Source of the DNA: Candidatus Poribacteria bacterium | GTDB taxonomy: Bacteria > Poribacteria > WGA-4E > UBA9662 | Length of the DNA: 64,000 nucleotides | Direction: 5' to 3' | Assembly: GCA_036339735.1 (NCBI GenBank) | Contig: JAYZAL010000077.1 | Span: forward strand, 1-64,000 | Shown here: piece after piece, positions 1 to 64,000 of the stretch | How positions within the stretch are numbered: position 1 is the first letter of the stretch | Layout: the number at the start of each line of letters is the position of its first letter | Notes under the pieces: generated by a model | The model's input: the letters and a program-made list of their open reading frames with translations, nothing else | Database searches by the model: none | What the model was told of the DNA's origin: nothing | Translations under genes and position numbers: made by a program

Positions 1-1083
1 GCTCTAGCGTCTTCCTTTTTTAATATTTCTACCATTATCATTTCACTAACTGGTTTTTTTTTGTTTCCTTCGATGGGTTGGCATCCCTCTACAGGTTTAG
101 GTATAGGTGTTTTAATTGGTGGTGGATTCCAGCTAGGTATACAAATTCCTACCATGTGGAAAACTGGTTGGCGATTTCGTCCTGTTTTTGACTTCACTGA
201 CCACCGGTTTAAACAGATAATTGCTCTAGTGGTTCCATCTATACTTGGTGCAGCTACTGTGCAAATCAACGTCTTGGTCAATGGTTATTTCGCATCGGTA
301 GGTGAGAATTGGCTGAGTTGGATTAAGTGGGCTTTTCGCCTTCTCCACCTACCGATTGGAATTTTCGGAGTTGCGATTTCAACCGTTGCATTGCCCAATT
401 TTGCTCGCTGGTTAACTGAAAATAAAACAGACAAATTTCGTCAATCCTACAGACAATCACTAGAATTAGTATTACTACTGTCAATCCCGGCATCAGTTGG
501 ACTAATGGTAATGTCAAAACCCATCTGTAAATTAATCTATGGCGTCGGTAAAAATACTAGCCATACAGAACCAATTGCCGCCGCATTATTCTATTATGCC
601 ATCGGTTTATCTGCTTACTCAGCTTTGAAAATTACCATTGATGGATTTTACGCCCTCAACGATACCAAGACACCTGTCAAAGTTAGTTTGTTCACTGTTG
701 CCACTAACATCGTGCTCAATTATATTTTCATATTTCGACTGGGGTTGGATCACCGAGCTTTGGCTTTATCAACCTCCTGTACCATAACGCTTAACTTTTT
801 GTTATTACTTTGGCTATTGAGCAAACGGGTCGGCGGCCTGCATATATTGAAACCATTACTAGTTTTGATATTGAAGTTAGGAATAGCATCATCCGTTATG
901 GGATTCATGTGTTTTTATAGTCATGGCTGGTTTGAGTCAAGTCTTGGTAGTGATCGTTTATTGAATCGCTTATTTGGGGTTTTTGCTCCTATTCTGTTCA
1001 GCATCTTGATACTAGTTATTATTTGCAGGATTTTAAAAGTTTCCGTTCTCGACGATTTGTGGGAAGGATTGCTTAAGCGATGA
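1..1083 (+). CDS. murJ: Lipid II flippase MurJ (MviN), 5'-truncated by the window edge
   Basis: Frame is open from base 1 (ALASSFFNI...). Multi-TM protein with MurJ motifs 'RLLHLPIGIFGVAISTVALP' and 'FYALNDTKTPV'. Confidence 0.93.
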   Translation, partial: ALASSFFNISTIIISLTGFFLFPSMGWHPSTGLGIGVLIGGGFQLGIQIPTMWKTGWRFRPVFDFTDHRFKQIIALVVPSILGAATVQINVLVNGYFASVGENWLSWIKWAFRLLHLPIGIFGVAISTVALPNFARWLTENKTDKFRQSYRQSLELVLLLSIPASVGLMVMSKPICKLIYGVGKNTSHTEPIAAALFYYAIGLSAYSALKITIDGFYALNDTKTPVKVSLFTVATNIVLNYIFIFRLGLDHRALALSTSCTITLNFLLLLWLLSKRVGGLHILKPLLVLILKLGIASSVMGFMCFYSHGWFESSLGSDRLLNRLFGVFAPILFSILILVIICRILKVSVLDDLWEGLLKR

Positions 1084-2702
1084 GAACTAATTGGAAGCCC
1101 ACACTAATGGTTGTTCTGAGTAGCATATTAGCTACGGTCAGCAATGCAGGTTTTGGTTTTTGGTTATTTGCTTGGGTAGCTTGGGTGCCTTTATTTTTAG
1201 TCTTGAACAGAGTTTCCAACTGGAAACGATCTTTTTGGTATGGCTATATGTTTGGTTTCATTCAGTATGCTGCTACCTTTTTTTGGGTTGCTTTACTAGC
1301 CCCATTTGCCGAAACAGGTAATATGCTGACTAATTGGCTGATTACCTGTAGTGGGTTTGTTGCAATGTGCCTCTACTTAGCATTATACCCGGCCTTCCTC
1401 TGTGCATTCATCTTTCCAATCTGGCATAAGCAGACAGTTCGAGAGCCTAATTTCCTATTTGTTACTTCTCTAATATTTAAGCCCGCCATTATATGGACAG
1501 GCTTAGAGTGGATGTCAGAATGGATGTTATCCGGCTTTCCTTGGACTAGTATTGGTTATACCCAGTGGCCAAATTTACCTGTAATTCAAATAGCCTCGGT
1601 TTTTGGTGTTCATGGCGTGAGTTTTATATTGTTATTGTTTAATAGTTTGATGGCTGTTTTAATCATGTCGAAATGGAAGCAACACGTAGCTGCCGTGGTT
1701 TTACCTAGCACAATCATTGTTTCCAGCTTCGTTTTCGGGTGGGTTGAGTTGAAGCGGTCAATTGAGATCACTGACCAAGTTCGTATTGCCATAATTCCGG
1801 GAAACATCCGACAGAATGAAAAGTGGAAACCAAAAAATTTCAGCTCAATCTTTGATCATTACTTAGAACTCATTGAACAAGCCAATACAAAAAATGATGT
1901 TAAGGATTCAGATCTCGATTTTGTAGCTTTACCTGAGACAGCTTTTCCTCGTCCTATTTTTACTCGACTTCCAAACACATACAGCCATCAACTACAGAAA
2001 TTACAGAAAAAAAGAGAAGTAAATTTGTTGGCGGGCGCCCCCCACTACACCTACGAAAAAAAAGCTAAGAATGGAAAGATAACCAGGAAGGCTTATAACA
2101 ATGTTTTTTTCCTGTCTTGGGATGGACAGCAACTGGGTTCTTATGCAAAAACCCATCTAGTTCCATTTGGAGAATATGTTCCACTTATGGGTCTACTACC
2201 TGATTTAATTCAATTACCCACCGGTTTTACTCCTGGAAGCGAATATAGTACGTTTCCTGTACCTAATCATCCCAATTTAAGGATGGGTGTTGCTATCTGC
2301 TTTGAATCCTCTTTTCCCAATTTGGTTCGACAGTTTACTTTAAAGGGGGCAGACCTGATCGGTATATTGACCAATGATGCTTGGTTTGAAAATACACCGG
2401 CACCGAAACAGCATTTTTCTATGGCTCCTTTTCGTGCCATAGAAAACCGTGTGCCTGTTTTTCGTTGCGCTAATGGTGGCTACTCATGTATAATCGATAG
2501 GTTTGGTCGCTTGGTGACACCAACTATTCAACCTGACAATCCAGAAGGTTTGCTGGTGTATGAGATGCCTGTAGCTGCTGACGTAGAACTGACACTTAGC
2601 ACGCGCTGGGGAAACTGGTTTCCGATCTTTTGTTTCCTATTGGGTTTATTTCAGTTAGTTCTTCAGAGCCGGTTTGGGTCAAACCATGTGGGTAGAGCAT
2701 GA
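1080..2702 (+). CDS. lnt: Apolipoprotein N-acyltransferase
   Basis: N-terminal TMs, 'GFPW', nitrilase triad motifs 'LPETA', 'KTHLVPFGEY', 'ICFES', 'TNDAWF'; ATGA overlap with murJ. Confidence 0.96.
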   Translation: MRTNWKPTLMVVLSSILATVSNAGFGFWLFAWVAWVPLFLVLNRVSNWKRSFWYGYMFGFIQYAATFFWVALLAPFAETGNMLTNWLITCSGFVAMCLYLALYPAFLCAFIFPIWHKQTVREPNFLFVTSLIFKPAIIWTGLEWMSEWMLSGFPWTSIGYTQWPNLPVIQIASVFGVHGVSFILLLFNSLMAVLIMSKWKQHVAAVVLPSTIIVSSFVFGWVELKRSIEITDQVRIAIIPGNIRQNEKWKPKNFSSIFDHYLELIEQANTKNDVKDSDLDFVALPETAFPRPIFTRLPNTYSHQLQKLQKKREVNLLAGAPHYTYEKKAKNGKITRKAYNNVFFLSWDGQQLGSYAKTHLVPFGEYVPLMGLLPDLIQLPTGFTPGSEYSTFPVPNHPNLRMGVAICFESSFPNLVRQFTLKGADLIGILTNDAWFENTPAPKQHFSMAPFRAIENRVPVFRCANGGYSCIIDRFGRLVTPTIQPDNPEGLLVYEMPVAADVELTLSTRWGNWFPIFCFLLGLFQLVLQSRFGSNHVGRA

Positions 2703-3661
2703 AGGTACTGATCGCTGAACTTGTCAACCAATGGTCGGATTCGTCAATTGGTCTGCTGGTAAACGAGCAGTTTGCCTTAGCTGAAGCTGATGTTGATAGT
2801 GTAACAGGGGTAAGGCAGACTATAAATTGGCTATCGACTAGAACTGATATCGACTTACCCACGGTTGTCATAGTCAATTTTACTGATGTAAATGATGGGT
2901 TGGTGATTTGTCAATCGGTTCGACAACGGCTTGTACCACACGTGTTTCTCCTGTTTTTGTGTCGAACGACTATAGGCAGTAATTGGAAATCACAATTACT
3001 AATAGCGGGTGCGGACGTCTGCCTTAACCTAGATGAACTTGGCCAACTAGCGGCCCATTTAGAAGCTCTAAAGCGTATAGCGGATTCCCAAAGCCGGCTG
3101 TTAGCAGACAGAAAGCTGCTGCAATTTCAGTCTGCACATGATCCATTGCTAGGTAACCTGCTTAATTATAGCGCTATTTTGGCCCGGCTTGAGCTGCAGG
3201 TCAAGTCAGCTGACCAGAAACCAGTTAGCTTAATGATGGCAGATATTGACAATTTCAGTCAGGTCAATAATCTTTATGGTCATTTGGCTGGTAACACCGT
3301 TTTAAAGCAGGTAGCTGAGCGGATACGATCTTCAGTTCGTGCTAACGATGCGGTTGGGCGTTTTGGTGGCGAAGAGTTTTTGGTAGTTCTATCCAATTGT
3401 CCCGCAAAAGAAACCACTAAACTGGCTGAACGGATTCGATGTAACGTCAGTAGGGAACCAGTTGACTTAGATTCGGCTGTGATATCAGTAAATGTCAGTA
3501 TTGGTGTAACCACTATTTTGGAAAAAATGTCCGCAGAAAATGGTATTAAGCAAGCGGATTTGGCCCTTTATCAAGCAAAGCGTTTCGGGAAAAATCAAGT
3601 TCGCGTATATGATGGGAAGGAATCATCGAATTCTGGCTATACAGGAAGCAACGAAGGCTAG
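2699..3661 (+). CDS. Diguanylate cyclase with degenerate receiver-like N-terminus
   Basis: 'DIDNF', 'GHLAG', I-site RxxD ('RAND'), 'RFGGEEF', 'ADLALYQAKRFGKN'. The N-terminus has 'AGAD' but lacks clear phospho-acceptor motifs. Confidence 0.88.
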   Translation: MKVLIAELVNQWSDSSIGLLVNEQFALAEADVDSVTGVRQTINWLSTRTDIDLPTVVIVNFTDVNDGLVICQSVRQRLVPHVFLLFLCRTTIGSNWKSQLLIAGADVCLNLDELGQLAAHLEALKRIADSQSRLLADRKLLQFQSAHDPLLGNLLNYSAILARLELQVKSADQKPVSLMMADIDNFSQVNNLYGHLAGNTVLKQVAERIRSSVRANDAVGRFGGEEFLVVLSNCPAKETTKLAERIRCNVSREPVDLDSAVISVNVSIGVTTILEKMSAENGIKQADLALYQAKRFGKNQVRVYDGKESSNSGYTGSNEG

Positions 3662-3710
3662 AAATTCGAAAATACTAGAAAGTTAGAATGAGAACAGCAT
3701 GAGGGAAAGT

Positions 3711-4827
3711 ATGTTGGCTGATTTAGAGATTGATATTGAGTCTACAATGGTTCGATTGTCCGATTTACGGGGGTATCTTTGACTTAGAACATAAGCAAAG
3801 GACCTTGCTGGAGTTGGAAGATCTAGCGGCAGAACCTGATTTTTGGAGTAAGACCCAACAAGCACAAAAAGCATCTCAACGGATTTCGTCTCTTAGAGCC
3901 GAAATCCAATATTATCAAGATGTAGAAAGCGAATTGGAAGATTTGAAAGTACTATTAGAGTTAGCAATTGAGGAGAACGACGCTAACTTGAGCCAAGAGA
4001 TCGTAGATGGCCTTGACCAGCTAGCCGAAAAATTAGACAAAATGGAGCTGTCGGTACTTCTGGATGGTAAGCATGATAGTAGTAATGCAATCATCAATAT
4101 TCGTCCTGGTGCTGGTGGAACTGAGTCTCAAGATTGGGCTGCTATGCTGATGAGAATGTACTTGAGATGGTGTGAAGAAAAAAACTATGACACAGAGATG
4201 ATTGAGCTTTCGCCCGGTGATGAAGCTGGTATCAAGAGCACAACCATTCTAGTTAATGGTGATTTAGCATACGGTTACCTAAAAGCAGAAGCTGGAATTC
4301 ACCGATTGGTTCGGATTTCTCCTTTTGATTTTAATAAACGTCGCCATACTTCTTTTGCTTCATTGTCTATCACGCCGGAAATTGATGACAATATCGAAAT
4401 TGAACTCAATCCGTCCGAATTGCGAATAGACTTTTATCGTGCCAGTGGAGCTGGTGGGCAGCACGTTAATACTACAGATTCTGCCGTTCGTATCACTCAT
4501 ATACCTACTGGTATTGTGGCTCAGTGCCAAAACGAACGTTCCCAGCATAAAAATCGAGAATTAGCTATGAAGGTGTTGCGTTCTCGTCTTTACGAGTACT
4601 ATCAGTCAATTCAAAAAGAGGAAATTGACAAGCTCAAAGGAGAACAGGCAGAAATTAGTTTTGGCAGTCAAATCCGATCCTATGTTTTACACCCATATCG
4701 ATTGGTTAAAGATACACGAACCAATATTGAAACAGGTAATGTTGATGCTGTTCTAAATGGCAATTTGGACCAATTTATTCAGGCTTATTTAAAGTTTTCT
4801 GCTAGTCGTCAGCCGAAGGGTAATTAG
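3711..4827 (+). CDS. prfB: Peptide chain release factor 2 with programmed +1 frameshift
   Basis: ATG 3711 (SD-like GAGGGA 3701-3706) reads MLADLEIDIESTMVRLSDLRGYL to CTT-TGA (3777-3782). The +1 frame continues DLEHKQ... with SPF and GGQ motifs. The 3730 start in the ORF track is an artefact. Confidence 0.97.
3769..3783 (+). other. prfB +1 ribosomal frameshift signal
   Basis: GGGGG-TAT-CTT-TGA-C: internal SD-like tract plus the canonical CTTTGAC slippery site. Confidence 0.95.
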
Positions 4828-4861
4828 TCAGCTCACCAAATAACAACATAAGGAAAAAACA

Positions 4862-6334
4862 GTGGAATCAACCAATGAACTAATGCAACAAAGAATTGAT
4901 AAGGTTCAAGATCTTAGAGATCATGGCATTGAACCCTATCCTTATCGGTATGATCCTGACACGACTGCAGAACAGGTCTTGGCTACTCATTCTGAAGCTA
5001 CTAATGAGCCAAATTTGGATAAAAAAGTTCGGGTGGCCGGCCGAATTATAACGAAAAGAGATCATGGGAATTCTGGATTTGCTCACTTGCAAGATCACAC
5101 AGGACGAATTCAGATTTATGTCAGTAAAAAGGTTATTGGCGCAGAAGAACTGTCCGTCTACAAAAAGTTTGATGTCGGTGATATTATCGGCGTAGAAGGA
5201 CCTGTTTTCCGAACTCGAACTGGTGAAACGACCATTCAGGTAGATGAGTTTAAATTACTATCTAAATCTATTCGTCCTTTGCCCGAAAAATTTCATGGGC
5301 TACAAAATATCGAAACACGTTACAGGCAACGTTATGCGGACTTGATAACAAATCCAGATGTAACAAAAGTATTTATTAATCGAACAAAAATTGTACAGTC
5401 AATTCGTTTGTATCTCGACCGGTTAGATTTTTTGGAGGTTGAAACACCAATTCTACAACCTATATACGGTGGAGCCAATGCTCGTCCTTTTATTACCCAT
5501 CACAACACTCTGGGAATGGATCTATATCTGAGAATTGCCAATGAACTGTACTTGAAACGGCTGATTGTCGGAGGGTTGAATCGTGTTTACGAATTTGCGA
5601 AAGATTTTCGAAACGAAGGAATGGATCGGGACCACAATCCAGAGTTCACAATGATCGAACTTTACCAGGCCTTCGCAGATTATGAAGATATGATGCAATT
5701 GACCGAAAATTTAGTGTCTCATGTTGCCAAGAATGTGTTCGGTCAAGAAGAACTTCCTTACCAAGAAACCATGATTGATTATAAACCTCCTTGGCGACGG
5801 ATGACCATGGTTGAATCGATTAAGGAGATTGCGGGTTGCGATGTAACTGACCAAAGCGATGAAGAATTGGCAACCCTACTGAAGTCAGCTGGAGAAGAAG
5901 TGATCGGTACAGAAAAACGGGGGGAACTAATTGCTGAAGTTTTTGCCACTTTAGTTGAACCCAAACTGATTCAGCCGACTTTCATCTACGATTATCCTGT
6001 CGAAGTTTCACCATTAGCAAAAAAGAAGAGAGATGATCCAGATTTTGTTGAACGGTTCGAGTTTTTCATTTTCGGTATGGAGATTGGTAATGCATTTAGT
6101 GAGCTAAATGATCCGATTGATCAGCGCCAGCGGTTTGTGGAACAAGCCAAGAAAAGAGCTGATGGAGATGAAGAAGCTTTTTTGATGGACGAAGATTATT
6201 TACGCGCGCTAGAATATGGGATGCCCCCAACGGGGGGGCTAGGTATTGGTATTGATCGCCTAACTATGTTACTTACCGATCAAGTCTCGATTCGAGATGT
6301 GATCCTTTTCCCACAAATGAAGCCTGAACTTTAG
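4862..6334 (+). CDS. lysS: Lysine--tRNA ligase (class II)
   Basis: OB-fold, 'RYRQRY', 'FLEVETP', 'FRNEG', 'HNPEFT', 'YGMPPTGGLGIGIDRL'; conserved prfB-lysS order. Confidence 0.98.
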   Translation: MESTNELMQQRIDKVQDLRDHGIEPYPYRYDPDTTAEQVLATHSEATNEPNLDKKVRVAGRIITKRDHGNSGFAHLQDHTGRIQIYVSKKVIGAEELSVYKKFDVGDIIGVEGPVFRTRTGETTIQVDEFKLLSKSIRPLPEKFHGLQNIETRYRQRYADLITNPDVTKVFINRTKIVQSIRLYLDRLDFLEVETPILQPIYGGANARPFITHHNTLGMDLYLRIANELYLKRLIVGGLNRVYEFAKDFRNEGMDRDHNPEFTMIELYQAFADYEDMMQLTENLVSHVAKNVFGQEELPYQETMIDYKPPWRRMTMVESIKEIAGCDVTDQSDEELATLLKSAGEEVIGTEKRGELIAEVFATLVEPKLIQPTFIYDYPVEVSPLAKKKRDDPDFVERFEFFIFGMEIGNAFSELNDPIDQRQRFVEQAKKRADGDEEAFLMDEDYLRALEYGMPPTGGLGIGIDRLTMLLTDQVSIRDVILFPQMKPEL

Positions 6335-6372
6335 ATGAATAAAGTCGATGCCATTCCATCAAGTCTACAACA

Positions 6373-7842
6373 ATGCGGTTTGAACAATTTGTCGCTGGTC
6401 GCTACTTAAAGTCCAAACGCAAGCAGTCCTTTATTTCTATCATTAGCTTAATATCCGTCGCTGGCGTGGCGCTAGGTATTGCGACGGTAATTTTGGTTGT
6501 TTCTGTACTTAATGGGTTTGAACACGAACTAAAAGCCAAACTACTTGCTAATGAAGCACACGTTTTTGTTCGTTCCATCAACGGGTTTTTTGCTGACTAT
6601 AATCAAATTATCAGTAAGATAAAGCAAGTTGATGGGGTTGTTTCAGCCTCACCAGTTATTTACAGTCAATTAGCACTTCAACCCAAAGGGACGAAGAAAA
6701 TTCTAGGTACCATCTATGTTAAAGGTATTGATATAAAACAGGAAGAAGCCGTAACCAATTTTTCGCAATATGTGGACGGTTCCGCCAATTTAGATGATCC
6801 TGAGGTTATCGCAGAAGCACAAAACAAACTTTCAAAAAATGAAACTTTGAAAGGAGGAATTATTTTGGGGATTAACGTTGCTAGCCAGAAAGGTGTATTT
6901 GTTGGCGATGTTGTTCGCCTAATTTCTAAAATGGAGCCTAACCCTGCTAACCCTAGTACTTTTTTTGCAGATGTAAGTAACTATGTGGTTGTCGGCCTTT
7001 ATCGATCTGGCCTGCATACTTACGATAATGCTTTTGGATTTGTTTCTTTAACATCCGCTCAAGACTTGTATAATCGGGCAGGACAAGCCAATTTAATTCA
7101 AGTTCGAGCAACCGAACCGGAGATAGCTGAGTCAGTAGCAAAACGAATTCAGGATCAGATTAAGTTCCCGGGTGGAGGCTTAAAAAGCGTGCCACTCACA
7201 GATACCTGGATGAAACAATATACCCCGCTATTTGATGCAATGAAACTAGAAAAAATAGTGACAATGATTGTACAGGCTCTAATTATTTTAGTGGCTGCCT
7301 TCAATATTGCTAGTACTCTGATTATGATGGTGATGGAAAAAACACGTGATATTGGTGTGCTAAGGGCCTTAGGGGCATCGAAATTGCAAATAACAAAAAT
7401 CTTCATGCTTCAGGGCATTTTAATCGGTATTCTTGGCTCTATTTTTGGCACATTACTTGGTCTGAGCCTCTGTGGCTTACTCAATCTAGATAATGTTCGT
7501 CCCTCTTATTGGTATTCTCTAGTGATTCTTTTACCAGTTGCATTGCAAGTTTGGCTAGTTTTCTTTCAGCCGGCCAAACCGAATGGTAGACGTCATTCAG
7601 TTCTCGAATGGAGCCTCCGTATGTTATGGTTTGTGATACTGGCTTTTGTTATTTACTGTGTAGTTCGACCAATTAGCATTGATAGTAGTGTATACCAGCT
7701 CAGCCGATTAGCAGTTAAAATCGACTGGCCCTTTGTGGTAGTTATTAACATTTCATCATTCATTATCTGCTTTGCAGCAACCTTATATCCGGCTTGGCAG
7801 TCATCCAACCTCACACCAGTCGAAGCTCTGAGGTATGAGTAG
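6373..7842 (+). CDS. lolE: Lipoprotein-releasing ABC transporter permease LolC/E
   Basis: 'RYLKSKRKQSFISIIS', 'AAFNIASTLIMMVMEKTRDIGVLRALGA', 'ATLYPA...PVEALRYE'; upstream of lolD. Confidence 0.92.
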   Translation: MRFEQFVAGRYLKSKRKQSFISIISLISVAGVALGIATVILVVSVLNGFEHELKAKLLANEAHVFVRSINGFFADYNQIISKIKQVDGVVSASPVIYSQLALQPKGTKKILGTIYVKGIDIKQEEAVTNFSQYVDGSANLDDPEVIAEAQNKLSKNETLKGGIILGINVASQKGVFVGDVVRLISKMEPNPANPSTFFADVSNYVVVGLYRSGLHTYDNAFGFVSLTSAQDLYNRAGQANLIQVRATEPEIAESVAKRIQDQIKFPGGGLKSVPLTDTWMKQYTPLFDAMKLEKIVTMIVQALIILVAAFNIASTLIMMVMEKTRDIGVLRALGASKLQITKIFMLQGILIGILGSIFGTLLGLSLCGLLNLDNVRPSYWYSLVILLPVALQVWLVFFQPAKPNGRRHSVLEWSLRMLWFVILAFVIYCVVRPISIDSSVYQLSRLAVKIDWPFVVVINISSFIICFAATLYPAWQSSNLTPVEALRYE

Positions 7843-8540
7843 TGGCGAATACGATCCGAATCCTTGATCTGCACCGTACTTATGTTGAAGCGGACAACGA
7901 GATTCATGTTTTGCGAGGCATCAATTTAGAAATCATAAAGGGCGAAATTTTGGCTATAGTCGGTACGTCTGGGGTTGGAAAAAGTACTTTATTGCACCTA
8001 ATCGGTGGACTGGATAGGCCAACTGCTGGCACGATCTTTTATGGGGAGCAAAATATCTTCGAATTCAGTGAAGGCGAATTGGATCATTTTCGTAACCGAG
8101 AGATTGGCTTTGTATTCCAGTTCCATCATCTTTTGTCTGATTTCACCGCGTACGAAAATGTAGCGTTAGCTGCGATGATTCCAAATAGTGAAAACGATGA
8201 TAACATTCTAGAGCGAGCCGATGAGTTGCTAAATTATGTTGGTTTGGCTGATCGTCGTAATCATTATCCAACGCAACTTTCTGGAGGTGAGCGTCAACGC
8301 GTGGCTATTGCTAGATCGTTAATTAATCGACCACGCGTAGTTTTAGCTGACGAACCAACGGGCAACTTAGATCGAAAAACAGGCCGAGGCGTACTGGATT
8401 TATTGTGGGACCTAAGTAGTCAGTTTTCGGAAACGACTCTAATTGTGATTACACACGACCATACCTTAGCTCAACGAGCTGATCGTCGTGTTCACTTGAT
8501 AGATGGTAAAATATCAGCTGACACAGAAGTTTTGGCTTAA
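7842..8540 (+). CDS. lolD: Lipoprotein-releasing ABC transporter ATPase LolD
   Basis: Walker A GTSGVGKS, 'GFVFQFHHLL', LSGGE signature, 'LADEPTGNLD'. Confidence 0.93.
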   Translation: MANTIRILDLHRTYVEADNEIHVLRGINLEIIKGEILAIVGTSGVGKSTLLHLIGGLDRPTAGTIFYGEQNIFEFSEGELDHFRNREIGFVFQFHHLLSDFTAYENVALAAMIPNSENDDNILERADELLNYVGLADRRNHYPTQLSGGERQRVAIARSLINRPRVVLADEPTGNLDRKTGRGVLDLLWDLSSQFSETTLIVITHDHTLAQRADRRVHLIDGKISADTEVLA

Positions 8541-8570
8541 AGATTTCAGATTAAACAACTAGGACTCTCT

Positions 8571-9449
8571 ATGAAAATTTACATTGATGGTCAGTATTAT
8601 TCCCAAGAAACAGCGAAGATATCAGTTTTCGATCATGGGTTGCTTTACGGTGATGGTGTATTCGAAGGCATACGTTCCTATAATGGTCGAGTTTTTAAAC
8701 TGAGTGAGCATCTTGAGCGATTGTATGAGTCAGCTAGTGCTATTTTGCTGCAGATACCTATGTCAATTGAAGAAATGGAGCAAGCTGTTCTGGAAACGCT
8801 TCGGACAAATCATCTTCAGGATGCTTATATTCGGCTGGTCGTAACACGTGGTGTCGGAGATTTGGGCCTCGACCCAGATAAATGTAAGCAGCCGAGTGTA
8901 ATAATTATTGCAGATGCTATTACACTCTATCCAGATGAGTTTTACGAAAAAGGCCTAGATATCATCACTGTTCCGAGCCGTCAAAATTTGTCTGAGGCCA
9001 ATAATCCACGGATCAAGTCCTTAAATTATTTAAATAATATTTTGGCAAAAATAGAAGGTAAGCAAGCTGGTGTGGTCGAAGTACTAATGTTGAATGCCGA
9101 CGGTTATGTTGCAGAGTGTTCTGGTGATAATATATTTTACATCAAAAAAGATCAACTGGTTACACCACCAACTCACGTTGGTATCCTAGAAGGTATAACT
9201 CGTAATGCAGTTATTGAGCTTGCTAGAGCCAGAGGTATCAATGTCGTCGAGAAGGTGTTTACTCGCCATGACCTCTACATTTCTGAAGAATGTTTTTTAA
9301 CTGGTACTGCTGCAGAAGTAATTCCGGTGGTCAAAATTGACAATCGACAAATTGGTCAGGGGGTACCAGGCAAAATAACTCGATCCTTAATTCAAGATTT
9401 TCAACACTTGACACAAACGACGGGTACACCCATTAATGACGAAAACTAA
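8571..9449 (+). CDS. ilvE: Branched-chain amino acid aminotransferase (fold IV PLP)
   Basis: 'DHGLLYGDGVFEGIR', 'IKSLNYLNN', 'LEGITR', 'FLTGTAAEV'. Confidence 0.95.
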   Translation: MKIYIDGQYYSQETAKISVFDHGLLYGDGVFEGIRSYNGRVFKLSEHLERLYESASAILLQIPMSIEEMEQAVLETLRTNHLQDAYIRLVVTRGVGDLGLDPDKCKQPSVIIIADAITLYPDEFYEKGLDIITVPSRQNLSEANNPRIKSLNYLNNILAKIEGKQAGVVEVLMLNADGYVAECSGDNIFYIKKDQLVTPPTHVGILEGITRNAVIELARARGINVVEKVFTRHDLYISEECFLTGTAAEVIPVVKIDNRQIGQGVPGKITRSLIQDFQHLTQTTGTPINDEN

Positions 9450-11850
9450 CCTGTTAATAAAAATAGTTCTTCCTGTAATGAAAAATATACTGAATGTTTG
9501 TATCTTTACGGTCAGTTTGCTTGTCATTTTTAGCTCAGTTCTGTGGTCAGAAACCAATAAGCCTGAGGCTGATCAGTCCCCAAAAACAATTAACCCACTG
9601 AGCGTCCAAAGCATTCGATTTGAAGGACTAACAGGTGAAGATGCATTACTTCGCTCAATTGTCCAAACCTCTATCGGAAAAGAAATCGACCCAGATCAAC
9701 TGAGCAAAGATATTAAAAATGTAGCTAAGGATACAGGGCTCTTTTCTAACATTTCCGTGGATGTTGAGCCTTATGAGGAGGGCGGGCTGGAAGTTATTTT
9801 TCGACTAGTGGAAAGTCCAAAAATCGAAGGACTTCAGATTGTTGGTAATGAGAAGATTCGCTACAGTAAAATCAAAGAAGCCATCAACTTCAAGTCTGGT
9901 GAAATTTACACAGATTATCTAGCATGGCAGAACCAGAAACAAATCCTGAAAACTTACCAAGAAAAAGGCTACTATCTCGCAGAAGTCAAAACTGAACTTG
10001 ATCATGACCAAGCGACTAACACAGTCGCTCTGACGTTCAATATTAACGAAGGAAAGCGAATTAAAATTCAGGAGATTAACTTTATTGGTAGGCAAGGGAT
10101 TAGTCAGAAAAAGTTAGCACGCCAACTGAAGACAAAAGTAGGAAAATATTTTGATGAAAATGTATTGGAAGCTGATTTGACCACACTCAGCTTTTTTTAC
10201 CAAGATAATGGCTATGCGCAATCACAGGTCCTTGGCTATGAAAAACGGTTTAATACAGAAAAGACGGGCCTAATGCTAGATATTGAAGTAGATGAAGGTC
10301 CTCAGTATACTGTCGGTGAATACAGAATCAGTATCCGTTTTTCCGAAAAACCAGCCTTCAATGAAGAAAAAATAAGAGAATTAATGAATCCCGCAGAAGG
10401 TGAGGTTTTCAATCGGGGAAAATTTCAGGAATCAATTGACAAAATCACTGAACGTTACCAAGAAGAAGGTTATTTGCTAGTTGAGCTTGACCCTCAACCT
10501 AAATTTGACGAGGATAATCAGCTGGTCGATATTACCTTTAACATTAGCGAAGGTGATGTCATCATCATTGATAGGATCAAAATCAATGGTCTAGTTAAAA
10601 CTAGAGAAAATATTATCAAGCGTGAATTGGATCATCTAAAGATTAAAACTGACGAATTTTTTGACATTCAAAAAATTCGCAAAGCACGCCAGCGCCTATT
10701 TCAGTTGGGTTCTATCAGTAACGTCGATTTTATTCCTAGTGAGGAAGAAGGCCAACGACGAGACTTAATTGTAAATGTTACCGAACGTGATAAAATGGGG
10801 ATGTTCAGCGTTGGCGGTGGGTACGGAAGTGAGGGTGGCTTATTTGGAATGGCCGAAGTTAGCCATTCAAATGTTCTGGGGCGTGCATACCGTGTGCACC
10901 TGAAAGGAGAAGTTGGTACTCGCTATCGGCAAACTCAGGAATTCCGAGTTAACACGCCATGGATTCTAGGTACACCGACTAGGCTAAACTTCAGCTTATA
11001 TAACAATAAACGTCGGCAGTATTACACTCGCTCTGTCTTAACCCGCTACGGTTATGCTGATTGGCCAATTTACGAACGGAAAGGGGCATCAGTTACAATG
11101 GGACGGCCACTACCTCGTGATTATGACTTGTCAGTTCGTTTTCGTAATGACCATACCTTCACCAAAATTGACTACCTGAAAAAAGAAGACCGCGAATATC
11201 GACGTTGGACACGTAGTCTAACCTTCTATTTATCCAAGGATACCCGGGATTACCGCATGAGTCTCAATCACCCAATTAATGGGGCTTACAATACGATATC
11301 CTACGAATATTCCGGCGGACTACTGGGAGCTGATAGCGATTTCATCAAATATACTCTTGATTTAAGTCAATACATTAAAACTTGGAAGAATATGGTTTTG
11401 GCACTGCATCTGTACGGTGGGTATTTACAACCAAAATCTTCTAATCCTGAGAGTGACTATTTCCTATTCTTTGAACGTTACTTCTTGGGTGGGATCGAGA
11501 CGATACGTGGTTATCAAGACTTTGAAATTTTGCCAGTCAACGCCGATGGTGTTCCGTCTTTGGACGGTGGGGACAAAACCTTGTACGGAAATATCGAATA
11601 TAGAATTCCTATCGCACAACAATTTACTGGCGTTGCATTTTTCGACTTCGGCCAAGTTTGGAATAAACCTTGGGGAAAACTTCGGCGCAGTGACTTCAAT
11701 TTCAAGGCTGGAGCTGGAGTTGGGGTCAGAATGGATTTACAAGGTATGTTATTACGGGCTGAATGGGGATATGGGTTCCATAGACAAGACCCAAACGGAA
11801 ATCCAGTCGGAAAAGGTGAATTTCATTTTACTATCGGTCCTAGTTTTTAA
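9436..11850 (+). CDS. bamA: Outer membrane protein assembly factor BamA
   Basis: POTRA repeats, beta-barrel with 'GGIETIRGY', C-terminal 'FHFTIGPSF'; precedes skp-lpxD. The start may be 9478. Confidence 0.95.
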   Translation: MTKTNLLIKIVLPVMKNILNVCIFTVSLLVIFSSVLWSETNKPEADQSPKTINPLSVQSIRFEGLTGEDALLRSIVQTSIGKEIDPDQLSKDIKNVAKDTGLFSNISVDVEPYEEGGLEVIFRLVESPKIEGLQIVGNEKIRYSKIKEAINFKSGEIYTDYLAWQNQKQILKTYQEKGYYLAEVKTELDHDQATNTVALTFNINEGKRIKIQEINFIGRQGISQKKLARQLKTKVGKYFDENVLEADLTTLSFFYQDNGYAQSQVLGYEKRFNTEKTGLMLDIEVDEGPQYTVGEYRISIRFSEKPAFNEEKIRELMNPAEGEVFNRGKFQESIDKITERYQEEGYLLVELDPQPKFDEDNQLVDITFNISEGDVIIIDRIKINGLVKTRENIIKRELDHLKIKTDEFFDIQKIRKARQRLFQLGSISNVDFIPSEEEGQRRDLIVNVTERDKMGMFSVGGGYGSEGGLFGMAEVSHSNVLGRAYRVHLKGEVGTRYRQTQEFRVNTPWILGTPTRLNFSLYNNKRRQYYTRSVLTRYGYADWPIYERKGASVTMGRPLPRDYDLSVRFRNDHTFTKIDYLKKEDREYRRWTRSLTFYLSKDTRDYRMSLNHPINGAYNTISYEYSGGLLGADSDFIKYTLDLSQYIKTWKNMVLALHLYGGYLQPKSSNPESDYFLFFERYFLGGIETIRGYQDFEILPVNADGVPSLDGGDKTLYGNIEYRIPIAQQFTGVAFFDFGQVWNKPWGKLRRSDFNFKAGAGVGVRMDLQGMLLRAEWGYGFHRQDPNGNPVGKGEFHFTIGPSF

Positions 11851-11897
11851 AATATTGTCTTGGGAAATTAAGATATAAAACATAGGGAGTTATTTCA

Positions 11898-12467
11898 GTG
11901 AGAAAATTTTTGAATGGTAGTTGGTGTTTATTGGTGTTAGTAGCTGCTGCATCTTTTGCTAGTGCACAAGAGTTTAGATTAGGCGTCATTGATACACAAC
12001 GTGTAATCGAAGGTTATGAGAAAGCAAAAGAAGCTGATAACGAACTCAAAACCCTAGAAGAACGGTTAAAAAATAGGTTAAAAGGCTTAGAAGACGAGAT
12101 CGTTACTTTAGAAGAACGTTTAACTAAACAAGAACTATTTTTAGATGATGATGCTGTTCGATCGGCCCGACAAGACATTCGTACGAAGCAAGAAGAATAT
12201 CAGCAACGATTGCAAAACGGCCAACAAGCCTTAATCGAAAAACAGAAAGAATTATTAGAGCCAATCATCGAGGAAGTCAAAACTCTGATTGAAGAAATCG
12301 GTGAAAGCGAAAATTATAGTCTAATATTGGATCAACGCCTAACTGTGGGAGCTTACTCAATTCCGGTTGCATTGTACGTTTCATCAAAATATGATCTGAC
12401 TGACCGTATTATCAAAAAATTAAACGATAAATACAACAAACCTGCAGAAGAAACAGAAAAACAGTAA
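11898..12467 (+). CDS. skp: Periplasmic chaperone Skp/OmpH
   Basis: Signal peptide, 'LGVIDTQRV', coiled coil, 'YDLTDRIIKKLN'; lies between bamA and lpxD. Confidence 0.93.
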   Translation: MRKFLNGSWCLLVLVAAASFASAQEFRLGVIDTQRVIEGYEKAKEADNELKTLEERLKNRLKGLEDEIVTLEERLTKQELFLDDDAVRSARQDIRTKQEEYQQRLQNGQQALIEKQKELLEPIIEEVKTLIEEIGESENYSLILDQRLTVGAYSIPVALYVSSKYDLTDRIIKKLNDKYNKPAEETEKQ

Positions 12468-12496
12468 CATAGTAATATGTCGTACAGTAGTCAATT

Positions 12497-13546
12497 ATGA
12501 TTTTGACTTTGGAGCAAATCCATCAAATCGTTGGTGGAGAAATTTTTGGTGATTCACTGTTAGAAATTAGTGGCATTTCGAGTCTCCAAGAAGCTATTTC
12601 TGGACAGATGACATTTCTGGCAAATTCGAAATACCGGTCAGAAGTTGATAAAACAGCGGCTTCTGCTATTATTTTGGGGCAGGATGTCAGCCTAAGTGAT
12701 ATAGCGGTTAAAAATGGAGTTTCGGTTGATGATCCATACTATGCCTTTTTGCAAACCCACCAAGCTTTTGCTAATGCTTCTGCGGAACTACCAACGGGTA
12801 TTGATCCTACCGCTAAAGTCGGTGAAGATGTTATTTTAGATAAAAACGTTTCAATTCAAGCTCATTGTATAATTGAAAACGGTGTCAAAATTGGAGAAGG
12901 CACAATTATTTGGCCAAACACCTACGTTGGACCAAAAGTTGAGATCGGCTCCCGTGTTCGTATTCGTTCCAATGTATCTATCGGGGAACGAGTCAAGATC
13001 GGGGATCGAACTATTATTCAAAATGGCGCGGTGATTGGTAGTGATGGATTTGGTTTTGCAACCTTTCAAGGACAGCATCATAAAATACCTCAGATTGGTA
13101 CTGTAGTTATCGGAGATGATGTTGAGATTGGTGCAAATACTACAATAGACCGTGCGACTTTAACCGAAACATCCACTGTTATCGGTTCCGGAACTAAAAT
13201 TGATAATTTAGTTCAAGTCGCTCATAACGTCAAAATTGGACGGCACTGCCGTATTGCGGCTCAGGTTGGAATTTCAGGTAGCACCCAAATTGGCGACTAC
13301 GTAACAATAGCTGGACAAGTTGGGATTGCTGGGCATTTGACTATCGGCAGTAATAATACAGTTCTAGCCAAGTCTGGTGTGACAAAAAATTTAGCCGATA
13401 ATATGGGTATGGTCTCAGGTTTCCCTGCACGCCTACACAGAGAGGAAATGAAAGATCAAGCTAAAAGTCGGCGGTTAGGTCATTTTCTAGATGAATTACA
13501 AGAATTGAAACAGAAAATGGCAGACATTGACTCTATACTAAACTAG
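12497..13546 (+). CDS. lpxD: UDP-3-O-acyl-glucosamine N-acyltransferase
   Basis: Hexapeptide repeats, 'IGSDGFGF', 'KIPQIG', 'GANTTIDRA', '[12 protein letters not shown]'. Confidence 0.97.
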
Positions 13547-13585
13547 TAAACTCAATTATCGAAACAATAATAGAAGATCGCTAAA

Positions 13586-14587
13586 ATGTCTGGTTTGCAA
13601 ATTACAGCGATCTCGTTTGTTAAATGGTTTGACTACGTGGCAGTTACACGTCCGATGTTATTGCTACCGGTCTGGACTCAAGTGATATTGGGTTACTACC
13701 ACGCCACTTGGTCTTCTAGGGTACAGTTGGTCGTTTGGTGGCCGCCCGTACGACTTGTTGAAACACTAGTACTATACAGTTGCTTAGCTGGTGGCTGCTA
13801 CATCGTGAATCAAATTTCCGACAGTGAAACTGATTCAGTCAACCAAAAGCTTTATTTGGTAGCCGATGGACACGTCGGGGTTTTTGCTGTTACTATCCAA
13901 GCTCTTTGTCTAATTGTCTGTGGTTTGAGTTGGGCCGTCTGGCGATTCGGAGATAATTTAGCTTTTGTTGTTTTAACTTTCGGCTCGGTCTTATTCGGTC
14001 TGGCTTATTCGCTACCACCTATTCGACTGAAAGGAAAACCAATTCTGGATCTGTTTTCTAATGCAATTGGTTATGGTGGATTTGCTTTCTGGGTGGGTTG
14101 GTCATCTTCGGCAATCTTTTCTTGGTCAGCTGTCGAGCAAGCCTTACCATACGTGCTATGTGTAGCCGCAGCTTTTGTCAATACCACTATTCCTGACATG
14201 GTAGGGGATCGAGCCAGTGGGGATTGGACAACTAGTGTCTGGTTAGGGGAACGTAAAGCAGGTTGGTTAAGCTTAGTTATTTTAGTCGCATCTATTGTAT
14301 GCTCATACTATTTAAAAAGCTGGTTTGCATTTACTACTTCTCTAATTTGTTTACCTTTTTTTGTCCGTATGAATCTGCTGATTGAAACCCAATTGAAGCA
14401 AAAGTTAGATACCAGTCAGCAAAGATATTTGATAACAAAAGCGACCATTCTAACGTCGCGTGTTGGCATTCTAGTCTTTTCAATTATCGTAGGGATACTA
14501 GTACCGATCTATTTAGTACTGTTTGCCTGCACTATTTTCGTATTACGTTGGTATTATGCTGAACGATTCGGAATTAAATATCCATAG
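13586..14587 (+). CDS. UbiA-family membrane prenyltransferase (divergent)
   Basis: N-terminal 'TRP', Asp-rich motifs 'NQISDSETDSVN' and 'IPDMVGD', 'YSLPPIRLKGKP', many TM segments. Confidence 0.85.
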   Translation: MSGLQITAISFVKWFDYVAVTRPMLLLPVWTQVILGYYHATWSSRVQLVVWWPPVRLVETLVLYSCLAGGCYIVNQISDSETDSVNQKLYLVADGHVGVFAVTIQALCLIVCGLSWAVWRFGDNLAFVVLTFGSVLFGLAYSLPPIRLKGKPILDLFSNAIGYGGFAFWVGWSSSAIFSWSAVEQALPYVLCVAAAFVNTTIPDMVGDRASGDWTTSVWLGERKAGWLSLVILVASIVCSYYLKSWFAFTTSLICLPFFVRMNLLIETQLKQKLDTSQQRYLITKATILTSRVGILVFSIIVGILVPIYLVLFACTIFVLRWYYAERFGIKYP

Positions 14588-15452
14588 TAGTCAGGTCAAA
14601 ATACGGGACTTGATCGAGCTTAGCCGCCCTCTAAACGGGCTGCTCGCGTTTGTTTCAGTGTGGATAGGTGCCTATATGTCGGGTGGATCAATCTCTATTC
14701 AGGCGACCTTCTTAGTTGCAACGGCTGCTGTTTTAGCTTTGTCAGCTGGAAACAGCTTAAATGACTATTGTGACGTCGAAATAGACCGAATTAATAAACC
14801 TGAGCGGCCTATTCCTTCAGGGCGGATTAGTCGAAGGCAAGCATTATTATTTTCCATACTGTTACTGGGACTGAGTGTTGTGATCGGTTTTCAAGTGAAT
14901 TCAGGTTCTCTGATAACTATTGTTTCTGTCTGTTGGTTACTCTCTATATATGCTTTCTGGTTGAAGCGCTTACCACTAATCGGTAATTTAGTCGTTGGAA
15001 TCTTGACTGCACTAACCTTCGTCGCCGGTGGAATAGCAAATGAAGTAGTTCAAGGTACTCTTCCGCTATCTGTTTTTGCATTTCTATTTACAACTGCTAG
15101 AGAGATTGTAAAAGACATGGAAGACCAGGTCGGGGACCAGGCCGTATTTGCCAAGACTTTACCTTTAATTTTAGGTGAGAAATCAGCTGTGTGGGTCGTT
15201 TTATGTTTGATTGCAAGTGGAATTGCGTTTAGTCCAGTCCCATACTTAATTTACGGGTATTCTGGGCTGTATCTTTTTATAATGATCTTTGGAGTCGACT
15301 TAGTTATGGCCTATTTGGGCATTCGTTTATTTCTAAAACCAAGCCAATCCAATTGTGCTAAGATCCAGAAGTGGATGAAATGGAATATTTTTATTGGGTT
15401 ACTAGCCGTCTGTTTAGGTAAACCTTCCCGGTTACTTCCCGTTGGCGTATGA
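14556..15452 (+). CDS. Digeranylgeranylglyceryl phosphate (DGGGP) synthase-like UbiA prenyltransferase
   Basis: 'LSRPLN', 'GNSLNDYCDVEIDRINKPERPIPSGRIS', 'LKRLPLIGNLVV', 'AREIVKDMEDQVGD' match the archaeal DGGGPS pattern. The start is uncertain (14523, 14556 or later). Confidence 0.85.
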   Translation: MLNDSELNIHSSQVKIRDLIELSRPLNGLLAFVSVWIGAYMSGGSISIQATFLVATAAVLALSAGNSLNDYCDVEIDRINKPERPIPSGRISRRQALLFSILLLGLSVVIGFQVNSGSLITIVSVCWLLSIYAFWLKRLPLIGNLVVGILTALTFVAGGIANEVVQGTLPLSVFAFLFTTAREIVKDMEDQVGDQAVFAKTLPLILGEKSAVWVVLCLIASGIAFSPVPYLIYGYSGLYLFIMIFGVDLVMAYLGIRLFLKPSQSNCAKIQKWMKWNIFIGLLAVCLGKPSRLLPVGV

Positions 15453-15618
15453 ATTCAATTTTTCGAACCAAAATTCATGGTAATGAAAATAACATTCTGT
15501 GTTTATTTTCGTTCTTCTGATTCTACTAAAGAAAAGATAGATTGATTCAAATGGAAGCGATCAAATCTGATTTTGCAAAGTTATATTTTTTTAGAATAAT
15601 AAAAAAAGGTACTGTTAC

Positions 15619-15837
15619 ATGATTCATATTTATGACGAGCTCTGTAGTTATTGTGGTTCGTGCATCGCGGTGTGCCCTGAAAATATTATTGATTTAATTG
15701 ATCTCCATTTAGAGATTGATCAACCTAAGTGTACACACTGTGCCAAGTGTATAAAAGGTTGTCCCGTCGGTGCTTTGGCCATGGAACATCGTGATAAAAT
15801 TTACTATCCTGAATACGAAGGTCGAGGTTTATTCTAG
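15619..15837 (+). CDS. 2x[4Fe-4S] dicluster ferredoxin
   Basis: [12 protein letters not shown] and [12 protein letters not shown]. Its TAG stop overlaps the GTG start of the reductase by one base. Confidence 0.93.
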
Positions 15838-17030
15838 TGATTCATTCCGAATATGATGTCATTGTCGTGGGTGCTGGTCCTGGTGGTTCCATAGCTGCAA
15901 AAGTTGCAGCTTCTAACGGGTTTCGTACTTTAGTCTTAGAAAAAAGGCAAGAGATCGGCACCCCCGTTCGCTGAGCAGAGGGAATTAGCACAGAGGCTCT
16001 GTGCGCATTTATTCAACCTGACCCTAGTTGGGTTTCACAACCGATCAACGGAGCTAGAATTTTTTCTCCAAACGAAACGCCTGTTCAGATGGATGTAGCT
16101 GATGCCGGTTACGTTCTGGAACGTAAAGTTTTTGATCGAACCTTAACGGAAATGGCAGGTAACGAAGGAGCCGATATAATTGTTAAAGCTCGAGCCACTA
16201 ATGTAACTAAAGATGGTAAGGGATCTGTCAATGGAATAACCTTTCGATATGCTGGACGAGATTATACGTCTAAAGCTAAAGTTGTTATTGCTGCCGATGG
16301 TATCGAATCCAAGGTCGGTAGATGGGCAGGTATTGATACTACACATGATCTTCGTGATATTGATGTTTGTGCTCAGTACTTAATCTCTAAAATTGACATT
16401 GAACCTGAGTATTGTGATTTTTATGTTGGTCGAGAAATTGCTCCTCGAGGATATATCTGGGTCTTTCCCAAAGGTCCGGATATCGCTAATGTTGGTGTCG
16501 GAATTGGAGGAACAGTATCGGGGAAAGGTGGTAAATTGGCTATTGACTATCTAAACGAGTTTGTTAAACGAAAATTTCCAGATGGAAAAATTCTAGGCCA
16601 AGTGGTAGGTGCAGTGCCCGTTGGGGACAGTTTGCCTCAATTAGTAGCTGATGGAATCCTCATAATTGGGGATGCTGCACACCACAGTGACCCAATTTCA
16701 GGTGGCGGAATTGCCAATGCTATGTACTCTGGCATGTTTGCCGCAGAGACTGCCGTTGATTGCCTAAACAAAGGAGACGTTTCCGCACAAGCCTTAAAGG
16801 TTTATGAAGAACGCTGGGATAAAGAAGTCGGTAAGCATTTCAAGCGTGTTTGCAGGATTCGAGATGAAGCTCTGAAATTTAGCGATGAAATGTTCGACCG
16901 TTGTGCGGCTGTTCTCAATCGAATGCCACCTGAAAAAGTCAATATGCCAACCATTTTTAAAACTGTACTAAAACATCAACCTAGGTTGCTTCTCGAACTT
17001 CGCCACTTAATCTTAGCCGGTTGGGTTTAA
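15837..17030 (+). CDS. Geranylgeranyl/digeranylgeranylglycerophospholipid reductase, probable selenoprotein (Sec46)
   Basis: GTG 15837 is in frame with the 16089 ORF and gives [18 protein letters not shown]...[11 protein letters not shown][TGA 15972-15974]AEGIS. Later motifs are 'IAADG', '[10 protein letters not shown]', 'IGDAA...PISGGGI'. 397 aa if the TGA is decoded. Confidence 0.9.
15988..16004 (+). promoter_or_regulatory. Candidate bacterial SECIS hairpin of the reductase
   Basis: GCACAGA-GGC-TCTGTGC is a perfect 7-bp stem. Its G-led loop starts 20 nt after the in-frame TGA. Confidence 0.7.
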
Positions 17031-17048
17031 AGTACTCAGCTTACAATC

Positions 17049-17780
17049 ATGACCATAATTGAGCAACTTGAGTCCATTATTGGACAATACCGAGCAGGAT
17101 ATCTGGTATTAGTGGATCCTGACCGGATCAAACTAAAAGAAATTCCTAGCTTTGCTCAACGAGCCCAATCTGCTGGTGTTGATGGAGTTCTGCTGGGTGG
17201 CAGTTTTCTGACTAACGATCTAAGTATTATTGCTGAAACCTTGAAAAAGTCTACGGATCTGCCCATAATTTTGTTTCCAGGTTCAGCGATGCAAGTTACC
17301 CCACATGCTGATGCTATTCTTTTCATGAGTTTACTTAGTGGTCGGAATGCCAACTATTTGATTGGAGAACAAGTTAAAGCCGCTCCAATGATCCAACGAG
17401 TTGGACTTGAAACTATTTCCACCGGTTATATACTGATTGATGGTGGTCAGCAGACAGCTGTCAGTTTCATTAGTAATACAACACCAATCCCTAATGACAA
17501 AGCAGAAATCGCTTGGGCCCATGCGCTTGCTGCTCAGTACCTTGGCATGAAGTTGATCTATCTAGAAGCTGGTAGTGGTGCCAAAAAACCTGTGCCGGAT
17601 CAAATAATCCATTCTGTTAAGAAACAAGTGACCGTCCCGATTATCGTTGGTGGGGGAATTCGATCGCCTGAAGTGGCTCGAAAAAAGGTTGCCGCCGGAG
17701 CCCAATTTGTTGTCACGGGAAATGTGATTGAGCAAGATCCATCATTGATGGCAGCCTTCGCCGACGCAATCCATAGTTAA
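17049..17780 (+). CDS. Geranylgeranylglyceryl phosphate (GGGP) synthase, group II
   Basis: 'LVDPD', 'LLGGS', 'ILFPG', 'FMSLLSGRNANYLIGEQV', 'YLEAGSGA', 'IVGGGIR', 'VVTGN' are the phosphoglycerol geranylgeranyltransferase TIM-barrel motifs. Confidence 0.93.
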   Translation: MTIIEQLESIIGQYRAGYLVLVDPDRIKLKEIPSFAQRAQSAGVDGVLLGGSFLTNDLSIIAETLKKSTDLPIILFPGSAMQVTPHADAILFMSLLSGRNANYLIGEQVKAAPMIQRVGLETISTGYILIDGGQQTAVSFISNTTPIPNDKAEIAWAHALAAQYLGMKLIYLEAGSGAKKPVPDQIIHSVKKQVTVPIIVGGGIRSPEVARKKVAAGAQFVVTGNVIEQDPSLMAAFADAIHS

Positions 17781-18058
17781 ATTCAAACGAACATTCACAT
17801 TTGTGATTAGTTGCTTTCCTTGTAGAAGGCGAAAGATTGTATTTTCTCTCCTGCTGGTGGTACATTTTCATCATTACCGATAATACGAATTTTTCCTAGG
17901 TTGTGTTATCCATAGTCTGTCCGCTGGTTGTCAAAAATACAACCGAAAACACACCTAAATCGACTCGCGATGTAAATAGCACTAGAAAAGATAATTGTTC
18001 TATTGCATCAATTGGGAAATTCTACAACTATTCACTTCATGATGACTGGTTAACTAAG

Positions 18059-19837
18059 ATGAAAAAAAATATCAATTGGAGTTTAACTTTACTATTTGTC
18101 ACCTCTATTTGTTTCGGATATTCTAGTAAGCCTCCTACAAGAACTGGAGCACCTGGAACTCCAGACCAAGGACAGAATTGCCTCTCATGCCACGGCTCCT
18201 CTAGTAGTGGTACCCTAGTTATCCAGAACCTACCTAGTCAATACACAATCGGACAGAAATACTCTATCAGCGTTACACTTTCGCAATTGGGACGTCAACG
18301 TTGGGGATTCGTCTTAACTGCTTTAGATGAAGATAGAAACAGAGCAGGTACCCTTGAAAGTGTTGGTGGTAACACTCAAGTTTTCCAGTCAGGGGAAAGG
18401 CAGTACATTGGCCACACTTCGATTGGAACAGCAGCAGGAAAAGTAAATTCGAATACGTGGATTTTCAATTGGACTGCACCACAGGTAAATGTAGGGAAAA
18501 TTTCTTTTTATGCTTCAGGTAATGCGGCTAATAACAATTCCTGGACCTCCGGAGATAATGGGTATAAGACACAAACTACAATTGAACCTGAAGTAATAAA
18601 CCAAACAGCCCCAGTGGCTGTGGCACAATCGGTTACCACTAGTGAGGATAAGTCGGCAACTATCACCCTGTCAGCCAGTGATGCCGATGGAGACGAATTG
18701 GCCTATACCATAGTTAGTCAACCAAACTACGGAACATTGAGCGGTACTCCACCCAACTTAACCTACACACCCAATAGTGGATATGCTGGTAACGACACGT
18801 TCAGTTTCAAGGTCAACGACGGGACAGTTGATAGTTCCATCGCTACTGTTTCGGTTTCTATAGTAACTGTGGTCGAAATTCATGATGATAATCTAAAGCT
18901 TAAACTAGAGTCATTATTAGGAAAAGACAGTAGTGAGAGGGTGACAAATTTGGAATTATCTCAACTAGTAGGAAAGTTGGATGCCTCTAATTCGAATATT
19001 CGTGATTTAAAAGGTATAGAATATTGCATCAATCTGACTGAACTAGATCTAAGTGGAAATTCGATAAATGATATCAACCTTTTATTGGCACTTAATAAAC
19101 TGAATTTGCTTCGTATAGAGGGTAATCCCTTAACAATTAGTGCAAGTCCGATTATAAAAACGATAGAAGCTCGGGGGACCAAAGTTGTTTACGATCCTAT
19201 ACCGTCATCGGAAAAATTAATTGGTGATGTTAATTCTGATAATGAAGTGAATATTTTTGACTTAGTTATGGTGGCTAGTGAGTTTGGTAAAATTGAAGGA
19301 AATCTTAAAGGAGATATTAATCTTGATGGTCTGGTAAATATTTTTGACTTAGTCTTGGTGGCACGCAATTTTGGCAAATCATTTGCAATCGCCCCTTCTA
19401 TAGTGCAAAAGATCAGACTAAACTCTGATGAGATACAAAACATTGCTTTCGCCATAAATTACTTGAGATTGAAGAATGGTCATTCTGGTGCCGAAGAAAC
19501 AATTCTGCATGTCTTAGAGTCTATATTGACTCAGACATTACCAAAACAGAGCCGACTGCTTCCAAATTACCCCAACCCATTCAATCCTGAAACTTGGATA
19601 CCTTTTCGAGCAGCAAAAGATGGAAATGCTTCAGTAACAATCTATGATATAAACGGTATGATCATCCGGTTCCTGCCCATCGGTTACGTATTGGCGGGTA
19701 ACTATCTTGGGCCAGATAAGGCAATATACTGGGATGGAAAAACAGACGCCGGAGAATATGTGTCTTCAGGCACTTACTTTTATCGGATTAAATTGGTAGA
19801 CTACACCGAAACACGAAAGATGGTCATCGTCAAGTAG
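18059..19837 (+). CDS. Secreted multidomain protein: CxxCH plus reeler-like, Ig/cadherin-like, LRR, dockerin-like and FlgD-Ig-type C-terminal domains
   Basis: Signal peptide from ATG 18059; 'RTGAPG...CLSCH', 'FNWTAP', 'GTPPNLTYTP...DTFSFKVNDG', short LRR, twin 'GDVNSDNEVNIFDL/GDINLDGLVNIFDL', 'LLPNYPNPFNPETWIP...WDGKTDAGEYVSSGTYFY'. Confidence 0.8.
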   Translation: MKKNINWSLTLLFVTSICFGYSSKPPTRTGAPGTPDQGQNCLSCHGSSSSGTLVIQNLPSQYTIGQKYSISVTLSQLGRQRWGFVLTALDEDRNRAGTLESVGGNTQVFQSGERQYIGHTSIGTAAGKVNSNTWIFNWTAPQVNVGKISFYASGNAANNNSWTSGDNGYKTQTTIEPEVINQTAPVAVAQSVTTSEDKSATITLSASDADGDELAYTIVSQPNYGTLSGTPPNLTYTPNSGYAGNDTFSFKVNDGTVDSSIATVSVSIVTVVEIHDDNLKLKLESLLGKDSSERVTNLELSQLVGKLDASNSNIRDLKGIEYCINLTELDLSGNSINDINLLLALNKLNLLRIEGNPLTISASPIIKTIEARGTKVVYDPIPSSEKLIGDVNSDNEVNIFDLVMVASEFGKIEGNLKGDINLDGLVNIFDLVLVARNFGKSFAIAPSIVQKIRLNSDEIQNIAFAINYLRLKNGHSGAEETILHVLESILTQTLPKQSRLLPNYPNPFNPETWIPFRAAKDGNASVTIYDINGMIIRFLPIGYVLAGNYLGPDKAIYWDGKTDAGEYVSSGTYFYRIKLVDYTETRKMVIVK

Positions 19838-19868
19838 TAATTAGGAATTAAGGAAAAATTGCTAAATC

Positions 19869-20678
19869 ATGAGTACTCAAGAGATCAAAGTGCCACCTTT
19901 GTCATCTGACGAACTGGATCTAGCGTGTCAGACATTATCAGAGGTTGGATACGTAACTTTTGAACAGGCTATACCATTAGAGATAGTTGAAAAAATCAAG
20001 GATGCATTCGAAGCTGGTCATAATACAGGTCAACAAGATACTGATTTCCTAACTTATCCTTTCTTGGATCCTCGTATCATAAATAACCCTATAGCCATCT
20101 CAATAATTGAAAAAATCATGGGAACGGGTTTTTTTTCTTCCCTTCCGTACGGCTTTAACTCCACACAGCGCTCGTCTCGATACTACAAAAATAGTCTTAA
20201 ACAGTGGATTCACCGAGATAGCGGGCACCTCTTTCCTCAAATGAGAGCTGCATTACCTGTAACCAAGATTGTGGTCAATGTTACTCTCACTGATTTTACT
20301 ATCGAAAATGGGTGCACAGAAATTTGGCCGGGGTCTCACTTAATAATTGACCCTATCAAATCTCCAACAACAGAAGAAGAAAAATTGTTCCAGAACTATC
20401 ATGTTTGTAGCGAAGAAAGAGGTGCAGAGTTACCATCTGTCCGGATGGTAATGCCTGCGGGATCTGTCGTGGTTCGTGATATGAGGTGTTGGCACCGAGC
20501 CATGCCCAATTATACCGATCGCACTCGCACTATGATTGCTATGGTTTATTTCAGTCGTATCCATAATGCATTAGGAGACCATGGTATTTTTAGGACCAAA
20601 ATTTCAAATGACACTTGGCAACACATCCCCGAACGCGCTCAACATATCTACCGCTTCCACCCAATCAGTTACAAATAG
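19869..20678 (+). CDS. Phytanoyl-CoA dioxygenase (PhyH) family Fe(II)/2OG enzyme
   Basis: 'IHRD' (HxD), 'ENGCTEIWPGSH', 'WHRA', 'RTM'. Confidence 0.88.
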   Translation: MSTQEIKVPPLSSDELDLACQTLSEVGYVTFEQAIPLEIVEKIKDAFEAGHNTGQQDTDFLTYPFLDPRIINNPIAISIIEKIMGTGFFSSLPYGFNSTQRSSRYYKNSLKQWIHRDSGHLFPQMRAALPVTKIVVNVTLTDFTIENGCTEIWPGSHLIIDPIKSPTTEEEKLFQNYHVCSEERGAELPSVRMVMPAGSVVVRDMRCWHRAMPNYTDRTRTMIAMVYFSRIHNALGDHGIFRTKISNDTWQHIPERAQHIYRFHPISYK

Positions 20679-21009
20679 TGGAAAAACAGAATAAACCGAT
20701 ATTAGTCAACTCAAATTTTGTATTACGAAAAACTATTTTCTCAAGTTTAGAAGACGTGTGTATCCCAAAGACGACTCGCCTAGATCCAGTAGTTAGATAT
20801 TCTGCGTTATCTGTTAAGTAGACAAGTTTTGGTGAATACTACTGAAATCGGTACAACTCGTCATAGATGTGGGACGAGAACACTTGGTAAATATATCGGT
20901 GGTGATGAGGTTACCCTAACAAATATGGAAAATAGAGAATGGATTGGGTGCTTCCGGTTTCAACGTTAGCGACATTCATCAAGCAGAATTGACATTTCTA
21001 GACCAAAGC

Positions 21010-22275
21010 TCATTGAGACCGGATCCCTTGAACTGAAAGGTCTACAGTTTCTAGAGTGTAGGGGTGGAGTACAGTTTCAGTTGAATAACTTCCAGGAAAC
21101 CAGGGCACAATTTTTTGTAATACCTCGTCTAGCAAGGCATCAGGACAGGAAGCTCCCGCGGTTAGAATAATATCCGTTGGGTTGCTTGTTGGTAGCCAAT
21201 TTTGAGTTTCGACTAACTGTTTGTTCATATTATCTAAATGCCGAATTTTTTCTGGAGAGTGAATTTCACCCGCATCAGAAATGAAATAGGTTGGAAGTGA
21301 AGATTCACATAGGGCGACCAAGTGACTGGTGTTTGATGAATTGTAGCCCCCAACAATAATAGCCAAATCAGCGCCGTCTGCAATCAAGGACAAAGTGGCA
21401 TCCTGATTTTCTTTTGTAGCATAACAGAGTGTGTCTCTAGTATCTGCAAAGTGTTCATCTGCTTGATCTTCACCATAACGGTCAATAATTGCTTTTTTTA
21501 AAAGAGTTGCAATCGCCTGTGTCTCTGTCGCTAGCATGGTAGTCTGATTGACCACTCCGATTTTTCTTAAATGTGTTTCAGGATTAAATCCCTCCGAAAT
21601 CCGGTTTTCAAAGTGTCGATAAAAGAATTCATTTGATGCATTACCTCGAATTACATTAGCCAATTTTTCTGCTTCTTCCAAGTCTCTAACCACTAGAACT
21701 GCAGATTCTTCTTTTGAGTGGGAAAAAGTTGCTCTAGTCTCTTCGTGGTTCCATTTGCCATGTATTATGACCGAATAATTCTCTTTGCTGATTTGCGAAC
21801 TTTTTTTCCATACTTTCTCTACGAAAGGACAAGTTGTATTGTACTGATACGGAAGTATACCTCTCTCGTTAAGAGCCTGTTCAACCTCAATTGTCGTACC
21901 AAAAGCTGGTACGATAACCACGTCATCCGGACACAATTCCTCAAAAGGTATTAATTGCTTACCTGATGTTTCACAGATAAATCGTACACCCCGCCTTTGC
22001 AAATCTGCGTTGACATGCGAATTATGAATTATCTCGGAAAGTAAAAAAATTCGTTGGTTAGGATGTTGGGTTAACGCTTTGTACGCAATCTCAATAGCGT
22101 TTTCAACTCCGAAACAAAATCCGAAATGACGGCCAATTTTAAATCGGACTGGCCCAAAATCAAGGATAGAGGGAGCTAGATCACGCTTTCGAGGGTCTTC
22201 AGCCCGACGAAAGTTCTTTACGACCGATATTATTGGACTACGGTAAAAATCAGGGACATCAAACTTGCGAGCCAT
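21010..22275 (-). CDS. ispH: 4-hydroxy-3-methylbut-2-enyl diphosphate reductase
   Basis: 'FGFCFGV', 'IIHN', 'TCPFV', 'NQTT', 'TLCYAT...Q', 'GGYNSSNT', 'TAGASCP'. Confidence 0.95.
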   Translation of the reverse strand: MARKFDVPDFYRSPIISVVKNFRRAEDPRKRDLAPSILDFGPVRFKIGRHFGFCFGVENAIEIAYKALTQHPNQRIFLLSEIIHNSHVNADLQRRGVRFICETSGKQLIPFEELCPDDVVIVPAFGTTIEVEQALNERGILPYQYNTTCPFVEKVWKKSSQISKENYSVIIHGKWNHEETRATFSHSKEESAVLVVRDLEEAEKLANVIRGNASNEFFYRHFENRISEGFNPETHLRKIGVVNQTTMLATETQAIATLLKKAIIDRYGEDQADEHFADTRDTLCYATKENQDATLSLIADGADLAIIVGGYNSSNTSHLVALCESSLPTYFISDAGEIHSPEKIRHLDNMNKQLVETQNWLPTSNPTDIILTAGASCPDALLDEVLQKIVPWFPGSYSTETVLHPYTLETVDLSVQGIRSQ

Positions 22276-22801
22276 AACGAATTAATTCGAGAGTATTTTG
22301 CCAATCTTAATTGGGGGGAGGCTACGAAGTGTGCCTGTTTCCTTATGAAACAATCGCTCTTAAAAAACAGAAATTCGCCAGTGACATTTACTCTGCTCAA
22401 TATTAGCAAGGCGTAATAGCCTCGCCCTTGTGAAAACAGAACCACTACTCAACCTGTACTGAACTACGAATGGTCAACGATTCGCTCAAATACACCGTCC
22501 ACCTATAAAACGGTCAATCGTGTAAATAACTATGATTGTTCAGCAGCCAAAAATGCCGAATATGATAGCTTCAGCCGAGTTTTTAAGCGGAAAGCTGCTG
22601 TCTGCCTTTTCTACGCCGTCTGGATAAAATGGCCCTTCCATGGCGGGTCGACATTCGTTTTCTAAACCCGAACTTGTTCTTTCGTTTTCTTCTACTGGGC
22701 TGGTAGGTCCTTTTCACTTGATGCCTCTTTAATTAAAATCAGGTAACGTATGGTATCTAAATCCATCTTCGTTTGTCAAGCTATAGAACCCTGCTCGAAG
22801 T

Positions 22802-22816
22802 TGGCGCAAGAATTGC
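22802..22816 (+). promoter_or_regulatory. Sigma54 -24/-12 promoter upstream of flgA
   Basis: TGGCGC-AAGAA-TTGC fits TGGCAC-N5-TTGC with exact spacing, ~50 nt before the ATG. Confidence 0.8.
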
Positions 22817-22865
22817 TACAACCTGTTTCAGAGTCAATTCAACTAGCTAGCACGAGAATGGGGAT

Positions 22866-23828
22866 ATGAAACAAAAAAAACACCTTGGAAAAATTTTAGT
22901 AATTGTTCTTTTTTCAATCTGGATACCTTCTTGGGCTACTACTATCATTCTAAAATCAAACGTTAGTGTTGAACAACCGGACATCCTGATTGGGGACATT
23001 GCTACTGTAGAAACTCAAGATCTTGGTAAAAAAGAACGAATCGAAAATATCAAAGTTGGTTCAGTGAATAGAACCGGACGAGCAAAATCGGTTAACGCAC
23101 CACAGATTGTATACTGGCTTAAACGTAACCAGATTAATCCAAAGCAAGTAAAAATCAATGGGCAAAGCCAAGTAACATATCGTGCAAAAGACCCAATTAA
23201 AACTGAGGCGACTCTTGAATTGTTGAAGAGAGTACAAACCTTCTATCAAGAATCACTACAAGTAGAAAATGTAGAGGTAAAAGTAAAAACTACATGTCCC
23301 GTATTACCGTCGATTACACCGGAAACCAGAATTGAGTTCCATCCTAAAGGACAATTGGAAGATGGTAGATTAGCTCTCGTTATTTATGATAATAATCGAC
23401 CTTACCGATTAGCATTAGCCTTTGATATTCAGATTCAACAGCCGGTTGTAGTCTCAACTATCGACATTCCCGCTCAAAGCAAAATTGAATTAGAATTTTT
23501 GAGAATTGAAAATAGAGTTTTGAACAGATCTGTTCGATCCTTCACTCAACCTATGACACAAACAGCATTAGTGGCTGGTCAAATTTCTAAACGACAGATT
23601 CGTAAAGGCCACATCATTACTCAACAAGACTTACAAAAGCAATACTATGTAAAAAGAGGGGACATGATTACTGTTATAGCTCAAAGAGGAGCGTTAAAAA
23701 TTCAAACTCATGGTGTTGCAAACGAGAATGGCAACTTGGGTCAGCTAATTCGTATTAAGAATATAACATCAAAAAAAGTCATCATTGGCCAAGTGATCGA
23801 TAAAAAAAAGGTGCAGGTTAAATTTTAG
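22866..23828 (+). CDS. flgA: Flagellar P-ring assembly chaperone FlgA
   Basis: Signal peptide; C-terminal SAF/ChapFlgA region 'VKRGDMITVIA...GNLGQLIRIKNITSKKVIIGQV'; precedes flgH. Confidence 0.88.
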   Translation: MKQKKHLGKILVIVLFSIWIPSWATTIILKSNVSVEQPDILIGDIATVETQDLGKKERIENIKVGSVNRTGRAKSVNAPQIVYWLKRNQINPKQVKINGQSQVTYRAKDPIKTEATLELLKRVQTFYQESLQVENVEVKVKTTCPVLPSITPETRIEFHPKGQLEDGRLALVIYDNNRPYRLALAFDIQIQQPVVVSTIDIPAQSKIELEFLRIENRVLNRSVRSFTQPMTQTALVAGQISKRQIRKGHIITQQDLQKQYYVKRGDMITVIAQRGALKIQTHGVANENGNLGQLIRIKNITSKKVIIGQVIDKKKVQVKF

Positions 23829-23837
23829 GAACAAAAA

Positions 23838-24509
23838 ATGAGAGTCAAACAATTCAAAAAAATACCCTTTTCGAAATTCAATATTATCAAGAGAAAAATC
23901 ACTAACTCAATCGTGCTGCTATTTGTCGGTTGTTTATTTGGAAGCCCGATAGTATCAGCAAAAAAAGGAATGACTATCTACCAAGCATCAATCTTTGCTG
24001 ATAAAAAGGCCAGACAGGTTGGGGACTTGTTAACTATACTAGTAATTGAACGAGCTAGCGCTTCAAGAGAGGCCAAAACAAAAACCAGCCGGACTTCAGG
24101 ACGAAATGGCAAATTAGGCGCTCTTGTTGGTTTACCAACACGGGGTCTAGGCGCTACTGGTAATGTACTCCCGGAGGGGATTAGCTTATCCTCCGCTAGT
24201 AACTTTGATGGACTTGGCTCTACTGAACAAAGTGATGCATTGGATGCAACAGTTAGTGTCGTTGTAACGGAGGTTTTAACCAATGGGACACTAGTCATTG
24301 AGGGCCAAAGACAGATTACTGTTAATGGCGAGCAACAAACCTTGGTTATAAAGGGAATGGTTAGAGAACAAGATATCAGCGCTAACAATACAGTCATGTC
24401 GACGAGTTTAGCCAATGCAGAAATCGCCTACCAAGGTAAAGGTATGATTTCTCGACAACAGAAACCAGGTTTATTGAGTAGACTTCTCGATTGGGTTTGG
24501 ATCTTCTAG
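23838..24509 (+). CDS. flgH: Flagellar L-ring protein FlgH
   Basis: 'FADKKARQVGDLLTILV', 'VTEVLTNGTLVIEG', 'DISANNTV.S..LANAEIAY.GKG...QKPG'. Confidence 0.93.
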   Translation: MRVKQFKKIPFSKFNIIKRKITNSIVLLFVGCLFGSPIVSAKKGMTIYQASIFADKKARQVGDLLTILVIERASASREAKTKTSRTSGRNGKLGALVGLPTRGLGATGNVLPEGISLSSASNFDGLGSTEQSDALDATVSVVVTEVLTNGTLVIEGQRQITVNGEQQTLVIKGMVREQDISANNTVMSTSLANAEIAYQGKGMISRQQKPGLLSRLLDWVWIF

Positions 24510-24549
24510 CATTTTTTTGACAAAAGTATTTAAAAAAATAAGGTAAATC

Positions 24550-25692
24550 ATGAAAAAGCTGACCGTTGTTGTGATTAATTTATTGATTATATCCGTTTTC
24601 AATAATTCTTCTTTTGCAATTCAAACCCGAATCAAGGATGTAGTTACCGTGGATGGAATTCACGAGGCTAAGCTATTTGGTATGGGCTTAGTAACTGGTC
24701 TTAACAATACTGGTGATAAGCAGAGCCAAGTAACACAGCGGTTTGTTGAAAATATGATCCAGAACATGGGAATCACGATGGAATTGGATCGCTTAGACAC
24801 CAAAAACACCGCGGTAGTTACGGTAACTGCGGTGTTACCACCCTTTGCTAAAATTGGTTCAGAGATAGATGTGCAAATAGACTCATTACAAACGGCTACC
24901 AGCTTACAAGGTGGTACACTACTACCCACGCCCCTCTTTCATCCACTAGATGCAACTAAGGAAGTATATGTAATGGCAGGTGGGGTAATATCACTAGGTG
25001 GTTATGGTGCCTCTTCAGGAGGAGATAGCATCCAAAAAAACCATCCAACAGCGGGCACGGTACCCAATGGTGGTATTGTCCATAAAGCCATGCGCCTCGA
25101 CGTTTTTGAAGGTGAAGAACTAGTTTTAGTACCTTATCATGCTGATTACACTACCGCAGTTAACATAGCTGATGCAATCAACAATGAACTTAGCTATACA
25201 CCCAAACCTGCGACCACGGTCGACAGTGGTTCCGTTCGTGTCATTATTCCATCTATCCTTCAAAATGCAGATGAAAATATCTACACTGATAACGTTATTC
25301 GATTTTTAGCTCAAATTGGCGATTTAAAAATCATCATTGACCGACCAGCTCGAGTAGTAATTGATGAGAAAACTGGAACAGTTGTTATTGGTTCGAATGT
25401 CGCTATATCTGAGGTAGCTGTCACACATGGCAGTTTATTTGTAACCATTAATACTGAAACCGATATTAGTCAACCATCACCGGCAACTGCCGGTCAAACA
25501 ATTGTTTCATCCGAGACAGATATCATCACTCAAGAATCAGAAGGTTGGCTGACAGAGATACCAGAAAGTACAACCGTTGCCAACGTAGTTGATTCGCTTA
25601 ATGCATTGGGTGCAACACCACGAGAACTGATTTCCATTTTGCAAAACATTGAGAAGAATGGCTCGCTTCATGCTAAGTTAATTATCCGTTAG
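24550..25692 (+). CDS. flgI: Flagellar P-ring protein FlgI
   Basis: 'RIKD', 'GLVTGLNNTGD', 'VTAVLPPF', 'SLQGGTLL.TPL', 'ARVVIDEKTGTVVIG', 'LNALGATP'. Confidence 0.96.
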   Translation: MKKLTVVVINLLIISVFNNSSFAIQTRIKDVVTVDGIHEAKLFGMGLVTGLNNTGDKQSQVTQRFVENMIQNMGITMELDRLDTKNTAVVTVTAVLPPFAKIGSEIDVQIDSLQTATSLQGGTLLPTPLFHPLDATKEVYVMAGGVISLGGYGASSGGDSIQKNHPTAGTVPNGGIVHKAMRLDVFEGEELVLVPYHADYTTAVNIADAINNELSYTPKPATTVDSGSVRVIIPSILQNADENIYTDNVIRFLAQIGDLKIIIDRPARVVIDEKTGTVVIGSNVAISEVAVTHGSLFVTINTETDISQPSPATAGQTIVSSETDIITQESEGWLTEIPESTTVANVVDSLNALGATPRELISILQNIEKNGSLHAKLIIR

Positions 25693-25716
25693 CTAAGTAG
25701 GAGTAATATTAACAAA

Positions 25717-26070
25717 ATGAAACTAGCATCTAACCTTGGTCAATTATCAAATCGTAGCCTACACAACCCTAATCTGGAACAATATCGGAAAAAAAATCCT
25801 TTCCAGAAAGAAAAAGTAGAAAAAAATACCGACCAAGTTCAGAAACCTTTTGACCAAGAACTAAAATCTGTGGCTCAAGAATTTGAGTCCCTGTTTACTC
25901 ACCATATGCTGAAACAAATGCGATCAGCTGTACCAAAAAGTGATTTTCTTGATGGTGGTAATGCCGAAAATATTTTCACCGACATGCTTGATCAGGAAAT
26001 CGGTAAAATTGCCTCTAAAAGAGGTATTGGTATTGCTGATATGGTCTATGCACAACTGCGGAGAAGCTAA
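25717..26070 (+). CDS. flgJ: FlgJ rod-binding domain (single domain, no muramidase)
   Basis: 'AQEFESLF...MLKQMR', 'FTDMLDQE', 'GIGIADMVYAQL'. Confidence 0.9.
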   Translation: MKLASNLGQLSNRSLHNPNLEQYRKKNPFQKEKVEKNTDQVQKPFDQELKSVAQEFESLFTHHMLKQMRSAVPKSDFLDGGNAENIFTDMLDQEIGKIASKRGIGIADMVYAQLRRS

Positions 26071-26150
26071 TTTTCGTTTGAAGATCAAGCTTCAATAATG
26101 TATTATCTGATGACCGTTGGTAAGGGAACCAATTTTTTTTCAATTTTTTC

Positions 26151-26178
26151 TAAAGTTTTTTTAGGTTTCTGCCGTTAA
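26151..26178 (+). promoter_or_regulatory. Sigma28 (FliA) promoter upstream of flgM
   Basis: TAAA-N16-GCCGTTAA versus consensus TAAA-N15/16-GCCGATAA. Confidence 0.75.
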
Positions 26179-26232
26179 GTATGGTAGATCAATAACACTC
26201 ACCTTGGAAAGTGAGTAAAAAGGAGAATAACA

Positions 26233-26565
26233 ATGGTACCTATCGAACGTCTTATAGGAAATAGACCGGGTGTACGATCACAACAAAGTCAACCCGAGAA
26301 AACTGCCTCCACCAACGTCAACAATCGGAATCCCTACTTAAACAGTAATTCATCAACTACAACGACAGCGCAAGATACTATTACTCGCTCTGAAGAGAGT
26401 AACGCACTCGATCAGATCCGACAAAGGGTCGTCGATTCACCTGAAATTGACACTGAAAAAGTTGCTCGGCTACGTGCTTTAGTTGATAGTGGAGAGTACA
26501 CAGTTGATAGCGCACAAGTTGCTGAGAAAATCTTGGCCACTGGTGTTTTGCCTTCAAACCAATAG
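26233..26565 (+). CDS. flgM: Anti-sigma28 factor FlgM
   Basis: Disordered N-terminus; C-terminal 'EKVARLRALVDSGEYTVDSAQVAEKIL'; SD AGGAG. Confidence 0.92.
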   Translation: MVPIERLIGNRPGVRSQQSQPEKTASTNVNNRNPYLNSNSSTTTTAQDTITRSEESNALDQIRQRVVDSPEIDTEKVARLRALVDSGEYTVDSAQVAEKILATGVLPSNQ

Positions 26566-26700
26566 GTCAGTAATACATTAAGCAGTTGTTGCATTAATAT
26601 AGAAACTCGCTTTTTCTCAACTGATAATTTCATCAGTTATAGCAATTAAACGACGAACTCAGTCGGTTGAATTGTCAGGCTTATATAAACGGAATTCTAA

Positions 26701-27219
26701 ATGCAATCAACAATTGATAAAGCTGCGTTGAATCGCTTAACGCACATTCTTACTCAAGAAGTAAGCCTGTGCAAAAAATTGTTTAAGCTAACGACGTCAG
26801 CTCCTCCTATCTTAGCTAGCGATAATGCCGAAAAGATCACGTCCCTTTTAGGAGTATTAGATACTCAGGCAACAGAGCTAAAGGCCTTATCAATGACCCG
26901 AATGGCTTTAATGCTCGAATTTGCCCGCCTTCTAGGCATCCCTGTTATTTCATCTAGTGGGACAGCACATTTGAAACTGCGGAAACTTGCCGATGTGGTT
27001 TCAGAACCATTTTCGACGAGTTTTCGCAACTTTAGCTCTGAACTAAATCAATTAGCCAGGCTAATACAATCAGCTCAGTCGGATAATGCTTACATTATTC
27101 ATAGGGCGCGGGATTACATTAACGCTACACTTCGCTTGTTGGTGTCTGCTCAGAATAGTTTTGGCTATTCCGGGGAGCTGAACCAAAAAAATAGTGTACA
27201 GCTCCACACTTTGGCCTAG
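26701..27219 (+). CDS. flgN: Flagellar export chaperone FlgN
   Basis: All-helical 172 aa protein between flgM and flgK. The call rests mainly on synteny. Confidence 0.72.
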   Translation: MQSTIDKAALNRLTHILTQEVSLCKKLFKLTTSAPPILASDNAEKITSLLGVLDTQATELKALSMTRMALMLEFARLLGIPVISSSGTAHLKLRKLADVVSEPFSTSFRNFSSELNQLARLIQSAQSDNAYIIHRARDYINATLRLLVSAQNSFGYSGELNQKNSVQLHTLA

Positions 27220-27228
27220 GAACTTTCC

Positions 27229-28923
27229 ATGACAAATTTATTAGGTAGTTTAGAGACTGCTCGACAATCGCTTAACGCACAGCGACGTGGGTTAATGGTC
27301 ACAGGTCACAATATTGCAAATGTTAATACACCAAATTATGCCCGTGAACGGGTCGACATTGCCATCGATGTCAGAGGCCATTCACAGTCTGGGTCTAATG
27401 TTACACAGGTAACACAGGTACGGGATAAGATCTTAGAAAGTCGTCTACGTCAAAGTATTCAAGATTCAAACAACTGGAGTACACAATCTGACCAGATGCA
27501 ACAAATTGAGAGGTTGTTTACTGATTTGGATGTGGGGGGGGTTTCTGGTGCAGTAGCAGATTTTTGGGATAGTTGGCATAATTTGAGTGTTGATCCAGAA
27601 TCAAAAGAAATCGCCCGTAATGTTACTATTGGCCGTGCGCAGGATCTAGTACAAGAACTAAAGAACGTTAATCTAGGATTCCAAAGTTTATATGAGGAAA
27701 ATAATACACAAATCCATAGCTTTGTGACCGAAGTCAATGAATTAGGCGATTCAATCGCCAAGTTGAACCGCGACATTGCTGCAATCGAGTTTTCTGGTGA
27801 AACGGCCAATTCACAACGTACAGTCCGCCATGGTTTATTAACGAAGCTGTCCGAATATACTGATTTTACTACTATTGAAGAAAGTAATGGCATGTTACAA
27901 ATTCATCTAGGAGGCCTTGCTTTCGTAGATGGAGATCGGGTGGGCACATTAGCAGCTAAAGATCAACCCCCTATCTTCGCTAGTTCAGAACAGCCAAACA
28001 CAAAATCAATCATCTACACTGAAATTAACCAGTTAGTAAAGACCATTGCTAGCAAGAATCAAAGTATTTTGTCTCATCGAGGTACCACGGCTGAAGTCAG
28101 GCAAATAGTGAATGAGCGTAGCCAACACGAAAACCAAATCCAAACTCTTTTTAATCTAGCTGGAATAGAAAACGCTACGATTTCTGACATTGGTGATGGA
28201 ACAGGCATGATAAAAATTGAGGTCGATGGCGAGTTAGTATTGGAAGGAACAAAAGTCTTTGGTCTCCCAGATAATGGGACGACTAGTCAAACTAGCCCAC
28301 TTGCTAACAATCAAAAAACTGTCGTCATTACCGACTCACGTTCAGGTAAAGAGGTCTCTATTAAAAGTGGAAAAATTGGCGGTTTGATGAATGTCCGGGA
28401 TAATCAGATTCCACGTTTTATTGAACGAGTCAATTCGTTTGCTACAACGCTGATGGCTGAGGTTAATTCAGTCCATGTTAAAGGGTATGGATTGGATAAT
28501 ACAACAGGAATTGAATTTTTTACCGGAGAGAGTATAAATGATATGGCCGTTAACTTAAGTTTGGTACACAGCCCAGAGAAAATTGGCGTGTCGAGTCGGC
28601 CTGATGAACCTGGTAATAATGAGATTGCTTTTAGTATTACCGCTAAGCGGAATGAATTTGTAATGTCTAATGGCACACAAACACTCGAAGAATATTATGC
28701 TAGTACTATGACCATAATTGGGATCCAATCCCAACAAGCACAGAGAAACGAAGAAAATAATGGGTTATTAACTTCCCAGCTGGAATCATTTCGCGAGAGT
28801 GTTTCCGGTGTATCTATGGACGAAGAAATGGTTAATTTGATTCAATTCCAGAGAGCTTACGAAGCTGCGGCTCGTTACATATCGACGGTCGATCAGGTAA
28901 TGCAGACGTTGATTAATATGTAA
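27229..28923 (+). CDS. flgK: Hook-associated protein FlgK
   Basis: 'GHNIANVNTPNYAR' N-terminus and 'SVSGVSMDEEMVNLIQFQRAYEAAAR' C-terminus. Confidence 0.95.
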   Translation: MTNLLGSLETARQSLNAQRRGLMVTGHNIANVNTPNYARERVDIAIDVRGHSQSGSNVTQVTQVRDKILESRLRQSIQDSNNWSTQSDQMQQIERLFTDLDVGGVSGAVADFWDSWHNLSVDPESKEIARNVTIGRAQDLVQELKNVNLGFQSLYEENNTQIHSFVTEVNELGDSIAKLNRDIAAIEFSGETANSQRTVRHGLLTKLSEYTDFTTIEESNGMLQIHLGGLAFVDGDRVGTLAAKDQPPIFASSEQPNTKSIIYTEINQLVKTIASKNQSILSHRGTTAEVRQIVNERSQHENQIQTLFNLAGIENATISDIGDGTGMIKIEVDGELVLEGTKVFGLPDNGTTSQTSPLANNQKTVVITDSRSGKEVSIKSGKIGGLMNVRDNQIPRFIERVNSFATTLMAEVNSVHVKGYGLDNTTGIEFFTGESINDMAVNLSLVHSPEKIGVSSRPDEPGNNEIAFSITAKRNEFVMSNGTQTLEEYYASTMTIIGIQSQQAQRNEENNGLLTSQLESFRESVSGVSMDEEMVNLIQFQRAYEAAARYISTVDQVMQTLINM

Positions 28924-28964
28924 GTAACGTAAGCATTAACAGATTTCGACTTAGGAGTAATTAG

Positions 28965-30761
28965 ATGAGAGTGACCCACAAAATGATCTCTACTCGAACA
29001 ACAGGTGATTTACAAGAAGGCTTAGAAGGAATTCAAGATGCCATAGACAAAGTATCAACGGGAAGGAAAATTCGTTCTTTGTCTGGTGAACCATCACAAC
29101 TCCTATCAGTTATGAGCCTAAGGAAAGATTTTTCTATCAACGTCCAACACATATCTAATAATGATAAGGCGAGTTTTCGCCTTAACCAAATTGACAGTGT
29201 AATCGGCCAAGTTAATGATACCATGTTTCTATTAAAACAGTTTGCGACTGACATCTCATCCAAAATTGGTAATATCGAAGCTAGCGCAGAACTGAGCAAT
29301 ATGCGATCACAATTCAAGCAAATCGCTAACACAAAGATACTCAATCAGTATATTTTTGCGGGTACAAAAACTAGTGCACCTGCTTTTGTAGAGCAAAACG
29401 GTAAAATCTTATATCAAGGAAATACCGAAAAAATTGAACTAGAAATTGGCCCAGATGAGAAAATGCAGGTAAACATGATAGGCTCCGAGGTTTTCGGTAG
29501 TAACGAGAAGGGGCTTTTCAAGGTAATGGAAACCCTGGGCAATTTGGTAGATCAAAAAGATTTGGGTATCGTGGACGAAACGACAAAACATTCGATTTCC
29601 TCTGGTCAATTACTTACCGCTAATGGTGATTTGGCTACTACTAGTACTAAGCTAGCAGATTTAGCTGATATTGATGTAACAGATACTATTCTACTTTCAG
29701 GCCAGTCAAGTTTACCAATTGGAGAAGGTGCAACAATTAATCGAACTATTTCACTGACGGATGATCTTATCAATAACCCACTGTATGGAGATACTGTTGG
29801 TGGATTGTTACAGCTTTTGGAGGATACCTACGGGGATGTCAACGTCTACATCAGTTCAGCGGGAAAAATTGTGGTAGCTGACAATGTAACCAATGGTGAA
29901 AACAGTTCACTACGAGCAGTAATAGAACCTCAGAATGAGAATGGCTCGCTAGATTTTGGCACAATGACACACACACGAAAAACAGTAAAAGTTCAGACCT
30001 CCGATGTAGAGTTGAAGGCATATCAGTTTGATGAAGATGGAGTCTTAGCAGCTACTACTGTTGCCAGCAGTGATAGTACTTTAGCTGAGCTGGTAGCTGA
30101 TCCTACACGACAACCAAGAGTAGGGGAAACTTTGACAATCAGTGGAACAGGTCCAACCGGTAACAACATTAGTAAAACCTTCGCATTTACAGCTGCCCCC
30201 CAAACAGATGCTAATGGAGATCCAGTAGCAGATACAAATGGAATTTATGGTATTTCGATTGGAGCTACAGTGGCAGATTTGCTGAGTCATATTGAGTTTA
30301 GTTTTGGTGGATCAATCCAGGCAAAAGTTGGCGTTGATGGCGAGCTAATGGTGCAAGATACCGTCGCTGGTAGCAGCCAAACCAGTATTCAAGTTACCAC
30401 TCATAACGAAGGTGGAGGTGAACTTTACTTAGGTAATTTCTCTGTGACAACCGAGGGGGATGATGCTCCTCAGGAGTTAGCAGAACGAGTAAAGACAGAT
30501 ACCAGAAATCTTTTGAACGACCTGATTAGCAAAGTAGATCTTATTGCTACTGAAAGTTCTTTGCGGATTCAGGCCGTGACAGAAAATGAAACTAGATTGA
30601 CTACGATTCGCACTACAATTGAAGGACAGATGAAAGAGGTTGAAGGGGTTGATCAAGCTACAGCTTTAACAGAATTACGCGAATTAGAAAACGCTTATAG
30701 ATCGTCATTAACCGTAGCTGGCAAGGCCATGCAACCATCTCTGATCGACATTCTTGGTTAA
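28965..30761 (+). CDS. flgL: Hook-associated protein FlgL with large central insertion
   Basis: 'MRVT', 'STGRKI', 'YIFAGTKT..PAF...YQGN', flagellin-like C-terminus 'QPSLIDIL'; follows flgK. Confidence 0.88.
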   Translation: MRVTHKMISTRTTGDLQEGLEGIQDAIDKVSTGRKIRSLSGEPSQLLSVMSLRKDFSINVQHISNNDKASFRLNQIDSVIGQVNDTMFLLKQFATDISSKIGNIEASAELSNMRSQFKQIANTKILNQYIFAGTKTSAPAFVEQNGKILYQGNTEKIELEIGPDEKMQVNMIGSEVFGSNEKGLFKVMETLGNLVDQKDLGIVDETTKHSISSGQLLTANGDLATTSTKLADLADIDVTDTILLSGQSSLPIGEGATINRTISLTDDLINNPLYGDTVGGLLQLLEDTYGDVNVYISSAGKIVVADNVTNGENSSLRAVIEPQNENGSLDFGTMTHTRKTVKVQTSDVELKAYQFDEDGVLAATTVASSDSTLAELVADPTRQPRVGETLTISGTGPTGNNISKTFAFTAAPQTDANGDPVADTNGIYGISIGATVADLLSHIEFSFGGSIQAKVGVDGELMVQDTVAGSSQTSIQVTTHNEGGGELYLGNFSVTTEGDDAPQELAERVKTDTRNLLNDLISKVDLIATESSLRIQAVTENETRLTTIRTTIEGQMKEVEGVDQATALTELRELENAYRSSLTVAGKAMQPSLIDILG

Positions 30762-30765
30762 TTAT

Positions 30766-30816
30766 AAAAAAATTCCACCGGCACCAAAAAATTGTTAGTA
30801 GCGGTGGAATTTTTTT
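30766..30816. terminator. Probable bidirectional intrinsic terminator between convergent flgL and flgG
   Basis: Inverted repeat AAAAAAATTCCACCG...CGGTGGAATTTTTTT with A/T tails on both sides; the loop is long (21 nt). Confidence 0.7.
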
Positions 30817-30909
30817 CTTCGTTATCTATAAGATTCGGGAATTAATATCCCATTGGCATCACTTCTTTCCGAAATGACTAAAATTATCCTTAGATTATCA
30901 GTTTATTTT

Positions 30910-31695
30910 TTATCGACGTAGTGTGTTTGCTGTACCTAACATTTCGTCTGCGGTTTGAATCGATTTGGCATTAGCTTCGTAAGATCTTTGGGCAACTATC
31001 ATTCCCACCATTTCATCCACGATTTTTACGTTTGACATCTCTAGCATTCCAGAGCGAATAATTCCAGCACCAAGTTGTCCTGGTGTCCTGATCATTTCTT
31101 GTCCTGTAGCACTAGTTTGTTTATATAACCCTCGTCCTTCATGTTGTAAACCTCTCGGGTTAGGAAAAAGAGCTAGTTCAATACTACCGGCAATAGTAGG
31201 CTCAATATCCCCAGCGGCTCGAGTGGAAACAGTACCATCTTCAGCAATCAAAACATCTTCTGCTTCAGGTGGGATTTGAATAGGTGGGTCGAGTGGCAAG
31301 CCATTAGCGGTTACTAAAGTACCACTTTCATCGAGTGTAAATGCGCCAGCACGGGTGTAATAGGTTTGATTATCTTGCATCTTAACTCGGAAAAAACCGT
31401 CACCTTGAATTGCCATGTCAAGAGTGTCTTCAGTATCTTTTAAGTCGCCCTGTGCGAAACGAGTAGGTGTAGCGACCAATTGTGTACCGTGTCCGATCTC
31501 TATACCTGTTGGGATTGTACGTTCTTGATTAAGCGTTCCTGCTGGCTGGATGACTTGGTAGATCATATCCTGAAAATCTGCTCGGCTACCTTTGAAGCCT
31601 ACAGTATTGACGTTAGAAATATTGTTTGAAATTACATCGATATTCTTCTGTTGAGCGACCATCCCTGATGCGGATGACCATAATGCTCTCATCAT
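30910..31695 (-). CDS. flgG: Flagellar distal rod protein FlgG
   Basis: 'MMRALWSSASGM.AQQ..IDVISNNISNVNTVGFK', 'DMAIQGDGFF', 'YTRAGAF', 'LEMSNV.IVDEMV.MI.AQRSYE'. Confidence 0.95.
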   Translation of the reverse strand: MMRALWSSASGMVAQQKNIDVISNNISNVNTVGFKGSRADFQDMIYQVIQPAGTLNQERTIPTGIEIGHGTQLVATPTRFAQGDLKDTEDTLDMAIQGDGFFRVKMQDNQTYYTRAGAFTLDESGTLVTANGLPLDPPIQIPPEAEDVLIAEDGTVSTRAAGDIEPTIAGSIELALFPNPRGLQHEGRGLYKQTSATGQEMIRTPGQLGAGIIRSGMLEMSNVKIVDEMVGMIVAQRSYEANAKSIQTADEMLGTANTLRR

Positions 31696-31722
31696 TTTGC
31701 TGTTCCCCTTACTAATTTAGTC

Positions 31723-32478
31723 TTAAGATCGAGCTGTTTCATTGATTTGCTGAACCGAGTCATTGAAGGCTTGGATAGTCTTTTGATAGCCTTGGAAATT
31801 TCTTAAAGTTTCAATCATCTGTACCATTTGGTGAACAGGATTCGCGTTAGAACCTTCCAAATAGCCTTGTAGAATATTGAATTCACTGGTGTTTCCTTCT
31901 GATGAATCAGTAGTTTGGTAAAGGCTATTCCCTTTTTGTGTCAAGCTATCAGAAGGAAAGTCTCTTACCATCAACTGGTTGACCATTTCTTCACCATCAA
32001 AAATTTCCCCTTTATTAGTAATCCGTAAATTTACAATTTGGCCCATTTGGATGGGCTGTTCATCAGGATCCAAAATCGGTTGTCCATTTTGTGTGACAAG
32101 ATTCCCTTGATCGTCAAGGGTAAAAGAACCATTTCTCGTATAGGAAACTGTACCATCATGATTTAAAACCCCAAAAAAGCCCTTACCTTGGATGGCTAAA
32201 TCCAGTGGTTGACTAGTTTCACGGATTGGCCCATCTGCTAAATTGAGACGGTAGTTAGCAACAGTCGCCGTTGATAACTTTGGGTTGTTGCTACTTGGAG
32301 CCAAGCCAGTTTCTTTATCAGGAATAGATTGGTTAAGATAATCCTTGAAAGCGGTTAAATGCAGGTGGCTCTTTTTGAAACCGGCCGAATTTAAGTTAGC
32401 TAGATTATTAGCTATCATGTCCATTCGCATTGATTCATAAACCATGCCTTGTGTTGCTAAATATGTTCCTTTGTTCAT
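31723..32478 (-). CDS. flgF: Flagellar proximal rod protein FlgF
   Basis: 'ANNLANLNSAGFK', 'LDLAIQGKGFF', 'YTRNGSF', 'GYLEGSNAN'; immediately upstream of flgG. Confidence 0.85.
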   Translation of the reverse strand: MNKGTYLATQGMVYESMRMDMIANNLANLNSAGFKKSHLHLTAFKDYLNQSIPDKETGLAPSSNNPKLSTATVANYRLNLADGPIRETSQPLDLAIQGKGFFGVLNHDGTVSYTRNGSFTLDDQGNLVTQNGQPILDPDEQPIQMGQIVNLRITNKGEIFDGEEMVNQLMVRDFPSDSLTQKGNSLYQTTDSSEGNTSEFNILQGYLEGSNANPVHQMVQMIETLRNFQGYQKTIQAFNDSVQQINETARS

Positions 32479-32548
32479 ATTGTCTAGTACCTCGCTTTGA
32501 TGAATCTCTTTGGTCTCACCTGATTGGGATCAGCTACTGTTTGAGATA

Positions 32549-32563
32549 GCAAACCCTATGCCA
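32549..32563 (-). promoter_or_regulatory. Sigma54 -24/-12 promoter upstream of flgF
   Basis: The minus strand reads TGGCAT-AGGGT-TTGC with exact spacing. Confidence 0.8.
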
Positions 32564-32618
32564 ATTATAAAAATGTCATCCTTTGCAAAAATAATTCTGA
32601 TTTGATAAAATCGGAACC

Positions 32619-35384
32619 ATGATAAAATCTGAGCGTAGTTGTCTGCTATTAGTGATTTTATGCTCTTGTTTGGTTCTAGTGAATTGTTCTTGGTTGAATC
32701 GCTCTGAGTCAGGCCCCTCTCCCCAACCTATCGATCCGTTTGTCTCGCGATACCAAACTTGGCAAAAACTTGTAGAACTCGGTAATCAAGCTTATCAAAA
32801 CCAAGATTTAGTTTTGGCATTAGAGCAGTACAAGGAAGCAATTGAACTGAGACCGGATCAGTCTCCGCCGCTCTTACGTATAGCCCAAATCTACTATCAG
32901 CTACAAGAATACGAAAAAGCAAAAACTTTTTTTCATAAGTACTTGGATTTAAACCCTAGAGACCGTAATGCTTACAACTATTTGGGGTATGTTTATGAAA
33001 TATTACAAGACTATAAATCAGCAGCTGAACAATTTGAAGCTAGCCTCAAGCTTTATGATCAAGATCTTTATGCTCTTAATCATCTTGGGCTAGCGTATAA
33101 ACAATTGGGTAGATATAAGGAGGCGGAAGGTGTGTTAAGACAAGCATTATTGATTGATCCGAACTGCCAACAGAGTGATAATCGCAACCTTCATAATTAT
33201 TTAGCCTTAATCTACCAGGAAACGAAGCAGGTAGGTTCTGCAATAGCTGAGTTAAGAGAATCGATTCGTCTTTTCCCGAATGATATATGGGCCAGAACAC
33301 AGGTGGCGAACCTTTACGAAGCTGCTTATCGTATTTACGAAGCCCAACTGCAATACACAGAAATTCTGAGAATTGAGCCTGATAACCTATTGGCAAAATC
33401 TCGCTTGCAAGCCTTGGACCAAGCCACACCGAAAAAGCCTTTAGCCATTGTTTCACCAGTTGACCTGATCGAAATTGATACTCAGTCTATAATTGAAAAT
33501 GCACCGACAGCTGAAGATTATCCAAACGATGATGCAATTATTCTACTAAATCAGTTTTGTCATGAAATCACAGCAGAAGGAAAGTCAAGATATACATCGC
33601 ATAAAATTATCAAGATTTTCAATCAACGAGGTATCCAAAAACACGATGATCTGGCAATTCCTTATAATCCTAACTCACAGCATATTACAGTTAATTCTGC
33701 ACGTACTATACTACCCAATGGCACAATAGTAGAACCTGCCGAAGATGCTTACAATGACGTGACTCCACCAGGGCAGCTAACCTTCAATCTCTACTCTGAT
33801 GGACTATGGAAGGTTATATCTATGCCTGCTTTGAAAGCTGGTGTTTGCATCGAGTATAAGGTTTCGTTGGAAGACATGGTACCCTCGGGAGCTGATCAGT
33901 GGTTTTGGGGTAGCTATACTTTCCAATCTACTGACCCAACTTTACAGACGAATTATGCACTTCGTCTGTATGGAGATAAACAGTTTCGTTGGAAGGCAGT
34001 TAATTGCGAACTAGACCCCGAAATTATGATTGAAGGTGAAACAAAAACCTACCTTTGGCATTACGGCGAGACACCCTCCATTCGTGAATCTATTGGTCAA
34101 TCTAATACCTCTGAATTAGCTGCTCAGTTTCGTTTTTCATCGGTCAATTCTTGGGATGCTATCAGTGCTTGGTATGCTGACTTAGCCCGGGATCGTTACA
34201 CCAGTAGTCAAGAAATGGATGAATTGGCTCGAGATTTAACCCAATCGGTAAATACTTCAACAGAAAAAATTCATCAGTTATACAATTTTGTGGCAAGCCA
34301 AATTCGTTATGTTAGTATCCAACTGGGACAAGGAGCATACCAACCGACGTCTGCTGACCAGGTTTTAATAAAAAGGTATGGGGACTGTAAAGATAAAAGT
34401 ACACTACTGATTTCGTTATTAGCGAGCATTGGTATTTCGGCCTTCCCTGCTCTGATGAGTCCATCTCCTTATGATCCTATTGACCTTGACCTTCCATCCG
34501 TTGGCCAGTTTAGCCATTTAATTGTTGCTATTCCCATTGCTGAAAATGGCTTGAACAAACGGCAAAATATGGACAGCGACTATTTGTGGTTGGATCCTAC
34601 AGCAAGCAGTTGCCCATTTGGAATCTTACCTACTAGTAACCAAGGCCGAACCGCGTTATTGGTCAAAAATAAAACAGCTACCTTTGTGAAAATTCCGAAT
34701 TCTCTTCCGGAAAACAACAGGCTGAAAATTGAAACTGACCTCCTTGTTCAAACTGATGGATCATTCAATGGTAAAATGTCTATTCAGCCTATCGGGCAAT
34801 ATGGCATAGACTATCGCCTTACATACCGTGACATTCAGGTTTCATCACTGGATGAGGCTTTTAGTCGTGAACTAAGTCGAAGTTTTTCTGGCATTATGAT
34901 AAAACAGCATCGAGTTTCTGACTTGAGAGATCTTGACCAACCAGTTAAAATTCACCTAGAGTTTCGGGCGGATTCAATGCTCCAGTCAATTGATAATCAA
35001 CACCAGTTACTCTATTTTGACGGAGCAGATTTTGCCGATTATGCTGATATTTTTGCTAGTCCAGAACGAATCTATGCATTGGATCTTAGCCACCCGATTC
35101 TTGTCGAAAAAACTACTCGCATCCAACTACCGACAGGTTGGGTACCATTGAAATTACCAGATGGGAAAGACACACATTCAGATGTCTTTTCATCCGAACA
35201 ATCTTTCGGCCAACTAAATGTGGAAGTTACTTACAATAAAACCGAAATTATCATCGATCTAACATTGGAAGTTGTTAATCCTATTATTGCTCCTGAGATC
35301 TACCCGATGGCACGCACGTTTTTTCGTTCCCTTATTGCCAGAGACCAGTTAGTTACCACGCTGAAAAAAGTCCCAGTTTCTTGA
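32619..35384 (+). CDS. TPR + DUF3857-like + transglutaminase-like domain protein, probable lipoprotein
   Basis: Signal ending 'LVNC', TPR repeats, intact Cys-His-Asp motifs 'YGDCKDKSTLL', 'FSHLIV', 'WLDPT'. Confidence 0.85.
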   Translation: MIKSERSCLLLVILCSCLVLVNCSWLNRSESGPSPQPIDPFVSRYQTWQKLVELGNQAYQNQDLVLALEQYKEAIELRPDQSPPLLRIAQIYYQLQEYEKAKTFFHKYLDLNPRDRNAYNYLGYVYEILQDYKSAAEQFEASLKLYDQDLYALNHLGLAYKQLGRYKEAEGVLRQALLIDPNCQQSDNRNLHNYLALIYQETKQVGSAIAELRESIRLFPNDIWARTQVANLYEAAYRIYEAQLQYTEILRIEPDNLLAKSRLQALDQATPKKPLAIVSPVDLIEIDTQSIIENAPTAEDYPNDDAIILLNQFCHEITAEGKSRYTSHKIIKIFNQRGIQKHDDLAIPYNPNSQHITVNSARTILPNGTIVEPAEDAYNDVTPPGQLTFNLYSDGLWKVISMPALKAGVCIEYKVSLEDMVPSGADQWFWGSYTFQSTDPTLQTNYALRLYGDKQFRWKAVNCELDPEIMIEGETKTYLWHYGETPSIRESIGQSNTSELAAQFRFSSVNSWDAISAWYADLARDRYTSSQEMDELARDLTQSVNTSTEKIHQLYNFVASQIRYVSIQLGQGAYQPTSADQVLIKRYGDCKDKSTLLISLLASIGISAFPALMSPSPYDPIDLDLPSVGQFSHLIVAIPIAENGLNKRQNMDSDYLWLDPTASSCPFGILPTSNQGRTALLVKNKTATFVKIPNSLPENNRLKIETDLLVQTDGSFNGKMSIQPIGQYGIDYRLTYRDIQVSSLDEAFSRELSRSFSGIMIKQHRVSDLRDLDQPVKIHLEFRADSMLQSIDNQHQLLYFDGADFADYADIFASPERIYALDLSHPILVEKTTRIQLPTGWVPLKLPDGKDTHSDVFSSEQSFGQLNVEVTYNKTEIIIDLTLEVVNPIIAPEIYPMARTFFRSLIARDQLVTTLKKVPVS

Positions 35385-35428
35385 ATAAGTGATTTGTAGT
35401 TGATTTCTTATTATTTGAAAATTACGAA

Positions 35429-36223
35429 ATGACCCCTAAACAAAAATACCTTCTTGATCTTAACGGTTATCTGCATATTCCGGCTGTACTGACTAGCAAT
35501 CAGCTAAAAACAGCTCAACTGGCCGTTGATCGATGTATTAACACCCCTGAGGACAAACTGACTACTGGTCGAAATTTTGCCTTTGATAAGTCTTTAGAAA
35601 CTTTAGCCTTGCATCCGAAAACTTTCTCTATCATAAAGGCTTTGACTGATAATAAGCCTCGCCTAAACCGAGGAACTCTGGCTATTAATACTCACGAGCA
35701 AAATAAGATTACTCAGCTTCACTGTGCCCGTGAGGATTGTGGTTGGCAAACACGCCGATATCTAGTTAAAAATGGGCAAATCTTTTGTAACGATATTGTA
35801 GTTTTCTTTTATTTTACCGATGTTCTCCCGGGAGATGGTGGGCTAGTTGTATTGCCAGGTTCACACAAATCAGAATTTGAACGTCCGCCAGATCTATTTT
35901 TCCCGGATCTTAACGATACCAAGCCACAATTACATCCAGCTCTAAAAAATATCACACCCAAAGCGGGCGATGCTATTATTCTAACAGAACTAACAACTCA
36001 TGGCGTCCTAGTATGGCTACCAAAAGATCGAGATCGTCGATTTCTGATCCTGAGGTATAAAACCCAATATTTTCAAGATGAGCGAGGACACAAACAACCG
36101 TTTTCGGACGAAATTATAGCCAAATTGTCTGAGGAAACTAAAGAGTTGGTTGAATTTGCCGATTACGAACACACTAAAAAAATTGTTCAAAGAGAACAAA
36201 TTACCTTTTCGAGTACGACTTGA
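35429..36223 (+). CDS. PhyH-family Fe(II)/2OG enzyme (HxA motif)
   Basis: 'DLNGYL', 'LHCA', 'GGLVVLPGSHKS', 'LTTHG', 'RRF'. Confidence 0.85.
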   Translation: MTPKQKYLLDLNGYLHIPAVLTSNQLKTAQLAVDRCINTPEDKLTTGRNFAFDKSLETLALHPKTFSIIKALTDNKPRLNRGTLAINTHEQNKITQLHCAREDCGWQTRRYLVKNGQIFCNDIVVFFYFTDVLPGDGGLVVLPGSHKSEFERPPDLFFPDLNDTKPQLHPALKNITPKAGDAIILTELTTHGVLVWLPKDRDRRFLILRYKTQYFQDERGHKQPFSDEIIAKLSEETKELVEFADYEHTKKIVQREQITFSSTT

Positions 36224-36253
36224 AAATAGAATTTCACCTTTCGAGTAAGGAGT

Positions 36254-37090
36254 TTGTCATTGCCAATCAGAAATGCTATGCCGGATCTTAATCGGAAATT
36301 ACAATTTTTTCCATCTCAGAATAAAACCCCCAAGAAATTGAGTGAAGAACAAGTTCAACAATACAATAGAGAGGGTTATATTTGTCCATTAGATGTTTTT
36401 TCTGCAGGAGAAATTAATCTACACCGAGCCTATTTCGATCAGTTGATCGACAAAGCTATGAAAGCTGGGTGGAATAGTTATTCAATCAATGGTTGGCAAG
36501 CTAAATGTGTAGGTATTTACGACTTGGTCAATGAGCCGCGGATTTTGGACTACGTTCAAGATCTAATAGGAGAGAATTTAATCTGTTGGGCAACCCATTA
36601 TTTTTGCAAATTACCTGGGGACACCAAGAGAGTTAGCTGGCATCAAGACGCATCTTACTGGCCTTTGAGTCCTAGTAAAACTGTCACTGTTTGGCTGGCC
36701 ATCGACGACACAGACGTCGAGAATGGTGCTATGCAGATCATTCCACGATCGCACAAGCATGGCCAGATTGACTTTGAAGAAAGCACAGCCGAAGAGCAGA
36801 ATGTCCTTAATCAAACCGTTAAAGAACCAACGAGTTATGGATTACCACCGGTCGCCTTAGAAATGAAAGCGGGGCAGATTTCTCTTCACTCTGATTTGCT
36901 TTTACATGGATCGGAACCTAATACTTCTGACCGTCGGCGATGTGGATTAACCATGCGGTTTATTCCACCAGAAGTCCGCGCCTTAAATCGACGGAACCAA
37001 AACTCAATAATCGCACGTGGGATAGACCCGGACAATCACTGGTTTGCAGCTTCTCGGCCCGAATTTGATCAAATTCCAAGTAAAAATTAA
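36254..37090 (+). CDS. PhyH-family dioxygenase
   Basis: 'VSWHQD', 'TVWLAIDD', 'ENGAM.IIPRSH', 'LLHGS.PN.S.RRRCG'. Confidence 0.9.
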   Translation: MSLPIRNAMPDLNRKLQFFPSQNKTPKKLSEEQVQQYNREGYICPLDVFSAGEINLHRAYFDQLIDKAMKAGWNSYSINGWQAKCVGIYDLVNEPRILDYVQDLIGENLICWATHYFCKLPGDTKRVSWHQDASYWPLSPSKTVTVWLAIDDTDVENGAMQIIPRSHKHGQIDFEESTAEEQNVLNQTVKEPTSYGLPPVALEMKAGQISLHSDLLLHGSEPNTSDRRRCGLTMRFIPPEVRALNRRNQNSIIARGIDPDNHWFAASRPEFDQIPSKN

Positions 37091-37118
37091 CTTATATTAA
37101 AGTTCCGGAGGAATCCTA

Positions 37119-38150
37119 ATGCCAAGAGAATTGATTGCTACTAGTCCAAGTCAAGCAGCTCTACAAATGTACAAGGAACAAGTCCTCGCTAACGATGAAA
37201 TCCGGGTTCGTACACTATTTTCATCTCCTAAACACGGTTCCGGATTACGGTCATTCCGTGCCAATACTAAGGACTATACTTCTCCTTTCGATCGCAAGCG
37301 GGGAATTCATCACGGGCCCCCTATGCAACCGACATATCCGCAGCCACTAGGTAACATGGCTGTGGGAGAAGTGATTGAGGTCGGGGTTGAAGTTGATCAG
37401 TGGGGAATCGGTGATCATGTCTTTTCCCATTTGCCAATTCGAGACACGCACACACTAAAAGCGAATCGTGTTCAACCTGTCCCTTCTAACATGTCCCCAC
37501 AAGCTATTGTTTATAGCGATCCAGCCGGGGTAGCTCTTTGTGCTATTCAAGCTAGCGAAATTATGTTAGGTAGTACAGTGGCAGTTTTTGGTTTAGGTGC
37601 AATTGGTCAGATGGCTGCGCAGCAAGCTAAATTACAGGGAGCCAGACAAGTTTTTGTTTCCGACCCAATTCTCATACGGAGAGAATTAGCCATCAAACAT
37701 GGGGCTGATATAGCCATTGATCCGATTTCCGACGACGCGGGAGAGTTGATTAGGGATCACACCAATAATGCAGGGGTTGATATCTCTATAGAAGCAAGTG
37801 CTAACTACGCTGGTATGAATGATGCCATTCGATCGACGGGGTACGCTGGTCGTATAGTATCTGCAGCCTACTATATTGGGGATTCAAGTATTCTTAGTTT
37901 TGAAGGTGAGTGGCATCGGAATCAACTAACAATACTAACTACTCGTGATGTTAATCCAACTTTGAGAAATGCACCCCGTTGGGATACCAAGCGCCTACAC
38001 AATGAAGCTTTTGAATTACTAAAAGAAGAACGTTTATCTGTCGATGGCCTAATACATCCAATCGTGTCCTTTGAAGATTGTGTCGAGGCCTATTTAGCCA
38101 CAGATCAACGGCCTTCAGAAAGTATTAAGCTGGGCATACAACATACTTAG
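37119..38150 (+). CDS. Medium-chain (Zn-type) dehydrogenase/reductase
   Basis: GroES-like N-domain, Rossmann 'VAVFGLGAIG', 'GVDISIEAS'. Confidence 0.82.
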   Translation: MPRELIATSPSQAALQMYKEQVLANDEIRVRTLFSSPKHGSGLRSFRANTKDYTSPFDRKRGIHHGPPMQPTYPQPLGNMAVGEVIEVGVEVDQWGIGDHVFSHLPIRDTHTLKANRVQPVPSNMSPQAIVYSDPAGVALCAIQASEIMLGSTVAVFGLGAIGQMAAQQAKLQGARQVFVSDPILIRRELAIKHGADIAIDPISDDAGELIRDHTNNAGVDISIEASANYAGMNDAIRSTGYAGRIVSAAYYIGDSSILSFEGEWHRNQLTILTTRDVNPTLRNAPRWDTKRLHNEAFELLKEERLSVDGLIHPIVSFEDCVEAYLATDQRPSESIKLGIQHT

Positions 38151-38197
38151 GATTGACTTCAAATCCTATTTAAAAATTAATGATCCATCATCCAGTA

Positions 38198-38974
38198 CTA
38201 CTCGGCGAGCTTGATTTGACTCCAGAGAAGAGAGAGTTTGTTCAGAGGCTCTACCACCAAAGTGGATGCTGCTATTAACTCATCCCGACTGAGTGCACGA
38301 TTCCAGAGTTTGACTTCATCGATAAGCCCATCAAAATACCGCTCATTATCCACCCACCCGATTTCCAACATTCGATCTACTGATCTGATTTTTCCTTTTT
38401 TCCCAACTCTTTTTTCAGGTTTACCGTTGATATATAGGGTATGGTTTTTTCCGTCGTAAACTGTTGCTATATGAACCCACTTGCCAATAAACTTCTCCAT
38501 ATTCGTTTGTCCAACTAGCCATTCCTGCGGTTGAGCTCCATACAAATAACTAGCCAAATTTCCTTTCTCATTGATATCAAGATAATAAGCCGTTGGCTTA
38601 CCAAGTACACAGTTACGGTGTTTCCAATCGTTTCCGATATAGACAGATTTTGGATTAATCCACGCTTCGATTGTAATTGAATTAATGATATCAAGAGACT
38701 TATTGTCCGCAACTTGCACATGAGTTTTCTTTTTTTTGTCAAATTCTAATGCCTGCCCTTTGACACCAGCAACACGCTTTGGTGAACCGATAACTTTGCC
38801 CACGTTCTCATTGTTGCTATTGTCTTTGGCTTGATCACCATTTTCGTCAAAAGACCAATGGGCGACTAGTCCTTCCTCCGCATTAACAATAGAATAACAA
38901 ACAAAAAACAAGATCAGCACCGCGATGACATCAAGCTTCCCAAATTCTAGTTGATTCATATTGACCTCTAACAA
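38198..38974 (-). CDS. Secreted LamG/concanavalin-like jellyroll protein
   Basis: 'LVAHWSFDE', 'ITIEAWI', 'WVHIATVYDG...LYING', 'FDGLIDEVKLWNRALS', tail 'VEPLNKLSLLWSQIK'. The start may be 38959. Confidence 0.88.
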   Translation of the reverse strand: MLEVNMNQLEFGKLDVIAVLILFFVCYSIVNAEEGLVAHWSFDENGDQAKDNSNNENVGKVIGSPKRVAGVKGQALEFDKKKKTHVQVADNKSLDIINSITIEAWINPKSVYIGNDWKHRNCVLGKPTAYYLDINEKGNLASYLYGAQPQEWLVGQTNMEKFIGKWVHIATVYDGKNHTLYINGKPEKRVGKKGKIRSVDRMLEIGWVDNERYFDGLIDEVKLWNRALSRDELIAASTLVVEPLNKLSLLWSQIKLAE

Positions 38975-39278
38975 AAATATTCTTACGAATCATTAATTTA
39001 AATTGACGACGTGTATTCTCTCAATTGTTGAAATTATTTGATGTTTTATCTTACCACTGGTCGAGAGGATCTGGTTTCATTTTATCATCCTCAACATTTA
39101 ATGTGAATAAAATGGGCCCTTATACTTAGTAATCGGCTTACCTGAAGTCCAAGTTACTTTTGCCTTTTATGGGTGTTAATAAAATCTGTTGCGACTTGAC
39201 CGTCCATACAAGATTTGCTACAGTGTAGCCCAGAAAGTTAGTTATATCTAGCGATAAAAGTTAAATATAGAATTTGCC

Positions 39279-40208
39279 ATGTCAGAAGCAATTAAAAATC
39301 AAAAAATAGCTAGCCAAGAACCGTTCATTTTCGATAATAACTGGGGAACTTGGGGTAGACTCCCCCAAGATGCCAACCAGCTTACGACTACTAATGCTGA
39401 TGGTGAACCCGTTGTTCCACTAACAGAAGAACAGAAATTTATTTTTGATACTCAAGGGTGGTTAGTAATTCCTGGTTTATTGAATGAAATTGATCTGAAG
39501 GAGATGAGGGAATTTTGTTATCAATTGGTTAATGATCAAGATTCCTTGCCGGTGCACCAACGCACGCCTATTGCTGGCCCACTCGAAAAACTGGTAGATC
39601 ACCCAGTCGTAGTTGGGTTTTGTAACGAATTTTTAGCCTATCCTGCCTTGTCAAGCGAAGACTACTACGGATTTCGTTTCGAAACTAGTTTTTTATTATA
39701 TAGACAAAAAGGTATGGGGAATTTTGGACCACATAATGGAAATGGTATCTGGCGGTTGCCAGGTAATTCTCATATATACCGAAATATTCCAGGGAAAGGA
39801 TATTCGGGGCTAACTCGTGTTGTTTGGGAACTCAATCCTGTTAACAAGTTTGAAGGTGGAACGCTCTTCGTTAATGGAAGCCATAAAGCTGCTTACAAAT
39901 TACCTGAGTCTATCCGCCAAATGGATTCATCACTCTGGGATAGTTATGAATGTCCTGCTGGTTCGGTTGTCTTTTTTTCTGAGGCCACTACACACAGTGC
40001 ACAACCGTGGCAGAATGAATCCATAGACCGAATTCCTATCTTCAACCAATATAACTCAATTGGTAGTCGTTTTCACTGGTGGGAGCCCCCCTCAGAACTG
40101 CTTGATCAAATGCCACCTAAGCGCCAGTCATTATTTCGACAAGCTTATTCAGAAGGTGCTAATACTGACCTTAGTACTCAAAATCTGTTTCGAAGGCCAA
40201 TTGGCTAA
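39279..40208 (+). CDS. PhyH-family Fe(II)/2OG enzyme (HxG motif)
   Basis: 'EQKFIFDTQGWL', 'PHNG', 'GGTLFVNGSHKA', 'ATTHS'. Confidence 0.8.
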   Translation: MSEAIKNQKIASQEPFIFDNNWGTWGRLPQDANQLTTTNADGEPVVPLTEEQKFIFDTQGWLVIPGLLNEIDLKEMREFCYQLVNDQDSLPVHQRTPIAGPLEKLVDHPVVVGFCNEFLAYPALSSEDYYGFRFETSFLLYRQKGMGNFGPHNGNGIWRLPGNSHIYRNIPGKGYSGLTRVVWELNPVNKFEGGTLFVNGSHKAAYKLPESIRQMDSSLWDSYECPAGSVVFFSEATTHSAQPWQNESIDRIPIFNQYNSIGSRFHWWEPPSELLDQMPPKRQSLFRQAYSEGANTDLSTQNLFRRPIG

Positions 40209-40370
40209 TGTTAGACGATAGGAAAATCTCAATTTGTAATCTTATCCAAGATATGGATATTGAAATTAAACGGTTGTTGCTCAGCACGTATGACTACCGA
40301 AGACGCCTAAAATGAAAATCTGGAAGAGTTTATCTCAGATAGAATTATACTTTTCGTAGGAATTTTAAAA

Positions 40371-41426
40371 ATGCCAAATATAAAGTACAGGGTGGGGTTC
40401 ATTGGTTGTGGTCGAATTGCGGCTGCACATGCTCTAGGTTATCAGGGGGTTAGTCAGATAGAAATGGTAGCTATCGCTGATCCTGTTAGGAGTGTTTTAG
40501 ATAGTTTTGGCGACCAGTTTGGAATTAGTAATCGTTATTTGGACGCTCGGCAAATGCTGGATAAGGAAGATCTAGATATCGTTAGTGTTGCGACTTGGCA
40601 CAAATTGCATGCACCAATGACAATAGCTGCTTGTGCCAGTGGAATTAAGGCAGTACTATGTGAAAAACCTATGGCTACAACGTTGGGTGAGTGCCACGAA
40701 ATGATCACAGTAGCACAGCGAAATAATGTAAAACTTGCTATCGCTCACCAACGGCGCTTCTATTCAGCATGGACGAAAGCACGTCAATTAATTGCGGCAG
40801 GTGCGATTGGTCAACCTCGCCAGATCGTTTGCCGAGGCGGGCAAGGTTTGCTCAACGATTGTTCTCACCTATTTGATCTGATGCGTTACGTTTTAGGGGA
40901 TCCACAAGCTGAATGGGTAATCGGTAACCTTGAGCGTAAAACTGACCGCTATGAAAGGGAAATTCCCATAGAAGATCGAAGTGCAGGCATTGTCGGTTTC
41001 GCTGGTGGTTGTATTGGCTTACTCCTTCAAGAAATTGCTGGACCTAACTATCAAGGTGGAGTCGTTTATGGCTCAGATGGGATAATTGACTTAAACGAAC
41101 AAAGAGCTAGAATCCTTGACACTCAAAGTGCCAGCTGGACTGATTATCCTATGGACGGTGCTAGTACACATGTGGCCCAAGCTCAAGAATTAATCGACTG
41201 GATCGAAGATAAAACAATTCATCGCGGTAACGCCCAAAACGGGTTAGCCGCGGTAGAAATAATTATGGCAATCTACGAATCAGCCCGAATGCACGAAGTA
41301 GTAAAGCTACCCCTTCGCACGTATTGCTCACCGCTGGAACTGATGATAGAAAGTGGAGACCTGCCTGTTGAAAGACCTGGTCGTTACGATATTCGTTCAT
41401 TCTTGCTCCACGGTGAGGAGTTATAA
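40371..41426 (+). CDS. Gfo/Idh/MocA family oxidoreductase
   Basis: 'IGCGRIA', 'VLCEKPMA', 'HQRRF', 'AIYESA'. Confidence 0.92.
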   Translation: MPNIKYRVGFIGCGRIAAAHALGYQGVSQIEMVAIADPVRSVLDSFGDQFGISNRYLDARQMLDKEDLDIVSVATWHKLHAPMTIAACASGIKAVLCEKPMATTLGECHEMITVAQRNNVKLAIAHQRRFYSAWTKARQLIAAGAIGQPRQIVCRGGQGLLNDCSHLFDLMRYVLGDPQAEWVIGNLERKTDRYEREIPIEDRSAGIVGFAGGCIGLLLQEIAGPNYQGGVVYGSDGIIDLNEQRARILDTQSASWTDYPMDGASTHVAQAQELIDWIEDKTIHRGNAQNGLAAVEIIMAIYESARMHEVVKLPLRTYCSPLELMIESGDLPVERPGRYDIRSFLLHGEEL

Positions 41427-41532
41427 TGACTACCGCACGCGGAAGTATAAAAAATCTAGGCGCGGGTAGGTAGATTATTATTTAGTGTTTTCGGTCAGTA
41501 TGCAGAGCCAGAAAATCAGGATCGTCTGTTTT

Positions 41533-42564
41533 CTAGCGATTTCGAACTTTGGTAGAATTCCAATAGTTTTTCAGCTTGATATATTGTTTGAGGTTTTCTT
41601 CACGTTTGGAAATCTCTAGTAATTGTTCGTTTTTCTGATTTTCTTTTAAACGTGGGTGATTTTTTATGATCACTCGCTCCTTTGCCATTTGAAGTTCTCG
41701 GATTGGAATCAGTTGATCGTTATTTGAATCCATAAACACTCCCCAACCACTGCCAACCTCACTTAGAATTTTTATTTCCTTGTCAGCTTCTGGTCCGTAT
41801 CGACCAAAAGCTAAAAAAACAGCCTTGATTCTCGCTTTCCACTCCGGAGATAAGTCTTTATGCCAAACCATCGGGTCGCTTGGAATGGGTGGACTAGTCC
41901 AAATAGTACGAATCGTATCAGTTTTGTCAGGATGATTCTTGTAGAATAGTCGCAACGATTCATCGTTGTTAGTCGCAAAGTCAACCTGTTTAGTTGCAAC
42001 CGAAATACAGTTCATCTCGTGACTAGCGTTCCGCATCCGTTTGAAGTATTTTTTGGGATTGATACCTTTTGGACCCCACAAATGGTAGCTTGGCATGAGA
42101 TAGCCAGATGTACTATTGGGATCGCCGTTTCCGAAGATCAGATCTTTCCCATTCTGAATAATTTCATCGATAGTCTGATAAGGACTATCTTTAGGAACAA
42201 TTATGACTGAATGGTAGCCGGAGGTCCCGTCATGATCAGTTACTTCAGCGAAGACTTCACCGTTTGCTCGATCAACTGCTTCCATTCCAGACTTATTACC
42301 GAACCAAGCGACATGTATTTTACCGAAACGTAAGGCTTCAATTACTCCAGCATAATCCGGTGAAAAGAACGACTTAATTGGTACACCCAAGTTTTTTTCT
42401 AGCTGTTTCAATAATGGATCAAATCCTTTTTTTAAATTACTACGGGACTCTGTAGCGATAATGCCAAACCTTAGTTCATCAATGTTTTCTATGGCTTCGC
42501 CCCAACTTGCCCAGCAACTGATACACAGTAAGAAAATAATTATATTTTTATATGAGTGACGCAT
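41533..42564 (-). CDS. phnD: Phosphonate ABC transporter substrate-binding protein
   Basis: Signal peptide, 'FGIIATES', 'DYAGVIEA', 'AWFGNKS', 'GDPNSTSGYLMP', 'VDFATNN', 'IPSDP'. Confidence 0.88.
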   Translation of the reverse strand: MRHSYKNIIIFLLCISCWASWGEAIENIDELRFGIIATESRSNLKKGFDPLLKQLEKNLGVPIKSFFSPDYAGVIEALRFGKIHVAWFGNKSGMEAVDRANGEVFAEVTDHDGTSGYHSVIIVPKDSPYQTIDEIIQNGKDLIFGNGDPNSTSGYLMPSYHLWGPKGINPKKYFKRMRNASHEMNCISVATKQVDFATNNDESLRLFYKNHPDKTDTIRTIWTSPPIPSDPMVWHKDLSPEWKARIKAVFLAFGRYGPEADKEIKILSEVGSGWGVFMDSNNDQLIPIRELQMAKERVIIKNHPRLKENQKNEQLLEISKREENLKQYIKLKNYWNSTKVRNR

Positions 42565-42809
42565 GGAAACCTTATTTTTTTGCTTGCATTTGTAATCTTT
42601 TATATTTTGATTTGTTACCTGGAGGAGTCAAAAAATATGTTGACCAGTTATTATAACACAATTCCAAAAATCTGATTCATTTGGCTCGACGTTCTACCCG
42701 AGGTTTAATGTTATTCTTATTAGTCTGCTCTCTTGATAGTATTTTAATTAATTTAGTGTTACATTTGAGGCTGCAAACCTAGGTAATCCTCACCCATAGG
42801 AGTAATCAG

Positions 42810-43661
42810 GTGACATATCAATTTGAAAAAGGCAAGATTTATCGAATGCCAACCCACTTTGGCCCGAGTCTTGGACCAAGGCAAGGGCCAGACGGTCGGA
42901 CTTTTGAGTGCAAAGACAATCCTAAAACTACATCGATCTCAGTTAGTTTTTTAACTAATTCCGACCAGATAAAATCAATATTGCCAGAAAATTTTGTACT
43001 GCTAGGTGAGCCTGTCGTAACAGTTTCTGCAACCTATATGAAAGAAATTGAGTGGTTAGCTGGGCGTGGCTACAACACGCTAGGTGTCAGTTTCTCTGTC
43101 CAATTTAATGGTGAAAGGGATCAAGCCAAAGGAAACTTCTTATCAGTCTTATGGGAAAACTTAACTGATCCTATCCTGACAGGGCGAGAGGAAATTGGAT
43201 TTTCAAAAATTTATTGTGAATTGCCTGAGCCTAGAGTTTTACAAGGCACAACAACTTGTCAAGCCAGTTGGATGGGCTTCAACTTCATGGATATGAGTGT
43301 CTACAACTTGAACCAGGTGGAATTACAAAAACCTCTCTCATCGACAACTAAAAACGAAGAGTTAACTGGTACATTACACTACAAGTATATTCCCCATACT
43401 GGTGGGTTTCCTAGTAGTTGGGGGAAGGCGGATATTGCTTATGTCGTATTGACCCCGGAAAAAACTCCGAATCGAATTGTAACCGAGATGTGGCGAGGAG
43501 AAGGCAAAGTCTTATTCCATCACGCTCGGTGGGAGGATTTACCAACTCAATATACCATAGTTAATACTTTGAGCCAACTTGAAATAATAGAACCACGTGG
43601 TGCTAGTATAGTTAAGTCGATTGGTGGGAAAGATCTCAGCGATCAGCGAATTCTGAAATAG
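42810..43661 (+). CDS. Acetoacetate decarboxylase-like family protein
   Basis: 'YRMPTHFGP', 'WLAGRGY', 'PILTGREEIGFSKIY' (Schiff-base Lys motif GRExxGxxK). Confidence 0.8.
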   Translation: MTYQFEKGKIYRMPTHFGPSLGPRQGPDGRTFECKDNPKTTSISVSFLTNSDQIKSILPENFVLLGEPVVTVSATYMKEIEWLAGRGYNTLGVSFSVQFNGERDQAKGNFLSVLWENLTDPILTGREEIGFSKIYCELPEPRVLQGTTTCQASWMGFNFMDMSVYNLNQVELQKPLSSTTKNEELTGTLHYKYIPHTGGFPSSWGKADIAYVVLTPEKTPNRIVTEMWRGEGKVLFHHARWEDLPTQYTIVNTLSQLEIIEPRGASIVKSIGGKDLSDQRILK

Positions 43662-43672
43662 AGGAAAGTCGA

Positions 43673-44494
43673 ATGTATAATCTCAGTGGAAAAGTAGCGT
43701 TAGTAACTGGGTCTGGCGGGCAACATGGTATAGGCCGAGCTATTGCCACCCGGCTGGCTAAAGAAGGTGCAGATATTGTACTTAATGATGTTCAAAAAAC
43801 TCCGTACCAAGACAATAGATGGAATGGGATAATGTCCGTTGCGGAGGAAATTAGCAAGCTAGGGCGTACAGCTCTACCTGTTGTTGCCGACGTTAGTAAA
43901 GCTGACCAAGTACAAAACATGGTTCATCAGACGATAGAGACTTTTGGGCGTCTGGATATTCTAGTCAATAACGCTGGTGCTAAGGCTGGTAGTGATCGTG
44001 TACCTCTTATAAACCTAGAGGAGGACGATTGGGATCGAGTGCAAGAAGTCAATGTCAAAGGTGTATTCCTCTGTTGTAAGGTAGTTGCCAAACACTTGCT
44101 TGCCCAAGGCCAAGGTGGAAAAATTATCAATATTTCGTCTATGGCCGGTACAAAGGGTATTGCTCAATACGCATCCTATTGTGCTTCCAAATTTGCTGTC
44201 ATTGGTTTAACAGAATCGTTAGCATTGGAATTAGCCAGCCACAAAATTAATGTCAATGCTATATGCCCGGGATTAGTAGATACAGAAAGAGTGGGACATA
44301 TTGCTACAGCTACTATTGCGGGTGAATTATCCGACCAAGAAAAGAGAACTTTACTTGTCGATAAAACTACAGCCTCTGTACCGATGGGTCGTATTGCAAA
44401 TGTAGATGATGTAGCCAAAACGGCTGCTTTTTTGTCATCATCAGAAGCTGATTATTTGACAGGTTTATCGGTCCGTGTTTCCGGTGGAGTTTAG
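43673..44494 (+). CDS. Short-chain dehydrogenase/reductase
   Basis: 'VTGSGGQHGIG', 'NNAG', 'YCASK', 'NAICPG'; ends abruptly at 'VSGGV*'. Confidence 0.92.
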   Translation: MYNLSGKVALVTGSGGQHGIGRAIATRLAKEGADIVLNDVQKTPYQDNRWNGIMSVAEEISKLGRTALPVVADVSKADQVQNMVHQTIETFGRLDILVNNAGAKAGSDRVPLINLEEDDWDRVQEVNVKGVFLCCKVVAKHLLAQGQGGKIINISSMAGTKGIAQYASYCASKFAVIGLTESLALELASHKINVNAICPGLVDTERVGHIATATIAGELSDQEKRTLLVDKTTASVPMGRIANVDDVAKTAAFLSSSEADYLTGLSVRVSGGV

Positions 44495-44599
44495 AAAATG
44501 ACTCTTCCACCAATTTAAACCCTTCCATTTTTCCTGATACAGTAAGGGTTTAAACGGTATTGAACACAATATAGATGACTCCATTGTGTATCCTCAAGT

Positions 44600-45390
44600 G
44601 TGTCCTTTTCCGGTTTCAATGTTTCTGTTGACCTACAACCACAGTTTCAAAGAAAACAATTTCAGTTATCTTTGCGTTGTGGTATTCTGACTTCATCCAA
44701 ATTTTTTGCTTCCAATCTCTATTTGGTGACTCAGTCTATTTATCGTTCCATCCGAGAAAATGCTGACATGAAGAAAAGAAGCACTTCACTCGAGATGAAC
44801 TGGAACAAATACTGGGTAATAATTTGGAGCAGCAATTTTTTGACAAAAACGGACCCGAGAGATTTTGGGTAACACAAATTGCCGCATATTCGGATGCCCG
44901 TCTAAATGAAGTTTGCCAATTGAATATAATCTGATATCAGGCAAGAAGATGAAATTTGGATGATGAGTCTACTGAATGATGCCGAAGACAAAAGTTTAAA
45001 GACTCAATCTAGTAATCGGATAGTGCCACTGCATCCTCATTTGGTTGAAATTGGACTGATAGATTATGTGGAGGATGTCAAGAACTCAGGAACAGTGAAA
45101 TTATTTCCCAATTTAAAATCAGAAACAAATACCAAATACGGTTCTGCGGTGGGTCGTTGGTTTGCTAGGTACCTGAAGAATCTTGAAATCAAGAAGAAAG
45201 GGAAGAATTTCCATAGTTTTCGACATACCGAGTTAATCATCTGACTTCCAAACAAATCTATCAACCCTTCATCAAAGAATTAATCGGACACTCACATGGA
45301 ACCATGACCATGGATGTCTATGGTGGTAGGAAACCACTGGAAGTTTTACTCCATGAATGTTGGTTAAAATAGACTATGGGATTGAAAAGA
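44600..45390 (+). pseudogene. Tyrosine integrase pseudogene
   Basis: Fragments across frames: 'FNVSVDLQPQFQRKQFQLSLRCG' (N-terminal arm-like), 'YSDARLNEVCQL', 'SLKTQSSNRIVPLH', 'FHSFRHT', 'KELIGHSHGTMTMDVYG'. The R-K-HxxR-H-Y residues are split by frameshifts and a large deletion. Confidence 0.88.
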
Positions 45391-45485
45391 AGAACTAGAC
45401 CCTGAGACCAACTAACTTACTCTTACAAACATAAAGTTTCATATTTTCTACAATAAACTATTTAGTTAGGTAAATAGGTCGATTT

Positions 45486-45953
45486 ATGGATACAAAACAA
45501 TTGGGTCTTATACCTCCAATTTTACTGATTGTTGTTTTCCTATTTTCTTGTGGTGATTCAGTCGAAACAAAACTAATTGGTGAGTGGAAAGGAACGGATG
45601 GATCTATTATTCTCCATAAGGATGGTTCATGGGTATTTACCATAGGTGATTTTGTTTTACCTACACCAGAAGAAGGAATTATTGTTGAGAATATGATTTG
45701 GGCAGTTAATGACACTCAAGATCCGGTTCATCTTGATTGTATGGTGTATTTAAGACAAATAGAATCAGGGATGAAACGGAGACTAATTCTCCCTCTAATC
45801 CTTCGTTTTTTAGGTCAGAACAAAATACAAATTAGGACAATTTTTGAACCCTCTAATGAAAGTACAACTTCTCCTCCTACATTGTATATGGGGAAAAGAC
45901 CAACAGGTTTTGAAATAGAATCAGATGACCAAATGACACTCACTAGACAGTGA
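45486..45953 (+). CDS. Hypothetical lipoprotein
   Basis: Lipobox-like 'LFSC' followed by 'KLIGEWKG'. Confidence 0.65.
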   Translation: MDTKQLGLIPPILLIVVFLFSCGDSVETKLIGEWKGTDGSIILHKDGSWVFTIGDFVLPTPEEGIIVENMIWAVNDTQDPVHLDCMVYLRQIESGMKRRLILPLILRFLGQNKIQIRTIFEPSNESTTSPPTLYMGKRPTGFEIESDDQMTLTRQ

Positions 45954-46358
45954 ATTTTACATAAGAGGGAAAAAACTATAGAAATTCCAAAAAAGTTAAC
46001 AGAGAACATTATGAGATAGTGAAAATAGGAGATTACGTTGAAAAAGAACCTAAGACATTCGGATTTCAAATCACTCCTACCTCTGACGCGACTGACAACA
46101 CCTGGTGATTTGTGCAGGGATTATTTCTATCCTTTTTAACTAATCTGACCTTTTACTATACTGAAAGACTCCTGCGAATCCCTTCTCTCTAATTGTTATT
46201 TTTTCCATTTTTCCTTCTATTTTTGATAATATCAGTAATTAATGTTCCTTTTTACTAGTCTTTGTCTAACATACAATTAACAGATTATGATCCAAACATC
46301 AGTTCCCTTGGGTGATTTGGATCTTCTAAACTTCAGATTCTATTGTAATATTTAAATT

Positions 46359-48590
46359 GTGCTAATCCATACGGACTTATCGGAAGCATTCAAAAGACCA
46401 GATCAGGTAAGGATTCTGGATTTAAAACATCAAGGTCTGACTGAAATTCCTATTGAGATTTTTCAACTCAGTAATCTGACTGAACTCCGTTTGGGATACA
46501 ACCAGATCAAGGTGATATCACCTGAAATTGGACAATTAACCAATCTAACTAGACTCCGTTTGGGAAACAATCAAGTTTCCGTGATTCCTGCTGAAATCGA
46601 GCAATTAACTAATTTGACCATACTTAGTTTGGTAAATAACCAAGTTAAGGTGGTTCCCAGTCAACTGTCTCAATTGACTAATTTGACTAAACTTCGTTTG
46701 TCAGGTAATCAAATCGAGGTCGTACCTGCTGCATTATCTCAACTAACCAAGTTAGAGATACTTGATTTGGCAGATAACCAGATCAAACTAATTCCTACTG
46801 AGATCGGACAATTGACTAGTCTGACTGAACTCAAATTGGCAGGCAATCAATTCCTAGTGGTTCCAACCGAAATCGGACAACTGACCAATCTAAAATTATT
46901 GGATTTGTCATTTAATTTAATTGACCGAATACCTATCCATATAGGAAATCTGTCCAATCTAATTTCTTTGAGTTTGAAGAGTAACCGGCTGACCAATTTG
47001 CCCAACCAGATCAATCGACTATCCAAATTACAGTACCTTAATTTATATCAAAACCGATTCGCACAATTCCCCGAAATAATCACCCACTTATCCAACTTAA
47101 AACAACTTCATTTGGACAATAATCAAATTTGGTTTCTTCCACCAAGTCTCAAAAATCTAGTTCAGTTGGAGCAATTATGGTTAGGTAGTAACTTTCTGCA
47201 AGAATTACCTAGTGAGTTAGGTCAGCTAAAATCTCTGACCCATTTACATCTCGGTAGAAACAGAATTTCACAATTACCAACAGCAATAGAAAATCTGAAG
47301 GATTTGGTTACACTCAACTTGAACAATAACCGTTTAACTGAAATCCCGACCCAGATTCTGGATTTACCACAACTAATAACCCTTGATCTGAGTAAAAATA
47401 GAAATAGTGGTATAGAATCAGATTTCGGTACATTACTGACCTATCAACAACGGATGATGCAAACGGCAGAACAGGCAGAAAAAATAAAGATCAAAGATCA
47501 GTTTCTATCTCAAATGAGCCATGAACTTAAAACTCCAATCCATGGTGTCATAGGTTCCATCAACTTAATCGATGAACTTAAACTGGACGGTCAACAACTG
47601 CAGCATCTTCAACGTGCCAAGACTTCTGCTCAATACCTATTAAACATGGTCAATGAAATTTTGCAGTTTGCTGAGTTAGAAAAAGGACAAATAACCTATC
47701 AAAAATTACCATTTAACTTGATTGAGATTTGTCAGCAAGTTTTAGAAATTGTTCTGCCTTTGTCTCAACAGAAAAATTTGGACCTGAATCTCAATTACCG
47801 ATCAACATTCCCGGTGGGATGGGTTGGGGATCAGCACAAGATCCGGCAAGTATTAATTAATCTCCTAGGCAATGCGATCAAGTTCACTCACCAGGGAGAA
47901 ATCAGTTTAGGACTACAACAAACCAGTCAGGGGGTTCGAATCGAAGTTGCTGATAGTGGGATTGGTATTGAGGAAGATCAGACCAAACTAATTTTTGAAC
48001 CCTTTACTCAGGGAAGTTCAGGAATCAATCGTCGGTTTAGTGGTACGGGGCTGGGTTTAACCATCAGTCAACAGTTTATAGTGGGCATGGAGGGAGAGAT
48101 AGGAGTAGAAAGTCAGACCGGACAAGGATCGATATTTTGGGTGGAACTGCCTCTACCGACGGTAAACCTGAAACCGGAAACAGAAGTCAAAGATGCAGAA
48201 CTAGACGACTACGTTAGAAAAATCGTGTTAGTGGTAGATGATGAAATAATCAACCGGGAAATAGTAAGTGCATATTTCCAGTGCTGGGGTTTCGAAGTCC
48301 ATCAGGCAGAAAACGGTCAGGATTGTCTTAACCAGTTTGAAATCAGCAAATATGATCTAATCATTATGGATTTACAGATGCCAGAACTAGATGGGTTTGA
48401 GACAACGGAACAAATTAGGCAACGGGAGAGAGAATCTACTCATCAGTGCATTCCGATACTAGGGTTATCGGCAAGTGTGATAGGTGATGTCTGGTCAAAG
48501 TGTGAATCGGTTGGGATGAGTGGATACTTGAGCAAACCATTTGAAACAGATGAATTAAAACAAAAAGTCAGACAATTACTAACTGATTAA
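46359..48590 (+). CDS. Leucine-rich-repeat hybrid sensor histidine kinase (LRR-HisKA-HATPase-REC)
   Basis: 14 full 23-aa LRRs plus a partial one, H-box 'SHELKTP', 'NLLGNAIKFT', 'DSGIGI', 'GTGLGL', receiver 'VVDD...MDLQMPELDG...SKPF'. Confidence 0.92.
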   Translation: MLIHTDLSEAFKRPDQVRILDLKHQGLTEIPIEIFQLSNLTELRLGYNQIKVISPEIGQLTNLTRLRLGNNQVSVIPAEIEQLTNLTILSLVNNQVKVVPSQLSQLTNLTKLRLSGNQIEVVPAALSQLTKLEILDLADNQIKLIPTEIGQLTSLTELKLAGNQFLVVPTEIGQLTNLKLLDLSFNLIDRIPIHIGNLSNLISLSLKSNRLTNLPNQINRLSKLQYLNLYQNRFAQFPEIITHLSNLKQLHLDNNQIWFLPPSLKNLVQLEQLWLGSNFLQELPSELGQLKSLTHLHLGRNRISQLPTAIENLKDLVTLNLNNNRLTEIPTQILDLPQLITLDLSKNRNSGIESDFGTLLTYQQRMMQTAEQAEKIKIKDQFLSQMSHELKTPIHGVIGSINLIDELKLDGQQLQHLQRAKTSAQYLLNMVNEILQFAELEKGQITYQKLPFNLIEICQQVLEIVLPLSQQKNLDLNLNYRSTFPVGWVGDQHKIRQVLINLLGNAIKFTHQGEISLGLQQTSQGVRIEVADSGIGIEEDQTKLIFEPFTQGSSGINRRFSGTGLGLTISQQFIVGMEGEIGVESQTGQGSIFWVELPLPTVNLKPETEVKDAELDDYVRKIVLVVDDEIINREIVSAYFQCWGFEVHQAENGQDCLNQFEISKYDLIIMDLQMPELDGFETTEQIRQRERESTHQCIPILGLSASVIGDVWSKCESVGMSGYLSKPFETDELKQKVRQLLTD

Positions 48591-48820
48591 TACTGGTCTG
48601 ATTTAGTGCACTAACACATTTTCCTTTTTCCTTCCAGAACAGTAAAATTACAAATGCTGCATCCCAGTAGCACCTGCAAGATTAATATCACAGTTACCCA
48701 ACCCTGCCTTATTTAGAATTCAATACTGACGACAGAATTTCAGACTAAGACTATTGGTACATCTGATGCTGTAATCTCATCTTTCTGTGCAATCATAGAT
48801 TTATAGTTAGAGAGGTAATA

Positions 48821-49195
48821 ATGCAAAAAACAGTAATTCTAGTCTTAAGTGTTTTGGTTCTATTGTTATTTCCTACCAATACACCCGCAAAAACCAAGAT
48901 GGTTGACGTAGTCCATCTCAAAAATGGTAATGTCATCAAAGGGGAGATTATGCAAATGACACCTAATGAGACTATCAAGATTGAGACTGCTGATGGCAGT
49001 ATCTTTGTCTACGAAATGAGTGAAGTTGAGAAAATGACCAAAGTTAGGAAACAGAAAACACAGAGAAAAGGATTTCAAAAGTATAGGATAAAGGAAATCA
49101 GAATGCAAAGAATGCAAAAATTCGAGAAAACTTTTGTTGCTGGAGTTGGTCTCGTTGTTATAGTGGTTCTTGCTATTATGAACTCAAATAAATGA
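48821..49195 (+). CDS. Hypothetical exported/membrane protein
   Basis: SD GAGGT, signal peptide, 'DVVHLKNGNVIKGEI...DGSIFVY..SEVEK', C-terminal TM. Confidence 0.75.
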   Translation: MQKTVILVLSVLVLLLFPTNTPAKTKMVDVVHLKNGNVIKGEIMQMTPNETIKIETADGSIFVYEMSEVEKMTKVRKQKTQRKGFQKYRIKEIRMQRMQKFEKTFVAGVGLVVIVVLAIMNSNK

Positions 49196-49397
49196 AGGGT
49201 TATAGGTTATTCTCATATGATGCTAATGTATCTGCCAAAAAGATAAATGAAAAACGACTTCAAAGATATCACACCCACGAACAGAGTAATGCTTCACCCT
49301 TAATTCGGTATCTTCCACATGCAGGTCTAATGGCATCTTACGGTATCATGTTTTAATTCTACTACTAAAGGTTGTGCTAACAACAGAAAGTCAAATA

Positions 49398-50347
49398 ATG
49401 AACATTCGTAATACAGTCTGGTTGATTGTTTTTATTGGTTTGGGGTGTTTGCTGTTTGCGGATGGAGCAAATGCAAATCCGTTTGATGCCTTGCGAAAAG
49501 TAAATAAAGATTTAAATGTAAAGATACATTACCGTCTGGGAAGGATTTATCAAACACAAGGCAAACTTGATGATGCCATTACTGAATTCCAAAAGGTTAT
49601 TGAGATAGATCCTAAGAATGCAGACGCATACGGTTATCTAGGAGGAGTTTTTCAAGAACAAGGTAAACTGGAAAAAGCAATCAAAAAACAGTCGAGATCG
49701 ATCCTAACAATCTGTCAGGGCATTGCTGTTTAGGTTCGGTTTATATAATACAAGGCAAACTTAATGATGCTATTACCTCCTACCAAAAGGCAATTGATCT
49801 TAATCCTAACCATTCAATCGCACATCATGATTTGGGATATATTTATCGTGTGCGAGGTAAATATGAACAGGTAACTGCTAAACTTCGACAGGTTATTGAT
49901 ATTCCCCCTGACGAAGAAAAGATATTGAATTTCGGAAGTGATTTGCGTCCGTTTGCATACATCAATCTAGGAGATATTTATAGACAACAGGGTAAAGTGG
50001 AAGAGGCACTGGCAAAATTCCAACAGGAAATGCAGGTTGAGATTGCCCTTAGTATCGCACCTACATGGGTGAACGAGTGCCAGGGAATGATTTACCTTAC
50101 ACAAGGCAAACTAAATGATGCTGGCACCGAATTCCGACAGGTAATTGAGCTCGACCCCAACAATACAATGGTACATTACAACCTTGCCTGTGTGTATTCC
50201 CTGAAAAATGAACTCAAACTGGCAGTAGAATCCCTGCAGAAAGCAATTAAGTTGGATAAAAGTTATATTGAGTTGTCTAAAAAAGACCCTGATTTAGACA
50301 ACATTCGACAAACACCAGAATTCCAGAAGTTAATCGATTCCTACTAA
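49398..50347 (+). pseudogene. Frameshifted secreted TPR protein
   Basis: The TPR register continues across a frame change near A6 49683-49688 (...QGKLEKAI / TVEIDPNNLSGHCCLG...QGKLNDAI...). Ends in 'HYNLACVYSL...DPDLDNIR'. Confidence 0.82.
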
Positions 50348-51034
50348 CTACTCTAGTTTCTTACTCTGTCGGAAAAAATCAGTGATCTGTGCACAATGGT
50401 ATGCTTTCCCTTTAGAGTTGGTATATCCCATCTTAAATAAAATGTTAGAGATCTCTTGGTTGGTATAAGCACCTGATTTGAGTTCTTTAACATGTTTTAT
50501 CAGTTCGGGTTTGGTTTCCAGTACCGATTTACGGCCACCGGCTTTACCCCGACCTTTCAAGTCAACAATACCTTTTTGCTGGTTTTGGGTTTTTCTCTGT
50601 AACTTAGCTAACTGGTTCCCTAGTTTTTCGTACTCAACCACCACCTCAAACAATTGGTCGTCATCAGGGGTAGAATGTTGGTAACTCAGACTATCAAAGG
50701 TTCCAGTAATCGAAACCAGTGGCATATTCAGTTTCTCCATCATTTTCATTATTAACCTCTGTTGGAACCGACTGGTTTGACCGATACTGAGAAAGAAGTT
50801 AGGTTCGACAATGATGCAATTAACTCCCCGTTCGACACCTTTAGTGAATGCCAACCGGTCCTCATATCTTCGAAATGCCCAATTCCCATCTCCTGGTCTC
50901 CAATCATAGAACCATTCACCTAGAACCTCGATTTGGTTCTGGTTAATGAAATGTTGGATAGGATCGGGGTTGTGATCGTCAGGGTTTCCTCGGACTAATA
51001 CTACTACTTTTTTACCTGTTATATCTTGGTTCAT
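50348..51034 (-). CDS. Degenerate serine-recombinase (resolvase)-like protein lacking the catalytic Ser
   Basis: Resolvase-like layout ('VVLVRGN' where YxRxS is expected, 'IIVE', 'LVSIT', 'EYEK..LAKL', 'GKAGGRKS') with an HTH tail 'ISNILFKMGYTNSKGKAY'. It parallels the pseudogene at 52878-53340. Confidence 0.65.
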   Translation of the reverse strand: MNQDITGKKVVVLVRGNPDDHNPDPIQHFINQNQIEVLGEWFYDWRPGDGNWAFRRYEDRLAFTKGVERGVNCIIVEPNFFLSIGQTSRFQQRLIMKMMEKLNMPLVSITGTFDSLSYQHSTPDDDQLFEVVVEYEKLGNQLAKLQRKTQNQQKGIVDLKGRGKAGGRKSVLETKPELIKHVKELKSGAYTNQEISNILFKMGYTNSKGKAYHCAQITDFFRQSKKLE

Positions 51035-51061
51035 ATTGTTTCATAATATTGCAGTACGTTA

Positions 51062-51388
51062 TCAGAAGCAACATCGGCATTCACCTTCCTTACCGTCAAT
51101 TATTGAAACTCCATCACAATAAGTTTTTTCACCCAACATAGAAGTCTTTACCCCAGTTTCATTATAAAACGAGATTTTGCAACCTTTATTATTATCAATA
51201 TGTATTTCACCTCTCTTTTTCCCATTTTCATCTTCGATTATGATTTCTCGACAGGTTATCTTTCCAAACTTCGTATCTATTGACCCCTTATCTGCATTAG
51301 CATCAGTAACCAAAACCGAGTTCAACACCATTCCAGAAATAACTAGTAATCCCCCGATAACCAGAAAGACTAAATCTCTAATTTTCAT
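51062..51388 (-). CDS. Hypothetical exported protein (paralog of 51622-52128)
   Basis: 'MKIRD...GGLLVISGMVLNS...FGKITCREIII'. Confidence 0.7.
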   Translation of the reverse strand: MKIRDLVFLVIGGLLVISGMVLNSVLVTDANADKGSIDTKFGKITCREIIIEDENGKKRGEIHIDNNKGCKISFYNETGVKTSMLGEKTYCDGVSIIDGKEGECRCCF

Positions 51389-51621
51389 TTCTTGCGTCTC
51401 ATTCCTTTTTACCAACTATGTATTGGTTCATATTATTTCCTACTTTCCACTTTTTTCGTTTTTTTATGAAAGTAACTGAAATAAATAACTCTATAGAAAA
51501 GGGTTGCTAAAACAGTAAAAATCATTCCAACTACAATTTCTATTCCGTGATTACTAAAAATTTCAGATGTTACTATTTGACCATATCCTTGGGCTAACCA
51601 CCGTTTTTGTTTATTGATACC

Positions 51622-52128
51622 TTAATTTTCTTTGATCAAATCCGTAGGAGGAATTACTGAATCCGAAGTGTCTTCATTATTTAGGATTCTTTCTATTACA
51701 CCACTACCATCAAGACCCACTGTCAGACTAATAGCATTTTCTCCTGTTTTGTTAATACAATCAATACCTCCACCATTTTCGTTTATATACATTCTTACTT
51801 TTCTTTTATCAGTTTTAGGTTTTGAGTCGAGAACAAGCAGCATTTCATTGTTTTCTCCCTGATTGCTACCTAAATATACAACTTGTTGACTTAGGTCATC
51901 ACCAAACATTGTCAGCATACTACTATTCCCACTTTCATCTAATCCAAAATATGCTTTTCTCTCATTTTCACCTTGAATTATAATTGCCTTACAAGTAATG
52001 ACCCCGAAGTTCGCATCCTCTAAACCCACTTGTGCAACAGCATTAGTAACCAAAGAGTTTAAAACTATCCCTAGAACTACCAACACAGCACCAAATGACA
52101 TATATAAAATCTTGTCTCTAAGTTTCAT
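51622..52128 (-). CDS. Hypothetical exported protein (paralog of 51062-51388)
   Basis: SD AAGGAG; 'MKLRD...GAVLVVLGIVLNS...FGVITCKAIII'. Confidence 0.75.
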   Translation of the reverse strand: MKLRDKILYMSFGAVLVVLGIVLNSLVTNAVAQVGLEDANFGVITCKAIIIQGENERKAYFGLDESGNSSMLTMFGDDLSQQVVYLGSNQGENNEMLLVLDSKPKTDKRKVRMYINENGGGIDCINKTGENAISLTVGLDGSGVIERILNNEDTSDSVIPPTDLIKEN

Positions 52129-52189
52129 TTCTAACTCCTTATTGTTTCAACATATCACCGATCGAGGGTGTATTGTTTGATTCTAACTT

Positions 52190-52640
52190 TTCTACATGTA
52201 TTTACTCTGATAACTAACAACATTAGCCTTGCTGGAAGTTACTTGACCTGTATCCGCATCAAATCCGGGTAGAAAACCTGTTACTGTCTAACGTTCTTTT
52301 TTGTCTACTCGCAGTATCAGTGCACCAGTAGTTCCAATGCCCACCTTCTCACGAGAAATATCGGTAAACATTCGATTGATACCATCATAAATCGGTTCTG
52401 ATCTCCTTCTTTGACCATCTTCACCACAATAATAAATTAGAACAAAATACATTAGTCTTACTGATGTTCCTTTATAATATTCCCGACCTTCTTCTATTAA
52501 GATAATCTTACCGTTTATATATTTCTTTTCACCTTTGGAAAGCAACTTTTTGTTCAAAAGGGATAACAAACGACCCCAAATTAACTTTAAACCCAAATAA
52601 AGGAACAATTAATTGTTTTACGACTTCAAATAATCTCATC
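52190..52640 (-). pseudogene. Probable pseudogene of unknown function
   Basis: SD GGAGGG then MRLFEVVKQL... ends at TGA. The overlapping 52288-52608 frame continues past its TAG as TVTGFLPGFDADTG..., suggesting a frameshift plus a nonsense mutation. Confidence 0.45.
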
Positions 52641-52657
52641 AACCCTCCATAGACATT

Positions 52658-52908
52658 ATTGCTTCACCATATCACTAATCGATTGTTTGTTGCTGAGTTG
52701 TTTCTTCTTCAGCATTGTCCCAGAATTTTCTCTTCACCACGAGAAACATTATTGAACCAATAAATGAAATAACAAATATTATCAAACAGATTCGGATAAG
52801 TCTCTTGCGTTTCTCTTTTCTGATAAAACCAAAAAACAGTAGAATCAGACAAATCAGAAGAGGAATTATCAGTTTTATCATTGTTTCACCATATCACTGA
52901 TCGATTGT
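52658..52908. repeat. 29-bp imperfect direct repeat pair (27/29 identical)
   Basis: ATTGCTTCACCATATCACTAATCGATTGT (52658-52686) and ATTGTTTCACCATATCACTGATCGATTGT (52880-52908). Confidence 0.9.
52675..52881 (-). CDS. Small two-TM membrane protein
   Basis: 68 aa, two hydrophobic segments separated by 'RKEKRKR'; ATGA overlap with the recombinase remnant. Confidence 0.6.
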   Translation of the reverse strand: MIKLIIPLLICLILLFFGFIRKEKRKRLIRICLIIFVISFIGSIMFLVVKRKFWDNAEEETTQQQTID

Positions 52909-53340
52909 GTACTATATGGGTTGCCACGTTCGTTGAGGTAACCCATATCTGATAAATGTTTGGAGGTCTGACGCAAACTCATCCGTCTTTTGGTTTTCCA
53001 GTTCCGTTTTCGTAACCTCTTGACCACAACCTCACTAATTCTGGTTGCAGTTCCTTGTTCAATTTCCGACCTTCGCATTTACCCTCATCTTTCAGGGTAA
53101 CATGGTTGCGTGTTGATTCTGTTTCTTCTTTCTTTCCCTACTTGACCGACAAGTTAAAAACAATTTCTTCTCTCTGGTATTCTGAAATGGCAGACAGGAT
53201 TTGCCGGTTCCGTTAAGAGGTCTGATTATCTTCAAACCTACCATCAGTTACTGAAATCAGAGTAAAACCATCTTGTTTTAACCTTCGATATCCAAGTTCT
53301 AACTCAAATGAATTAGGACTTAACCGAGAAATGCTTTCAA
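52878..53340 (-). pseudogene. Serine recombinase pseudogene
   Basis: Fragments 'ESISRLS...ELGYRRLKQDGFTLISV', 'RQILSAISEYQREEIV', 'GKCEGRK', 'MSLRQTSKHLSDMGYLNERGNPY' are separated by frameshifts and stops. The N-terminal catalytic part is missing. Confidence 0.8.
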
Positions 53341-53681
53341 AACGCAGTATAAGCCCAATATACAATTGAGTTATTACGTAGATTACGTAGTGTTTTTAAA
53401 TTGCACATGTAGAAAATATGTAGAAAGTAGAGAAGAGATGATTTTGAATGAAGTTTAAGACACTATTGCAGACACGGTAAGAATAAGTTAGTATTAGCAT
53501 ACCGATGTAAAAAACCAGACAGTTACTGGAAAAAATACATCAAAAAAGGTTCGGTGTAAAGTCGTATTCTTCTAGAAAAAACTCTTGCTCAACTAACGAG
53601 ACTTGGGTAGAGTCTGATTTGGTTGGATGAGTTGAGAACTACACTAATAATTAATTATCAATTCGATATGAGGGTAGACGA

Positions 53682-53912
53682 ATGAATCTAAGGATCGAAT
53701 ACTGTACAGCTTGAAATTATTTGCCACGCGCCGTCAGTTTGGCGGACAAATTACTTGGCCATTATAAAACACAAATAGCTTCTCTTACACTGGTTCCTGG
53801 GGGTGGTGGTTGCTTTGAGGTTTCACGTGATAGTGAAATTTTATACTCGAAACTTTCTACCAAGGAATTCCCCAGCCTGACTCAAATTACCGACGCTCTT
53901 GGTAGTTCTTAG
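53682..53912 (+). CDS. Rdx (SelW/SelT/SelH-like) selenoprotein with CxxU motif
   Basis: SD GAGGG; ATG 53682 gives MNLRIEYCTA[TGA 53712-53714]NYLPRAVSLA...LVPGGGGCFEV...LYSK...FP, in frame with the 53721 ORF. 76 aa. Confidence 0.93.
53719..53751 (+). promoter_or_regulatory. Candidate SECIS hairpin of the Rdx selenoprotein
   Basis: Lower stem ATTTG/CAAAT and upper stem CGCC/GGCG around GTCAGTTT, directly 3' of the TGA. Confidence 0.55.
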
Positions 53913-53932
53913 TTTGTCTTTTGACAAACTTC

Positions 53933-55105
53933 CTATTCGAATGCGGCAGGTTCAACTACCTGTCGCATATCCCAGATTAGGATCTGTCCATTGGTTGTTC
54001 CAGTCGCCAAATAAAACAAATCATCTTGCTGACTAAATCTGAGAGAAAATGAACAGTAGAGGTCGAACAAGCCTAATTTTCGTGTAGATCCAAATCGTCG
54101 AAACGTTTTTTCTTCCATCGACCAGACGTAAATCTTGTCTGAAGTCTGACACAAGAAAAAAGCTTTGTTCGGGCCAAAAGACAGATTCCCACCTCGGCTA
54201 GAAACTTGGTTTTTAATTGGTGATACTTTTGATAAATCCCAACTTAATATGGATTGCTCTGCTCCAGAAGCGATCAGATAATTATCCGCTAATGATATTG
54301 AACCAATCTTCTCTTGGCCAGCCAATAACGTTTTCTCTAATTGTCCATTAGCTAAGCTCCAAAATCGGACAGTACCATCCCAAGAACCAGAGACCAACTG
54401 CTCTCCATTTTGAAAAAAATCTAGTGCGGTTACATTATCGGTATGCCCTCGAAAAGTATAGACTAATTTTCCCGTAATAATGTTCCAAAGAAAGATATTT
54501 CCATTTAGGGTAGCAATAGCTAGTAAAATAGGTTGATTAGGACAGAAAGCGAGAGTGGTTACCCACTCTCCCCGAGGTGAAGTTGTAAAAAAATCATCTT
54601 CATCATCCTCAAAATCTGTCTCTTTGTCGTCCGTCGATGGTTCAAAAGCAACTAAAGTACGTTCTATAATCCCGCTCTGTGGGTCTAAAATTTGAACTTG
54701 GCCATTGTAAGTACCATAAGCTACAGCTGCAGAATCAGGGCTCGCTACGACGGCAGTTATTAAATCTTCATTATTATCTTGAGTTGACCAACTAACTGTC
54801 CATTCCGAATTATTTATGGAGCCAGGTGGTAGAGGGTTATCTATATCATTTTGGCTAACATTTCCTTCTTCCCAAAGACTAATTTGGTACCCCGTTGCAA
54901 TTAACAAATAAGCGCAGTCGTGTGAAAATGCTAAATCCGTTATCGGTGTACCGCTCGGAATATTCAAAATTTGTACGGGATCAGATGGAAGTTGGGGGAA
55001 ATTAGTTTCAGCAACCACTCTCGTGGGTAAATAGCTGATAGCAAGATAAACCATTACATAATAGAATAAATTCAACAGCTGAAGACACTTAGTTTTTTCC
55101 GTCAT
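53933..55105 (-). CDS. WD40-repeat protein
   Basis: 'GHTDNVTALDFFQNGEQLVSGSWDGTVRFW' and several degenerate WD repeats; N-terminal hydrophobic segment. Confidence 0.85.
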   Translation of the reverse strand: MTEKTKCLQLLNLFYYVMVYLAISYLPTRVVAETNFPQLPSDPVQILNIPSGTPITDLAFSHDCAYLLIATGYQISLWEEGNVSQNDIDNPLPPGSINNSEWTVSWSTQDNNEDLITAVVASPDSAAVAYGTYNGQVQILDPQSGIIERTLVAFEPSTDDKETDFEDDEDDFFTTSPRGEWVTTLAFCPNQPILLAIATLNGNIFLWNIITGKLVYTFRGHTDNVTALDFFQNGEQLVSGSWDGTVRFWSLANGQLEKTLLAGQEKIGSISLADNYLIASGAEQSILSWDLSKVSPIKNQVSSRGGNLSFGPNKAFFLCQTSDKIYVWSMEEKTFRRFGSTRKLGLFDLYCSFSLRFSQQDDLFYLATGTTNGQILIWDMRQVVEPAAFE

Positions 55106-55967
55106 TGACTTTTTTTGATGTCTGTTCGGCTACAATAATTCGGATACGATATTCGTTAGCCAATTGAACCAGTTCTGATGGTCGAATTAGCAAGACGCGT
55201 TTGGCTTCAACAGCCAACACCTTTGCTCCTGATGTTTTCATGATTTCTAATGTTTGTCGTCCAATAGTTGGAGTATCTATCCGAAAATCGTGGTTTGTGG
55301 CCGCAGTTTTGATTACTGTGAATCCCTTACCTGCTAAATTACCAGCCCGAATAATAGCAGAGTCTGTTCCTTCGATTGCTTCAACAGCTAATACCATCCT
55401 ATTTTTTATTACTACTGTTTGACCGATATCTAAATCAGCTATTGACCGAGCAAGGGACAAACCATAGGTAATATCTAACCATTCTAATTGAGTCGGTTGT
55501 CTTTTTGTCAAAACACCAGCTGTTGGCAAAAAATCATCTAGATATTGTATTTGAGGTAGTACTCGAATACCTTCTGCTTCAAAATGATTGAGAACACTAG
55601 CCAAAATTGCTTGATCTCCACCGTGCCGGCTGCGAGCGAGAATTTTCAAAGCTGTCGTATCAAAGTGTAGTGGTTTCAATAATCTTTTTTTTTCTACTTT
55701 GCCGATAATTGAAATTTCTTTTACATTTCGCTTTTGAAATGTTTTTGTGACTTTTTCGACTTGACCTACTCCAAGAGGGAAAACAGAGATTGTTGTAGGC
55801 AACCTCTGTTGTGCTAAGCGCGCTGAAGATTTAGTGATGGGAATGAACACAACGGGTCGTTCTGGAAAGTGTTTGAGTACTGATTCAACCAATAAAAAAG
55901 GGAGTTCACCATCCCCAGCAACAATACCGAAAGGACTATTCGTTGGTTGATGGCATTGAGTGGCCAT
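55089..55967 (-). CDS. lpxI: UDP-2,3-diacylglucosamine pyrophosphatase LpxI
   Basis: 'GIVAGDGELP', 'DIGQTVV', 'AVEAIEGTD..I.R', 'D.R.DTPTIG..T'; downstream of lpxA. Confidence 0.92.
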   Translation of the reverse strand: MATQCHQPTNSPFGIVAGDGELPFLLVESVLKHFPERPVVFIPITKSSARLAQQRLPTTISVFPLGVGQVEKVTKTFQKRNVKEISIIGKVEKKRLLKPLHFDTTALKILARSRHGGDQAILASVLNHFEAEGIRVLPQIQYLDDFLPTAGVLTKRQPTQLEWLDITYGLSLARSIADLDIGQTVVIKNRMVLAVEAIEGTDSAIIRAGNLAGKGFTVIKTAATNHDFRIDTPTIGRQTLEIMKTSGAKVLAVEAKRVLLIRPSELVQLANEYRIRIIVAEQTSKKVNDGKN

Positions 55968-56043
55968 GGCAGCTAACTGTCCAGAATCAACCCGATTTCT
56001 TACACAAAACTTTCACTGTTCTGACAAACAATTAAAAACAAAA

Positions 56044-56835
56044 TTAAAGTGCAATACCCCTATCAGATGACTGAAGGAAATTTAGGAGATAGTTAACTTC
56101 ATCATTGGGGGGACAGTCTTCTTTAACTTTTTCTATGGCCTGTGATAGCGAATTTTGAGATCGGAACAATATAGAAAAAACTTTTTTTAGTAAGCTAATA
56201 GTGTCGGGAGATATCTCGGCCATCGGATGATTGCTGGCTGTCTGCCGGCCTATCAAATTCAACCCTCGTATACGAGCCGGATGTCCATCCGCGACAGTAA
56301 ATGGAGGTATGTCTTTAACGAATTTGGAGCAAGCACCAGCCATAGCACACTTACCAATTCGTACGAAAGGGTGAATTGCCGCATGTGCTCCCAACCGAAC
56401 CTGATCCTCTACTACAACATGTCCTCCCAAAGTAGCAAAATTAGCCATGATAGTTCGATTTCCAACCGATGCATCATGGGCAATGTTGACCCAGTTCATC
56501 AATAAATTATCGTCCCCAATAACTGTAGCCGAATTTTCACTGGTAGCGCGTGAAACCGATACATACTCACGCAATATATTACGATTACCGATCAAGGTAT
56601 AACTACGTTCATTTTGAGATTTCAGGTCTTTAGAGGGATTACCCAGCGTACAACCAAAAAAAATTTGACACCCTTCACCAATATGGGTGTATTGGCATAC
56701 CTGAACGTGTGGCCCAATGATCGTCTCGCGACCAACCTGGACATCCGATTCTATAATAGAAAACGGTCCAACCTCAACACAATTATCGAGCTCAGCTTTT
56801 GGAGAAACAATAGCGGTCGGGTGAATTTTTGTCAT
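56044..56835 (-). CDS. lpxA: Acyl-ACP--UDP-N-acetylglucosamine O-acyltransferase
   Basis: 'IHPTAIV', hexapeptide repeats, 'LREYV', 'IAHD', 'LGGHV', 'KDIPPF', 'GLNLIG'. Confidence 0.95.
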   Translation of the reverse strand: MTKIHPTAIVSPKAELDNCVEVGPFSIIESDVQVGRETIIGPHVQVCQYTHIGEGCQIFFGCTLGNPSKDLKSQNERSYTLIGNRNILREYVSVSRATSENSATVIGDDNLLMNWVNIAHDASVGNRTIMANFATLGGHVVVEDQVRLGAHAAIHPFVRIGKCAMAGACSKFVKDIPPFTVADGHPARIRGLNLIGRQTASNHPMAEISPDTISLLKKVFSILFRSQNSLSQAIEKVKEDCPPNDEVNYLLNFLQSSDRGIAL

Positions 56836-56893
56836 TACCTACTCTTAGTCGTAAGTTAAGTCTTTTTTCTTCAGGTGATATCCACTTAATTTT

Positions 56894-58159
56894 TTATTCG
56901 GGTGGTGAACCAATCATAATTGACAAGATACCTTCACTAGCGATAGAGTCCCCTACGTAGGCTTTACCTGCGAGTTTCACAAAGTTCCGGCGTTTGCGAA
57001 CAACTTCTACTTCTAGTCTCAACTGATCACCAGGAAGAACCGGGCGGCGAAATTTTGCCTCATCAATGGAAGCGAAGAACCCAATCTGGTTTTCGGTGTT
57101 TGTCTCTTGTAAGACTAGCCAAGCACCTAGTTGAGCTAATGCCTCCATCTGTAATACTCCAGGCATAACTGGTTCTTGTGGGAAATGTCCTTGGAAAAAC
57201 TGTTCATTATAAGAGAGATTCTTAATACCAGTCGCCGATTTACCTGTCTGGAAGCTTACAACTCTATCTACCATACACATTGGGAATCGGTGTGGTAGTT
57301 GTTGATAAATTTCCTTGGCTTCCACAGGTTTCTGTTTGTTAATCAAGCCTTGGTCATCCAATAACTTGACCAATTCAGCATGTAACTGATGGCCTGATTT
57401 AACGGCTATAACATGAGCCAGTAATGGTTGACCGATCACCGATAAATCGCCGATCAAATCTAAAATCTTATGCCGGGCAAACTCATCAGAAAAACGTAAA
57501 TCACACTTTGGTACACCATCCTCTTTGACTACAACTACATTACTCTCGCTTGCCCCTTTGCCAATACCCAGCTGCAATAACGCCTCGATTTCGCTGGACA
57601 AACAAAAGCTTCTGGCTGGTGCAAGCTGTTCCAAATAAAGTTCTGGTGTGATATCAAATGTCGCAATTTGGGTCTGGATCTTTGGATGATCGTAGACAAA
57701 TGTGACACGGAAGTTATCGGCAGGCAGTAACATCAACTGCTTGTCCCCTTGGTCAATAGCAAGCGGAGAATTAATCTTAACAACCGATCGGGGTATATCT
57801 TGTTTCAACACTCCAACTTGGGCGATCTGAATCGCATACGCTGAAGCACTACCATCCAGTGCGGGTGGCTCTGGAGCATCAAGTTGCAATAGCGCATTAT
57901 CAATATGCATACCAGCTAGAGCAGACAAGATATGCTCTACACTATTAACAGTAATAGATCCATCACCAATACTCGTACAACGTGGTAGGTCGTCCACCGC
58001 GTTTTCAGCGCAAACGGCGACGGACTGGTTGCCTAAGTCGATTCTTTGAAAGACTATTCCGTGGTTGACTGGTGCTGGACATATTTTGAGATTGACGGCC
58101 AAACCTCGCATGAGGCCTTTACCACTAATGGTTATTTCATCTTTAATTGTCTGTTGCAA
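56894..58159 (-). CDS. lpxC-fabZ: Bifunctional LpxC/FabZ fusion
   Basis: LpxC 'QQTI', 'VEHILSAL', 'P.LDGSA', 'RHKILDLIGDL', then FabZ 'LPHRFP...VDR', 'FQGHFP..PVMPGVLQMEALAQ'. Confidence 0.95.
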   Translation of the reverse strand: MQQTIKDEITISGKGLMRGLAVNLKICPAPVNHGIVFQRIDLGNQSVAVCAENAVDDLPRCTSIGDGSITVNSVEHILSALAGMHIDNALLQLDAPEPPALDGSASAYAIQIAQVGVLKQDIPRSVVKINSPLAIDQGDKQLMLLPADNFRVTFVYDHPKIQTQIATFDITPELYLEQLAPARSFCLSSEIEALLQLGIGKGASESNVVVVKEDGVPKCDLRFSDEFARHKILDLIGDLSVIGQPLLAHVIAVKSGHQLHAELVKLLDDQGLINKQKPVEAKEIYQQLPHRFPMCMVDRVVSFQTGKSATGIKNLSYNEQFFQGHFPQEPVMPGVLQMEALAQLGAWLVLQETNTENQIGFFASIDEAKFRRPVLPGDQLRLEVEVVRKRRNFVKLAGKAYVGDSIASEGILSIMIGSPPE

Positions 58160-58233
58160 ACTACGCTCCGTTGTGATTTTATTTGTCCAATCGTCGATTT
58201 TGCTGTGTACTAAGGTATTCTCGCCAATGCTAG

Positions 58234-59301
58234 TTATCGGACCATTCTTCGGTAGCGACGGACCATTCGTTGATGTTGAGCTAAAGTCTGAGAAAAATTA
58301 TGGCTACCATCACCTGCTGCAACAAAATAAAAAAAGTCCGTCTGTACTGGCTGAAGTGCAGCCATGATTGATGCGTGGCCAGGATTACAGATGGGTCCCA
58401 AAGGCAAGCCTTTTTTAAGATAGGTATTGTATGGAGTGTCAGTACGAAGATCCAACCGAGTTAGTGAGCGAGATGGGTTGCCCAAACCGTATAGGACAGT
58501 CGGGTCAGCATCTAATTTCCACCCCTTCCTTAATCGGTTATGATACACACTAGAAATAATCTCCCGCTCTTTATCAACCTGAGCTTCTTTTTCGATAATC
58601 GAGGCCAATGTTATGATTTCTGCTGGAGACATTCCCAAATTTTCTGCCTTTTTTGTCATTTCTGGAGACCATCGTTCAACAAAGTATTCTAACATGGTTT
58701 CGATTATCGTGGCTGCTGAACTACCATCGGCTAGCCAATAGGTTTCGGGAAACAGGTAACCTTCTAATGAGTCTCCGGATAAATCGTAAGCTCGTCTCCA
58801 GTGAATACGGTTGGCTTCGCTCAAAAAATCATCAGCAGAACCAAACTCTGATCTTTCCCATAACTGGGCAATCTGTTTAACTGTCAAGCCTTCTGGTATT
58901 ACTAACTGGCGCAATACTACCTGACCCTTTTCCAGTTGATCGATAATTTCTCCCAATGTCATCGATGGATCAAACTCGTATCGACCAGCTTTTAGTTGGG
59001 TGCCGGTACCTCGCCAATGAACATAGAATTTGAATAGAATTGAACTACGAATGACACCCGAATCTAACAGTTTTTGGCAAATAATCTGAGATGTAGAACC
59101 TTTTGGTATCTCGACAAGTGCAGGCTGATATCCTTTCTGAACGGGAAGCACATTGTAAATATAAAAAGCAATAATGACCAGTAGCATCAGACAAAATAAT
59201 GTGCCTGCAACCCGCCGGTTATGGCTCACAATCCTGCGCCAATTCAATTGGTCAGATCCAAGCCAATTTTTAATCAACTGGTTAAACTTAGTTGGCTCCA
59301 T
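58234..59301 (-). CDS. mltG: Endolytic transglycosylase MltG
   Basis: 'LKAGRY', 'IPEG', 'LEGYLFPETY', 'ASIIEKE', 'DPTVLYG', 'TPYNTY...GLP.GPICNPG'. Confidence 0.95.
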   Translation of the reverse strand: MEPTKFNQLIKNWLGSDQLNWRRIVSHNRRVAGTLFCLMLLVIIAFYIYNVLPVQKGYQPALVEIPKGSTSQIICQKLLDSGVIRSSILFKFYVHWRGTGTQLKAGRYEFDPSMTLGEIIDQLEKGQVVLRQLVIPEGLTVKQIAQLWERSEFGSADDFLSEANRIHWRRAYDLSGDSLEGYLFPETYWLADGSSAATIIETMLEYFVERWSPEMTKKAENLGMSPAEIITLASIIEKEAQVDKEREIISSVYHNRLRKGWKLDADPTVLYGLGNPSRSLTRLDLRTDTPYNTYLKKGLPLGPICNPGHASIMAALQPVQTDFFYFVAAGDGSHNFSQTLAQHQRMVRRYRRMVR

Positions 59302-59749
59302 TCATCTGTAAATGTTGTAGGTAGTCTTCCAAAATTAGTGCAGCAGCTATTTGATCGACTTTCTGCTTCTTTCTTTTACGCCGGGTTTTATTAGTTATCA
59401 TTATTTCTTGAGCCTGAATTGTTGTACGACGTTCGTCCCAAAACACGATTTCGGCTTGTGCTTCCACGGCTAGTATACTTGAAAAGTCTTTGATTTTTTG
59501 GGCTTGAATGCTTATTTGATCATCCCATGTTAAGGGTAAACCCACCACAATTTGGATTGGCTTATATTCGTCGATTAGTTCCATAATGGCTGATATATCA
59601 GCTGGAGTTGTTCGACGTTGGATGGTACACAATGGGGTCGCCATAATCTGATTTTGGCTGATTGCTGTGCCTATACGGACGTCTCCAATATCTAGCGCAA
59701 GCAATGATCGCTGCTCCTCTGATTGATTGCTAATAGTTTGACTTTCCAT
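59288..59749 (-). CDS. ruvX: YqgF/RuvX pre-16S rRNA nuclease
   Basis: 'LALDIGDVRIGTAIS', 'VVGLP', 'WDERRTT', 'VDQIAAALIL'. The start is likely ATG 59749. Confidence 0.93.
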   Translation of the reverse strand: MESQTISNQSEEQRSLLALDIGDVRIGTAISQNQIMATPLCTIQRRTTPADISAIMELIDEYKPIQIVVGLPLTWDDQISIQAQKIKDFSSILAVEAQAEIVFWDERRTTIQAQEIMITNKTRRKRKKQKVDQIAAALILEDYLQHLQMNGAN

Positions 59750-59928
59750 ATCAGTTAGCTTCCCTTCCATCGGGATCATAACACCGGCAGCCAGTGGTGT
59801 CAAGTTCCCAGCAAGAACCAATGAATCGCAAAAGCCGTTTGTCAATATTACCGACTGTGATATAATTAAAAAACTAATAGTTAGGCGAAAATTGAATCTA
59901 GAAGTATCTGGTTGAGCAGAGGGTAGTC

Positions 59929-61566
59929 ATGAAAGGTGTTGATGTTGTTGCGCATATTCTCAAAGAAGAAAAAGTAGATTATCTTTTTTGTTTCCCGGCT
60001 AATAAACTTATAGACTCGGCTGCCAAAGTCGGTATTCGACCAATTATGACGCGTACTGAACGAACATTAGTCAACATGGCTGATGGATTTAGCCGTATTT
60101 CTAATGGAAATCAGATCGGTGTAGCTGTTGTTCAGTCTGGTCCTGGAAGCGAGAATGCTTTTGCAGGTGTAGCACAGGCATTCGCTGACTCAATTCCGAT
60201 TTTGATGTTGCCAGGTGGTGTAAGCCGAAGATCAGGTGACATTCCCACTCATTTTTCATCCGTCAAAAACTACGCTCATGTTACTAAGTGGGTAGCTCAA
60301 GCTAACTTCGCTGATCGCTTACCTAATATGCTAAGAAGAGCGTATAGCTTATTACGATCGGGCCACCCAGCTCCGGTTATGATCGAAATACCAACCGATG
60401 TTGGCGAAGAGGACGTCTCTGATTATGCCTATACTCCACCCAAACCGATTAAATCTATAGCTGATCCTGTTAATGTCAAGAACGCCGTAGATTCTCTACT
60501 AATGGCAAAAAGACCTATACTATTTATCGGTCAAGGCTCTTTATTCGCTGAGGCATCATCTAGCTTAATCAGATTGGCTGAAATGCTTCAAATTCCAGTG
60601 ATGACTACCATGGGTGGGAAAGGGGCGTTTCCTGAAAATCATCCGCTATCGGTTGGTGCTAGTGGCCTGACTGGTTCTAGGGTAGTCAAGCACTTTCTAT
60701 CGAAAGCTGACTTGATATTAGGTGTCGGATCTAGTATGTCCAAGAATACCTTTGCTCCACAAGTGCCATCCAATATACCAATTATTCACAATACAGCTTC
60801 CGAAACTGATATTAATAAAGATTGTGTGGCGACAGTTGCTTTACTCGGTGATGCTCGATTGGTGACCGATCAACTGATCGATGAGATTGTATCTCGAATC
60901 GGCGTAGATGGTAGAGCTGAAAATGTTACCCTACTACAAGAGATCGCTGAAGTCAAAGCTGATTGGCTCTCAGAATGGATGCCTAGATTAACTTCAAATG
61001 AAATTCCGATCAACCCATATCGCGTTATCTGGGATTTGCAAAAGGCAATTGATCGAACCAATGCGATTGTGACACATGATTCTGGTAATCCACGAGACCA
61101 AATGGTTCCCTTCTACGAGACATTAATCCCCAATGGTTATATTGGTTGGGGAAAATCTACACAGTTAGGTTATTCTCTCGGTCTGATGATGGGAGCCAAG
61201 CTAGCAGCCCCTGATCGTCTAGCAATTAATGTAATGGGTGATGCAGCTTTTGGTATGTCAGGCCTAGATTTGGAAACTGCGGTTCGCGAAAAAATACCAA
61301 TTTTAACGATTGTCCTCAATAATTCAGCACTTGGCGGATATGAAAAACATATGCCAATTGCAACTGAGCGTTATAGGACTAAATTTTTAACTGGAGATTA
61401 CACTAAAATAGCTGAAGGTTTAGGTGTTTACAGTCAAAGGGTAGAGAAACCGGAGAGTATCATTTCCTCGATTCAGCAAGCATGTGAAATCATGAAACAA
61501 GAGCAGAGACCCGCTTTGATCGAATTCATTACTTGTGAGGATGCCGTTTTTTCCTACGGTCATTAG
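59929..61566 (+). CDS. Thiamine-diphosphate-dependent enzyme (acetolactate synthase-like family)
   Basis: 'MADGFSR', 'QSGPG', ThDP motif 'MGDAAFG...LNN'. Confidence 0.88.
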   Translation: MKGVDVVAHILKEEKVDYLFCFPANKLIDSAAKVGIRPIMTRTERTLVNMADGFSRISNGNQIGVAVVQSGPGSENAFAGVAQAFADSIPILMLPGGVSRRSGDIPTHFSSVKNYAHVTKWVAQANFADRLPNMLRRAYSLLRSGHPAPVMIEIPTDVGEEDVSDYAYTPPKPIKSIADPVNVKNAVDSLLMAKRPILFIGQGSLFAEASSSLIRLAEMLQIPVMTTMGGKGAFPENHPLSVGASGLTGSRVVKHFLSKADLILGVGSSMSKNTFAPQVPSNIPIIHNTASETDINKDCVATVALLGDARLVTDQLIDEIVSRIGVDGRAENVTLLQEIAEVKADWLSEWMPRLTSNEIPINPYRVIWDLQKAIDRTNAIVTHDSGNPRDQMVPFYETLIPNGYIGWGKSTQLGYSLGLMMGAKLAAPDRLAINVMGDAAFGMSGLDLETAVREKIPILTIVLNNSALGGYEKHMPIATERYRTKFLTGDYTKIAEGLGVYSQRVEKPESIISSIQQACEIMKQEQRPALIEFITCEDAVFSYGH

Positions 61567-61573
61567 AGCAAAG

Positions 61574-62368
61574 ATGAGCCTGAAAAAAACAATATCGTCT
61601 GCAAAGCCAAAAATTTTGATAACGGGTGCTGCTGGTAGGATTGGTTCTACTCTCCGCTCAGCTTGGGTAAGTGAAGGTCGGTACGACCTAACCTTGTTGG
61701 ATTTAAACAAAATCGACTCAGAAATTATACAAGCGGATATTCGGCAGGCTGACCAGATGAAGATAGTTTGTCAGAACCAAGACGTTTTGGTTCACTTAGC
61801 CAATATTCGTTACCAAGACATTCTAGAAGATCCAGCTCAAATGACAGATATTACCGCTTCTATGCTATTGTTTGAGACTGCTAGACAAGCAGGAATAAGT
61901 AAGATAATTTATGCAAGTACCAATCACGTTACTGGTTGGAACGAAAAATTGGCACAACCATCAGATGGCAGTTGGACTGGAGTTCCACCTGTGGTTTCTA
62001 CTGCTGATCAATTTCGACCTGACGGTTGGTATGGTGCAATGAAGGGTATGGCGGAGTTAGCTGGCCGCTATCTAGTTGATGCGTACCAAATACAGTTTAC
62101 CAGCCTTCGAATTGGTAGTTTTAATGGAACTAGTCAGCCAAAGAACATCCGGCATTGTTCAACTTTATTGACCCCCCGTGATTGTGTCCAGTTGTTTACT
62201 CTAGCTGTCGATTACGATGGACCTGTAAAATACATAGTTACCTATGGAACCTCGGGTAATACGGATGGTTATCAAGTCGGTTTTATGGACATTAGGCCAG
62301 CTGTGGAAATTCTTGGTTATCGTCCTCAAGACAACCTGATAAAAACCCATCGTCATTTGTTTGATTAA
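61574..62368 (+). CDS. NAD-dependent epimerase/dehydratase (uronate dehydrogenase-like)
   Basis: 'ILITGAAGRIG', 'YASTNH', 'RPDGWYGAMK', 'LRIGS'. Confidence 0.85.
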   Translation: MSLKKTISSAKPKILITGAAGRIGSTLRSAWVSEGRYDLTLLDLNKIDSEIIQADIRQADQMKIVCQNQDVLVHLANIRYQDILEDPAQMTDITASMLLFETARQAGISKIIYASTNHVTGWNEKLAQPSDGSWTGVPPVVSTADQFRPDGWYGAMKGMAELAGRYLVDAYQIQFTSLRIGSFNGTSQPKNIRHCSTLLTPRDCVQLFTLAVDYDGPVKYIVTYGTSGNTDGYQVGFMDIRPAVEILGYRPQDNLIKTHRHLFD

Positions 62369-62748
62369 TTTGATTTCCTAAGACTGTAGGCGTATCTCCC
62401 TATACCTAGATTTAGAGTAGGTATGGCCTCTTGGGATTACTAAGTTCTGAGGTGGAGTTTTTCCGACTTCACAGTGTCAGATACTGGTTCGACTGGTATG
62501 AAATAATAACATTTCAATTAATCTGACAGGTCAACTCCAAAAGACGTCTGCACCTTAAATTGTCTGATTTTTGAACAACTGTCGTCATATAAAATTAGAT
62601 GGCATGTCTAACTCCTTTGTTAAAATAACAAAAAATTGCCAGCGTAAGACTTCCTATGCTTACTTCTTGGTTAGATTAATTGATCGTAGTATGATGGGCC
62701 TCTGACCCTTTGGAACCTTTTCTCTAGAGAAAAAAGGACTCTGATGTA

Positions 62749-63858
62749 GTGCAAAAAGAAATTTCTCCGCAAATTAACAATCGCCCTGAGGTAACAGCTA
62801 ACTATACTCTACCTACAATAGATTTAGCTGGCCAGATTCACCGACAAACTATTGTAGACCGAGAGAATGGTCAATACTTAGGCCACGTATCTACCATTTT
62901 ACTAGCGGACCAGCAAACTATCATTGGAGTTTACCCCAAAGGCCATGGGGGAGGGGCCATCGTGATGAAAAAAAGTTTTGATGGTGGGATAACATGGACA
63001 GACAGACTGAAAGTACCAGAAAATTGGAAGACCTCTAAGGAAGTACCAACCTTACATCGTGTAACGGATAAGTGGGGCGTTGAGAGAATTATTATGTTTT
63101 CTGGCCTCTATCCAATTCGAATGGCAATATCCGAAGATAACGGTTTAAGTTGGAGTAAACTAGAACCGATTGGCAAATACGGTGGTATTGTGGCAATGAG
63201 TGATGTCATCCGCCTCAAAAACGGGAATTACATGGCTTTTTTTCATGATGATGGGCGGTTTCTCAATCTGACAAGCAAAAAGTCCTATCCTTGTTTCGAA
63301 GTTTTTCAAACGATTTCAGCCGACGGCGGTTTAACTTGGGGACAACCAACAGTAGTTACACATCATTCATCTGCACACCTCTGCGAACCGGGGTTAGTTC
63401 GATCTCCAGATGGCAATCAGCTAGCGATGTTATTAAGAGAAAACAGCCGTCAATTTAATTCGTTTGTGACATTTTCTGATGACGAAGGCCAAAGTTGGTC
63501 TACACCAGTTGAACTCCCTGCTTCTTTAACTGGCGATCGGCATACTTGTCGTTACACGTCAGATGGGCGTTTAGTAGTAGTGTTTCGCGATACGACTCGC
63601 CAAAGCCCAACTAGAGGGGACTGGGTAGCTTGGATCGGGTATTATCAAAATATTGCTGATGGAAGTCAAGGACAGTATCGAGTACGGTTGATGAAAAATA
63701 ACAAAGGGGACGACTGCTGTTACCCTGGAGTTGAAGTGCTGCCGGATGACACAGTAGTTTCTACAACGTACGGGCACTGGATAGCGGATGAATCACCTTT
63801 CATTGTCAGTGTTCGGTTCAAATTATCCGAAATTGACCAATTAGCTAGTCATAACTAA
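62749..63858 (+). CDS. BNR/Asp-box sialidase-family protein
   Basis: Asp-boxes 'SFDGGITW', 'SEDNGLSW', 'SADGGLTW', 'SDDEGQSW'; 'CEP', 'DCCYP'. Confidence 0.85.
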   Translation: MQKEISPQINNRPEVTANYTLPTIDLAGQIHRQTIVDRENGQYLGHVSTILLADQQTIIGVYPKGHGGGAIVMKKSFDGGITWTDRLKVPENWKTSKEVPTLHRVTDKWGVERIIMFSGLYPIRMAISEDNGLSWSKLEPIGKYGGIVAMSDVIRLKNGNYMAFFHDDGRFLNLTSKKSYPCFEVFQTISADGGLTWGQPTVVTHHSSAHLCEPGLVRSPDGNQLAMLLRENSRQFNSFVTFSDDEGQSWSTPVELPASLTGDRHTCRYTSDGRLVVVFRDTTRQSPTRGDWVAWIGYYQNIADGSQGQYRVRLMKNNKGDDCCYPGVEVLPDDTVVSTTYGHWIADESPFIVSVRFKLSEIDQLASHN

Positions 63859-64000
63859 GCAGACTTTCGACAATTGAGCGGTTTCCCAAAGCTAAGTCCA
63901 TTTTTAGAGCGTGCCGGCTTAAAACATTCAGACGTTTTTTTTAAGAGCGATGATGGTAATTTCGCTTGTTGGGTTGAACATGTTGATGGCCTAATTTTCA

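Follow-up and report, generated by a model that had tools for sequence, protein, structure and literature searches.

A predicted selenoprotein reductase in an archaeal-type ether-lipid gene cluster of Candidatus Poribacteria

The analysed stretch of DNA (64,000 nucleotides, hereafter the window), from a marine Poribacterium, carries five genes that are best read as a bacterial route to "archaeal-type" isoprenoid glycerol-ether lipids in the form taken by Poribacteria, with a geranylgeranyl reductase (GGR) predicted to contain UGA-encoded selenocysteine; the probability of this reading was estimated at roughly 0.63. At gene level, the presence of an archaeal-type ether-lipid gene set in a lipid-A-type bacterium was supported. 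GGGPS/DGGGPS pairs have been published from the FCB group, and here the pair is found in a phylum kept outside that group by NCBI, together with a predicted selenoprotein GGR. If the selenocysteine reading is true, lipid-chain saturation needs selenium in the order of Poribacteria to which this genome belongs.

The five genes lie on the + strand at 13586-17780, directly 3' of bamA-skp-lpxD, with 39 bases between the end of lpxD and the start of UbiA-1. Their order and orientation (UbiA, DGGGPS-like, ferredoxin, GGR, GGGPS) agreed with the original prediction, and each gave family matches. The features were as follows.

9436-11850, + strand: bamA, outer membrane protein assembly factor, first gene of the conserved string (TIGR03303 415.4 bits, cut-off 297.15)
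11898-12467, + strand: skp/ompH-like periplasmic chaperone (PF03938 OmpH 100 bits; no NCBIfam match at E <= 1e-15)
12497-13546, + strand: lpxD (PF04613 LpxD 62.5 bits, plus hexapeptide repeats)
13586-14587, + strand: UbiA-1, divergent UbiA-family prenyltransferase (PF01040 69 bits, cut-off 34.2)
14556-15452, + strand: DGGGPS-type UbiA prenyltransferase (PF01040 164.7 bits; start uncertain, TTG 14523 or ATG 14556)
15619-15837, + strand: dicluster 2x[4Fe-4S] ferredoxin (two CxxCxxCxxxCP motifs; Fer4_7 48.9 bits)
15837-17030, + strand: GGR of the digeranylgeranylglycerophospholipid reductase type, 397 codons, codon 46 being TGA (PF22578 96.1 bits; TIGR02032 226.6 bits, cut-off 158.8)
15972-15974, + strand: in-frame TGA, predicted selenocysteine codon (gap-free alignment to residue 45 of 3oz2)
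15978-16014, + strand: SECIS-like hairpin within the coding sequence (apical stem 15988-15994 : 15998-16004, loop GGC)
17049-17780, + strand: group II-like GGGPS (PF01884 159.6 bits; TIGR01769 226.4 bits, cut-off 161.55; NF003198 295.2 bits, cut-off 247)
55089-55967: LpxI-like gene, weakly matched (111 bits, cut-off 400)
56044-56835: lpxA
56894-58159: fused LpxC-FabZ

The lipid A genes named in the original prediction (lpxA/C/D/I and fabZ) were thus matched, LpxI weakly. The whole string from bamA to GGGPS was found in two other Poribacteria records (L018 and L022, 42-98% identity), with bamA in the same position, and in one g9 genome the ether-lipid cluster follows lpxD. Among 80 fetched loci, 14 from Ignavibacteria/Bacteroidota had a DGGGPS homologue directly 3' of an Omp85/BamA-like gene.

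The GGR is whole only when the TGA at 15972-15974 is read through, and plain ORF calling gave a 313-aa fragment from 16089. The read-through protein aligned to 3oz2 over the full length (E 2.1e-80), with the GxGxxG (FAD-binding), YxWxFP, and GGG motifs present. In the profile search it scored 304.9 bits with the Thermoplasmatales equivalog model (cut-off 780), against 71.6 bits for MenJ-type and 145.1 bits for BchP/ChlP-type models. Codon 46 is equivalent to Cys47 of SaGGR and to Cys45 of the Thermoplasma enzyme (TaGGR), the latter being the active-site cysteine (PMC6309074). Cysteine occupied the TGA position in all 63 full-length GGR relatives, and 57 of the 120 best database relatives were truncated just past it. 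Within the phylum, exactly one in-frame TGA was present in 31/33 full-length GGR matches (65-100% identity); in 31 genomes the frame was open over approximately 397 codons save this one TGA. The same codon was TGA in 29 of the 30 GGR loci read, with flanking residues conserved on both sides, and it was unchanged in assembled RNA-library contigs of two other studies (X1 record 5, X4 record 28). Two GGR relatives looked damaged: G010 was broken into two parts and had additional stop codons, and G112 carried an extra TAG.

The hairpin was examined in an alignment of 27 distinct sequences, the tested structure coming from one aligned sequence. Pairing was possible in 92.6% of the cells, compared with 24.3-61.9% when the partner was slid, and the loop G was invariant. 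Double-sided changes were seen at three pairs, a count reached by 163/500 shuffles, and the compensatory changes alter the encoded amino acids. Stability alone was not unusual (z = -1.54; 15/200 shuffles folded equally well). The genome contains selA, selB, and selD, the last with a TGA of its own ("SCAG-TGA-ASK") corresponding to a Sec-containing SelD. No tRNA-Sec was found assembled in this draft, and one was detected at 72.8-78.3 bits in 5/5 closed relatives bearing the TGA-GGR. The suggestion that the reduction module may depend on selenium is strongly supported by the TGA at the active-site cysteine, the hairpin, the sel genes, and the tRNA-Sec of the relatives; the TGA is almost certainly translated as selenocysteine. 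No description of a GGR-type selenoprotein was found in the literature searched.

The TAG stop of the ferredoxin gene and the GTG start of GGR share one base. The ferredoxin is presumed to be the electron donor to GGR, and the partnership proposed in the original prediction is supported by natural fusions: Fer4 domains were present in 28 of the 120 best GGR relatives (those of at least 455 aa), and the window ferredoxin shared 60% identity with the N-terminal domain of one such ferredoxin-GGR fusion (P0099). The Methanosarcina acetivorans GGR depends on a small ferredoxin encoded adjacently (Isobe/Ogawa et al. 2014, as presented in PMC10821996). When the 120 best relatives were placed in a tree, the sister group of all Poribacteria GGRs was a Methanocellales/Methanohalobium clade. 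At E <= 1e-40, 110/151 genomes of the phylum had no GGR of the window's clade, so by this query chain saturation would not be phylum-wide.

The GGGPS, group II-like as had been predicted, matched the GGGPS structures 4jej (1.9e-55) and 4mm1 (8.1e-52) far better than 2f6u and PcrB (~3.5e-8; 3vzx about 3.6e-8), and reached 36 bits with NF003197. The protein encoded from 14556 was compared with quinone, heme, and chlorophyll prenyltransferases and grouped with DGGGPS. It aligned with the solved DGGGPS 6m31 over the full length, including both Asp-rich motifs (E 5.7e-38), compared with 4e-15 for chlorophyll synthase and 1.9e-5 for 4-hydroxybenzoate octaprenyltransferase. Its best NCBIfam models were the DGGGPS-type NF009523 (230.4 bits, cut-off 269) and NF009521 (221.9 bits, cut-off 296), neither of which reached its cut-off. 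In the tree, Poribacteria DGGGPS (the window protein and an orthologue), archaeal DGGGPS, and FCB-type DGGGPS homologues formed an unresolved three-way split, and the heme-O-synthase-like UbiA member of the genome was placed far from the DGGGPS-type protein. A canonical UbiA-type gene (C16, 196 bits) is also present separately, as is the heme-O-synthase-like gene (C45). The 5' end of the DGGGPS-type gene overlaps the 3' end of UbiA-1; its stop is TGA, acting here as an ordinary stop in the same operon as the TGA-GGR. DGGGPS-type genes were found in 122/151 genomes of the phylum and GGGPS in 121/151 sampled; the by-genus tallies were nearly equal, and the same 20 genomes were listed as unmatched in both searches.

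UbiA-1 is a long-standing and conserved part of the cluster. Its catalytic motifs, as read from the translation, are intact (both Asp-rich motifs, NQISDSETD and DMVGD), its subfamily had 79 representatives at E <= 1e-30, and it occurred near GGGPS in 40/151 genomes of the phylum. No NCBIfam model scored above 57 bits, and chlorophyll synthase was the only match in the PDB search (2.9e-9). In a single case, the Poribacteria protein P0253, a UbiA-1-like domain was fused to a family-2 glycosyltransferase.

No G1PDH, CarS, or GGPP synthase was found within the window, as originally stated, and the check was extended genome-wide. CdsA was recovered, along with two G1PDH-like genes that matched weakly (114 bits, cut-off 413); the 92%-complete draft gave no match for CarS or for a GGPP-type synthase. 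The G1PDH-like genes are unlinked to the operon and did not co-vary with it (GGGPS in 31/38 and G1PDH-like genes in 0/38 g6 genomes; GGR in 4/4 and G1PDH-like genes in 0/4 g5 genomes). The sole trans-prenyl synthase of the draft has small residues before DDxxD, which are typical of longer-chain products; a short-chain type, present in 4/4 family relatives, was not recovered from the draft even in fragments. Two CDP-alcohol phosphatidyltransferases, DXR (MEP pathway), and a PlsC-type acyltransferase were present, and PlsY was not found in the genome search.

In the proposed pathway, the GGGPS, assigned by family, would use a C20 prenyl diphosphate to alkylate glycerol phosphate, with both substrate and stereochemistry presumed. 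The DGGGPS-type UbiA enzyme, likewise placed by family, would probably add the second chain. GGR with its translationally coupled 2x[4Fe-4S] ferredoxin, a pairing seen in fusions, would then saturate the chains of this putative substrate. Head groups may be attached by the bacterial CdsA and CDP-alcohol phosphatidyltransferases encoded in the genome, a use for ether lipids that is suggested by E. coli studies to which PMC7852524 refers. In the order that includes this genome, the GGR active-site cysteine behind the flavin would be replaced by UGA-encoded selenocysteine, and chain saturation would thus be selenium-dependent. We infer that a mixed ether/ester membrane may result. Against this reading, the DGGGPS-like protein (230 vs 269 bits) and GGR (305 vs 780 bits) were below the archaeal equivalog cut-offs. 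On the same side are the failure to find CarS, the longer-chain features of the prenyl synthase, the weakly matched G1PDH-like genes that do not co-vary with the operon, the lack of an assembled tRNA-Sec in the draft, the two shuffle results for the hairpin, and the 110/151 genomes without a GGR of this clade.

The enzymes could also be as named and yet produce a minor or specialised lipid, e.g., outer-membrane-associated or glycosylated and tied to envelope biogenesis, which we regard as possible but doubtful. The position of the cluster 3' of bamA-skp-lpxD in the window, L018, and L022 (3' of lpxD in the g9 genome) and the 14 Ignavibacteria/Bacteroidota loci fit such a product, but neighbourhood alone gives no localisation. 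The glycosyltransferase fusion points the same way but is one case, and the prenyl synthase of the draft resembles the long-chain type. The heptaprenylglyceryl phosphate made by PcrB in Bacillus, which is not a bulk phospholipid, offers a comparison, and PMC6431249 notes no evidence of the B. subtilis product entering phospholipids; the window GGGPS, however, is distant from the PcrB type (NF003197 and 3vzx scores above), and the genome has CdsA and head-group transferases with which phospholipids could be formed. It is unlikely that the UbiA enzymes and GGR serve another isoprenoid (reduced quinone, polyprenol, or pigment side chain), in which case no diether lipid would be formed because the ether bond would be made by GGGPS only. 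The sub-cut-off scores of the DGGGPS-like protein, the promiscuity of the GGR family, which includes quinone and prenyl reductases (as covered in PMC10821996), and the lack of an assignable acceptor for UbiA-1 would allow it. It is opposed by the separate canonical UbiA-type and heme-O-synthase-like genes, the near-perfect DGGGPS/GGGPS co-occurrence in 151 genomes, the full-length best structure match to a real DGGGPS, and MenJ-type and BchP/ChlP-type scores far under those of lipid-reductase models.

That the TGA is a true stop, and GGR a pseudogene, a split gene (45-aa peptide plus truncated enzyme), or an assembly error, was judged very improbable. Public annotations call the downstream part only, in keeping with the truncated relatives (57/120), the draft yielded no tRNA-Sec, and G010 and G112 look damaged. 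Nevertheless, the frame is open apart from one TGA in 31 genomes with identities as low as 65%, and the flanking residues are conserved; the same TGA recurs in contigs of other samples, and the clade has a complete set of Sec machinery. The FAD-binding GxGxxG lies upstream of the TGA, and a truncated product would therefore be without it. Least credible of all is that the genes run in reverse or as a salvage route, dismantling or reusing archaeal lipids taken from the surroundings or from archaea that live with sponges. Many Poribacteria inhabit sponges that also host archaea, and no clear G1PDH partner was found. The idea was raised by Coleman et al. for FCB bacteria without G1PDH (PMC6431249). 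Synthesis is the better fit for a dedicated reductase paired with a ferredoxin of its own, for conserved operon coupling to envelope genes, and for the cluster's presence in free-living marine lineages, and the Cloacimonetes homologues make ether lipids in E. coli (PMC7852524).

The ether-lipid synthesis reading can be set beside several known systems. The comparison with FCB-group bacteria made in the original prediction holds for the GGGPS and DGGGPS pair; the host is a Poribacterium and not an FCB bacterium. The Cloacimonetes/FCB set (Villanueva et al., ISME J 2021, PMC7852524) resembles the window in its co-localised bacterial GGGPS and DGGGPS homologues, a GGR close to euryarchaeal ones, the lack of CarS with bacterial CdsA as the assumed substitute, and a fatty-acid and lipid A background; Poribacteria have zero occurrences in that main text. 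In contrast to that set, the Poribacteria DGGGPS forms its own branch outside the sampled FCB clade, the reductase (a predicted selenoprotein) and ferredoxin are inside the operon, an extra UbiA-family gene is present, and the cluster is attached to bamA-skp-lpxD. M. acetivorans shares the reductase with an adjacently encoded small ferredoxin (again from the account in PMC10821996), whereas the window ferredoxin is upstream and translationally coupled, and is fused in other Poribacteria. Methanocellales/Methanohalobium clade GGRs have the active-site cysteine in 7/7 rows, and TaGGR (3oz2) and Sulfolobus acidocaldarius GGR (3atq/4opc) have Cys45 and Cys47, where the window has TGA.

The B. subtilis PcrB/AraM heptaprenylglyceryl phosphate route, as outlined in PMC6431249, likewise has a GGGPS-family ether bond to glycerol phosphate and a G1PDH homologue. 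Unlike that route, the window has a GGGPS far from PcrB and includes both a reductase and a second transferase of DGGGPS type, and the G1PDH-like genes of its genome lie apart from the operon and do not share its distribution. Classical bacterial selenoproteins (Sec-containing SelD, formate dehydrogenase) have Sec at the catalytic cysteine position. The predicted GGR is similar to these in its UGA at the redox-active cysteine position of homologues, a hairpin that lies within the coding sequence at a set distance 3' of the UGA, and selA/selB/selD with tRNA-Sec in the clade, but differs in its enzyme family, the flavin-dependent isoprenoid reductases that act in lipid biosynthesis.

The original prediction had described an archaeal-type ether-lipid operon in a lipid-A-producing bacterium, and at the level of genes that description was right. 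The five genes were present as described, and the window also contained lpxD, lpxA, lpxC and fabZ as one fused gene, and an lpxI-like gene with a weak match. The relevant features were as follows.

9436–11850, forward strand: bamA (TIGR03303, 415 bits, cut-off 297)
11898–12467, forward strand: skp/ompH (PF03938, 100 bits)
12497–13546, forward strand: lpxD, followed after 39 bases by UbiA-1
13586–14587, forward strand: UbiA-1, a weak but clear match to the UbiA family (69 bits)
14556 (or 14523) to 15452, forward strand: DGGGPS-type UbiA protein, followed by a 166-base gap and the ferredoxin
15619–15837, forward strand: ferredoxin of 72 aa with two CxxCxxCxxxCP motifs
15837–17030, forward strand: GGR, 397 codons with an in-frame TGA read as a residue
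17049–17780, forward strand: GGGPS
56894–58159, reverse strand: fused LpxC-FabZ of 420 aa (NF009667, 411 bits, below the cut-off of 465)

The lpxD gene was located approximately 43 kb from lpxC-fabZ and lpxA, and not in the common lpxD-fabZ-lpxA order. The gene adjoining the lpxI-like gene (53933–55105, reverse strand) encoded a WD40 beta-propeller protein; eukaryote-like repeat proteins of this kind have been reported in Poribacteria. A gene of the phytanoyl-CoA dioxygenase (PhyH) family was found two genes past GGGPS (19869–20678, 63.7 bits), and none was seen in the homologous locus L022; this adjacency may be due to chance, because PhyH genes may just be common among Poribacteria generally. 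The scan for promoters and terminators did not stand out from shuffled sequences (27 vs 21.6 and 11 vs 7.3, respectively) and did not inform operon boundaries. The RNA-library material consisted of contigs only, in which uncovered stretches (e.g., 15319–15525) are uninformative, as is the fact that no contig joined lpxD to UbiA-1.

The GGGPS scored above the curated cut-offs (TIGR01769, 226.4 bits, cut-off 161.55; NF003198, 295.2 bits, cut-off 247) and matched PF01884 with 159.6 bits. Against solved structures, E-values were 1.9e-55 for 4jej and 8.1e-52 for 4mm1, which we take to be group II enzymes, vs 3.4e-8 for 2f6u, presumably group I, and 3.6e-8 for the heptaprenyl PcrB 3vzx. On these matches, the window enzyme is closer to group II than to group I or PcrB. 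The neighboring prenyltransferase had the UbiA fold (PF01040, 164.7 bits). Its alignment with 6m31, a DGGGPS of solved structure, covered the full length (E 5.7e-38, vs 4e-15 for chlorophyll synthase) and included the NDxxDxxxD and DxxxD-type motifs. Since the equivalog cut-offs were not reached (NF009523, 230.4 bits, cut-off 269; NF009521, 221.9, cut-off 296; NF009522, 178.1, cut-off 353), the protein was named DGGGPS-type. Other UbiA models scored 90.7 (ChlG), 61.4 (UbiA), and 54.6 bits (CyoE), vs 230 bits.

A tree of 80 rows was built with a quick tree search from the best 80 hits only, of which three loci were removed by the ORF filter, so that it contained 77 homologues from named genome records, the two UbiA proteins of the window, and the heme-O-synthase-like paralogue of the genome. 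The DGGGPS-type protein and its Poribacteria orthologue formed a separate branch in a basal three-way split without resolved order, the other two branches being an archaeal clade of 47 rows (46 labeled Methanobacteriota and one unlabeled) and an FCB-type clade of 29 rows. UbiA-1 and the heme-O-synthase-like protein were placed on branches of length 8–10. The original prediction would have fallen if the protein starting at 14556 grouped with quinone, heme, or chlorophyll prenyltransferases; by the model scores, the 6m31 match, and the tree, the predicted enzyme instead groups with DGGGPS.

Both Asp-rich motifs of UbiA-1 were readable in its translation. Its subfamily comprised 79 cluster representatives at E ≤ 1e-30, a number that rose to 377 when the threshold was relaxed to E ≤ 1e-10. 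Their source names were generic, and only generic UbiA clusters were matched in the protein atlas; for both UbiA-1 and the GGR, named relatives were Poribacteria. A role as quinone or heme prenyltransferase was rejected, because separate genes for those functions exist in the genome. The database protein P0253 (691 aa, from a 'Candidatus Poribacteria bacterium' MAG) contained a UbiA-1-like domain (residues 15–313) and was considered as a UbiA-1-DGGGPS fusion; this was rejected, as the partner is a family-2 glycosyltransferase resembling PgaC, HpnB, and HpnI. UbiA-1 is a prenyltransferase of the cluster that is conserved and probably active.

The GGR matched TIGR02032 (226.6 bits, cut-off 158.8) and PF22578 (96.1 bits), contained the YxWxFP ('GYIWVFP') and GGG motifs, and scored below the cut-offs of the archaeal DGGGPL-reductase equivalogs (NF041160, 304.9 bits, cut-off 780; NF041080, 179.4 bits, cut-off 580). 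With the TGA read as a residue, it aligned end to end with the Thermoplasma GGR 3oz2 (E 2.1e-80), and the TGA (codon 46) aligned without gaps to residue 45. Cys45 of TaGGR and Cys47 of SaGGR are the active-site cysteine behind the flavin (PMC6309074), and Cys47 is described as essential for catalysis (PMC10821996). In the window, the codon for this cysteine is TGA, so the gene does not encode the cysteine itself. If read as selenocysteine, the TGA would keep the chemistry in selenium form, and the protein is therefore regarded as a variant and not as a plain member of the family.

Of the 120 database proteins closest to the GGR, 63 covered the position, and every one of these had Cys there. 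The other 57 started downstream of it; they were 283–346 aa long (one 398 aa), lacked the FAD-binding N-terminus, and are best explained as N-terminally shortened, because gene callers would produce such starts at an in-frame stop. The GGR is thus systematically mis-annotated in public protein databases, owing to the in-frame TGA. When stops were read through, 41 of the 151 sampled genomes of the phylum matched at E ≤ 1e-40. Exactly one TGA was carried by 31 of the 33 full-length matches, one of these 31 with an added TAG; the 31 were 65–100% identical and all in the window's order. The ten TGA-free genomes comprised eight outside the order (seven with full or nearly full-length matches, one covering residues 6–240 only) and two with partial matches within it (genomes G010 and G073). 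In G010, the gene was in two pieces (C2:1265197–1266383), and the separate N-terminal piece had two TGA and one TAG; in G112 (C136:31529–32716), a TAG was present besides the TGA. These damaged-looking genes may reflect gene decay or sequencing error.

RNA-library contigs from two other studies spanned the TGA unchanged, and an assembly artefact is thereby ruled out. TGA serves as the normal stop of the DGGGPS gene, at a distance of 520 bases upstream, which argues for site-specific recoding and against a changed code. With P-[VL]-R-TGA-A-E as its context, the TGA occupied the same codon in 29 of 30 loci, the remaining locus (L124) not being matched by the reading pattern. In a FastTree phylogeny of the 120 relatives and two Ignavibacteria GGRs (a fast method with limited sampling, in which shortened rows lack the N-terminal columns), the 58 TGA-containing or truncated rows formed one clade (support 98), placed inside the Cys-type GGRs of Poribacteria. 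Forms fused to a ferredoxin made up another Poribacteria clade, and a clade of Methanocellales and Methanohalobium was sister to all Poribacteria sequences. This topology fits a switch from Cys to Sec that occurred once, and a module whose affinity is archaeal and Methanosarcinia-like.

A SECIS-type hairpin is predicted just downstream of the UGA, starting 13 nt after it. Among 27 distinct sequences, which are related and from one of which the structure was derived, 92.6% of cells paired, vs 24.3–61.9% with the partner slid. Double-sided changes were present in three of 14 pairs (CG/UA, AU/GC, and CG/AU/UA), and the first loop base was an invariant G. The encoded amino acids are altered by several of the changes (e.g., GAG-GCT to GCG-TCG), which points to selection on the RNA. 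The stability of the hairpin was unremarkable (z = −1.54), and its number of covarying pairs was equaled or exceeded in 163 of 500 shuffles.

Genes for selenocysteine insertion were found in the genome: selA (510.5 bits), selB (wing domain, 76.2 bits), and selD (359 bits). The selD gene (G000:C70:27434–28552, in the same genome) had its own TGA in the context 'SCAG-TGA-ASK', at what we take to be the catalytic Cys/Sec position of the family, and is itself predicted to encode a selenoprotein. No tRNA-Sec was found in the 92%-complete draft: ARAGORN returned 34 tRNAs, none of them Sec, the Rfam model gave only tRNA-Ser/Leu-like matches below the cut-off, and blastn with the tRNA-Sec of five relatives gave no match. 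A candidate from a relaxed ARAGORN run, adjoining selA (C6:5283–5371), was rejected as AT-rich and lacking an Rfam match. All five closed relatives carrying the TGA-containing GGR had tRNA-Sec (72.8–78.3 bits) with a UCA anticodon. The literature search returned no relevant report of a selenoprotein geranylgeranyl reductase or of Poribacteria selenoproteins.

The TAG stop of the ferredoxin gene overlapped the GTG start of the GGR gene by one base, and in other Poribacteria a ferredoxin-like domain (60% identity) was fused to the N-terminus of the GGR. In Methanosarcina acetivorans, the GGR depends on the neighboring ferredoxin, according to PMC10821996. The overlap, the fusions, and this precedent support the ferredoxin as the likely dedicated reductant of the GGR.

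Across the 151 sampled genomes, representing 22 genera of the phylum, GGGPS was found in 121 genomes (21 genera), the DGGGPS-type gene in 122 (21 genera), UbiA-1 in 40 (16 genera), and GGR of this clade (E ≤ 1e-40) in 41 (17 genera). For GGGPS and DGGGPS, the same 20 genomes were listed without a match, and both genes were nearly missing from genus g8 (1 of 20). UbiA-1 was present in every class sampled, a few kb from GGGPS. The order in a genome of genus g9 was lpxD-DGGGPS-SpoU methyltransferase-GGGPS-grpE. A divergent GGR between DGGGPS and GGGPS was considered and rejected, the gene there being the SpoU methyltransferase, and this gap contains no reductase. The closest public locus, in a marine 'Candidatus Poribacteria' MAG, had the same nine-gene order at 83–98% identity. 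The window thus represents a fuller form of a phylum-wide cluster, of which the attachment to lpxD is conserved.

Outside the phylum, 14 Ignavibacteria or Bacteroidota loci among the 80 fetched (L041, L045, L048, L049, L054, L059, L060, L066, L072, L075, L082, L083, L094, and L096) had an Omp85/BamA-like gene followed immediately, in the same orientation, by a DGGGPS homologue. These Omp85/BamA-like genes were 20–24% identical to the window BamA, and the arrangement echoes the bamA-skp-lpxD linkage of Poribacteria, so that linkage of DGGGPS-type genes to Omp85/BamA genes recurs in two phyla. Three Ignavibacteriaceae loci (L029, L065, and L091) had a divergently oriented ferredoxin-GGR pair adjoining DGGGPS.

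The rest of the pathway was searched for in the 92%-complete genome. CdsA adjoined dxr of the MEP pathway, and two CDP-alcohol phosphatidyltransferases and a PlsC-type acyltransferase were present. The CDP-archaeol synthase CarS was not found (PF01864, no match at E ≤ 0.01), nor was PlsY, which some of the control bacteria also lacked. In the sole trans-prenyl synthase of the draft, the residues preceding DDxxD were small. A second, GGPP-type synthase with Trp at position −5, presumably a short-chain signature, was present in all four family relatives and absent from this draft even as a fragment; the GGPP supply is therefore inferred from the relatives. Two G1PDH-like paralogues, 69% identical to each other, had NF002022 as their best model (114 bits, cut-off 413). 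In PDB, they matched G1PDHs at approximately 1e-22 and GldA at 1e-11, the best match being 3ce9, an uncharacterised 'glycerol dehydrogenase' (5e-35). They were unlinked to the operon, and their neighbors included a fatty-acid-desaturase-family gene and a PhyH-family gene, the latter being a second one in the genome (G000:C87:20385–21086, 119 bits) that adjoins one of the paralogues. They were not co-distributed with GGGPS and are distant from the archaeal equivalog, and may or may not be dedicated partners of the operon.

Tetraether synthase (Tes) homologues have been reported in 10 of 29 Poribacteria MAGs (PMC11868695). Of the 14 radical-SAM matches in the genome, the six largest were scanned and none resembled Tes; they were MtaB, HemW, MiaB, a HemN-like protein, an anaerobic sulfatase maturase, and a SPASM/twitch protein of generic type. 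A PlsC-type acyltransferase domain was found within a very large multidomain protein (G000:C100:50962–51348, open frame of 1411 aa), conserved in all four family relatives at 1410–1475 aa. An ElbD-like alkyl-ether-lipid enzyme has been described in Poribacteria in a 2026 preprint, which treats fatty-alkyl routes only. The 1411-aa protein may be such an enzyme, in which case the organism would have two unrelated ether-lipid routes.

To the most far-reaching reading of the observations we assign a probability of about one in five. Poribacteria across the phylum would build archaeol-type isoprenoid diether lipids within envelope biogenesis, by a pathway co-inherited and probably co-expressed with bamA-skp-lpxD, and the outer membrane could be the destination of the lipid, or the two could be coordinated. 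Saturation would, in one order, have become selenium-dependent through the Cys-to-Sec switch of the GGR. If so, membrane-lipid biosynthesis would have its first selenoenzyme in the GGR, and these lipids, together with any Poribacteria archaeol signal in sponges or seawater, would depend on selenium supply. Bacterial selenoprotein families are few, and a selenocysteine GGR would extend them by a lipid reductase that depends on flavin; it would also offer a natural Cys/Sec pair for probing the role of the 'redox-modulating' cysteine of GGRs. Wherever Poribacteria are abundant, the usual assignment to archaea of archaeol-type lipids from sponges and seawater would have to be checked.

The genomic case for a leaky lipid divide rests mainly on 'archaeal-type' lipid genes in bacteria, which have hitherto been presented as characteristic of the FCB superphylum. 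The NCBI taxonomy lists Poribacteria among the 'Bacteria candidate phyla' and not within the FCB group. The GGGPS/DGGGPS pair in approximately 80% of the sampled genomes of this unrelated, ecologically important phylum widens the picture, and Poribacteria, as sponge symbionts and free-living marine cells, provide a second, independent lineage for testing mixed or heterochiral membranes. The combination of GGGPS, DGGGPS, and GGR has been published for Cloacimonetes and other FCB bacteria, and Poribacteria do not occur in the main texts of the two reports (PMC7852524, PMC6431249). The literature search found nothing relevant linking Poribacteria to geranylgeranylglyceryl or geranylgeranyl compounds or to ether lipids. 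As in Cloacimonetes, the glycerol of the predicted lipids may have either configuration. By its predicted gene products, the operon is of a known kind, set apart by its phylum, its near-universality there, its anchoring in outer-membrane biogenesis, and its predicted selenocysteine reductase.

Follow-up and report, generated by a model that had tools for sequence, protein, structure and literature searches.

The window is a 64,000-nt stretch of the MAG of a marine bacterium, Candidatus Poribacteria (assembly GCA_036339735.1, contig JAYZAL010000077.1, positions 1-64,000 of the forward strand), and all coordinates count from its first letter. It carries a gene cluster in the order UbiA-UbiA-ferredoxin-GGR-GGGPS, where GGR is a predicted selenocysteine (Sec)-containing flavoenzyme of the geranylgeranyl reductase family (Table 1). 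A standard ORF list splits the GGR frame into 15837..15974 (45 aa, GTG start) and 16089..17030 (313 aa, ATG start), separated by an in-frame TGA at codon 46 (15972-15974). The ferredoxin stop TAG (15835-15837) shares one base with the start GTG (15837-15839). An earlier note, made from the sequence letters, had extended the 16089 frame back to this ferredoxin-coupled GTG, with the TGA as the sole interruption in 397 codons; the ORF list agrees, and read-through translation of TGA as U gives one U, at codon 46. The same note expected pipelines to truncate the gene, which is what is found in public protein collections, where the 313-aa form is present (P0002, 99% identity, 79% coverage) along with many further GGR entries of 283-346 aa. 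The annotation error is thus systematic, affecting dozens of entries. With its start at ATG 16089, the short form has neither the FAD-binding GxGxxG nor the catalytic residue.

Table 1. Features of the window, with positions counted from its first letter.
Feature	Position	Strand	Details
Second UbiA-family prenyltransferase, specificity unassigned	13586..14587	+	Pfam UbiA 69 bits
UbiA-family prenyltransferase resembling DGGGP synthase	14523..15452	+	Pfam UbiA 164.7 bits
2x[4Fe-4S] ferredoxin, likely electron donor	15619..15837	+	Pfam Fer4_7, Fer4
Sec-containing geranylgeranyl reductase (GGR) family flavoenzyme, predicted	15837..17030	+	397 codons, GTG start, TAA stop
SECIS-like hairpin	15988..16004	+	7-bp stem 15988-15994 / 15998-16004, apical loop GGC 15995-15997
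GGGPS/PcrB-family prenylglyceryl phosphate synthase	17049..17780	+	Pfam PcrB 159.6 bits
SelT/SelW/SelH-family selenoprotein (CxxU), predicted	53682-53912		TIGR02174 52 bits, cut-off 34.2

Family, fold and the residue at codon 46

The read-through product scores above the cut-offs of Pfam GGR_cat (PF22578, 96.1 bits, cut-off 27) and NCBIfam GG-red-SF (TIGR02032, 226.6 bits, cut-off 158.8), and it matches PDB 3oz2 over residues 5-392 (E = 2.1e-80). The AlphaFold model of the full-length protein (pLDDT 87.3, pTM 0.88) has the three-domain GGR fold. Its best structural match in the PDB is again 3oz2 (TM 0.88 over 396 columns, Foldseek identity 38%), followed by the SaGGR entries (TM 0.81-0.82). 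The motifs listed for GGRs in PMC10821996 and PMC6309074 are GxGxxG, RxxxD, YxWxFP, LxGD and GGG; they are found here as GAGPGG (residues 12-17), R96-D100, YIWVFP (Y206-P211), LIIGD (ending at D279) and G289-G291, in columns that are invariant in the alignment with database proteins.

Archaeal GGRs carry a flavin-proximal catalytic Cys, described as Cys45 in TaGGR and Cys47 in SaGGR (PMC6309074, PMC10821996). Codon 46 falls in the column of both residues, of the Thermoplasma and the Sulfolobus enzyme, respectively, and opposite the Cys of 3oz2, so the earlier claim that archaeal DGGR/GGR enzymes have a conserved Cys beside the flavin at this spot holds. By alignment, the predicted Sec46 takes the position of the essential Cys behind the FAD isoalloxazine ring of the archaeal enzymes. 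The family's catalytic Cys is itself missing, as the column holds UGA (Sec); Sec for Cys is a chemically conservative swap and no argument against homology.

Among characterized enzymes, the protein resembles Thermoplasma acidophilum digeranylgeranylglycerophospholipid reductase (Ta0516, 3oz2) and Sulfolobus acidocaldarius GGR (3atq/4opc) in fold, length, motifs and catalytic column, but differs from them in having Sec in place of Cys, in its bacterial host and in missing the TaGGR equivalog cut-off (304.9 of 780 bits). The cut-offs of three DGGGPL reductase equivalogs are missed by far (NF041160, 304.9 of 780 bits; NF041080, 179.4 of 580; NF041385, 114.5 of 700). Each of these models is, however, tied to particular lineages (Thermoplasmatales, Halobacteria and others), and what the miss restricts is the name, not so much the probable activity. 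The closest archaeal homologues are enzymes of Methanosarcinales (43-49% identity), in which, unlike in the poribacterial form, the codon is TGT (Cys) and is not followed by a hairpin. The ferredoxin gene immediately upstream is shared with the GGR of Methanosarcina acetivorans.

Distribution and conservation of the TGA

In a phylum survey of 176 genomes, the GGR gene was found in 56. It is patchy in the window's order (42 of 159 genomes), where every genome covering codon 46 has one TGA (39/39); among the other three, one broken copy (G011/L047, frameshifted) still has TGA at the column, and two fragments miss the site. Exactly one TGA is present in all 29 full-length orthologues retrieved in a search for relatives (65-100% identity), the motif PVR-TGA-AEG is found in 30/30 loci of the order, and the TGA is kept across four families. 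One relative (G135/L089) has an extra in-frame TAG. Outside the order the codon is Cys, both in the poribacterial genomes checked there (12/12; TGT 8, TGC 4) and in 63 distinct archaeal and FCB-group homologue sequences from 60 loci (Methanosarcinales and other archaea, Cloacimonadota, Bacteroidota, Calditrichota and others). The Cys column is invariant in 23 full-length database proteins (49-65% identity), and the nearest Cys forms are 57-66% identical to the Sec form. The gene thus has the pattern looked for in a selenoprotein, an in-frame UGA conserved in orthologues and aligned with Cys in homologues. The Cys/TGA alternation raised in the earlier note is clean and follows phylogeny, with TGA throughout the order and Cys outside it; a TGA unique to one strain among Cys-type close homologues, which that note had also considered, is not what is seen.

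In the GGR tree, all 30 Sec rows fall into a single clade (SH-aLRT 99), which is surrounded by Cys-type rows from Poribacteria. The poribacterial clade in turn groups with GGRs of FCB bacteria, apart from the archaeal clade (SH-aLRT 95, unrooted tree). The tree suggests a single change from Cys to Sec as the origin of the Sec form, dating to the ancestor of one poribacterial order.

The TGA is not an assembly error for TGC or TGT: contigs of two independent DNA studies cover codon 46 with the TGA unchanged, and it is also intact in a 355-nt RNA-library contig (15817-16171; no proof of transcription), whose five differences all fall at third codon positions. Among relatives, the variable sites at codon positions 1, 2 and 3 number 18, 10 and 42 (of 42 each) in codons 4-45, and 20, 14 and 35 (of 38) in codons 47-84, the part skipped by the annotated ATG. 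Synonymous codon differences outnumber non-synonymous ones in both parts (7147 vs 1905 and 4783 vs 3273, respectively). Changes are therefore mostly synonymous, and at the codon level purifying selection is evident on both sides of the TGA. TGA closes 6 of the 46 long open frames of the window, and the GGR gene has five TGG codons against one TGA; the genetic code is thus unchanged. The only other candidate in the window with a TGA well inside a frame (31723-32727, minus strand) was rejected, as its rod-protein-like sequence begins after the TGA, which is simply an upstream stop.

Hairpin, selenocysteine machinery and the reading of UGA 46

The hairpin stem starts about 13-14 nt after the UGA, with 20 nt between TGA and loop, and the 7-bp, G-led structure described earlier is recovered from coordinates and folding alike. 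Its folding energy is -9.8 kcal/mol (z = -2.98 against shuffles for a 24-nt piece, -1.79 for a 43-nt piece). By itself this is modest evidence, and the weight comes from the comparison across relatives. Over 30 distinct sequences, 96.7% of 210 cells are paired, with compensatory changes in three pairs (16 cells). In 500 shuffles, neither this pairing percentage nor the covariation score was ever reached, and pairing in slid controls was 9.5-59.5%. The first loop base, G, is invariant. All 30 Sec forms keep 6-7 of the 7 stem pairs, against a mean of 3.1 in the 63 Cys forms and 1-4 in the 12 Cys-type Poribacteria, and local folding energies average -9.1 kcal/mol in Sec forms vs -1.8 kcal/mol in Cys forms. 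A conserved 3' hairpin, which had been put forward as a check, is thus covarying in TGA forms and absent from Cys forms.

[quoted passage not shown] The structure here agrees with bacterial SECIS elements (fdhF type; bSECISearch consensus) in being a stem-loop that lies in the coding sequence just 3' of the UGA and has its G within the first two loop positions, but differs from the fdhF type in that conservation is limited to the 7-bp upper stem and 3-nt loop and does not extend to a lower stem. For the window, RNAfold draws a longer SECIS that includes a lower stem; this was rejected, as RNAalifold keeps only the upper stem (5/7 pairs). When the whole window was scanned against Rfam at gathering thresholds, no family matched. 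In the same genome, selD and the SelW-like gene also have hairpins, at similar offsets. As the host is a bacterium with an archaeal-type lipid gene cluster, bacterial SECIS logic is the right one for this gene.

The search for Sec machinery suggested in the earlier note was partly successful. The genome has selA (579.2 bits), selB (362.3 bits) and selD (359 bits), all above cut-off, and selD is itself of the Sec type, with its own in-frame TGA. The second CxxU gene placed at 53682 in the earlier note likewise stands (Table 1). However, selC was not found. ARAGORN detects no tRNA-Sec in the window or in the MAG, the best score of RF01852 on the MAG (45.2 bits) is a tRNA-Ser, and blastn-short with the tRNA-Sec of relatives gave no match in the MAG. 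Because the MAG is 92% complete, with only 34 tRNAs assembled, the miss is uninformative rather than contrary, and is treated as non-assembly in a MAG lacking many tRNAs. In relatives, tRNA-Sec was found in 10/10 genomes tested (67.6-78.3 bits), including both genomes of the same genus, and ARAGORN calls tRNA-SeC (tca) in 5/5 loci checked.

Two other readings of the TGA can be set against these data. It could be a real stop, in a pseudogene, through an assembly error, or ahead of a functional 313-aa product from ATG 16089, perhaps with a 45-aa peptide. Gene callers do give exactly these split calls, the 283-346-aa versions in public collections are many, and two relatives have extra damage (the G011 frameshift and the added in-frame TAG of G135/L089). 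This reading can nevertheless hardly be upheld, as the comparative data already contradict it: 39 genomes at 65-100% protein identity share the TGA, independent assemblies agree on it, changes in codons 4-45 and 47-84 are mainly synonymous, the 313-aa form would be without GxGxxG and catalytic residue, and the model of the full-length protein can be superposed on 3oz2 across 396 columns. Alternatively, the UGA could be read through as Cys by a SelB-dependent tRNA(ReC)-type tRNA, or as Trp or Cys by near-cognate suppression, giving an ordinary Cys- or Trp-type GGR. According to PMC13582414, tRNA(ReC)-like tRNAs can decode UGA as Cys before a SECIS and occur in some Sec-utilising phyla, and Sec at UGA 46 is itself predicted by comparison. 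Such decoding is still very unlikely, given the canonical tRNA-SeC with anticodon TCA in all ten relatives tested, the presence of selA and a Sec-type selD in the genome, and the retention of TGA across four families with a Cys codon one base away. Decoding as Sec is thus the preferred reading, and the earlier proposal of a redox Cys replaced by Sec in an isoprenoid-saturating selenoenzyme gains comparative support from the TGA/Cys pattern, hairpin, Sec machinery and gene cluster.

Gene cluster, substrate and related selenoproteins

The UbiA-UbiA-ferredoxin-GGR-GGGPS cluster is conserved in Poribacteria. In most homologous loci, whether archaeal or bacterial, the gene immediately before GGR encodes a ferredoxin, and a homologue of the UbiA gene at 13586..14587 also adjoins the ferredoxin-GGR pair in some FCB loci. 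The M. acetivorans GGR requires its neighbouring ferredoxin (Isobe et al. 2014, cited in PMC10821996). The GGGPS product exceeds the cut-offs of TIGR01769 (226.4 bits) and NF003198 (295.2 bits), and the best NCBIfam matches of the UbiA product of 14523..15452 are of the DGGGPS type, below their cut-offs (NF009523, 230.4 bits; NF009521, 221.9 bits). From its place inside the cluster, the GGR probably saturates isoprenoid ether lipids. CarS (PF01864) was not found in the genome, and the Fe-ADH_2 matches include two G1P-dehydrogenase-like genes (114 bits, cut-off 413) and an aroB. Since the equivalogs are missed, CarS was not found and the G1P-dehydrogenase-like genes are weak, the lipid product, and even an ether-lipid substrate, are only inferred.

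Taken together, 15837-17030 very probably encodes a full-length functional GGR-family flavoenzyme with UGA 46 decoded as Sec, with the ferredoxin as its likely electron donor and isoprenoid ether lipids as its likely substrate. The picture of selenium incorporation, electron donor, substrate and chemical role of Sec that follows is pieced together from relatives and gene context. SelB with Sec-tRNA(Sec) would be recruited in the bacterial manner by the hairpin within the coding sequence. Electrons would pass from the co-transcribed ferredoxin to FAD, and the reduced flavin would then saturate geranylgeranyl C=C bonds, most likely in the isoprenoid glycerol ether lipids that the adjacent GGGPS and UbiA prenyltransferases would produce.

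A Sec enzyme with another substrate, such as a polyprenyl quinone side chain, a polyprenol or dolichol-like carrier, free GGPP or a Bacillales-style heptaprenylglyceryl lipid, is rather unlikely, though it has several points in its favour. GGR paralogues are described as using varied prenyl substrates (PMC10821996, PMC6309074), the PcrB-family enzymes of Bacillales make a C35 monoether (PMC9179154), and the missed DGGGPL reductase cut-offs, the failure to find CarS in the genome and the lack of a clear G1P dehydrogenase among its matches point the same way. However, the GGR gene lies between DGGGPS-like UbiA and GGGPS genes in a cluster conserved across Poribacteria, and the GGGPS exceeds the cut-off of the phosphoglycerol geranylgeranyltransferase equivalog TIGR01769. 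Furthermore, Ca. Cloacimonetes have a comparable gene set without detected CarS, as in this genome, and yet expression of their GGGPS and DGGGPS in E. coli yielded archaeal-type lipids (PMC7852524). Ether lipids thus remain the favoured substrate. To our knowledge, and as far as literature searches showed, an isoprenoid ether-lipid cluster has not previously been described for Poribacteria; its conservation in a poribacterial order widens the bacterial range of archaeal-type lipid genes past the FCB group. The Cys-type GGRs of Ca. Cloacimonetes and other FCB phyla (PMC7852524), and those of other poribacterial orders, belong to the same family with the same ferredoxin-GGR pairing, but have TGT or TGC where the window's gene has TGA and the hairpin.

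The earlier note did not know Sec-GGR as an established selenoprotein family, and literature searches likewise found no prior report: 'geranylgeranyl' occurs 0 times in the main text of the selenoprotein catalogue papers, whose supplementary family tables could list it, and 0 times in the main text of the review PMC13188914. Catalogued flavoprotein selenoproteins include a CoA-disulfide-reductase-type FAD-dependent oxidoreductase (TIGR03385) and a type III sulfide:quinone reductase subtype (NF049943; PMC13188914). These are also FAD enzymes with Sec for a redox-relevant Cys and bacterial SECIS decoding. However, they belong to pyridine nucleotide-disulfide and SQR-type families in which Sec takes part in thiol or sulfur chemistry, whereas in the poribacterial GGR, an alkene reductase, Sec would stand in for a lone Cys next to the flavin. 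The replacement is unusual in that this Cys is neither a member of a thiol-redox pair nor a metal ligand. Sec-GGR would also bring selenium into a new metabolic area, isoprenoid lipid saturation, where no reported selenoenzyme was found. The natural Sec variant and its Cys relatives at 57-66% identity offer a ready Sec/Cys/Ser comparison.

A metagenome scan gave 36 matches, of which 25 are GGR and 11 are chance. One contig (L164) has the hairpin at an offset identical to that of poribacterial Sec-GGR and suggests an independent Sec-GGR lineage outside Poribacteria, FCB/KSB1-like. Tentatively, Sec46 might act directly in the ferredoxin-driven reduction of unactivated C=C bonds, as proton donor or transient flavin partner and not just as a modulator of the flavin, with the Cys-to-Sec switch made twice independently. 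Direct chemistry of this kind, if real, could make the enzyme faster or help it to withstand oxidation in oxic seawater, and a poribacterial order would then depend on selenium to saturate archaeal-type isoprenoid ether lipids; a second independent switch would imply a recurrent selective advantage at one position. The relatives of L164 in protein collections are almost all full length; one of them, P0205 (347 aa), has its start four residues past the Sec column and is a possible further TGA form.

Reading frame and its UGA codon

The archaeal-type lipid gene cluster (table below) contains a genuine, conserved selenocysteine (Sec)-coding geranylgeranyl reductase (GGR) gene, which adds a new Sec variant to a well-known family of enzymes. 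In the standard code its frame falls into two ORFs, 15837..15974 with 45 aa from a GTG and 16089..17030 with 313 aa from an ATG. With the TGA at 15972-15974 read as U, a single 397-residue protein results, its sole U at codon 46, in agreement with the earlier note, which had seen one interruption and had extended the 16089 frame back to GTG 15837, coupled to the ferredoxin stop. The ferredoxin TAG shares one base with this GTG, and GAGG lies 9 nt upstream of it (read directly from the sequence). The read-through protein, which includes the two stretches of 13 and 15 residues regained with the N-terminus, scores 96.1 bits against Pfam GGR_cat and 226.6 bits (cut-off 158.8) against NCBIfam TIGR02032, the model of the geranylgeranyl reductase family, and is below the cut-offs of the lineage-specific DGGGPL-reductase equivalogs. 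Truncation by annotation pipelines, also anticipated, is common, and this Sec variant is widely mis-annotated.

Features of the lipid gene cluster and of a further selenoprotein gene
Feature	Position	Strand	Remarks
LpxD	12497-13546		neighbour of the lipid cluster
UbiA prenyltransferase	13586-14587	+	
UbiA prenyltransferase	14523-15452	+	closest to DGGGP-synthase models
2x[4Fe-4S] ferredoxin	15619-15837		72 aa, directly upstream of GGR
Sec-GGR	15837-17030	+	TGA 15972-15974
GGGPS/PcrB	17049-17780	+	over TIGR01769 cut-off
Secreted Ig/cadherin-like protein			downstream of GGGPS
PhyH family (phytanoyl-CoA dioxygenase)	19869-20678	+	two genes downstream of the lipid cluster
SelT/SelW/SelH-family CxxU gene	53682-53912	+	76 codons, TGA 53712-53714, over TIGR02174 cut-off

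Substitution patterns among 27 distinct orthologue sequences show that the flanks on both sides of the TGA are translated. In codons 4-45 (42 of each codon position), 18 first, 10 second and 42 third positions are variable, with 7147 synonymous vs 1905 non-synonymous codon differences; in codons 47-84, which are discarded under the annotated ATG start, the values are 20, 14 and 35 of 38, and 4783 vs 3273. TGA closes 6 of the 46 long frames in the window, ordinary genes among them, and the GGR gene uses TGG five times; a reassigned genetic code is therefore rejected as the explanation. Contigs assembled from two DNA runs, each of another study (X4 and X5), are identical to the window at 15972-15974. 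From a metatranscriptome library comes a contig of 355 nt (X15), which is no proof of transcription; it spans 15817-16171 and so includes the junction of ferredoxin and GGR, the TGA, and the ATG of the annotation. Its five differences from the window are all at third codon positions.

Distribution of TGA and Cys at codon 46

The gene is found in 30 of 61 related genomes. Exactly one in-frame TGA is present in all 29 full-length matches (65-100% identity), the 30th (in genome G011) being frameshifted, and the context EKRxEIGxPxR-TGA-AEG is seen in 30/30 loci. Among contigs sampled at one genome per species, TGA is found in 19 poribacterial loci (one titled only "uncultured bacterium"), and the remaining 60 loci hold 63 gene copies, every one with TGT or TGC, from Methanosarcinales, Methanomicrobiales, Thermoplasmata, Cloacimonadota, Bacteroidota, Calditrichota, Ignavibacteriales and others; in a single fragment the site was unreadable with the motif used. 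Of 176 genomes surveyed across the phylum, 56 carry the gene. The window's order accounts for 42 of these (159 genomes surveyed), with a single TGA in 39/39 of those that cover codon 46; G011 and two fragments make up the remainder. Among genomes from other orders, 14 of 17 have it, none with an internal stop, and Cys is encoded in all 12 whose DNA was fetched (8 TGT, 4 TGC). Cys is also the invariant residue of this column in 23 full-length database proteins at 49-65% identity, several of them named Ca. Poribacteria. The proposed Cys/TGA alternation is thus seen along the phylogeny.

A maximum-likelihood tree was built from 110 rows by a quick search, with SH-aLRT as its one support measure, and was drawn at the midpoint root. 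In it all 30 poribacterial Sec rows fall into a single clade (SH-aLRT 99), nested within successive Cys-type poribacterial branches, so that the Sec state is derived unless the root lies within this clade. Within the order the gene is distributed patchily, and the three largest genera sampled all but lack it (1/20, 5/65 and 8/40). One locus (L089, also genome G135) has an extra in-frame TAG where Trp is conserved, some 19 codons downstream of Sec, and another (L047 of G011) has the frameshift; these damaged copies may be decaying genes or assembly errors.

A metagenome scan for the motif with TGA returned 36 stretches, of which 24 are poribacterial-type GGRs (69.8-99.2% identity) and 11 were rejected as chance matches. 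L164, a 1675-nt contig, has a GGR at 94-1287 (+), 397 codons and otherwise open, with TGA (241-243) at the catalytic Cys column. Its identity is only 44% to the window protein, and about 55% to Bacteroidota/Cytophagia-type Cys forms. It falls inside the FCB clade of the tree (FCB/KSB1-like type), and has a 6-bp hairpin that starts as far from its TGA as the hairpin of the window gene does. L164 is one contig only, and almost all of its relatives in the database have the full length; the case for a real second Sec lineage is evenly balanced. The database protein P0205 may be its second member.

Hairpin and Sec machinery

The 7-bp hairpin with a G-led loop noticed earlier is a 17-nt element at 15988-16004, starting 14 nt after the UGA, with a GGC loop. 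Its folding energy is -9.8 kcal/mol, with z = -2.98 when 24 nt are folded and -1.79 when 43 nt are. When 30 distinct sequences are compared, 96.7% of the 210 cells are paired, and both sides change at three pairs (CG/UA, AU/GC and CG/AU/UA; 16 cells). None of 500 shuffles equals the observed paired percentage or covariation score, and sliding the 3' arm lowers pairing to 9.5-59.5%. The first loop base is an invariant G, which matches the bacterial SECIS consensus as worded in PMC13582414, where G is the first or second loop base. The most telling control is the same register in Cys types: all 30 Sec types form 6-7 of 7 pairs (-9.1 kcal/mol), whereas 63 Cys-type sequences average 3.1/7 (local energy -1.8 kcal/mol), and 12 Cys-type Poribacteria form 1-4. 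RNAalifold retains only the five lower pairs of the stem and found no conserved lower stem beneath the element.

The genome encodes selA (579 bits), selB (362 bits) and selD (359 bits), the last with its own in-frame TGA in VSCAG-U-ASK (at about 27545 of contig C70). The second CxxU gene had been rightly picked out, and is a SelT/W/H-family member; hairpins at similar offsets follow the UGAs of selD and of this gene, starting about 15 nt after it in the latter. Of the sel genes sought, only selC was missed: tRNA-Sec was not found in the window's MAG (92% complete, only 34 tRNAs), but is present in 10/10 relatives, namely 5/5 complete genomes of the order and 5/5 of the window's family (67.6-78.3 bits), the latter including both same-genus genomes. 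ARAGORN reports tRNA-SeC (tca) for the five checked. Sec decoding of UGA 46 is strongly supported by these comparisons.

No relevant report was found in full-text searches pairing GGR or DGGGPL reductase with selenoprotein, selenocysteine or SECIS. "Geranylgeranyl" occurs 0 times in the main texts of deep-Sep (PMC12013277), a 2026 selenoproteome review with a family table (PMC13188914), BSepDB (PMC13326102) and the GOS study (PMC2398784), and no NCBIfam selenoprotein model is among the best 25 of 79 families matched by the read-through protein. These results agree with the earlier note, which did not know Sec-GGR as an established family.

Host, electron supply and substrate

The closest relatives of the GGR (up to 99% protein identity) are encoded in Candidatus Poribacteria records, and the window therefore comes from that phylum; the host is a bacterium with archaeal-type lipid genes. 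In the literature searched, isoprenoid ether-lipid genes are not described for Poribacteria, and one paper quoted on the subject covers only elb/agps-type pathways, with 0 occurrences of "isoprenoid" or "GGGP". The order UbiA-UbiA-ferredoxin-GGR-GGGPS is conserved in most poribacterial loci. A PhyH-family gene is also downstream of the cluster in a close relative (L048); its counterpart in the window might act on saturated isoprenoid chains.

The protein aligns end to end with the Thermoplasma acidophilum enzyme (TaGGR, 3oz2; E = 2.1e-80), and a full-length model (pLDDT 87.3) superposes on it with TM 0.88. Residue 46 falls on the TaGGR cysteine, and likewise on that of the Sulfolobus acidocaldarius enzyme (SaGGR, 3atq), so that Sec occupies the site of the conserved archaeal Cys, as suspected. 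The passages on this residue in PMC6309074 and PMC10821996 place Cys47 of SaGGR and Cys45 of TaGGR directly behind the isoalloxazine ring, describe it as a conserved residue of every active GGR that SaGGR cannot do without, and only speculate on its role (electron transfer or flavin modulation). The M. acetivorans GGR requires the ferredoxin encoded beside it, as stated in part of PMC10821996, and a ferredoxin gene likewise precedes GGR here and in nearly all homologous loci retrieved. From this requirement, this gene order and the alignment of residue 46, we infer that ferredoxin would reduce FAD, and FAD in turn the C=C bond, Sec46 occupying the catalytic position. Ferredoxin-GGR fusions in some Poribacteria (P0099 and P0107 of alignment A2), which are of Cys type, 465-485 aa long and share about 50% identity with the window protein, support a functional partnership. 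A selenol is a stronger acid and a better nucleophile than a thiol, and either property might matter in GGR; the chemistry of Sec there, like the substrate, is inferred.

Saturation of isoprenoid glycerol ethers is the best-supported guess for that substrate, and a fairly probable one. CarS was not found in the genome. It was likewise not found in Ca. Cloacimonetes, whose GGGPS and DGGGPS still made archaeal-type lipid in E. coli, according to the relevant part of PMC7852524. Two genes weakly resembling G1P dehydrogenase are found elsewhere in the genome (contigs C88 and C87).
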